Source of the DNA: Schmidtea nova
Taxonomy: Eukaryota
Length of the DNA: 64,000 nucleotides
Direction of reading: 5' to 3'
Assembly (NCBI GenBank): GCA_044892505.1
Contig: CM097882.1
Coordinates: 338,768,001 to 338,832,000, forward strand
Of the stretch, positions 1-64,000 are shown piece after piece. A program made the translations under genes and the position numbers. The notes beneath the pieces are model-generated. The model was not told the DNA's origin. It was given only the letters and a program-made list of their open reading frames with translations, and did no database searches. The first letter of the stretch is position 1, and each line of letters begins with the position of its first letter.

Positions 1-12852: not shown

Positions 12853-15800
12853 CCAGCGCCGGTTCGAGATAATTATACGCCCCAGGCGAAAATTATAAAA
12901 AGCGCCCTATTTTAAAAATTAGGTACAAAAATTATGATAAAATAAAAAAGATTAACAAAAAACAATCTATTTATTACTTCATTTCATTTTTTTCGATTGA
13001 TTTACATATATATAAAAAAACAGAATTTATAAGAATGATTTTTTTCTGACTTTCATGTCTGCAAATTTTTCTATTGCTGCCTCCAAATTTAGGTTTGCTA
13101 CAACATTATTTTCAATTGAAATAATGGCCAAATTATTCAACCTATCTTCCGTCATTGTAGATCGCAAATACGTTTTTATTAGTTTTAATTTACTAAAACT
13201 TCTTTCACCACTCGCAACACTAACAGGAATTGTTACGAGGATTCGTAAAGCCACCCACAGATTTGGTACTGTACTTTTCAAATTATTATCATTGATAAAT
13301 TGTAAACATATTAAAGGATCTTTAACATCATCTGGTACCAATTGCTTCAATGATTCGATTTCCTCGCACAATTCTAATCCATTTATATCACTACTGGCCT
13401 CATTTGTTAATTTCAGATGTAAATCTTTGCAACTCTTCAGCAAATCACTACGATTTTTATTATTGTGAATATTGAACAAAAAACCCCACGAATCTTCGAA
13501 ATCTTTCATTTGCTGAAACCTTTCTGATATAGATATCAACGATTGATCCAGCATAACATTAAAAACATGATTTTTATAATATTTTTCTGGGTCATTTACA
13601 TCTAGAGTTTCATCGTCACACTATAACTAAATTGTTTTTTCGCCTTCTGATTCTTACAGCTTTAAATTGTGCGTTCACGTTTAATAGCGCAGCGAAATCT
13701 TTGGCCGATTTTAAAGCATCAGAAAAACCGGAGTCTCTATAATTTTCTAGAAAAATCTTACAATTCCGAAGAAGCTCGATGGCGGTACTCATATCAAATG
13801 TAGCTTTTTGCATGGATTTGCTGACAATATTAAATTTTGACAAAAGTACGTACCAGACAGATAATGTTAACAAAAACTCGAAATCTTCTATTTTTTCAGA
13901 TAAAGAGCTGGCTTCTGAAACAACTGCAGCATCTAATATTGTGTCTTCCAACTCATTTAATGCGTTTCTAATTTCACGTGATTTCAAACATTATTGCTTT
14001 AATGCATTCGATTCTACATTCCCACCTCGTTTCACTTAAAGGTTTATGATTTAATGATTTAATATGTTTTTTCAATATATTCCATCGTCCAACAGATGCA
14101 GCAAACAAAGTATAAATTCTTTGAACATATCCGAAAAAATTTATGCACATTATTGAAGAAGAAACACCATCACCAATTAGTAGGTTAATTGAGTGACAAC
14201 CGCAAGGCATAAAAAACGCTCTTGGATTTTCTTTTAAAATTCTAGCTTGCACTCCATTATTTTTACCTTTCATATTAGCGCTGTTATCATATCCTTGGCC
14301 TCTACAGTTTGTTAATTCCAAATTGAATTCTTCTAAACTTTCATAAATATTATCATATGATCCTTTTCCTGTAGAATCAAAAACTGGTTTAAAGGATACA
14401 AAATGCTCTTTAATTTCCATATCCTCAACATAATAAAATCTTAACGTTATGGAGAGCTGTTCGATATGGCTTATGTCAGGTGTGCAGTCTAAAATAATCG
14501 AAAAATATTTCGATTTACGGACAGAATCCAAAATATGACTTCTTGTCATATCACCAAGTGTACTTATTAATTCGTTTTGTATAGTTTTTCCCCAATAATG
14601 AACATGAATTTCTTGTGAGACCACCCTGCGCAAATGCTCATTTAATGTTAAATCAAATTTTCCTAGAAGTTCAACAAGGCCTAAAAAATTTCCATTATGC
14701 GGAACAAATAACTTATCACAAGAACCCCGAAATGCTAAATTATTTTTTGACAAAAATAATGTTATGTTTATTAATCTTTCTAGTACCTTTTTCCAATTAT
14801 ATTTTTCTTGGGCTATCAAAGACTGCAAATTCTTATCAATACTTTTATTGCCTTTTAATCTTAATCGAGTTTCTATCCAGTTTTTTTCACATTTTAAATG
14901 TGAAACTGACCGTTCGTGCATTTTCAAGCTGTCGTGAATATTTTTCCAATCCGATAAACCAGATTTGGCTAGATTTGACCTACCTGATGGATCAAAAAGT
15001 TTGCAAAATAAACAAAATACAGAATTTTTGGATTCTGAATAGTGCAACCATTTTCTTAGGAATTTTTAACCATTATTTATTTGAAAATAAAAAGGCGAAT
15101 TGGAAAAGCTTCGATTATTTTCATCTCTTGGATAAATATGTTGTTGATTACATCTTTCTTCGTTTCCATATAAGTCAGTTACAACTATATGGCCAATTTC
15201 CGTATGTTTAATATTTTGTGGCCATAGCCCAATATCATTACAATTTAAAATATTTTCAAATACAGAATGAGTTGAATCACTAGGAACAATTATTTCAGTT
15301 CCGTGAGAAGACATTAAATTATCCTCATTGATAATATTATAAGTTTCAGCTTCTGATGACACATTACCTAAATCGTCCTCTGAGCTTGAAGATGTTGACT
15401 CGAAATGTTGATTATCATCGGCTACTGATTTACTGGATATAAAATATTTCAATATTTTATCGTGCTTATCAGCTTGTTGTTGTCTATTTATTTTTCGTTT
15501 CCGATATTCATACCCACTCAATTTTTTTGGTGGCATCTTAGCTATTGCATAAATTTATATAAATATATTTTCCAATATATTTTTAAAAAATGATCTTAAT
15601 CTTACCTTACCTCTTATATATTTATATTTTTAAAACAGAATAGAAATACAAATTTAATTTGAACAAACTGCAACAACACATTAGTTACACACTTGAAACA
15701 AAAATTTTGTTAAAAAAAAACTGGTAGCTATAGCTGTTAATTTAACTCGCACATCAGTTTTTGTAATACATATAAATTTTTTTTATTTCAATACATATCA

Positions 15801-16063
15801 GAATTTCTCAGAATTGGGAATTCGTATATTTTGCATGTACTTTTTTTTTTGTTTTTTCTTATTTTCAAATTTTTTTAAAACGGTTGGTTTCATAGATAAA
15901 TTTCAAAATATAAAGTTTTGGAGGCTTATTTTATAATTTTCTTTGATTGTTTATAATAAATTTTGGCGCCCTCTAAAAAAAAGGCACCCTAGGCTAATTT
16001 TTAAAATAGAGCGCTTTTTATAATTTTCGCCTGGGGCGTATAATTATCTCGAACCGGCGCTGG
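12853..16063 (-). mobile_element. hAT (Tip100/ZMYM1-like) element A with disrupted full-length transposase and 70-bp inverted ends
   Basis: ORF pieces 15066-15536, 13974-15047, 13616-13987, 13027-13554 with FCLFC zinc finger, LAFRG..GNFLGL, ILDCTPD, GYDNSANM, CGCH, LSETRW, SGERSFSKL. 12853-12922 and 15994-16063 are inverted repeats at 69/70 identity. Confidence 0.9.
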
Positions 16064-18858
16064 CTAGAGCAGTAAGTCTTTCATGTGTCTTAGAGGCTCG
16101 GAGGTATGCTTTTATTAATTTCAACTTTGAAAAGCTTCTTTCACCAGTTGCCACACTGACTGGAATAGTGAACAAAACACGGATTGCAATAGCTGTGTTT
16201 GAAAAATGTTCCAATCAATAGTTTGATTTAAAAATATTCTCTAGCTACATGCAAGATATTGAAATTAATTCATCACATAATTCATATAAATCCACGTCGC
16301 AACTATTGCCACAAGTGAGTAGGATATGTAAGTCTTGACAGTTTTTCAATAACTATTCGCGTGATAATTTCTGTAATCCTTTAATGTTATACAAGAATGA
16401 AAAGTTCCCATTGTGCTCTTGCATTTGTCCAAAGCGTTCTGCAATCGAATTAATAGCCGTATCGACGATGACTTTAAAACTTTCAATCCAATAGCAAGTT
16501 TCAGGATCTTGAATTGGATCATCTCTCGATTCATAGTCAAATAAACTCTTCTTGCGACGAATTCTAATCTGTACCGCTGCTGGAAAAACTGCTTCAGCAT
16601 CTACACTTTCTGTAAGCTCTGTTGCTGTTATTTTTGCTTCTTCAAATCCTGGTTCTCTGTCGTTTTTTTTTAAAAATCTGTGGTTTCTTCCATAAGTCTT
16701 ACAACAGCGGATAGTTCTAATTTAGGATCCTGCATAAGCTTGCTGATTATGTATATTTGGTGAAGAATATCATACCATACAACCAACGAAAAGATAAACT
16801 TGAAGTCCTTCACAGCATTAGCTAGTGTAGCTGCCTCGTGTTGAGCTGCAGAGTCATTTTCTTTTTCTGACATTTCAAACAGAGCATCATAAACCTCACC
16901 TAGTTAATATCGTATTGGTACTATACTGTCAATTCTTGACTCCCAGCGGGTTTCAGACAATGGCTTGACAATAAGCCGAGAAACGTGTTGCTTCAGTACT
17001 TTCCAACGAGCTGTGGATGCAGAGAAAAAAAGTAAATCTTCTGAATTAAACCAAAAAAAAGAGGATGCATCATCTGTAGATTTTGCGGCATCGCCAACAA
17101 CAAGATTTAAACTATGGCAACCACAAAGAATAAAGAATGCAAGTGGGTTTTTATCAAGAATTCTTCGCTGGATGCCGGAATTTTCACCTTTCATCTTGGC
17201 TCCATTGTAACATCCTTGCCCTCTGCAGTTAATGATAGAAAGATTGCATTCTTGCAATTCTTTCAGAAGGGCATTGGTAAGACGCTGACCTTTTGAATCT
17301 TCGACTACAATAAAACTGACGAAATGCTCGCGTATAGAAACATTTCTATTAATATCTACAAAGCGTATTGTGATAGTCATCTGCTCTTTATGACTCTGAT
17401 CGGGAGTGTAATCAAGAATAATAGAGAAATATTTAGCCTGTCCAGCAGAATCTAAAATTGATTCTTTAACATTATCAGCCATTAGAGTAATTAATTCATT
17501 CTGAATTCTTTTTCTAAGATAATGGTCAGGGATTTCATCCGACGTGATTCGTCTTAATTGTTCTTGCAAAACTGGATCAAACTTTCCTATAAGTTATACC
17601 AAGGCAATAAAGTTACCATTGTATATCTGATTAACATTTTCTGATGAGCCCCGAAAAGCCAGGTTGTGATGAACTAAAAATTGAATGATTGAGAGAAACT
17701 TTTCAAAAACGTTTCGCCAGTGTACAGTTTCCGCATTTATTATCCTCTGATTTTGTTTGTCAATAATTAGACCTTCGTTTAACCTCATTTTCAATTCAGC
17801 CCCCTTGCTAACGCTCTCACAATGCTTTGGAGAGCACTCGTGACTCGATAAATGGCATGAAATACTTTTCCAGTCACTATACCCATCTTCTGTCAATGCA
17901 ATCTTGTTTTTGAAAACAACTTTCAAAATAAACAGTAGACGGCATCTATATTTTTGTAATAAACTAACAATGTTCTCACTTGAGTTTTCGTTTATAATAT
18001 GTGTCCTTAAAACAACGATTGTTTTGAGCTTCATTTTTAGGAAAGTCATACTCTGTGATTCTTACTGGGCCTTTCATTACAAGTGCTACTCGAGTGGCAT
18101 CATATATTACATTTGGCTAATTGGCTGGATTGTCAAAATCAAATCGATTTTCTTCCACGGCTTCTTCATTGTTTTCTGTACTTGAAGATGTATTTGAATC
18201 GGAATCAGAGGCAGATGGACTTATTAGTTCATCTTCAGGTACAATAAGGCCTACTTCTGTTTCATTTTGAGCAACTTCTTCACTATTAACATTGAGCGTG
18301 GCGGTTTCTGAATTGCTAGCTGATGACTGGCCAGACTGGGCTATAACATTAACATCTGGTATAGTTTTGTTTTCTCTAAATAACTGGAAAGCCATCCTGT
18401 TTGCTTTTTCATACTAAGTTCTGTTTGTCGCTTTTTCTGACGAGATTGAGCACCCGATAACTTCTGAAGTTTCATAGGGTTTGACATTATTTTTTAATAT
18501 TTAGAAATTAGATATAACTAAGAAAACTGATCAAAATTTAAAAGTACTATAGATTTTAAAGGATAGTTAACTCATTCCAATACCTTTTGTTTTGTTTTTT
18601 CAACTGATCACATATCAATACTGTCTGTATTTTGTTGCAAAATCATTTTCCTACAGTGTGAGTTTTCGTGTGTTTCTAGAAATACTAATCTAAGTGAACT
18701 GTGTGTTGCATAGATCACAACAAAATGGGTTTTCTCCAATGTAATGAATGTACTTCTATACTTAAACTGTTTGTTGCATAAAGATTGCCTACAACTGAAA
18801 TTAAATAGTTAATAACCTATTAATAATAACGCTCGCTAATCATCAATATAAATTATAA

Positions 18859-19086
18859 TTAATTAAATTTGAAACATTTTAAAAGTTTTGTAGATATTGT
18901 GGTATTTGCGTGATTGGCCTCCTCCATTGGTAATTGGATGACATTGGTTTTCGAGACATGTAAATACATTTGTTTGCCCCGCAGGAAACAGGCATCAAGA
19001 TTTCGAATTGCCGTCATAGCTTGTGGGTGAATTGTAAACAGCACCAAAGCCGCATTCTTTTTGTTAAACATAATTGTAACATCTGC
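18859..19086 (-). pseudogene. Polypyrimidine-tract-binding protein (PTB) RRM3-like fragment, in frame with the RPS5 fragment
   Basis: IMFNKKNAALV...QAMTAIRNL....LRGKQMYLHVSKTNVIQLPME resembles PTBP RRM3 (ILFNKKENALV...LHGKPIRITLSKHQNVQLPRE). Confidence 0.7.
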
Positions 19087-19395
19087 GTTAACCATCACTT
19101 GGATTGGATTATCTCAAGTCATCAAATAAATCAGTTCTAATGCATGTTTTATGATATTGTTTGCTTTGATCCTTTCCTCATTACTTCGACTTTGCAATAT
19201 TAGAGAGCATGTTAATCGCCCAACAATTGGACATTGTGCTTTTCTAAATCGTTTTGTTTGATAACGACCAGCAGACTGGGGAATTATTTTTGCATATTTT
19301 TCACTATAATTAATGTAATCCGTTAATGATAGATCGATAGTGTGAACATCATCAGTGCTCCATTCTATGAAAAGTTTGAAGTCAGATATATTCAT
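19087..19395 (-). pseudogene. RPS5: 40S ribosomal protein S5 (uS7) N-terminal fragment, intronless
   Basis: KLFIEWSTDDV..DLSLTDYI..EKYAK..PQSAGRYQTKRFRKAQCPIVGRL...IKHALELIYLMT*DNPIQVMVNA, with a Gly codon changed to TGA. Confidence 0.9.
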
Positions 19396-20035
19396 AGTTT
19401 AACTGGATTATAAAAAATAAATTCAACAACAAGAAAAGTATATTTAAAACAAATGTTTTTCTTTATATAAAGTGTTTTTAAACAATTTCTTTTCTTCTTT
19501 ATTTATATAATAAAATATATATTACAACCATGTATATATTTAATATATACTTAATATATACTTAATATATATTTAATTTATATTTAATATAAATATTATA
19601 TTTATTTATATATTAATTGTATCACCACATATATAACTTATTATGAGAATATTTTTACGTTCTGAATGATAAACATTTTATCTATTAAAAAGACGAAAAA
19701 GTGAATCTAATAAAAACACTTAGTTAAGGTAAAAGTGTCCTGTTAGAAATATTATAAGTTATAAGCAACAGTCTTAAAATTCTAAATTAATGAAAATGCA
19801 ACATAGAACACGTAATTGAAAAAAAGGTTAAAAAAGTGAAAAACACGAAACACACTTTTTTTGTTAAAATGGTGCCCCCAGATTTTGGCGCCCTAAGCAA
19901 CTGCCTACTTTGCCTGTGCCTAAGGCCGCTCCTGCTTCTGAATTCAAAATAAAATATATCACGTTTTCGTTGTGGAGCTAATGTATATCCGAATTATAAA
20001 TATGTATATATACAGAGCCTGATGTGTGCATGACA

Positions 20036-20513
20036 CGGTACCACGACATTTCGTCTATCACGATAACTCGTCTACCGATAATTTATGGTCTTACAACTTT
20101 TTAATATTATTTTTTCAGTGGGCTAAGTGTTTTATTAGTTCAGAAATTTAATTTTTTATGATTAACTATGAAATATGAATGTTTATTTTGCTGCCATTTC
20201 TTGTACAATGTTTCATTATTAGGTACATTTAAGAGAGTTGGTCGTTTTCTTTTTTTCGTAAAAATGTTTAGCCTTGAAAACACCATTAATTATTTTTCAA
20301 AAAATATATTTTCTTTTCAAAGATTATGAAAACTATCTGTACCTTTGACAATTAATATTTAATATTTAAAGCACTATTTAATACTACTAAAAATCTTAAC
20401 TGCCGGCAAATATCGTCAGACGAATTATCGGTAAACGAGTTATCGCGGAGACAAAATGTCGGCATGTAAAACGTTGTGGAGGAAAAGTCTTTAGACGAAT
20501 TGTCTTGACACCG
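20036..20513. mobile_element. Foldback-type MITE with ~15-nt periodic inverted subterminal repeats
   Basis: Both ends start CGGT followed by GACA(A/T)TTCGTC / GATAACTCGT units in inverted orientation. No clear TSD. Confidence 0.65.
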
Positions 20514-21090
20514 CAAGGCACAGGGCACCTGATGATTTGGGGCGCTTCCCCACCGTAAGAAATAAAAATAAATTATTTTGCTGTTACTTTTTTTCATGAA
20601 AATCATGAAAATATTGTAATAAATGTTTTTTCAATGTTTTATTGTTATTGTTTATTTTTTACTTATTTATGCAGTTACACATAAAATATTACATTTATAT
20701 TCAAGGTCATTCATTCTATATTTTAATAATCCCTGATTCATTTTTGTAGTGAGAAACAAGTTTTTCATAAGGGCCCTTCTCATCCATGGAGCGGTAATGC
20801 TAATATAATGTTGGTGCAGTTGAGTGGAGTGGAAATTTAAAGTGTGTCTAGGGAAATGATCTTAATACACCTTCATAAAATAAATTATCTCCGCTACGAT
20901 ACCCGCGAAATTCCGCTAGAATTATTCCACGTTGGAACTGTATCGTACGAAGTGTGAACAGGTGAGCAACCGGAGAGGCCACTACTCCTGATTTTCACAT
21001 ACGCAAGTTCCTAGTCAATAGAAGGCCTTACTATTCTCGGCTGGTCACTTTTTTGAGTTATTTTAATGTCCTCTTTAGCACCGGGACGAT

Positions 21091-22150
21091 TTATACAAAA
21101 ACACAATCCAAACGAAAAACACGAAACATATATTTAATATACAGAGACATTTCCTGGGTAAGGGTGGTGTCGGACAAGCCATTTAGCCAGTTGGCTTGAA
21201 TACCGAGGCGTTCCACAAAAACTCTGCGTGATCTTCTTCGCCTTGCTCCCATCCAGATTCTTTTCTCTGAGATCACTGTCGTTGATGGTTGTGGCGATGG
21301 TTGTTTATTTGGAATGTCTAATGATGGACCAGGCTCATTTCTCAGAACTAACTCGGGATAAGCCGTAACAGAGACCTGTTGAACCCATTTCTCGAAAGTG
21401 AGGGGCCGTATCTGGGCCCGTAGTTTTTGCACCACATGTTCCTGGGAAACCGATTTTAGACACATCTTTAATTCGAGTCGTACTGCGTTCAGTTTCAGCG
21501 TTTGCTCTGGCAGGGCTTGCTGTAAACGCTCCTTCTTCCGAAGTTGTTCCCGTATTTAAGAGGGCGAGAAATACGTTTGTTGGATTTGATTTGTCTCCTG
21601 GACTTGCATGGCCATTATTGACTTGAGAACTAGGTTCTCCAATCGTAAGCATTTAATCAGGTGGTGAAACTTGGTCTGCTTATTTTTGGTAGAATCCATG
21701 AATTATCCTGAAATTTATTACGAAAGTAATGAATCCCTCTCAGTGATGTCTGGTCTCGGTTAACCGGCACTATGTTCTCGGTACGGAGAAACTTTCTTAG
21801 TTAGGTATCGAGGAACTCCTTTAATCAGGGATATCCCTCATGTCTTGATAATACCCTGATATACTTAGGATTTACCCATTAAATTTCCCTCAAGTTCGAA
21901 CATGTCTCCCCACCCTCTCCACATTATCTCCTCTTTGGGATCGTGATTCCAGAAGCCAAATGGGGCCTTGTTCCCATTTCGTGTCGCCAAAGGTGCATTT
22001 GAAGTCCACTGACTGACGAATGTCATGTGGGAGGGGTTTTAGAGATCCCAATGCTTGCAGCTGCTCATGATATTTCTGGCACGATTGCTTTTGCGTTGAT
22101 TTCCTCAAAAGGGTTTGAGAGCTTAGCATTTGAAATGATTGATTATTCAT
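21091..22150 (-). mobile_element. Probable decayed LTR-retroelement segment with an unidentified ~203-codon ORF
   Basis: Higher GC than the flanks. 21890-22150 has weak integrase-like residues (SCQKY...LKPLP...VDF). Frame 21700-21091 is open except for one stop. Confidence 0.35.
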
Positions 22151-24537
22151 CTGTCACACAAAAGGTAGTGTTCTCATACTGACTGAAATGTGACGCGAAA
22201 GAATTAATATAGTTCATTTAGCGGTGGTGAGAGAAATGGGTGACAGTGATGGTGATTATCGTGCTCGTTGATTTGTAGAGTTAAAGTGAAAAATGACCCC
22301 GGGTGTGACAGTACGGCTTGAAGGTTGACAGATCGCTCCTCCTGTCGACATATACTAATTTATGTGATTTGTTTATCGGTGGCTGTTGTGAGTGAAGTCT
22401 TTCGAATTGGATTAATTTACATATTTGGCACTCGCGTACCAAGCAATGGTTTGCGTACGACCGAGCGGAATAGTTTATATAGGTTCAATAACTTATGTCC
22501 GACAGTTGTGTATAAATGACTAAGCGAATGCCTGCTCTATATGTAATAAATAAACGAAGGAATGACCACACGAATACATAATTGCCTTACTTACTACTGT
22601 TTATAAGTTTTATGTGATTTGACATTTACTCCCTCGTCTAAGAAAATTAGGTTCTCTCGGTATAATTGTCGATAAAATCTATGTAATCAACCTTTCACAC
22701 CATCATCATTGAAAATTAAGTGCCTTAGTTGCAATCCTGTGAATTTAACGCATTTGAAAAAGATCAAGTAACAATGGAGTTAATTCATTCTGAAATGTAT
22801 TGGATTGAATTAAACTGAACTGTGTCGAATTGAGTGTCCTATATACAACCCCTTCCCCATTTACCCGTTTAGCGCAAGTCACCGCATCGGCGTAATCCCC
22901 AAGGATCACGACTGAAAGGTCGGCAACACTGTGGTCAGAAACCAAAAAGGCTCATCCTCAGGGATTTTACTCCGGGATGAAATCAATGAGGGCTTACCCC
23001 GAATGAATCGAACAAAATATCAAAATAAGAATAATACTTTTTATTGCTTTACAAAATCTTCTCGTAACCAGTACAATGATAACAATTCTAAACACAATCT
23101 ACTTCATACTGATCTGACACTGGTATTTATACCAATGCTGTCGTCAGTTCAGCCAATTAAATTCGAGTTGTCGGCTGATATACAGAAGGTTATTTGTTTA
23201 TTTTAATTTGTTTATTGATGTTTATTTTAGATTTTCCGGTAGGTAAGTCGAGGTACAATTAATGAAATAATTAATTGTACTTTTATTTCTCGATTTTCTT
23301 CGTAATTTAATCTAGTTTTTATTTTAGATTCACCTCTATCCAAAATTCACAATCATTCGATGAATTTCTGGACAATAATAATTTGTTTTTTATTTTTTCC
23401 TTACTATTATGTTATTTATTTCAGGTTATTTTCTTTTCCATTTTAAGTTAATTATTTCTACTTTTATATTTTTAAAGTTATTTTTCTCATTAATTTTATT
23501 CTTTAGATTGGTATGTTCAGCCCAACAATAAAAACACATACCTCTTATAAAACGAAAATGAAATTTTAGAGGGTGTTTCTCTCAAAAACCAAAGATTTCG
23601 ATGAATTTCGAAACTAAATCTTTGAACATGCAGCTTGCACAAAAAACTAATTCAAAATTAGCATCAGTAACGTAAAAATATTGCTTAATTACAGCAAATA
23701 ACACCAAAAGTCTTCGTGGCAACATTAGTTTTGAATTAAGTTAAACAATTAACCCAAGATCACTATATCTGACTTAGCTGTATAGAAAGAAGTCCCCATA
23801 AACAAAGATTTTAATCCCAATTGAGAACACACTGAGTGGGATAGTTTTGATGAAAACCTCCGTGGAACTAACAGAAGAGTGACGTATCTTATTTCGCTGC
23901 CCTTTGAAAAACAAATACCGTCAGAAAAACTAATAATTGCTAGTTTCTATCAAAATTTACCGTCATCCGTTGAATTTTAATTTTCATCAAATAACAAAAA
24001 AATACTCCAGAAAAGTAATACAGTCCGCCCTCGATTTTAATCATTATTATTTAAAGATTTATAAAAATAAATTTATTTAAATGATGGATAAAGAAAGAAC
24101 AGTATTGAACAAAAGAAAATGATATGTAAAAGATATATTGAATATGGGAAAACACAGAATTAAATGGAATGTTGAATTAAGCAGGAGAACTATTGACGAT
24201 ATACTAAAGAGTGAAGATAAATGGGCAATTTCTAGGAATATAAATTTGAAATCTAATAAAAGATCAGAATTTTATGAGTTGGAAAATTGTTTATATGTTT
24301 GGTTTTGTAATGTTAGATCCCAGAATAAAATAATTACAGATAGTGTGGTGAACCCAACATTTGGGTATGTTGATTTTGTTTCACATGAGGCGTTTTACTT
24401 TTATTTTTTATTGTTATTATCATGGAGTTGGACCCCCCCCACTCCCTACATATTAAGGGCAAAGAAACATTTATTATTTTTATTATTTTTAAAATTTAAA
24501 AATAATTAAGCTTACTATAGTAATAAACTATAGTAAG

Positions 24538-25377
24538 TGTTGTGTATATGAAAGTTGGAAATTTTTATCTATTATTTGTATTTATTATTATTTTTATTTA
24601 TTATTTGTATTGAGTATGGTACTGTGCATACCGGAACCCCCCCTTTACGTTATGTAGGCGCTTTATGTTTGGGGTTATGTTTTTTATTATTATTATTATA
24701 GGAATTCAAATTTAAAATTTGAATTCTTCAGCTTACTATAGTAATAAACTATAGTAAGCTATGAAATCAGAAATTAAAAAATATTGATTGAAAATATATC
24801 AACGCCAAATAGCAAATAAACAGTATTATACCGAATTTAAGAAACTTTGAAGAATTAACAAATGAAGAAGAATTTGAAGATTTAACAAAAGAAAATTGAA
24901 AAGACGAAGACAATAAAGAAATTGGAAATTCAAGTCTCTCTTCTCACTAAATAATCAAATTGTCCTGACTAAATTGGTCTCTAATCTAACTGTCACTGCT
25001 CTCACAGAAGATAACTACATTATCATAACTAATATCGCCATTTCATCTAGAAGAGGATCTTAAGAAAATATTAGGAAACAATATACAACATTCGAAGATA
25101 ATAACAGTATCCAATTTACCACCACCAAAAAAAAACAAAGTAATTGATAGTAGTTTTTCATTTCATTTTAGTTAAATAAAATTTGTTAAATTAACCGAGT
25201 TACTCTGTTGTGATTTATATCTTGTGGTTATTTATATTTTGTTATTATTTCTGTAATTTCCTTACACAGCATAGACCCCGAGTGTCCCCACAATAATCGG
25301 ACTGACTCTCTTGGGCACTTCAATATATCCATAAACACACATTCACAACATAAGTAATAAAAAGAACGTACATAATA
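24538..25377 (+). mobile_element. Solo LTR of a related Gypsy family inserted in the 5' LTR of Gypsy 1
   Basis: Absent from the 3' LTR; TG start; 5-bp TSD GTAAG; collinear diverged similarity to the host LTR (GTCCCCACAAT, TTGGGCACTT, the same palindrome). Confidence 0.85.
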
Positions 25378-26271
25378 GTAAGCTTAAAAAATAAATAATC
25401 GAAATTGATTAATTTAAATAAATTTAAATAAGATCAAATATTTATTATAAAAAAGATTTTGTTACAAATTATTCTTGCAGAAAGTAATATTAAAAATAAC
25501 AAGATTCGTTCTTTATGAAATAAGGCCAAAGATCAAACAACCAGCTTATAAAAGCTTTTATAGGACAGCTGAAACAATTTGGATAATTTTCTCAGTGAAA
25601 CAAGCAAATTTATCATTTATTTCAAATCACCCAGATTTATCAAAACAAGACACTTTATTATTTATTTCAAGCCTTCCACATATATCTAAAGATACTATTT
25701 AAAGAACTACAGAAACAATTAACTACACATTTAACTACCGAAACTGTTAGCTCTCAAAACAATTAATTGATATTAGAGTAAATCCTGTTCCAGAAAATAA
25801 TTACTACAAAGGAAATTGTTGGGTTCAGTATAAAGTAATTGTATTGTAGTTTGTTGGTTTTTGATTTAAATAAGTTAAACAATAAAACTTTTGTAATATC
25901 ATATTTCATTTTATCGTTGTTATTTTATTGTAATTACACGCATGCAATAGACATATAACCTGCACCCCAATTGTCCCCACAATTCTTTTCTTTGGGAGAC
26001 TCTTTTGGGCACTTACAAATCTCTAAACACACAATTAGTCTAAGTCAAAACAAGTTAACCCAAATAACTAATAGTACTATACCAACTGGTGTCAGAAGCA
26101 AAAAACATAACACACACTCGCCGATTTTTTTTGCAATCACTACGCCTTTTAGAATAGCTATAGATAGAGCTATAAAGGATAGTTGACTCTGTTAGCCGAA
26201 CACAGTAGGCTATATCCTTCAATCAACCTCAATTTTTTTCACATAAATAAAACAACATTACACACAAAAAA

Positions 26272-27329
26272 ATGGCATCGAACCAACAAAACCTAACAAA
26301 CAGTCCCCAAACACACAACAACGAAACAACATCAAATCAACAAGAGAATACCAACTATTATTACACCCCTGAAAACCATCACACCATAAATTCAATAATA
26401 GATCCCAAGACTAACATCCCAAATTACTTTACAGACGAGAACGGCACACCCCAAAAATGGCTAGAATTCTCAAAACTAACGTTGACACTGTCGGGAATCA
26501 AATCGACAAAAAGCTTATGCTCCCACATTATAGCAGCCTTACCTAGTAATATTTTAAATGAAATCGCAGACCGAATCGACGAAATAGCAAAAGTGACTAC
26601 CCATTTACCCTACTATATACCACCTTATTAAATAGAAACAAGGTGAACAGGAGGGAAGTCTTGGAATCCTGCTTAAAAGATATACAGCTTGGAAATGACA
26701 AACCAAGGGAATTCCTGCGAAACCTTAAAAGCAAATTAGAATTTTTACAACCCAAAATCACAAGTGCGGGTCAAAATGATTTCGTGAAAGACCTATTCAT
26801 GAGGGCAATGCCGCAAGAAATAAGACGCATTTTAGCCGCAAATGACTGCAACGACCTCGACAAAATAGCCGATATCGCGGACAAAATAAATGATGAATTA
26901 TCCCCAGCAGTTTGCAAAACATACCGAAAACAGCACCCGTGGGAAAATAAGCAAGAAGACTGCCAAAAACGAGATAACCCTAACAACGATACCAACCTTC
27001 TACTTAACTCGTTAATAAAGAAAGTCGATGAGATCTTAGTAGAAAACAAGAACCTCCGAAAAGACTTACAAGAGGCACAAACAAGAGAAACGAAAAGAAA
27101 CCAGCTCAATCAAAACAACCGTACAGAACAAAACCCATACTTTAACCGTTACCAAAATAACTACAACAACCCCAGAGAGCAAAAACCAAATTTGAACCGA
27201 TACAATAACACAAACAACAACTACATACGAAATGAAAATTGGTGTTATTTTCACAATAGATTTGGGGACAAGGCTTTCAAGTGCAACGCACCTTGTACTT
27301 TCCACAACAAAAAGCCGGAAAACAATTAA
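26272..27329 (+). pseudogene. Gypsy 1 gag (frameshifted near 26630)
   Basis: LGNDKPREFLR..FMRAMPQEIRRIL..DKIADIADKI; C-terminal WCYFHNRFGDKAFKCNAPC motif. Confidence 0.85.
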
Positions 27330-30300
27330 AATCGCCAATGACAGCACCGACATTTGGCGACTACGAAACATTCACGGTGCAAAGCAACAATATAAATTTT
27401 CTTTTTGATTCCGGTTCAATAGTTAGCTTGTTACCAAGTTATTTATACCAATCCTTAAAAGAAGGAAACTACAACCTGTGAGCAGCAAATGGCAGCAACA
27501 TCAAAACCTACGGCAAACAACAACTAACCATTAATATAAACAAAACAAACTACAATTGGGAATTCATCATCGCCGACGTGAAACAGGCCATTGTAGGAGC
27601 CGATTTCCTAGCGAAATATAACTTGCTAGTAGTCTGCCGAAATAAAAAAATAATACAAAATACTTTCGAAACAGAAAAATACCCAAACAACAAAACTAAC
27701 CTGAAAATCTTAAAAACCTTAACAAATTGTGACATCGGAGTAATAACCGCAAACACAACCAAAATACAAACAAAAGGCTTACAAACTAAAAATATAACAA
27801 AATGCGAAAAAACAAACGCAGACAATTCTATACCAAAAGAAATCAAAGACTTACTCAAAAACTACCCTACAATCACAGATAAACTATCAATAGAAACCAC
27901 AAATAAATGCATCACAGAACACGCCATCATAACAAATGGTAACCTTGTCCACGCCAAAGTAAGACAACTGGACAACAAAAAACTCACAATAACAAAAGAA
28001 ATCTTCAACGATTTACTGGAAAACAGAATCATTCAACATTCTAATTCTAACTGGTCATCCGCACTTATGCTAAAAGAAAAAGCAAATGGCGAATGGAGAG
28101 CATGTGGAGATTACAGAGCTCTGAACAATATTACAATACCCGACAAATACCCTATACCAATAATCAACGACATCATAAACAGAATACATAACCCAAATTA
28201 TTTCAGTAAAATCGACCTGCAAAAAGCATATCACCAAATTCCGGTGCGGGAAGAAGATGTAAAAAAGACCGCAATAATAACACCGATCGGGTTATATGAA
28301 TACAACCAAATGCCATTCGGTTTAAAAAACGCAGCCGCCACTTTCCAAAGGTTCATGGACCAAATTCTGAGAAACCACAGGAATACGGTAGCGTATTTAG
28401 ACGACATCCTAATCGCATCAACAAACAAAACCGAACATATTCAGGACATTACGGAAGTTCTAAACACCCTCAACAACCACGATCTCAAAATTAATATAAA
28501 GAAGTGCGAATTCTTAAAACACGAAGTCAAGTTTTTGGGACATATCCTTAACGAAAATGGAACAAGACCTCTAGACGACAAAATAAAGGCCATCAAAGAA
28601 TTCTCACTCCCCAAAACAACAAGAGAATTAAGACATTTTATGGGAATGATAAACTTTTACCATAAACACATCCCAAAGTGCAGCGAAATACTCGCACCAC
28701 TAAACGATCTAAACAACAACAAAAGAAACGTCAAAATCAATTGGAACAAACAACTAGAAAGCGTTTTTGAAAAAGCAAAAACAAACCTATCCAACACAAG
28801 TCTATTAAACTACCCGGACCCAAACCTAACATACATCCTCAACACTGATTGCTCTGGAACAGCAATGGGAGGTACAATATACCAAGAAAAAAATAACGAA
28901 AAAAACCCATTGCATTTTTTTCAAAAAAACTCAAAACTCACCAAATGCGATATTCCACTTTTGACAGGGAACTGCTGGCGGTACACGATACAATAAAACA
29001 CTTTCAATACCTTTTAGAAGGGAAAGAATTTGAAGTGTATACAGACCACAAACCCCTAGTAAACGCAATCAACATGAAATTACCGTCACCAAGGCAAATA
29101 AGACAGTTGAATTTCATTTCACAATTTAATTGCGAAATAAAATATATAGCAGGAGCATCAAACATATGCGCAGATACTCTTTCGCGAATCGAAACAGAAA
29201 CAAACGCGATTAGCATGATTCCAATAGTGAATCAAGAAACAATGAGAAACAAACAAGAAAGAGCAATAAACAACTTTCCAAAACTCAACTCATTAATCCT
29301 AAAAGAGATTGATGGAATTTGGTACGATGTCTCAAACGAAAACAACATAAGACTAATAGTACCTGATGAACACAGAATCGAACTAATCAAAAATTTTCAC
29401 AACATTTACCACCCAGGAACGAAAGCCACATACGAACTCATGCACACAAAAGTGGTATGGCCGAACATGAGGAAGGACATCAAAGAATTCGTACACTCAT
29501 GTATAAACTGCCAGAAAAACAAAATAACAACAAAATTCAAAACAACAAAAATTGAATTCCCAAAAACAGAACCTTTCCAAACAATACATATAGACATAGT
29601 TGGTCCACTACCACCTAACAACAAACACAAATACCTATTGACGATAATAGACCGTCACACTAACTGGTTCGAGGCTATCCCAATCAAAGAGATCTCAACA
29701 GCAACAATTTGCAGGAAACTAGAAATAAACTGGTTTGCGAGATACGGATGTCCAAAAACAATTATTAGCGATCAAGGAAGACAATTTGAATCTGATATGT
29801 TCAAAGGACTGTGCAACAAATACAAAATAAAGAAAGTCAGAACAACAGCATATAACCCACAGTCAAACGGCAAAGTGGAAAGACTTCACAGATCATTAAA
29901 ACAAGCGATACGGACTAAAGCTAATGACAGAAACTGGTTAGAAAAACTGCCAGAAATCCTAATCGGATTACGAAATAATCCATCTTCGATAAATAATAAA
30001 AGCCCTAGCCAAGTAACTTTTGGACATTCAACAAACCTCCCAAATTTAATAAAAAATGTCGAAAACACGGACAAAACATTTGAAGTCAAAGCACAAACAA
30101 AGCATAACGAAACAAAAGAAGCTTTCGTAAATAGTAATGACAAGCACAAACATGCAAAAACAAACCTCATCGTAGAGTCGGTTTTATTAATAAAACCGTT
30201 TACCAGTGGTTTCGAGTCAAAATATGAAGGTCCCTACAAATTAATCAATTTGAACAAAAATGTGAGCACCCTGCTAATAAATAACAGGGAAATCAGAATC

Positions 30301-30477
30301 AACATTCGCAGATTAAAACCCTATCAGTATAACAATCAAACAACACAAAACCAAATGAACAAAAAACCCCAACAACTTCCTAACAGAAACACAACAATTA
30401 CACCAATTAAAAAAAAAGATACAGCGACTGCCTCAAATAAAAATACCGACACACACAAAAACACAAGCACAACATAG
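27281..30477 (+). pseudogene. Gypsy 1 pol (PR-RT-RNase H-IN) with a stop at 27479 and a frameshift at ~28920
   Basis: FLFDSGS protease; YRALN, KIDLQKAYHQI, PFGLKNA, YLDD RT; NTDCS RNase H; HPG..C..C, HIDIVGP, SDQGRQF, GKVERLHR integrase; YEGPY. Confidence 0.95.
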
Positions 30478-32232
30478 CTATTTGTACAGATTTTTTTTTG
30501 TTGGTTGTAAATATGCAATTTTTAGTGTTAAATTGTAATTTAAAAAAAACAAAACAAAACATAACAAAAACAAAACAGAAAAAAGGTTTCAAGTTACCGT
30601 TATCATTAAAAATGTAAATTTGATGTGATTGTGTGAGTGTTTTTCTTTTTCGTTTAAATGTAACCTCCGGTTTTTAAGGCGGAAGTTGTGTGGTGAACCC
30701 AACATTTGGGTATGTTGATTTTGTTTCACATGAGGCGTTTTATTTTTATTTTTTATTGTTATTATCATGGAGTTGGACCCCCCCCCCCATCCCTACATAT
30801 TAAGGGCAAAGAAACATTTATTATTTTTATTATTTTTATTATTATTTTTAAAATTTAAAAATAATTAAGCTTACTATAGTAATAAACTATAGTAAGCTTA
30901 AAAAATAAATAATCGAAATTGATTAATTTAAATAAATTTAAATAAGATCAAATATTTATTATAAAAAAGATTTTGTTACAAATTATTCTTGCAGAAAGTA
31001 ATATTAAAAATAACAAGATTCGTTCTTTATGAAATAAGGCCAAAGATCAAACAACCAGCCTATAAAAGCTTTTATAGGACAGCTGAAACAATTTGGATAA
31101 TTTTCTCAGTGAAACAAGCAAATTTATCATTTATTTCAAATCACCCAGATTTATCAAAACAAGACACTTTATTATTTATTTCAAGCCTTCCACAGATATC
31201 TAAAGATACTATTTAAAGAACTACAGAAACAATTAACTACACATTTAACTACCGAAACTGTTAGCTCTCAAAACAATTAATTGATATTAGAGTAAATCAT
31301 GTTCCAGAAAATAATTACTACAAAGGAAATTGTTGGGTTCAGTATAAAGTAATTGTATTGTAGTTTGTTGGTTTTTGATTTAAATAAGTTAAACAATAAA
31401 ACTTTTGTAATATCATATTTCATTTTATCGTTGTTATTTTATTGTAATTACACGCACGCAATAGACATATAACCTGCACCCCAATTGTCCCCACAATTCT
31501 TTTCTTTGGGAGACTCTTTTGGGCACTTACAAATCTCTAAACACACAATTAGTCTAAGTCAAAACAAGTTAACCCAAATAACTAATAGTACTATAACAGA
31601 TAGTATTCTAAAATTAAAAGCTATTAAAATTGGACAGTTACTTAAAATGGAGAGATTTAAAGCCTCGAAAGGTTGGTTGTATAATTTTAAATGCAGGTTT
31701 GGAATCAGACAAAAGAAATTGTGTAGAGAAAGCGCTTCTGTCGATTTAGAAGCAGTAAGCTTAGGAATCAAGAAAATTCACAACATAACCAAAGAACCTT
31801 TGGACAATGATGTTTATAATGTCAATGAAATGGGTTTTTTTTACAAAATGACACCGGATAAATCGTTAGCGGTTGGTTATTCAAGTGGATCAAAGCAACC
31901 AAAAGACAGAGTAGCAATACTTTTGGGGACAAACATGACAGGCACAGATAAACTCAAGCCATTAATTATTGAATTTGCAAGAAAACCCAGATATTTTAAA
32001 GATTTTAATTATGAATATTATTGTGATTATGAATATTCAAAAAAAAGTTGGATGAATGGATTAATTTGGAATAGCTGGCTGAAGAAATTGAATTTGAGAA
32101 TGATGGCAGAAGGTCGATAATGATTTATAGGATAATGATTTTAAGGAGATAATGATTTTAAGGAGATAATGATTTTAGTAATATTGAACTTTATTTTCTT
32201 CCGCCAAATACTACATCATACACACAACCAAT

Positions 32233-34699
32233 CAGTGGCGTAGCCAGGTTTTAACACCAGGAAGAGCGAGAAGATTAGAAAAGGCCCCACTTATCAAGAT
32301 CAAAATAACTCATTTAATTTCAGTTAATTATATCAATTGGGATACAGTTTATACGCAATTATTTTTGCATTTTAAATATAAAAATGAAACACCAAGTCAC
32401 CAACACCCATAAAGTTGCAATCAAAAACAATAATGTTTAGTAATATCATAATATGTTATTGTATTTGTATATCAGAATAAACCAGTTACATCAGCCTTTT
32501 TCGTCTAGGCTTCATTTTAGCAAAGTTATCACTCACCATCCACAGTTCGTTGCAGGGCAACTAATAATGCTGGTAAATTCTGCAATACTGCATCTTCTGC
32601 TGATTTCCTGGATGCCCATCTGGTTTTGCAAAGTCTTTTTAGTGTTAATGCAAACGATTCTATATGATTGCATTGCTCTTCTTATAATATTGTAAGACGA
32701 GGCAAACTGCCAGAAAAAAATGTATAAAGACTTTTAAGGATTCCAAAAAACAACTGAGTTTGAACATTCGAGGTTACTGTGTCAATAAAAATTAAATTTA
32801 AATTATGTGCACAACAGTGGGTAAAGAGCGCATTTAGAGCAATCTGCCTAACTCTTGCTTGGAGACCTGATATTTCCCCCGAAATTGTGCTAGCTCCATC
32901 ATATGACTGACCATAACACATAGTTATTGACAAATCTAAGTTTTCAATTGCTGAAACAAGAACGTTGAAAAAATCTTGGGCACTTGCTCCAGGTAATTCA
33001 CGCGATTTTATCAACCTCTCTACTGCATCGCCATTTTCTGTTATATATCTCAAAGATAAAGAAAACTGGTCAATGCTACTTATATCAATAGCTGAGTCAA
33101 CAATCACTGCAAAATACTTAGCTACTTTGATTTCATCCACAATTTTTTATAGAATCTGAGATGATATGGATTGTATCAGATCATTTTGTATATCGGGACT
33201 GAGATATGCTGCATTTCGATCACTCATTAATAAATGTTGTTCCAATATTGCATCATTTTTAGCCAACAGTTTAATCAGTTCCAAGAAATTCCCTTCGTTT
33301 GTCACTGGTGAACCTAAGCCTTTATACTCACGATGGCCACGGAATGCCAATCCTTGTTTTCCCAAAAACAGTACAGCATCAATGATACGTTTTAAAATCG
33401 TCCTATTTTTTCTATTTCTTTCTTTTCTGTTGTCAGAAGACCAGACAACACAGTTCTATCGTTAAACAACCGGAATTTCTTTGCTTGTTTGTGACTTTCG
33501 CTACTTTCATGTTTTTCAATTTTGTGCGTGCTTTTAGCAAAATTCTTGCAGCTAATTTTTGGATCACTTCAAGTATCGGATCGACTAGCAAAAGCCAACA
33601 AGCAAAACAAATCATTATATTAGCTTTTGGTGAGTAGACCAGCCAATGTCTATCAATTTCACGACCACCTTTTACTTGTTTCTTCTTATACCAATTAGCA
33701 CTGAAATGACGCCCAGTTTTATCTTTTGGGAAATTTTCAAATTTATCTTTAAGACCCGGCTGACACGGGCCTAACTCAAGTAGTACACGAACAAGTTCTG
33801 GCGTCACAGGTTTGTCACAAAACAGATGTGGATCTGTTGGGTATTCCATGTTTGGGTCAATAACTGCGCGAAGTCTTATTCTTACTGTGTCATCTTCGTC
33901 CTCCACCATAGGGTCTGTTGACGTGATCAGACCTACTGTTGAATCAGAACCAACTTCCTGAACAGTCACGGCAGCCGGAGTTGTGGTGTTGTTATCAACT
34001 CCTAGATTTGTTGTGAATTCTTCTTCTGGTGCCGCAGACGTTGTTGGATTGCTGAATGAAATTTTGCATATTTTGAAGATTCTCTTTCACGATCTTCGAC
34101 TTCTTTTCCCTTCTTTTTATCCCATCCAGATGGTCCAGACCGTTTCTTTCTTTCAGTGGTATTTTCCATTAAATTTTCCAAAATATTTTCCAAAAAATTC
34201 AGTTTCTAGGTCACAAATCACAATATCTAATTTTCATTTAATTTTCATTTAATTCAATTGATTAATATTTTTATTTCGATATAAACATCAAACGATGATT
34301 ATAATAAACAAATAACATTACGGTCAATGAAATATATAATCTTTGGTTTGTTTTTATGAGCAAAGACATTAAATTATAAGACGTCAATTCTTCCAACAAT
34401 CTTGCAACAGATGATAAATCAGTTTGACTCTAAGATAAACTTACTAGTTTCCAGTTGTGAATCTGGTACTTGGATAAGGAAATGTTAAACTATCGAATTT
34501 ATGGACGGAGTGAACACAGCTTTTAACTTTTTATGTTATTTGAACGATTGAAATAAATAAATACAGCTTTGTGACTTGCGAAATTGGAAATTGAAATTAT
34601 TGAATAAAGTATTTGTTTTATTCTTGAAAAGGCCCCACTTTTGAAAAATGGTCTCAGGGGGAGCGGCCGCTTCCCCTGCTCCCCCTAGCTACGCCACTG
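32233..34699 (-). mobile_element. Internally deleted hAT (Tip100-like) element, 2467 bp
   Basis: TIR CAGTGGCGTAGC / GCTACGCCACTG; perfect 8-bp TSD CAACCAAT; transposase pieces (RHWLVYSP, LAFRGH, VIVDSAID, SYDGAS, HCCAHNLNL); C-terminus missing. Confidence 0.93.
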
Positions 34700-35759
34700 C
34701 AACCAATGGATGCCGGAATCATTCGGAGTTTTAAATTCGGATATAAAAGTCAACTGCTGCAGTATTTAATTGATTCATTTGATGCATGTCAAGATGGATT
34801 AGTAACGTTAGATCTGGCTGTAAAATGGATAGCCAGAGCCTGGAGTTTTGTAACTTAAACTACAGTAAAAGATTGTTGGTCGCATGTAGGAATTATGAAG
34901 CGTGAAATAAACACAAAGGAAGAAAATTCTATATCCTCTTTAATACGTGAATATTCGATCAAATCAAATATCGAAGTGTGCAGCGGTTTTGATTTTATTG
35001 AATTAGAAAGAAATACAACAACAGAATTGATTTCAGAAGATATTGATATTATTATTGAAAATTTGAAATGTGATGATAATTTAAATGAATCTAATATAAA
35101 CAGTGAGGTAGTAATAGAAAAGTGTGTGAAGTTTTCATCTATTAAAAATGAATTTTGGGATTTGTATTTATATGCAGAACAAAATGGTTTGCAGGATATT
35201 TTTGAATCGATTCGCAAAATCAAAAATGTTTTCCGAGAAAAAGTTTTGAGAGAAGTTCTAGAAGAGTGATAAAAATCGAAGAACTTTTTAAATGAGTATG
35301 TTTAAATCTATATTCATCGTTAATTTATTTAAATGGCGAATAATAAAAATAAATAAAAATTTTTTTCTCGATGGCTGTATTTTTAATTTCCTCGTTTTTA
35401 ATTAATTTTAATTTAGATTGATAATTAAACTTGAATTATTTAAAATCGTATTTTTCGGGGTTAGTTTCTTTACAATTCCCTTAATTATCCGCCACCATGG
35501 TTATCCGCCATAAATTAAAGCATTTTTAAATTGGCGGATAATCGAGGGTGGACTGTACAGTTACTTTTTCGGTCACAAAAATATTGCTGCCCTTTATCCG
35601 ATCACTGGTTTACCATAAAGATTGTACACCCGGTCATTGTGGCCCTGTTCGTTTTAATAACACAATGGGGCCCTAGACATTGAAATTGTTCATCTATTTA
35701 TGCAGAATTTTTCAAATGTCAACTTATTTACATGCGAGATGTCTGAAATTAAATTAAAA

Positions 35760-36260
35760 TTTTAATAGTTTTTTTCTTCCACGATCCTGCTCATCATATT
35801 GTGTTCCATTAAACCAATGGATTCCACACGTGTTTACCGATAAATTTGCCAGGACCCTTTTTACTGTGGTTCCAAAAAAATCAAATTCACTTATTGACAC
35901 TAGATTATCTAGATAGTTCCCATTTTCTAGGAACAAATAGCTTGACAGGCTTTACGAAATGGCTAACGTTTTGAAGCAAGAAAGTGAATAGCGACAACAG
36001 CAAATTTCAACACATTCTTGTTCTTAGCGATAATGGCTGACTAATAAAGTATCAACGCATCCAGGTTCTTTAAGTCGAAATTAACATTCTCTCACGTATT
36101 TCCAATCTTCTTTTCTTTTTTCATTTTCTACAACGGTTTTCGATTATTGAACGCGACTTTTTCTTGAGCAACAGAAGATATACAACGCAATACAAACGAC
36201 CCTGTGACGGTGAATAAAGTAGCCTTTCGTGTTTCACAATACACGTCTAGTCATATTTCT
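35760..36260 (-). pseudogene. Decayed hAT N-terminal (TTF zinc finger/DUF4371-like) fragment
   Basis: RLLYSPSQGRLYCV; NVLKFAVVAIHFLASKR*PFR; ENGNYL..ISEFD. Confidence 0.6.
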
Positions 36261-36353
36261 TAAAAGATTTTTGTCTTTTGGTTGTAATCATACTTTCTAA
36301 AGGAACCAGGAAGGTGCAGAAATAATTTAGCCTTTACATTAATTTATCTATTT

Positions 36354-37420
36354 TGTTAGGCTGGTGAAATCGAAAATAAATTTAATAAAAATTTATTAAA
36401 AATTAAATACATACAACGAGAAACAAAGAGAAACGTTAAGCAGACGTTAAGCAGTAAAATAACGCAAGGGAAAATAAAAACAGTTAAGTACAATAGTAGT
36501 CATACTAACCGCATATTATAAGTCTGTCAAGATAGGGTTGAAGCGATAAAAAAGAGGCATCTCAAAAGAGAGCACACAATTTGAGTGCAGGTCGGATTTA
36601 CACACGAAGTATCGCACGAGAATTGAATGGGGAAGATCAGTGCTTGTAAAGTGATTATGAAAAGCATGATCAAAGAATAAAATCAGTATCAGAATAAAGA
36701 AAATAATTTATTAAAAATTATAGAATTAAAATAGATTTAAAATTAAATAGTTTTAATCAATAAATGCACAATAAAACAATAGATATACACCTAATTTAAT
36801 AGAATTAAAAACAAATATTTTCGAAAATAAATAAATCAAATTATAAAGTTAAATTTATGAAAGATAAATAAATACTCACTTATTAAAACTAATAAGTAAG
36901 TTTAAATCGTTAATAAATTATGTAAATAACAAAATAGGTAAGCGTCAGTAGAATTAGTATAAATAGACGCTGAAAAATCATAATCAAAATTTACCTCGGC
37001 ATTAAATAACTAAGAGCAAAATTTTGATTTTGATTTCGCCAGTCGTATGGATCGATTTTGAATGTGCGTTCTTGTGTTTATTTTAGTGAGATGTTTTCGG
37101 TCAATTGTTATTCAGTGGTCACAATAAAGTTTTGAGGCTAAATCTTTGCTTAAGGGATTCCAGATTAAAGTCTGAATAGGTGCGTCCCTCTGTGGTGCAA
37201 ACCACGAGGGTGAATCCGTGGCCGTGGAGCTCAGTAGTTCCACGTCATGGTGAGTGACTAATTTAATTAAACTAGAATAGTAAATAATTTGTAAGGGCGG
37301 GAAATACACACGGGATGTTCTAAGTACGAATGTACACTAAATGTTTGTATTAGTTATGAATGTACCTAGGTAGTTAGTTGTGGTCAACCACTAAGTCACG
37401 TAGGATATTGCTATTAAATT
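36354..37420 (+). mobile_element. Long (>1 kb) LTR-like repeat, 'family X'
   Basis: TGTTAGGCTGG start; TATAAATAGACGCTG box; shares blocks (AAGAGGCATCTCAA.AGAGAGCACACAATTTGA; AAGGGATTCC; GTCC(C)TCTGTGG) with 51266-51760 and with the split minus-strand copy at ~53400-60451. The 3' end is not defined. Confidence 0.6.
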
Positions 37421-38021
37421 AAAATCCCGAGATCGAGCGAAATTTAAGTCGACTGATATAAAGAATCACAGCGTAAGACCTTCTTAATTTTTAATACTTA
37501 TAGTAAATGTTTGAAAATCGTAAGGTGAAATAATATTTATTTAAAAAGTTATAAGATTTTTATAGGATTTCAGATTTCAACAAAGCAAGAATAATTAACG
37601 TAAAGGAAAAATAAACAAGACTACTTTCATTTGGGAAGTTTGCCTGGGCTATTAAAAAATTCGATAAGAAAAATATTTTATAAATAAAAAAAATATGGCC
37701 TTCTAGCAAAAAACAGAAAAGGTTTTAGCAAGCCTCGAAGATTAGTGTTTTATAAATAAATTCTATTTAAAAATGATTGTAACTTACTTTGATCATAAAT
37801 AAATCCAAAGTTTTCTTTGTAAAAGTCATTATTTCCAACAAAGTGATTAAAAATAAAATTGTAAAGCGTAGATAATCTATTAAAGCTTTTATAGTGATTA
37901 TGAGATCAAAATAAAAGCCTTAAAAGTTATCCTAATAAATTAAATTGCCTAAAAGCGATTTTAAAATGGCTAATGCAAAAATTAAAAAAAAAGATTAATA
38001 ATAACCTTGGATGCGTCACAC

Positions 38022-40251
38022 CAGGCCCGGCGCCAGGAATGAATCAATGGGGGGGGCAATTACTGATATTGGTATGGCAACCGCCTAAATTTTAAATTAC
38101 AAAAAAATACGGTCCTATCGACATTTGCCTTATTGCCTGCGAGTATCATCCTATATTTATCATCATATTTAGAACCCTTTGCTCATCCATATATCAAATA
38201 TTGATAGATAAAAGCCAATATTGGTATATTCTACTTTAACAATACAAGAATATAAAAAACACATGCAGCATGTGTTCAACAGCAGTATAAAAGCAGGATT
38301 AACAAAATCAGACGCCGACTACTCTCCTGAAACAATGGTAGAACATATTCGCAACTGACGAGCTTCGATTCTTCCTTCTCATAAGCTAATAACGCCAGGT
38401 CTAGTTTTCTTTGCACAGCCTTGCACTTTCAGTAGGGCGACATTAAACGCGTCAATATTGAGAATGTTGCCTCACATGTTACTGTGGAAGCTGGCAACAG
38501 AAGTGAGCAACAGATAAGGTGATAAAAGTGTGGGAATGCATCTCTGTAATTTGACAGGAATGAAGCAAGAACATCTAATTTTTTTGAATTGGCAATAGAT
38601 GATTTGTTAATTAGCTCTTTCGCGACGACAATCTCAGCAGTCAGGGATTTGTCAGTAAATTTCTTATCACTTGCAGCTATTAGACTTTCCAATGGTTCAA
38701 TCTTTTGTTCCTGAAGGAAAATGTCTCTGTTAACAGGTAAAGGTGCATCCAGCGCCTCAATCAAATCGCAGTTTGATTTGGAAAAACGTGACTGTAATTC
38801 ATTAATTACTTCATCCAAAATCTCGAAAAACACTTGACGATTGCCATTTTGCATGGAATTATTTTCGTCTTCGCAATCTGCATTACTCAACGTGCTCATA
38901 ATAAGGCTGCAGTTAAGTCTTTTAGGAATCTTGCGTGACCGATTTTGACCGAGGTTGAGAAGTTAAGGAATGTTCCTGAACTTTTGCAAACAAATCCTGC
39001 ATTTAATGTGAAGTATACTTAGCATTAGCAGGTATCGTTTGAGAAATCTCGTTCAATTTGGGATCAATATCAAGCATGTATTCACATATTTGAAGAAATT
39101 TCCCACTATTTACATGTCCAAACGCTTCAACATTTCCACGCGAAGCCAGCTCATTAACAGCTATCCATTTTGCAATTTTAAGAAGCGCACCAAAATAATA
39201 TCTGTTTCGCTCAATTCGGATAGGTCGCAATTGTTCCCCTATTGTTTTGCCTTGCTTTTCACTCATCTGCTTTTCTTGCCAACATTTCATCGCATTTAAA
39301 TGAACTTATGAACTCGTGTGTTTACATTCTTTTGATCTGAAGCACTTTCCCAATTAGAGTAGACAGTCTACATTTTCATCAGAATAATGTGCGAATTTCC
39401 GGCAAGCAAAACAAAAGCACTTATCTGATTGGCTCGAATACTCCAACTAAGGATGACTAGTACACCACTTTGATTGAAACAAACGATTAAATCCTTGTAT
39501 TTTGGTTACTGGGTAATTTCGTTTAAGAGGTTGCATTGGTTTGTCATCGTCAAGGTCTTTCGGAGGAATTTTTGATAAAGATGTGAAACCTACAAAAAAG
39601 GCATAAAAGCATTAAAGCTCATATAATGTTACTCACCATTTGCAATTTCGCCCTGTTGGCCTGCTTGATTTGCTTGAGCATGAAGCGCGGTCCCCACACG
39701 AACAGAATAAGAACAGTAATCCAGCAATGTTTTTTGTTGCTTTGACATCTGGTTTATCCAAAGCAACACATTAACGTTTTATAATATACAAAGTTGCAAT
39801 ACTTACTCTTATAGATCACAATGCCTTGCAATGAATGCCAGCGCTCACACTGTAGTAACATGGTAGACACTTGCAGAGACAATACATACATCGCTAGCAA
39901 GCCAATCCTGGAAGAAGTTATAAGTCGATCGCTGATTGGTTTCAAAGTGACATTATAATTCTGCGAGTGTATGAGAAAGGCTATAGTGTTATGAGAGTAC
40001 ATTCATAAATAAGAAAGGTTGTATTACAATATAGGCGGTGAGTGGTGAATGCAGTAGCCTGAGATGTGTGAGCAATCAATGCATACTCTATTTAGAAAAC
40101 AGAAAATTTATTGCAAACAGCAGTGTTTGCCATCGTAGTAGAAAAATAGATACTTAAATTCTTTTTAAGACATCTCGGTTTGGGGGGGGGGCATTTTCCT
40201 TTTCAGACTGGGCATTGCCCCCAAATGCCCCCCCCCGTGGCGCCGGGCCCG
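38022..40251 (-). mobile_element. Internally deleted hAT element, 2230 bp
   Basis: TIR CAGGCCCGGCGCCA (one mismatch); perfect 8-bp TSD CGTCACAC; transposase N-terminal (KCFCFACRKF, with a small GT-AG intron), ELASRG..SGKFL and C-terminal PASTVTCEATFS pieces; catalytic core absent. Confidence 0.92.
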
Positions 40252-40853
40252 CGTCACACTCATGTGCACTATATGTGAGTGCACTATATGTGCACTTCAG
40301 TGAAACACGGTGTAAATAGCTTCTTTCTTAGAAAAATATGTATGATTCGTTGAGTTCATTTCAAATTTAGTAGTTTTTTTGCATTGTAATGTCTTACCTT
40401 TTGTCGCGTTGACTCCTACGTAATTCAATAAATACAGTGTCCTGGGAGATATCAAAATACATTTGTTCTCGAAGACGTGGATCTCAATACAGTTTATTTT
40501 ATCACACATTAGCACAATTATCATTTTTTATTGATAATCTTGGAGGCGTACATGGGTCCCCTCATTTAAGATCAGAGTTTTCAATTATGCCTATAATTGA
40601 ATAGTTGACATTAGAGGGTTTCTCATTTGATAGCATGCTCTTTGCATTGTATAGTGTTAATATTTCATTTATTAGTGGTTTTTGGTAATTGTGATAATTT
40701 ATTTATAATTATTGTTACATCAATTTCAATATCGTCTTTTGTTCACTTATATTTTAATTGTGTATTAAAATTCATCTAAAAAATAAATTATCGTAAGAAC
40801 TACAAAACACTAATAAATTAAAAAATTAACACTGCCTAATGCAAAGGTTATAC

Positions 40854-43669
40854 TAGTGATTGCAAAAACTATAGTTAAAGTCAAAACCGATTTTTTCGGT
40901 TTTGGTTTTACAAAAACCGATTAATCGGTTTTTAATCGGTTTTTTAAAAGGAATTGTTTTGTGAAATTATTTCTTGTCGAAATATTTCCCTCTAGCAAAT
41001 ATTTTTATTTTACCATGTTTTTAAATTTAGAATATATAATATTTATTTAAAAAAAAAGAAAAAAAATATAATTCATTAACAAAACACAAATAAAAAATTC
41101 ATTTTAAAAATTGTGAAGACATGTTTTCTAAATTTTATTGAAGTGACCACGTAGAAAGCATAAGTCATCTATGGTTTTATCACTTAATCGTGATCTGAGT
41201 TTGGTACAGAAGTTTCCTGATACAGAAAATGCCCTCTCTGATTCCACGCTTGTAGGAGGAATTGATTTCAATGTATTATAACAAAGATCCAACCATTTAC
41301 CGCGATGTCCATCATCTTCAAACTGAGCAAGCTCACGTTTTAAAGTTTTTTCGATTATTGAAGAAGTGTAAGAAAAAGTGGTTCGTTTTTCAGGCACAGC
41401 CAAATGCTTATCAATAGCTCGTTGCATTTGTTGCTTGATTGTGTCAGCTTCGTTTTCGGTTTCTTCTACTATTGATACTTCCATACCAGCATCTTCCTCG
41501 CTGCGTTGCTGTTCTAGTACGTCAGGTTCGTTATCTGATTTAAATAATCGTTGCACCATATCCAATAAGAGTTTCTTGACTATGCTTTTCTTCAAAGCAG
41601 GAAATATGTCAGTGGTTGAAGAGGAAGTATTAGCATAACCACTGTGCAAGTACTGCAACAAACCTGATAAATCGGTCCGCCTTTCTTTAATTCGTAATTC
41701 TAATGCATCCTTCATTTCAATTGCAAGACTGTAGTTCATTTTTTTCCAGCGTGCTTAGCAGGAATTTCAACGTTGATTCTGCAGTCAATAAATTAGCATC
41801 TCGACGGCAGAGAGCTTCGAGTGCAAATTTAATTGGAGTAAGCGTAGCAACAGTTTCGGACAGCAGGTTGAATTCATCTACAGAAAACAGATAACTTGAT
41901 TTAATATCGATCAAAGCTTTCTGAATAGCTGATTTCAATTTTAAAAAAAGATCCAACATAGTCAGTAGGCTGTTCCATCGAGTTTTTGAGTCCAAAATCA
42001 ACATGATTTCTTTTCCAAATTCAGCTTTCAAGTACTTTTGCAATATATCGTCATTTCTTGTTGGAGAAAGCCGAAATATTCTGATTACTTTGCGTACCTT
42101 TGCTATCAGTGGCATGAGTCGGTGGTGAGAAATCGGAATTACTTTATTGCCAATAACTACATCAAAATTGTAGTTCAGATTGTTACTATTTTTATCATCA
42201 GAATCTTCATCAGTTGAATCTTCTTCGTTTTCGGGTAAATCCTCCACTTCAGCAACATCAAACGAGTTATTACGGTATAACACACCTAAGACTGCTAACT
42301 GTATCGCATGCGCAAAACAAAGCTGCTGCGAAACAGGAATCAGTCTTCCAACCTTTTTCATGACGGCGGCTCCGTCTGTGGTTATGCAAACAACATCTTT
42401 TTCCATTGAAATGTTAAAAACACATAACTTTTCCAAAAGAAGATCAACACACTTTTCAGCGGGTAAACTTCCTACAACACGGGCCTAACCTAAATTCCAG
42501 AATTGTCCTACGCAATTTGAATGAGCATTTATATTTAAGTATCTTCTATTTCGACTTGATGTCCACTCATCGAATGAGAGGCTGAATCTTCCACCTCTCT
42601 CTTTATAGTGCGATATTTCATTTACAACTTCATCTCGTATTTTTTTTGAGTAACTAACAATCAATCGTCTTATTGTGTTGGGAGATTTAGGAACATTCTG
42701 AAACCCTTTTGCAATTAAAAGTTTTCTTAAATCAGACGAAGTACAAAACATCGATAGTGGAATCCCGTCCTTCGCAGTCATTCTTGAAATAATTGCTGCT
42801 AGAGAGTCATCAGTTTTATTTCGGAAAAAATTTGTTAATGATGAGTTTTGAGAGCAGAAAGAAGATTCAACTTCCAAACAATTTTTACCCGTTGTAGTTC
42901 TTTTTAAGGCATTGATACTGTGTGCAGTTTTTAAATGCGAATGCAAAGAACTTGTTGATCTACCATAGCACTTTAACACCTTCATGCATTTTTTACATTT
43001 TGCTGACTGATTGATTTTGTTATACTCGAAGAAATGCCATATATTGTGTAACTCAGAGCTTGTTTTGTTTTTTTCAGTTGGTTGGAAATTTGATTCCATT
43101 ATTAAGAAGACCAAGAGTTTTTATCTTAAAACTAAAAAAAAACAATTAAATTAATACCCTAATAATAATTTCATATATTGATACAAATATAATGTTTGAT
43201 TTTTATGCTTAAAACTTACATTTGCTGCAAATTGTATAATATTAAATTTATATTTAAAAACACAAGAACGTATATTTAAAAACACAAGAACAATACTTTT
43301 ACTAATTCACACTACAAATAAACATTTTTGACAATAATAATTATGCCTGCTGTACTCAATGCCGAAAAAAATATATTTGAAAAAATATTGTACACAAAAA
43401 TTTTGTATAGAAAATTATACGGAAAATTTTTTCTACAAAATTCATTGGAAATATTGTAGGAAAAAAATTAAAATTCATGTAAATGCACAATTCCGCGGAA
43501 AATTTTTATGGAATTCTTGATTAGAAATATTTTGGAAAGAATATTATCGAAAAAAATGTAAAATATGAATAATCGATTTTTAAGACGGTTAAACCGATTA
43601 ATTGGTTTGCTAAAATTGGTCGATTAATCGATTAATCGATTAATCGGGTAACCGTTTTTGCAATCACTA
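40854..43669 (-). mobile_element. Near-complete Ac/hobo-type hAT transposon with BED finger, 2816 bp
   Basis: TIR TAGTGATTGCAAAAAC; perfect 8-bp TSD GGTTATAC; CGATTAAT subterminal repeats at both ends; transposase 43114-41128 (BED finger IWHFF..AKCKKC..LHSHLKTAH, SFDEWTS, TTDGAA, CFAHAIQL, TRWNS, PPTSVESERAFS) with one TAG at 42485-42487 and one frameshift at ~41745. Confidence 0.96.
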
Positions 43670-43829
43670 GGTTATACTATTAAATGAGAAACAATATATC
43701 CTTTCACAGTCAAAGAAAATCCTTGTTTCTTTAACAATTTCTCATTAAAATATAAAATTTTATTAAAATATAATATTTTATTTGTATATAAAAGATATAA
43801 ACACGAAGTACAATTCATAAACAAAAAAC

Positions 43830-44128
43830 ATTGATTTAGAAACATTTTCTTCTAGATTTCATTTCTGCAAAATCTTCAACAATGGAATCAAAATCCATTT
43901 CGCGGAGAAGTTCAGATTCTATAGTCAATAATGATAACGCATTAAGTCGGTCTTGTCCAGTGAAGCTTCTTATATGATTTTTAACACGAGATAATGTTGA
44001 AAATGATCTTGTGCTTTTGTGAAATTTTAACTTTACAAAGCTCTTATATTAAATATAATTAAATACTTCTTTACTTATATTACATAAATATATTAATCTG
44101 CTAATCTGCTGTAAATCCAGGCCTATAT
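43830..44128 (-). mobile_element. hAT relic (C-terminal domain fused to sequence related to the 46609 MITE)
   Basis: RSFSTLSRVKNHIRSFTGQDRLNALSLLTIES..FAEMKSRR; 44010-44100 resembles the interior of 46609-47039. Confidence 0.7.
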
Positions 44129-45123
44129 ACACACATACATATACTGCATTAAGTAACACATCATAGAAGCCAGGAAAATCAAATATCCCATTACAATTAC
44201 ATCACAATGATCAAAGATAAAAATAGTACTAAAATAAACAGAATAATTTTTTTTTAAATTATTTTAAAAATTCCCATTAAAATATTGTTAAAATCACCAA
44301 GATAGGCACAAAAATAGATTTAGAATAAATTCATTTTGTGGGTAAGAAAAACTATACAGATCGCGCGTGAAACCCGAGACCAGAATGCGTGGGCGTTACA
44401 TAGTAAAGTAGTATAAATAGAACGCTGAAATCTTTAATTTAAAATCTCACTTACCAGCACACTTTGCTTAATTTTTTTATGTTGCTAAAGCACTGCTCAA
44501 ATTTTCTTCGAAGCAATTTGAAGAATAAACATATTTTTGTAATATTTACATCCACCGAGAGAAAATCAACAATAGAAACGCTTCAAATGAAACAATTTTG
44601 AGAATGGTTAAAGCTACAATTGGAAGAAGCAAAAAGAGTACAAAGCTCATATATCGAAAAAACAGACCAAACAACGTAAAGAACAAATTTTTGAAGATAT
44701 CGTGAGGGTGACAGTAAGTCAACAAAACACCAAACTTTAAGAGCAAGAGAGAGAGAGTGAAAAGAAACAAGAAAGAAAACAAGAAGAATCAGCATAATGA
44801 CAAATTAGCAACTCGAATAACAAGGACCAATGATAAAGAAGCTCATGAAGCAGAATTCAGATTGAGTCAAGTTAAATGATTGCATGGATGTGCTGAAGAA
44901 GATCATTGGAGAAAAATAAAAAAAGAATTATTAAAAGCAGAGATGTTTAAACTAACGAACGAAAGTAATAGCGCATAAAATAAAGAATAATGGTCGAAAC
45001 AAAAAAAATCAAAGAAAATCAAAGAAAACAACAATTTTATAAGAGTGAATGTAATAAAACGGATAATTTGGATGATGTAATGAATATATGTATAGGATCT
45101 ATCAAACAAAAAATCCTAAATTC

Positions 45124-45570
45124 ATGATAGTGTTGCCGTATTCGGAGGGGTTAACCGAGTATAAAAGAAAGATATAAAAGCAATTGAATGGTTTAAACTT
45201 TAGGATTGTCTCCAATTCTTGCAAAATGAGTAGTATGTTTGTTAATAAGTCGCAAATTCCGATAGGATTGCGTTCAGATCTCGCTTATCAATCTACATAT
45301 AATTGTGTAATGCCACATACATTGAAGAGAGTGTCCGTCATATAATTACTCGAGTTCATGAATATGATCGACCGAAGAGTGTCCAATATTAGTGATCATA
45401 ATAAAATCTGTAACAGAAAGATTGGCATGTCTGATTTTAAAATTTTATGAAAAAATCCTAATAATCATTATGAACGCATTATACGTGAAGCGTTGTTGAT
45501 AAGATCTTTATATCCTAAAATTAATGTGCAGAATGCTGTGAACACCTGTATTTTGAATGCTTTTAAATAG
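45124..45570 (+). pseudogene. Penelope-like element 3' relic: linker plus GIY-YIG endonuclease
   Basis: VLPYSEG..NFRIV..KSQIPIGLRSDLAYQ..C..NATYIEES.RHIITRVHEY...DFKIL..ERIIREALLIRSLYPKINVQ, with stops and frameshifts. Confidence 0.8.
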
Positions 45571-45749
45571 TTTGTGTGTTAGTATGTGTGTTTTGTTGTA
45601 TTTATTAAATTGAATGATGAAATTGGTTTTGTTAAAATTTAATAAATAATTTTTTTAATATTTTAGAAATTTTGTTAATAATTAAAAAGTTTGTTAATAA
45701 TTATTCATTTTAAAATTTATTTGAGGATTGATTTTTAATAATATTTAAA

Positions 45750-45947
45750 ATTAATATCAATAATTCCCATAATGGTAAGACTATAGATCAATATTTCTTT
45801 AAATAAGTACACAATATTTCGGCACAGCCTTTATCAAGTGTGTATAAGTAAATACACACTTGATAAAGGCTGTGCCGAAATATTGTGTACTTATTTAAAG
45901 AAATTTCGATCTATAGTCTTACCATTATGGGAATTATTGATATTAAT
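45750..45947. repeat. 198-bp palindrome (96-bp arms, 2 mismatches, 6-nt loop) in the Penelope-like terminal region
   Basis: Arms 45750-45845 and 45852-45947 compared base by base. Confidence 0.95.
45856..45888 (+). ncRNA. Variant minimal hammerhead motif (U3-A8 core); mirror copy on the minus strand at 45809-45841
   Basis: acac-TTGATAA-a-ggc(tgt)gcc-GAAA-ta-TT-gtgt; palindromic ATAT stem III; AUU triplet. Confidence 0.6.
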
Positions 45948-46100
45948 ATTAAAAAAAGATCAAAGGTGAAACAAAAAGATAAATATGATAATATTTAAAA
46001 AATATATAAATCATATTTAAAAATTTTAAATATTTATCTAATTATATTACCTAATTTGTTTCTATAAATTGAATTTACCATAGTTTTTTGTTTTCTGGAT

Positions 46101-46137
46101 ACTTGATGATGACAGGGAGTCTGTCAAAATGTATAGT
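46101..46137 (+). ncRNA. Decayed hammerhead-like motif
   Basis: ac-TTGATGA-t-gacag(ggagt)ctgtc-AAAA-tgta-TA-gt; 5-bp stem II intact, core mutated. Confidence 0.4.
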
Positions 46138-46608
46138 TCACATGTTATATAAATAACGTTTTTTTATTAATTTACATCATTTTTTATAGTTATTAACTCA
46201 ATCTACATGAAGTTTATTTTCATTTTTACTTGAATTTTTATTAATTAAAATTTTACTATTTACTTTTGATTTTTTTGAACCTTATCACGTTTCTTTCCGT
46301 TCATTCACAGAATGGATTAATCTCTTTCTATTTCAATAATTTTCATTTTAATTTCTTTAAAAAAATTATAAGATCAAAACTTTTTTTAGTTATAGGGTAC
46401 AACAAAAAATATTTCTATCTTTAGTCTTACAAAAATGAAAATGAAAATTATTGAATTAAAAAAAATTTTTTTTTATCTTTTAGTCATTAAACATCTTTAG
46501 TAGTGTTATACACCAACGAGCATAAACTAAGGGCGAGATAGACAACAATTAAGGTATCTATAATAATAATAATTTAAATTATATATAGAAAAATAATACA
46601 TACCTACT

Positions 46609-47039
46609 CAGAGCCGGATTTACTTTTGAGGGGGCTCAATGCTAAAAATCTTATGGGGCCTTTTTATAATTTTTAAAACAAAAATGTTAATTTGTTAAAG
46701 CTATTTCATTTGACTTAAAACACAATCAGTAATCTGAAGCAATGATTTGATTTTAATATTTTGTTTAAACGGTTGAAAAAATTAAAGCCAACATTTTTTT
46801 TAAATAAAAATTTGAAAAAATATCGTTCTTTTGTGAAATTTTTACTTTAGAAAGGTATTATATTAAATATAATATGTAATATAATTAAATAATTCTTTAC
46901 TTATATATTAAATAAATATAATAATCTGCAAATAAATAAAATATGTAAAGTTTTTATAATAATAATACAAAATTTGGGGCCCACGCTAGTCAGGGCCGTA
47001 GGCTTCAGCTTTGTCAGTCTAAGGGTAAATCCCGGTCTG
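46609..47039. mobile_element. hAT MITE, 431 bp
   Basis: TIR CAGAGCCGGATTTAC / GTAAATCCCGGTCTG (imperfect); TSD TACCTACT / TACCTATT (7/8). Confidence 0.85.
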
Positions 47040-48097
47040 TACCTATTGTAGATAATGACAAAATTTTACCAATGAACCAAAAGAGAAAAAAACTTTAATT
47101 TTGTTGACTAAAAAAACGAAAATAAATTATCACTGTTATAGAAATGAAATATTGTAGACTTTTACCATCCGTCTTTCTCAACACAAATATTAACATTATT
47201 CTTTGTCAAATTTGCAAAAAGTTAATAGTTGATTGACAATTTTATGGAATGGTTCCACTGAAAATTATTTGCAATTTTGTAAATACTGACCTCAGGTGGC
47301 TGTACACTGCTATATTACTTCATTAGGTTACCCCCGCATTAATTATTACTGCTAATAATGAATCACGAGAATTATAAGTAGTAATGAAACTGTCCTCTTG
47401 ACACGGAAATACTTCTCAAAATTTTATTTTTATGAATAATAATTTCTCAAATCAAGTATAAACATGAACTACAGTCGACCTGATTGACTTCCGATATGAG
47501 GCCAAAATGTTTATTTTTTTGTTATTTTGATGAATTTCTTTCAAGCAGTCGTTGCAAACCTACCTAAACTGCGGATAAGGCAAAGTTGATATGTATGATC
47601 TACCTACTATTATGCGGTAAGGGGAGGCTATTTTGAATAATACATATAGAAAAGGAAATTTACAACATTTTTAAGTTGATGAATGTATAAAAAATTATTT
47701 AATTTGTTCAATATTTAAATAATTTAAAAACATATTTTCGTTGATTTATTCTAGTTTTCAATAAATTTTTTAAAATGCCTTTATTGTTTATTAACTTTGA
47801 AACAATCCATTTTACTGGCCTCATCATGTGAATCAAGGGTCTCCGATCTTGCACAGTCAATGGAAACATTCCAGCTTATGATATTCCTAAAGAGACATTA
47901 TTTATAAGAAATTGGTAAATGCAGATACTTACTAATAAAAAATCTCATCAGTGGCTAGCTGCAGAGCCGTCGCCTCCTCACCTGCGGTTGCAGAGAGCCC
48001 CTATAAATATAATGGGAAAAAAGTTTACCCACCTTTTTTAGAGTAAATTATAGAGTATAAGTATGAAAGAAATGATAATGACAGTGTAGTGGTCTAA

Positions 48098-48240
48098 AAG
48101 ATTGATGTTAAAGCTTGTCTCAAAATATTAAAGAAACATGGTCTGCCTCAAACTTCCACTTTATTCAGTGCTATTAGATTTTCAACAGTTCATTTTAATG
48201 ACGAGTCAACTCCAAAAACAATCAAGGTGGTGATAATTGA
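48098..48240 (+). pseudogene. FAM49: CYRI/FAM49 extreme C-terminal fragment
   Basis: KIDVKACLKILKK....TLFSAIRFSTVHFNDESTPKTIK matches the CYRI C-terminus (KIDMKGCIKVLK....[22 protein letters not shown]). No upstream coding sequence is present. Confidence 0.8.
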
Positions 48241-48608
48241 AGCTACAAAATGGTCTTGAAATCATATAAATGAAAAACCGAACTTATTATGATATGAACG
48301 ACGTGATAAATTCCCAATTCCAATTTAATACATCAAATCCACAATTACTATAATGTATCATTTGATAGAATGTCTCAATTCTACTTTTTATTTCATTTCC
48401 TAACTGTAACAACATTGTTATATACGTTTTCTAATTAATTACTTTAAAAGTTTTTAAAAAAACAATTAAAATTGAAACTACGATAATTAGACTATTGTGT
48501 GAGTTTGTTTTACGCATTTACTTTTTTTTAATTCTGAATATTTGATTTAAAATTGTGATTGTTGGATTTTGTTGGAATAAATACATTTTTGCACTTCAAA
48601 TTTAAATA

Positions 48609-48990
48609 ATGAAATTAATTTTCATATTATTGTCATTATTTTCTTTCACTTTTTGCGGGGAATTCTTTCTGAAAAAGGAATACAGTCTAGTAAAATCATA
48701 TTCAGGATCATGGGATTTTTTCGGAACTTCAGTAATGACAAATGACTATATTAAATTGACAAGTAATCAGCAAAGTCTGGAGGAATAATTAATTTAAATC
48801 CCAATGTAATGCGTGATTGGGAAATTCATTTGAATTTCAAAGTTCGCGGAGACACGGGTACGTTATTTGGAGATGGATTATTGTTTTGGTATACAGACAA
48901 ACCTTTACAGTCAGGTCCAGTATTCGGAAACCAAGATTATTTCAAAGGTCTTGCTATATTTCTAGACACGTACAGCAATCATCCTGGAGC
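48609..48990 (+). pseudogene. LMAN2: VIP36/LMAN2 L-type lectin 5' fragment (signal peptide plus part of the lectin domain), one frameshift
   Basis: MKLIFILLSLFSFTFCG..LKKEYSLVK..WDFFG..YIKLT / DWEIHLNFKVRG..GDGLLFWYT..GPVFG..FKGLAIFLDTYSN; frameshift at ~48775; 3' half absent. Confidence 0.88.
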
Positions 48991-50129
48991 ACTAAAGACA
49001 GTTTAGATAGGGTCACAGGCCCCGAACAACACACAAATCAGCTGTGGTGTTAGATTGGTAGTGTATTGTTTGTTTACGTCTTACAAATGGAAATATCCAC
49101 TAACCAATCCATTCATATCTGCATTATTTTTCATTTGAGAATCCTTTCTTTTCATATAAGAATATCACTTCTTAAGTTATCAAACAGTATACAGAACGTC
49201 AATTATCTATATAATTTTATTCATATAATTTTTTATAAAAATGTGAGTAAACACTGGCTGCGCAAAACTTTCACCTGAGGGGCCTCATTCCGAAATTTTG
49301 CAAGGGCCTCCAAAAAGCACGCGACGGCTCAGTTAGACTTTGTCTGTTTTTTATTTCAAATTATATTCAATTAAGTGTAGTCACTGAGATCTACACATGC
49401 ATTAAATCTTCGGCATCTGACCAGTTTCTGTATTTAGGCTATGTGGTTCCGTATCTAAAGAAAAATCTCTTACAGTAGATTATTTTCCTTTGAATGAAAA
49501 ATATTTTTCTTGAACTCAATCCATATCATTCAATTTGTAGACTAATTCTGTTAAATTTTCAATTTTTTTAACAGCCGTAGTTGAAAAATTTTTTAATTAC
49601 ACATAAAATATAAATTTTGGATTTAGTTATAGAAAAAATGAAAATTTCCAAAATAGAAACGAAAAGATCAATGGTGAAAATAAGATGTTAATGATAATTC
49701 TGTAAAACAACATTTTTTATTATAACTTACAAAAAATCTTTTCAACACTATACGACATGATTTTGTGTGGCTATAATAGATAAATAATAAAAAACCTTAG
49801 TGTGAACCCTTGAAAACCTTTGCGGACATTAAATTGATGTAACAAGCGTGTAACCAATCGGAATTCAGTATCACATAAACAAGAAGACGTGCATTTATTC
49901 GGCAGTTTCTAATAGACAGGAAATATGCTAAATTTTGATTGGTCAATTTAGTAACAAAGTAACTTAATAAGCATTAATAAATAGTAAAGTTTTAGAATTC
50001 TATTTTTTTTCATTGACTATATACATTGATATTTTATTATATTTCTGAAGCAATGTTCATTGAGTGTTTGGTTCTTCATGTCACTCAGTGATGGCATGTT
50101 GTTGGAGAGTCAGAATATGTCTCTGTTTT

Positions 50130-51180
50130 TTATTGCATTAAAGCGATTGCCTAGAAATAATTTCCCTGTCAATAATATGATAGAAGGATTTCACTTTTAG
50201 GTTTATCAGAAGCCCTCATGAGTGTTTTAGGAATTTTGCCTCGCAGTAACATTGGCTGAATGTGAGATTGACCTCTTTCGTTGATTGTAATACGTGGCTA
50301 ATTTAATAATTCTCTAGTTTTCCACTTGGCACCTCTATTAATATCCTCGCTGTTTATTTCCATCTTCCTCGTGCTTTATAGCTCAACATCTTTTGTTTTT
50401 GCTTTTTGTTCGGTTTTATTATATCTGTTACCGCGTTTTTATCTTTTTCTTTGTTAATTTCCTTTGAAAATTTCGGCCGTCCTTGATGCTATCTTGATAA
50501 TTTCTCTTAAATTTTGGTTTTTTCTTCTCCTGTCTTTCCTGTGACACATCAAAATATCGTCTTTAACATTTAATACTGTTTGTTAAATGATATTTCCTTA
50601 CAATTATCATTAAGTCACTTCTCCACGCGCTCACAACCTGTACTACAATTACCTGAACGCTTTCCAACTAGATCTTTGCAAACTTGATCCCCATTGACAA
50701 TATCACATAATTACTCGACCTTTGTTCTTGCAATGCAACAATTGTCCTCCTTACCATCTTATGATGTTGCATCCACATCGTTATTGTTATATCTTTAATT
50801 GGGTTTAGGAGAGTGATTTTTCTCACTTTTATTCAATTTGTTTTCGTTTCCTGTAACAAAACAGTGTGACTGGCTGTAAAATTTGCACATCATTCAATCA
50901 TCCTACACTTTTTCGAGTTTTCAAGAGTTTTCCTTGAGTACATGTCTCTTCTTTCCTGCTATAGCTATATCGCTTGTATTCTTCTGTATATGATTTTAGT
51001 TGTGTTTCACAATTTTAAAGTGTCACGATTAACCTCACGGTTGCACCGATAGTTACCACGCTTTGCAATCATATTGGTATCGCATAACACTTTTTCTGTT
51101 TTTCCTCCAAGTTTATTGGTTGTCTTCTTAGCTCAATTATTATTATCGGCAATGGACATTAACTGACGAAGTTAAGCTTT
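50130..51180 (-). pseudogene. Heavily decayed retrotransposon pol-like relic
   Basis: Purine-rich minus strand with scattered RT N-terminal-like residues and many stops; no intact motif. Confidence 0.3.
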
Positions 51181-51265
51181 ATTAGATGAGTAGACTCAAT
51201 AGTTTATTCATCTATCATAGACATTTTTATTTTTTGTTATAATTTTTACTAGTTTCTTATATCTC

Positions 51266-51760
51266 TGTTGGGCTAACAGAAGTGAAATATTTGATTGTTT
51301 AATGCGTCAGAAATACACACACAACGCAATAAGTTAATTCAAATCCATGAAAACCCAAACACACAAAAACATTGTACATGAGGATCAATAAACATTGTTA
51401 ATTAAATAATTATACAAGAGATCGCAAGCACAACACAGTAGGCATAGAAACCGCATTTCATAAGCCGATCGAGAAAAGAGGCATCTCAAGAGAGAGCACA
51501 CAATTTGATTACAGGTCGAATTTACAAACAAAAAACTTCATAAAAATTGAATGGAGCAGATCATAGCTATAATAGAAGTACAAGAAAGCATGATCAAGGT
51601 ATAAAATAGCACTAAAATAAAGGAAATAATTTATTAAAGATTATAGTAAAATTCTCATTCAATTATCGTAAAAATCACAAAGATATGAATAAATATATCA
51701 ATTATTGCGCGCTAACACTCAAAGTGGTGTACACACAAAGTATCAGTGAATTAATAGCAA
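51266..51760 (+). mobile_element. Family X LTR-like relic
   Basis: TGTTGGGCT start; block AAAAGAGGCATCTCAAGAGAGAGCACACAATTTGA..AGCATGATCAA shared with 36550-36720. Confidence 0.6.
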
Positions 51761-51937
51761 ATAATTAGAAAATAAATCATTAAGTCCGTGCAATATGTAG
51801 GAAGGAAATATTATTTTGTCACGCAATTAAATTTTTATTGTAACTATATTATTATAGGTTTTATTTTTGAAGTTTGTTTTAAATTATCATTACAGTTTTT
51901 ATTAACATTTGCGAGATTTTGAAATTTGGTGCAAGTC

Positions 51938-52945
51938 ATGATTGAAACAGTGGAATATCACAGCGTTATAAAGTTCATGGTATTACGCCATGTTCCCAAT
52001 GACCAAATTTTTTCCCAATTGGAGGAGACATATGGCGAGGACTTTCCATCACGAAGAGCAATGTACAAGTGGATTGCACTGTGTAAACATGGGAGATAGT
52101 CAGTTTTTGATGACCAAAGGACTGGACACCCATGTGACATTTCTGACAAAATTAAAGAAATTTGTGAATCTCTACTGCAAGAAGACCGTTCAATCACAAC
52201 GCAGGCACTGCTGATGCTGTAAATGTGAATAAAGGAACCATACAAGAAATTCAGTATGAATTGGGAGTGATAAAGTTGGCGTCCAGATTTGTTCCCCGCT
52301 TTCTTTCATCAGAGATATGTGTAAAGCGACTGGAGTGCTCTCAGGCAAACCTCCTTCTTTTCCAACAGCTGGTGAGACGTTACTGCGTAATATCATCACC
52401 CTCTCAGTCTATATCTGCCAGAAACTAAAAGCAAGTCAAGAGAGTGAAAATTTCCAGGAGAATCAAGTTCCAAGAAGATGATATCTGGAACCTCCCACAG
52501 AAAATGCCTGATGCTGAGCATTTTTTGGGATGCCGTGGTGTTATCCTTGTTGATTTTGCTGGAAAAAACATGAGGTTCAACTCTGCATTTTACTCTGATC
52601 TTGAGTATAAATGCCGACATGCTTGACGAAAAGAACAGGACATTCCCACATGATTTCTCCAGGACAACGCACCAATTCACAAAAGTGCAGCATCCATGCG
52701 AGTTCTGGAGGAAACCGGATTTGACTTGTTAGACCACCCTCCCTACAATCCAGACCTTGCTTCCAGTGACCTTTACCTCTTCAGGTATATGAAGAAACAT
52801 TTGCGTGGCAGAGAATTTGCAAATGCTGAAGATCTGAAGAGTTTCCTGCGTGATCAATCCTCAGATTTCTTCAAAAATGCATTCCCTGAACTAATCTAGT
52901 GATGGCAAAAGTTTTTGAATGTAAATGGTTCTTATGTTTGAAAAT
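51938..52945 (+). pseudogene. mariner (DD34D-type) transposase relic
   Basis: HTH EYHSVIKF..LEETYGE..MYKW; SRFVPRFL (WVPHEL equivalent); LQDNAPIH; HPPYNPDLASSDLYLF; many stops and frameshifts. Confidence 0.9.
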
Positions 52946-53008
52946 GATGTCTATACATGCTACATGTGTTGGTATGGGTGTTGTTTTAAACGTAATTATT
53001 GAGTAAAC

Positions 53009-53383
53009 GGACAAAATGTCCCAGGTCAAAATGTCCCGGACAAAATATCCCAGGATATAATGTCCCGGACAAAATGTACCTGGTCAAAATGTCCCAGAAA
53101 TATAAAACTAAGTTTAAATATGCTCCCTCTCCTTGGTAAGTGAATAATCTGAAAATAATATGGCTTTACGCTGTTCGCTTACGATATTATTTTTCAGATT
53201 ATTCGCTTATCAAGGAAAGGGAGCATATTTAAACTTCGTTTTTATTGTTATTGTAATTAAGATTTATATTTCTGGGACATTTTGACCTGGGACATTTTGT
53301 CTGGGACATAATTTCCTGGGATATTTTGACCTGGGACATTTTGTCCGGGACATTTAATCCTGGGACATTTTGTCTTAGAACCG
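53009..53383. mobile_element. Foldback MITE, almost fully palindromic, with 15-nt tandem units
   Basis: (GGACAAAATGTCCCA/G)n on the left and its inverse on the right, plus an inner ~55-bp inverted repeat. Possible ATTATTG duplication at 52995 and 53384. Confidence 0.85.
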
Positions 53384-55911
53384 ATTATTGGCACTAGGGA
53401 TTAATACGACCCATAGCCCATCATAAATATTAGACTACGTCACTCGTGTACCCATAGTTATTCCCTAACTAACTATGTTGGTACTGTACACGGTGGTGAG
53501 AATCTAGTGAGCAGATGAGCTTCGTTGCCAAAACTACTCATTATATTTTCTTTTTCGGGTTCTTGCTGCCGATAGAAGAACTTACGCATCTACTTACTTT
53601 TCGGTCCTATCACATGATTAAATCTTAGTTTCTATCATCTTTTTCAACCTTAGATCTACACTTATGCATTCTCACAAATATATGAATAACTCCTCTTAAC
53701 CTACTCTGGTTTATTTTACAATTATGTCCTAAGCTACTTCTATTCATTGCCTAAATTTAGGTATCAATAAGATTTAGTTACTCCTTACCATACCGTGGAG
53801 ATATAAACAGCCTCACTCGTACAGAATCCCCTCGCAACTTTCGCCACAGAGGACATACCTATTTATTTTAGTGACAGATTTTACTCGGGAATCCCTTAAT
53901 CGAAAACCAAATTTTACATCAAAAATTTATTGTAAAAATTGCATAATAATTACCCCAAAAACATTACCCAAAATAAACATTAAACATACTTCTGAAATCG
54001 AGCCACACGACTGACTGGCGAAATAAAAAATCAGAATTTTGCTCTCAGTAAATTAATGCCGAAGAAAATCAGAAAACCAAACAACAAAAAAGAACTCACT
54101 CAATAATATTGATTCCGAAGCTACAATTTCCATTGATACAATGGAAATACAAGAGCCCCCCAACAATCAAAACGTGGATACCACCCAAAACTCCACAATA
54201 ACTCTTAATAAAAGAGAATTAAACTATCAAATATCAAAAGAATCAATCACCAAATCTGATAAAGAATCTACTAATACCAAAGAACCAATGGAAATCGCCA
54301 TTAACTCCAAGGATGTCATCCTGGAAGATAGTGATGGCGAACAAGATTTCAACATAATCTCTGATGGCTCCATTTTAGATCCATTAGAAAATCACACCTT
54401 AAATTCAATGCCATCTCCCACTCCCATGGCCAATGAGACAAGTTATACCACAAAGAATAAAGAAATTATCATATCCCAGCTTGATAAAAAAACACTTATT
54501 AAAAGTAGACAGCCCTCGAACTCAAAAATATAGTCATATCCTATAAAGAACCTTACCTAACTCCTGCCTTATAAGAAAACTTATCCACCCAATGAAATAA
54601 CTTTAGAAAAATTGACAATGAACTCAACAAAGATGCCGAGGATACCCTACAGACCTGTCTAATCTTACAAAATGATACAGATTTTACAAATCAAATCAAC
54701 TCATGTTATAAAAAATTCGAAGTTATTGACTACGACATCACTCAGACAATAACTGACTTCCAGAACTTTGTCAAAGAAGAATCACAAATACAATCAGAAC
54801 AAGAAAACATTATAACCAAGAAATCAAAGAAAAATCAATGTCTCCTAGACATGGAACCTCATTTGAAAACAAGTGTACCATGACTGTTGATGTTTCCTGA
54901 AACATCTCACATCAAATTAAATCAGACACGGACCAAACCAAGAGCTTAAATCAAATGATGATCAAAGAAAACAAAAAAATGAGATAATTACGGAATAACT
55001 CTATAAAATACCGTACTTGAAATCAAAAACACCTAGTGGTAGGGGATATCCCGGACTTACTGGGAGAACCTAACACTGTTTTTGCATGCCTAGTCATGCC
55101 TCGCTCTTCTGTAATTTATAAATTACTTGACTTAGATTGTGATTTTCCAGCGTCTATTTATACTAATTCTACTGACGCCTACATATGCTGTTATTTACAT
55201 AATGATATTAACGATTTAAACTTACTTATTAGTTTTAATAAGTGAGTATTTATTTATTTTATATAAATTTAATTTTATAATTTGATATATTTATTTTCCA
55301 AATTATTTGGTCTTAATTCTTTTAACTGATATGTGTATCCATTGTTTTTGTGCATTAATTGATTGATTATACCAATTAAATTCAATTTTAAATCTATTTT
55401 CATTCCTATCTCTGTGATTTTTACAATATTTCAATGAAGATTTTTTCTGTATTTTTTAATAAATTATTTTCTTTTTCTTGATACAGAATTTATTCTTTGA
55501 TCATGCTTTTAGTATTCACTATACAAGCACTGATTTTCCCAATTCAATTCTCGTGCGGTCCTTCGTATATAAATCCGACCTGCACTCAAATTGTGTGCCC
55601 TCTTTTGAGATGCTTCTTTTCTATCGTTTCAACCCTATCTCGACCGATTTATGGAATGTGGTTCGTATGGCTACTATTGTACTTTACTGTTTTATTTTCC
55701 CTTGAGTTATTTTACTGCTTAACGTCTTATTGTGCGTTTTGAATTTGTTTACTTTTGTATAAGTAATGATATTGCAATAAAGGCCAAAAACCAAATGTGA
55801 AGCATTTCAGAGTATATTGCGTAATTCAATCACTGTGTTAGTTATTGCGCAATATACATAACTATTTAAGAGTGATCACTCTGTGTTTTTATTAAATAAA
55901 TAAATCTTTAG

Positions 55912-57114
55912 ATGGAACCGATTGTTGTAACTGGCGACCACGCCGAAAATGTTCACACAATGACGACTCGAGGAGAAGGGAAAAAATCTGCAAGAGACGT
56001 ACTTCCAAAACGTGCTCAAGAACTCTTGGATATGGAAATTAGAAGATACGACGGCAGATGTACCAAAGAAGCTGAAAAATGGATATATGCAATTGATGAT
56101 TGGATCGCTAGAAATGACTTAAAGAGGACAGAAGCATTCGATTTTCTCCTTTGCAACGAAGCGGCTACGCTGTGGAAAAATTTCAAAACAGAAAAAACAA
56201 CAGATAAAGCAGCTAAAGAATGGTTTTCCGAAACATTTACTATTAAATTGACTATTTTAGACAAGATTAAAGAACTTGCTGCAATTAGACAAGATGAAAA
56301 TGAAAGATATGCAACCTTCGAAATCCGGGTATTAAAATTAGTGGATGAAGTTATTAATTCAGGAATGAGGGTAGAGGAGATTGCCAATGAAATTATAACT
56401 GGACGAGTCAGAGACAGAAGATTAAAAGATGCGCTAACAATGAAACCAACGATGACCGCAGAAGAACGAAATCAACTGGCCAAAATTTACGAAAAAGTGG
56501 AATCAAAAGAAAAGACGGAAGAAATTATGGTAATAAAAAAGAGTAGTTACGCAGAAGCAACAAGGAGAAGGAATCCAGAAACGTTTACCAGAGAAACAAA
56601 TGGAAGTAATGGCAATATATTAAGAATCCAAGGAAATTACAGAAGAGAGAATTTACCAGATAATTCTTATAGCAGAAATAACGAAATAAATAATACAGTC
56701 GAACGGAATATGCAGAGAAGGACACCAACGGTTTTGCTTAAACACATCGCCAAGAGATTATAAAATCGATCTAGAGGCCTTCCTGATCCAAGAAACGGCG
56801 AATTACAGTCAGGTCAATGTTTTTGCTGTGGAGAATATGGGCATAGAAGATATGAATGCCCACTAAAAGATAAATGTTTGATATGTGGTAAGGGAGGACA
56901 TAATTTTCGTGATTGTTATTTATTAAGAAAGAAAGAACAGCAGAACTATGAGAACAAGAAAATTATATCTTGTGTGCATGATGAAGAAAACGGAAGAAAT
57001 TACTGGGATGATGCAGAAACCAGAGAATCAATTAGTGATTATGCAATTCATGATGTGGAAACTGAAAAATACACGAGGAACTCTATTGCATACATTTCGT
57101 CAATGGGGTTGTAA
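55912..57114 (+). pseudogene. Gypsy 2 gag with two CCHC knuckles; premature TAA at 56761
   Basis: In frame after the stop: CFCCGEYGHRRYEC and CLICGKGGHNFRDC. Confidence 0.9.
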
Positions 57115-57146
57115 AGAAAGAAAATCGGAATGACAGAGCAGAAGGA

Positions 57147-60100
57147 ATGAGGTATGTAACATCAGATGGAAGAGAATGGAGCAAGATGATGATAAATGAT
57201 GTTGAGATTGAGATGTTGTGGGATTCTGGAGCTTCGATTACAGTGATGAATGAGGAAACGTGGAATAAAATAGGTAGTCCACGGTTAAGCTGTAGTGAAA
57301 TCAAAATATGTGGAGTTTTTCCAGGAACTCAAAAACCACTGGGATGTACAGAAGCAAATGTTTATTGGCACAATAAGATGAGGAGTATCAAAATAATTGT
57401 TATTAAAAATATTTTTCCAGGTTTTATTGGTGGGGTAGATACTTTGAAAGCATTTGGAGTGCAGTTGATGGAAATTAACAATATTGAATCCGAGACAAAA
57501 ATTAGTAATTATACTGATGAGGAGAGAAGACAAAAAGCAAAAAATGAATTGGGAAAAAATTAACAATTAACAAATTATTAGATGAATTCGGGTCAATATT
57601 TATGGCAGCTAGATTTGATTTAGTATTCACAAGAATCGTTGAACATGAAATTAATACATCTGGGAATCCAACAATGCAATTTCCAAGACGACAACCGATG
57701 CATCTAGAACAGAAAATTGACGATATGATAAAAGAGTTAACAAAAGCTGGAGTTATAAGACGCTCTAAAAGTCCATGGAGCTCCCCATTAGTCGTAGTGG
57801 GGAAGAAAGACGGCTCAATAAGAATGTGCGTAGACTATCGAGAGCTGAATAAGATAACAGAAAGAGAATCTTTTCCTATGCCCAACATATCTCAATTACT
57901 CGATAACCTATCAGGATCTAAATACTTTTCTTCTTTAGATCTTGGACAAGCATACTATCAGGTCGCATTAGCAAAAGAAGCGCAAGAGAAAACAGCTTTT
58001 AGTTCCAAAGAAGGTCAATTTTGTTTCAATCGACTTCCGTTTGGACTATCAATGGCTCCAGCAACGTTTCAGCGATTAATGCACACGATGTTAGAGGGTA
58101 TATTGTTTAATGGAGCAATTGTTTATTTAGACGATATTCTTGTATATGGCAAGGATCAGTCTGAACATGATGAGCGATTACGAGAAGTTTTTACAAGAAT
58201 ACAAAAAACAGGACTAAGAATAAATCCGGAGAAGTGCGAAATTTACAAAACAAAATTAAAATTCCTTGGTTATACCATCAGTGAAGATGGAATACAGACA
58301 AATTCAGAGAAGATCAAGTCAATTACAGAAGCGACGAAACCGCAGTGTGCTAAACAACTTCGATCATTTCTGGGTTTGACAAATTATTATAGACGATTTG
58401 TCAAAGATTATGCTAAAATAGCAGCACCCTTACATGCAGCAGCTTCAGGTTGTGATAAAACAATCAAATGGTCAGAAAATTGTGAAAACAGTTTTAGTCA
58501 GCTTAAAGAAGCTTTAACACAAGCTCCTATTCTTGATTTCCCTCGTATAGATCGGAAATTTATTTTGGATACTGATGCCAGTTTTGAGGCTATTGGAGCA
58601 GTTTTGAGTCAAATAAAAGAAGACGGTTCAGAAATAATTATCGCATACGGTTCAAGAAATCTGACGGCCCATGAAAAGGGATACTGCGTAACCAGGAAAG
58701 AATTATTAGCGTTACATGAATATGTTTTATATTTTAGACAGTATTTATACGGGAAAGAATTCGTGGCCCGAACAGATCACAAGGCTTTAGTATTTATGAA
58801 CACAAACAAAAAAGCAATAAGTCCACAATTTCAGACATGGATGGCTAATCTCTCGGAATATGATTTCCAATTGAAATACCGGAAAGGTGAAGAACACGCA
58901 AACGCAGATGGATTATCAAGGATCGGGGGTAGTTTGTGTGCACGATGTCAGACAGCACATGTACAACATAAACAAGAAAGATCAAGGGTAAGATACATCA
59001 ATTTGATACAAAAAACACATACAATGTTGGAGATTATGGAAGAACAGAAGAAAGATAAATTGTTCCAGGATGCGATGGAAATTCTTAGGAATCAGATAGA
59101 TGTTCGAAAGGAATCGTTTCAAAATAGTTTTTTATTCAGATATAAAGATCAGTTAAAGATATCGGATGACATGCTTGTATTGGAAAAGGACAAAATAGAT
59201 CTAGTGGTAATCCCAAAAAGCTATCAATCTAAATTAGTGATTAAAATACATGAAGATTTATGTCATGTTGGAACTAAGAAACTGTTTCATTATTTGGAAG
59301 GGAATTTTTTCTGGCCGAAAATGCAAGAAACCGTTAAAGAGATAGTTAAACGATGTGTCACTTGTGCAAGAAGGAAAATAGACCAAGGAAAGACAAAGGA
59401 AATTTTAATTCCACACGAAAGTTCTGAATTTCTAGAACAGATTGTTATGGATGTTGCTGTCATGGAGAGAACTTCAACAGACAAAGGTATGTTATCGTTA
59501 TTATTGATAGGTTTAGCAAATTAGTAAGTCTAACGGCTACAGCAAACCAAGATGAAAAAACTATTTTGAAGACGCTAATGAACAATTGGATTTACAAATA
59601 TGGTAAACCTCAAAGTATATTGACGGACAGAGGGCGAAATTTTGAAAGCAAATATTTGAAGGAAAAATTAGAACAGCTGGGAATAAAGCAAGAATTCGCT
59701 ACGCCGTATCAACATCAGTCGAATGGCCTAGTGGAAAGAGCTATCAGAACAATGAGGGATTTAATTGTGACTACGATGAAAGGTGGCTGTGCTGAAAAAC
59801 AGTGGCACGAACTGCTGCCTCGAATTGAATTCAGTATTAACGCAACTTATCAAAGTGCTACAAAATTTTCACCATTTGAGATAGTATATGGACGGAAAAT
59901 AACATTACATGCTTATTCTAGACTCAAACATCAAATACGAGATATTTCAGAAGAAGCACAAACGAATAACAAGCAAGCTGCTCAAAAGATGAGGAAATTC
60001 GAGGATGACAAAAGAATTAAACGACATTTTGAAGTGGGGGAGGAGGTACTAGTACGACGAGAACCACATAGAAGAAACAAAAATGATATTCAATATGATG

Positions 60101-60210
60101 GTCCATATAAAATTCTTAGATTTGTGTCAGATCACCAAGTTGAATTGCAATATCCAAATACAACGCGACACCGACGAATCGAATGGTTAAAGAGATGGCA
60201 TCAATCTTAA
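57147..60210 (+). pseudogene. Gypsy 2 pol (PR-RT-RNase H-IN) with frameshifts at ~57560 and ~59500
   Basis: LWDSGAS; CVDYRELN, SSLDLGQAYYQ, LPFGL, YLDD; DTDAS, TDHKAL; HEDLCHVG..C..C; LTDRGRNF, NGLVER; YDGPY. Confidence 0.95.
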
Positions 60211-63200
60211 GAAGGGGAGAGTAATGATATTGCAATAAAGGCCAAAGACCAAATGTGAAGCAGTTCAGAGTATATTGCGTAATTCAATCACTGTGTTAGT
60301 TATTGCGCAATATACATAACTATTTAAGAGTGATCACTCTGTGTTTTTATTAAATAAATAAATCTTTAGATGGAACCGATTGTTGTAACTGTATATATTT
60401 AATTTTTGATGAATTTAATTTAAATTTATTTTCGATTTCGCCAGCCTAACATATGTTACTGTGTAAAAGTTTAGTGTTTCTATTCAATTGCTTTCCTAGT
60501 TATTGCACGGACCTTTTGGACGCACCATGTACTTTGAAAATTAACTCTATTGAGAGAAAATTAAATGATGGGTGTATCAATGAAAAAAATTATAAATACG
60601 ACGCTGAAATAAGTAATTCAATTTCTCTCTTTCCAGCCAACTTTGCTTATTTTTATTTAGTAGAACTCTGCTCAAATTATTTTTGAAAGTAATCTCCAGG
60701 AAAAACAGATTTATGTTATAATTGTACAAAGTAATTTTTAAAATTTTTTTATTTGAAATAAATCTTATTAATTGTTTTAAGTTTTGTTTCTCAAAATTAT
60801 AATGATCATGCTCACATGTTTTGGCCCTCATGTGAATTAAATAAAGTGGGTTTTTGGTGGCTTCTCCGATTCACTAGAAGTTCCCAACAGGCTGACGCAC
60901 CAGCCTGAGTTTACTCAAAACAATGTCCTGGCTAGAAGTAGAATTTCGCACATGTAGATTTTCACACATAGCCATGGTTTCGTGAACTTAGTCGGTTCGG
61001 AAAATAAAGTATAACCTAAAATAAAAGTGTAGAGAATTTTTACTAATAACTACACGCAGTACCCTGCAAAATTTCAAGTGGAATGCAATTCAAATCTTTG
61101 AGAGATCAATGGTTGTAAAAGTAAAGAGAATGGATATAAATGCTAGTTAGTAATGCACAATATTCTAAAAAGATACGAATTGATTATTGAATGAACCTTA
61201 AAAATAACATAAAAATAACCCTACAAATAAGACCTTAGAAATAAAATTGTGCGTAAGACCTTCTATCGGAAGTCAGAAACCAGAAAGGCAGCGAAACTCA
61301 CCTGCTCATTGGTTCTCTTACCACCGTGTATATTATCAACATAATTACCGGAGAGTAGTTATGGTTACACGGTTGAGGATAGTTGTATTTTATGAAGGTG
61401 TCATGGTTACGGTGAGTCTAGTTAAATCAAAAAATTATACAACCCATACACTAACATTTCCATCAATATTAAAGTTTCTAATGCATTGTATTGTTTCATT
61501 GTTTCATTATCTGCTATTTCTGTCAAAATATGGTGTCTACTTCGCATATAAATTCTCTTTTTCTTTCATTTTCATCTGTTCATATTATTGTTCTGTTAAC
61601 AAACTCCTGATTTACCTTGAAGGTGCGTCTATGAGACGCAAATATACTTGAAGCGACACACTAATAAAATCCTCTGTTGGTACGGTGTGTCCTCTCGAGA
61701 ATGCAAATACTTACTCTGCCCATAATTTATGCATGAAATTTCTATGCCAGGTTCAAACAACTAGCTATATCCAAGGAAGGTCTACAAAAAGAATTCAGTC
61801 ATTTTTTAGTACAGAGAGTAATTTTGGATTAATTTTTATTCCGAACGCTCTTTGGATCTCCCCACTTTCGATTATCTCAGGAATACCTAAATAATAAAAT
61901 TAAATAATTATTAAAATTCAATAAATGATTGAAGAAAAATGGACATATAAAGGATATGGTATTCCAGAATTCTGAGAAACAAAAATGCGGAGAAGAAATA
62001 AAAAAATGAGAAATAAATAGCAAAATTCAAGAAACAAGAAACGTTTATTAGTTATTAATAAGTACAAATTGGAAAAGCTAATTCTCAGAACAAAAATAAA
62101 GTCAGATCGAAATTTTCTTATCTTTAAAGTCTGCCTGAGATTTTGAAAGTCGGAAAAACAAAAAGGAAGGAAATAAAATAAAATTGTATATCTTGAAAGC
62201 CATCTGAGATAACAGGGAAATACGGGATGGATCAAGAAAATGTGTTGGAAACAAAAATCAAAAACAGAAAATTATATATAAGTGTCAGCGAATAACAGGC
62301 TATAAAAGAAAAAGCAACAGAATTAGAAGTCGACAAATTTTAATTAAGCTGAACTAGACAGAATTCGAAAGACATAATTTGGGAGAAAAAACTATAACGA
62401 ATTTGAAACAGGAGAATGATGCAAACAAGAGGATTAATAAAAAAAGGAAGATTATTTATTGAATTTACAGCAACGTCAATCGAATTGATGACAAGGAATG
62501 TTAAAGTACCCAAGTCAAAGCAAGAAATTGCCCAATTCGATTTTGCTAATTATCAAATCAGAAGCAGTAGTTAAAGGAAGTTGCTATCTAAAATTGTTAT
62601 TCTTCGAGGGAATGTTGTGAAATAATCACTCAATAGTAATTGGTGATAACATTGAATTGCTGGTGTCTTCGTAATTGTTGTAATCAATTGTGATAATCAA
62701 TAAAGGTTTATATTGCCTGGAATTTGTTATTGTTGTTGGCAAATAACACATGCTTTGGAGCCAATCAATAATTGTCTTTCGCATTTCACCAACAAACCCA
62801 ACGTTTTTTAACTATTTTCATTTTAATTATTTTCACATTCCACTCGGTTGGCAACGTTTTTAAATACGAATGTGAAGATAATGGACATTCTCTCGGATGT
62901 TTTCTTAAGTAATAAATACTTCTGCATTATGGAACTTGACAATTGTTACTATTTAATAACTTTAATCAAAGTACAGTATTCTATAATTCTCTTTTCAAAA
63001 ATTGAAAAGTAATTTGTTTATCTTTTATTCAGTTGAATTTCGAGGATGCTGAGAGGGTTACATGTTAAATTTAATTAATTCCGAATAAGACCCCTTTCAA
63101 GTTTAAAATACGGGTTTTATTATGTTNNNNNNNNNNNNNNNNNNNNNNNNNNNNNNNNNNNNNNNNNNNNNNNNNNNNNNNNNNNNNNNNNNNNNNNNNN

Positions 63201-64000
63201 NNNNNNNNNNNNNNNNNNNNNNNNNNNNNNNNNNNNNNNNNNNNNNNNNNNNNNNNNNNNNNNNNNNNNNNNNNNNNNNNNNNNNNNNNNNNNNNNNNNA
63301 ATTATGTCGAGGTTCCGAGAATCTCAACTTGATGGTTCGTATATAAATAAAAAGTCTGTTTACTAAGTTTTGTTTATCTATTAAAATATTTTACAAGCTG
63401 ATAAAAATTACCTTTTGATAAAAAATGAAACTTTTAATAATATATATGTATTCGTGTTTATCAGTGTTATGTAAGAGTATGGAGTCTCCTGAGCTAGGAT
63501 GTGTAAATTTTGTATGCTCTGATTTATGTTACAAATTTTGTCTACCAAAATCGTAACCCTTCTTAGAATACAAGATTTTAGGGGTGATTTGACTGAAAAA
63601 TCAGTCAGTTTATATACTAAATTTTAAGACACTTAATCTACCAATAATGATTATTATTTTGTTACTTGTGTTGATTGAAATTGTTTTCAAAACACAGTTA
63701 TTTTTAAAACAGAATTGTTTTCAAAACAGAATTATATTTTAACCTTGGAATATTATTTCATTTTGCTGACCTTTGTAGGTCATAAATATAATTTATTTAA
63801 ACAAACAGTAATTTATTAATTTCAATTTATTTAAACAATCAGAATTATTTTTTTATTATAATTGTTATTATTATAATTTATTTTATCGAATTAAAATATT
63901 AAAATATGAATCAAAATATAAATCAAATTATAAACCATTTTTCAAATAGTTTAAAAAATTAATTTACATAAAATATTTTCAGAACAAAATAGTTTTTTCA

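Follow-up and report, generated by a model that had tools for sequence, protein, structure and literature searches.

A double-hammerhead palindrome in Schmidtea nova as a nested insertion of a younger Penelope-like element

The hairpin at 45744-45953 of the window, the 64-kb stretch of Schmidtea nova DNA that was analysed, carries a hammerhead motif on each strand. We find that it is an insertion of its own, 239 bp long (45751-45989), which a younger Penelope-like family, here family B, has left in the 3' UTR of an older relic of another family, family A. We propose, with a probability of roughly 0.7, that it arose as a single nested insertion of two head-to-head family B stubs, made from two short run-off cDNAs that were joined.

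The hairpin and the relic that surrounds it

The inverted arms (45744-45845 and 45852-45953) are 97% complementary, with three mismatches at 45749, 45790 and 45792, and fold at -148.6 kcal/mol (z -32), as good a fold being found in 0 of 200 shuffles. Both strands bear ACAC-TTGATAA-A-GGC(TGT)GCC-GAAA-TA-TT-GTGT, with U3 at 45860 on the plus strand and at 45837 on the minus strand. The original prediction, which described inverted arms forming a hairpin and a minimal U3-A8 hammerhead on each strand of an inverted Penelope-type terminal repeat, was right in these points. The right arm (45850-45946, +) is a family B pseudo-LTR that begins at a fixed 5' wall and holds the ORF start codon (45927), and the left arm (45751-45845, -), with its hammerhead at 45841-45809, is an inverted stub of the same pseudo-LTR without a tail. 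Between them lies a 4-nt head-to-head junction linker (45846-45849) that is not parental: the parental upstream letters differ, and linkers vary from copy to copy. A 43-bp tail of Penelope type follows the right arm only (45947-45989, +); this tail and the direct repeat flanking the insertion had been overlooked.

The minimal type I hammerhead predicted at 45856-45888 (+) is made up of a 4-bp stem I, the U3-A8 core UUGAUAA, an extra A, a 3-bp stem II and GAAA-UA-UU, with a palindromic AUAU in the position of stem III. Of the descriptor features given in PMC4209133 (like the other papers cited here, drawn on in part), it has the 3-8 pair, GAAA, UH, the extra base, G10.1-C11.1 and the palindromic stem III remnant. 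The cut site foreseen after 45884 agrees with the motif. In an arm alone, stem II pairs with a probability of 0.97-0.99 and the active register of stem I with 0.3. The hammerhead fold is worth about -7 kcal/mol against -148.6 for the full hairpin, and this difference of about 140 kcal/mol bears out the expectation that read-through would lock the hammerhead in double-stranded RNA. A motif scan of the window returns three hits, the two hairpin motifs and a canonical one at 6526; the latter marks a C3-G8 hammerhead with a palindromic CTAG (6519-6560, +) of a third family, with a near-identical motif in locus L039. An Rfam search of the hairpin gives no hammerhead family and only sub-threshold microRNA hits, equal on both strands, as with any long hairpin. 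A microRNA precursor is rejected on these scores (mir-3688, 59.3 bits against a gathering score of 84; mir-31, 44 against 51).

The family A relic is 5'-truncated and runs from 45037 to 45750 (+), comprising a broken GIY-YIG end (45124-45570) and the first part of the 3' UTR. Searching the genome with 45124-45600 yields siblings of 84-90% DNA identity, whose alignments to the relic start near 45037; our sample consists of 19 loci, the window's own locus apart. The siblings encode the GIY-YIG motif LVYQFTCNGCNATYIGET, and the decayed GIY-YIG ORF read earlier in this broken frame is thereby upheld, while a Pfam search on the window's relic, with stops read as X, gave no match. The siblings match the window up to about 45750 and then again at about 45979-46172. 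The remainder of the family A 3' end (46001-46172, +) has a C3-G8 hammerhead of its own at about 46097-46148, which in the window is decayed, having lost C3 and G12. Thirteen of the 19 siblings have such a hammerhead at most 800 nt past the ORF end, and in 12 of these 13 no family B arm precedes it; the 13th, L046, carries an independent family B insertion at another place in the same 3' UTR. Families A and B share no blastn similarity. The earlier claim that the hairpin ends the Penelope relic thus falls, since family A resumes beyond it with its own hammerhead and the hairpin is missing from 12 of the 13 siblings whose 3' end is intact.

The insertion is flanked by an apparent target-site duplication of 11-13 bp with ambiguous edges, the same 13 letters standing at 45738-45750 and at 45988-46000. 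The siblings are repetitive at this spot, and a small target deletion there is possible. Copies of the arm elsewhere in the genome are 94-98% identical to those of the window. The contrast between near-perfect arms and a decayed ORF, to which attention had been drawn, is real, but it follows from a younger element nested in an older one, and the conversion that had been suggested is not needed. A family B stub lies within 1.5 kb of four of the 19 family A siblings (L038, L039, L043 and L046).

The window holds further repeats. At 53008-53385, inverted arrays of a 14-15-bp repeat surround a 52-bp inverted pair, resembling a foldback element. Duplicated segments have a short palindromic core (24343-24800 and 30688-31188; 25375-25674; 300 bp, 100% identity), and dispersed repeats, direct and inverted and 76-97% alike, lie at 2957-3317, 10992-12139, 36354-36988, 51472-51697 and 55132-55727.

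Family B and its palindromes in the genome

Some copies of the arm run upstream into a GIY-YIG end different from that of family A. Family B has a single ORF of 865 aa with a reverse transcriptase (RVT_1, E 1.3e-7) and, at the C-terminus, a GIY-YIG (E 1.5e-5, in a sister copy), and judged by these domains it is an EN+ Penelope-like element. A CxC...CxC linker between the two domains only suggests the Neptune/Nematis type. Units about 2.76 kb apart are partial tandems that form pseudo-LTRs including the ORF start, and in the full-length copies L285, L294, L299, L311, L314, L315 and L319 the arm passes straight into the ORF. As read from these alignments, each hairpin arm comprises the initial 95-140 nt of the pseudo-LTR/ORF junction. 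From its sequence, a young subfamily of family B looks recently active. An intact 865-aa ORF is found at 877-3474 (-) of L336, within a large palindrome of tandem full-length units. Two long copies (L084, L122) have the hammerhead region deleted between short repeats, and in L179 a further GIY-YIG end unlike A or B (from 2426, oriented) lies about 400 bp past a family B copy.

Genome-wide we count 5,968 exact two-core palindromes and 35,745 exact copies of an 18-mer over the core, raw counts that are inflated by later tandem arrays of stubs (units of about 600 bp) and by four duplications about 16.5 kb apart (L111; L235-L240; L088-L095). Parental upstream sequence accompanies 12,771 of the 35,745 18-mers, mostly of the young subfamily, and about 36% of the exact 18-mers read through the wall. 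Reversed-pattern controls gave 0 for each of the three counts. Among 100 distinct palindromes, taken with a pattern that allows a 45-nt centre, none of the 200 arms extends past the equivalent of 45846, and the longer arm ends at the equivalents of 45846-45853 in 87. Some solo copies also begin at the wall. Outside this pattern, the centre of L321 lies about 10 nt further upstream. Contigs of two sequencing runs, which possibly derive from the source sample and so are not independent, have loose ends at 45850-45851; contigs of the same runs bridge the left hairpin junction, and none spans the hairpin.

The wall is likely to be the transcript start of family B RNA. A splice site is a possible and live alternative because AG directly precedes the wall in the young subfamily, and it stays live because in the Penelope of D. 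virilis, whose promoter is internal and whose intron lies 46 bp after the start (PMC2377424), the intron end meets helix I (PMC4209133). When this was checked, AG at the wall proved limited to the young subfamily, and the junctions had no constant first-exon letters. A type III hammerhead cutting at the wall is rejected, as its stems I and III are unpaired by eye.

The palindromes behave as insertions. In 81 of them, the window's own copy included and none found by a tail-bearing query, exactly one arm has the tail in 60, neither in 19 and both in 2, whereas independence would give exactly one tail at a rate of 0.48 (P about 1e-6). A target duplication of 9-13 bp, scored at 8 bp or more, flanks eight of 13 non-microsatellite palindromes (control 0/13), and 37 of 50 scored palindromes sit in microsatellites, the same ones as long copies. 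Palindromes with their own target duplications thus occur away from ORFs, as had been anticipated, but they are insertion products of family B and not an independent element. The one-tail pattern appears in line with two reverse transcription start sites and with the in vitro nicking and extension of both strands (PMC11167929).

The architecture of Penelope palindromes and its parts are already known. Penelope elements are described as having 5'-truncated copies in inverted orientation and, at one end, a tail of 30-40 bp (PMC8557442, PMC3846280). EN+ insertions in these sources (Craig 2021, PMC8557442, Fig. 2; Arkhipova 2013, PMC3846280, Pen2a_Av) share with family B the head-to-head inverted pseudo-LTR, the tail at one end, a target duplication of about 10 bp, microsatellite targets and a pseudo-LTR that includes the first ORF codons. 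Family B differs in that its halves are only 95-140 bp, occur in thousands and have a fixed stop before the hammerhead; the parts of PMC8557442 and PMC3846280 drawn on describe no such wall and no class of ends at the cut site. Likewise, fixed wall, cut-site class and arms of mixed origin were not found in the literature searched, which included parts of PMC8969392 and had subscription journals outside its scope. The U3-A8 core is common to family B and Cercyon of Schistosoma mansoni (Cervera and de la Pena 2014, PMC4209133), and both have an unpaired base before stem II, G10.1-C11.1, a palindromic 15.2-16.2 and a 4-bp helix I. Within the same search scope, the U3-A8 variant was found in PMC4209133 alone. 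That paper mentions opposite-strand hammerhead pairs 100-700 bp apart; in family B the motifs are spaced by about 20 bp, and stem II has 3 bp against 7-8. In the parts drawn on, it reports weak in vitro cleavage only and no in vivo evidence.

Two run-off cDNAs or one folded molecule

In the route we propose, the family B protein would nick both target strands, and two short cDNAs would be primed from two internal start sites, one per strand. Given an RNA whose first base lies just ahead of the hammerhead, cDNAs started internally 100-140 nt downstream would be short; both would run off the RNA 5' end, and their 3' ends would then be joined by microhomology-type end joining. Arms that start at 45885 would have as template RNA that the hammerhead had cut beforehand. 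With the opening 100-140 nt of the RNA copied twice, the double hammerhead would then be a by-product and not a switch. The steps that we infer are the wall as transcript start, a pair of cDNAs in place of a single fold-back, joining by microhomology, and cut RNA as the source of the 45885 class.

The closest experimental system is PAc, the Poseidon element of Anolis carolinensis (Frangieh 2024, PMC11167929), which like family B has a hammerhead at the ORF start and an AT-rich target. Its tail is bounded by two internal reverse transcription start sites, and each of the two strands undergoes nicking and extension in vitro. RNA that has not been cut serves as the main template, and among the RNA reads none had its end at the cut; head-to-head joining was, in the parts of that paper drawn on, not reconstituted. 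Family B, unlike PAc, has a cysteine-rich linker between reverse transcriptase and endonuclease.

The junctions differ between copies, with short overlaps or with inserts copying nearby letters, and linkers that are copies of nearby sequence reach about 20 nt. Many centres are perfectly palindromic. In L127, L134 and L148 both arms are trimmed at 5-nt microhomologies, with no cut involved. We presume that such palindrome junctions resemble polymerase theta end joining. The literature search, again with subscription journals outside its scope, returned no paper tying inverted Penelope insertions to polymerase theta.

The two arms of a palindrome usually agree, and do not always do so. Subfamily marks scored by script match in 84 of 101 pairs and differ in 17; random pairing would give a discordance of 0.62, a null that is overstated because the subfamilies differ in age. 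By a multi-base mark, the arms are of different subfamily in 10 of 97 palindromes, after one five-copy array was merged and three doubtful cases were dropped. An A/G variant near 45892 is, by eye, common to both arms in 48 of 50 short-centre pairs. In one discordant pair, L222, a private change near the centre is shared by both arms, which suggests conversion or a template jump. Arms starting at the cut site and stemming from two different RNAs were sought and none was found; of 20 short-centre pairs, two were flagged, one being a parsing artefact and one doubtful.

Could a single molecule fold back and prime itself, the mixed arms arising later by conversion or template jumps? Such self-priming has already been proposed (Arkhipova 2013, PMC3846280), and it accounts for the matching arms, namely the shared subfamily in 84 of 101 pairs and the concordant A/G variant; the perfect palindromes at many centres and a single tail per insertion fit it as well. 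The mixed arms, as read from the multi-base mark, speak against pure self-priming, and a second step is needed to explain them. It also sits poorly with the linkers, which reach about 20 nt and repeat sequence from close by, and with nicks and extension on both strands in vitro (PMC11167929). We regard the fold-back as unlikely.

Joining of two cDNAs, our preferred reading, has also to be set against copying of the palindrome as an independent MITE-like or retrozyme-like unit from a palindromic master. Thousands of short copies lie away from ORFs with target duplications of their own, and some centres recur. Yet the centres differ in dozens of ways, the outer ends are asymmetric because of the tail, the subfamilies of the two arms can differ, and the 37 of 50 scored palindromes in microsatellites share these with long copies. 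We consider this origin very improbable. A MITE is rejected for want of symmetric fixed termini and a constant centre, the copies having an asymmetric tail, variable centres and mixed arms. Animal non-LTR retrozymes (bioRxiv 10.64898/2026.07.22.740005) are like the stubs non-coding, hammerhead-bearing and derived from Penelope-like pseudo-LTRs; according to the parts of that source drawn on they consist of head-to-tail tandem units, whereas the stubs are head-to-head with no sign of a master of their own, and on this ground a non-LTR retrozyme is rejected.

The reading first put forward, in which the hairpin forms the end of the relic itself and acts as a selected switch, giving either self-cleavage or siRNA production, is hardly credible: hairpin and both motifs are real and any stub within a transcript would give about 96 bp of double-stranded RNA, but the hairpin belongs to a different, nested family that recurs in thousands with variable junctions, the antisense arm is transcribed first on either strand, so that the hammerhead would not fold, and per-column counts over 340 copies have the core positions decaying neutrally, like other positions, with no compensatory pattern. 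The motif is constant between subfamilies with differing flanks. A stub that lies within a transcript could, as a side effect, supply small-RNA silencing.

Arms that begin at the predicted cut

About 2-3% of arms begin at the predicted cut, G45885, over twice the share of neighbouring positions. Scaled up, the starts are estimated at about 155 for 45885, about 55-63 for 45886 and, as an upper bound, about 69 for 45884. They derive from 6,478 exact matches of the 20-mer just 3' of the cut, a set that misses the young subfamily. A purine precedes G45885 in 203 of these matches; 68 of the first 100 listed were examined and one duplicate was dropped, and 51 of the remaining 67 are truncated at the cut site (52 by script, L339 being moved by eye), two insertions being counted through both arms. 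As controls, 415 matches have a non-G at 45885, and four of the first 30 listed are truncated at 45886; 155 have a non-T at 45883, and 30 of 65, after five tandem duplicates were dropped, lack the hammerhead; many of these can be put down to the stem I repeat or to 45885 starts that match by chance.

The partner of a cut-site arm is usually short; of 32 that were mapped, 28 have their end at 45884 or at a position further 3'. Among 50 short-centre junctions read by eye (50 listed of 103), both arms are short in 21, and their 42 ends fall 21 times at 45885 (four ambiguous), nine at 45886, ten at 45887 and two at 45884. A 2-nt overlap makes the start ambiguous between 45885 and 45887 in 16 of the 51 cut-site copies. 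The window itself holds a second palindrome, at 5360-5488, whose right arm starts at 5411, the equivalent of G45885; this copy, to which the original prediction pointed as a parallel, is indeed a family B palindrome but lacks any hammerhead. The junction seen here is shared by 16 of the 32 partnered cut-site copies. Strict solo copies make up 7 of 67 in the 45885 class against 3 of 65 and 2 of 30 in the classes next to it, small counts in which 45886 solos, scaled to the genome, are not fewer than those of 45885.

On balance we favour the view, hinted at by the excess of starts at G45885, that the hammerhead cuts RNA in vivo. For this class alone, a competing account with a substantial though less than even chance is that microhomology-guided trimming or later deletion of the centre, and not ribozyme cleavage, sets the 45885 starts. 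Stem I itself has a GTGTA repeat, which by eye 10 of the 65 control-class loci use, the 2-nt overlap marks the commonest cut-site junction (16 of 51), trimming of both arms is seen at other sites, and in Anolis no reads ended at the cut (PMC11167929, in the parts drawn on). Trimming fits less well with the ends of the both-short junctions, half of which lie at 45885 as counted above, and with the solos, which have no partner to pair with and are small in number.

If ribozyme cleavage does set these ends, the stubs might serve as a genomic run-off assay, with a start wall and an in vivo cut wall, and a protein dimer might bind a pair of RNAs that form a dimeric ribozyme by pairing through the palindromic stem III, with one of them primed on each target strand. 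We offer this as a rather doubtful idea; the dimer is suggested because both arms are usually cut together while, on this reading, a part of the insertions would draw on two different RNAs.

Taken by itself, the locus is an ordinary Penelope insertion product. In the literature drawn on, the formation of head-to-head Penelope insertions and in vivo cutting by weak hammerheads are open questions, and the copies yield base-level predictions for both: an RNA start at the equivalent of 45849/45850, a cut after 45884 and arms of mixed template, in a genome in which an intact young family B ORF is present. For annotation, such palindromes mimic MITEs and microRNA hairpins.
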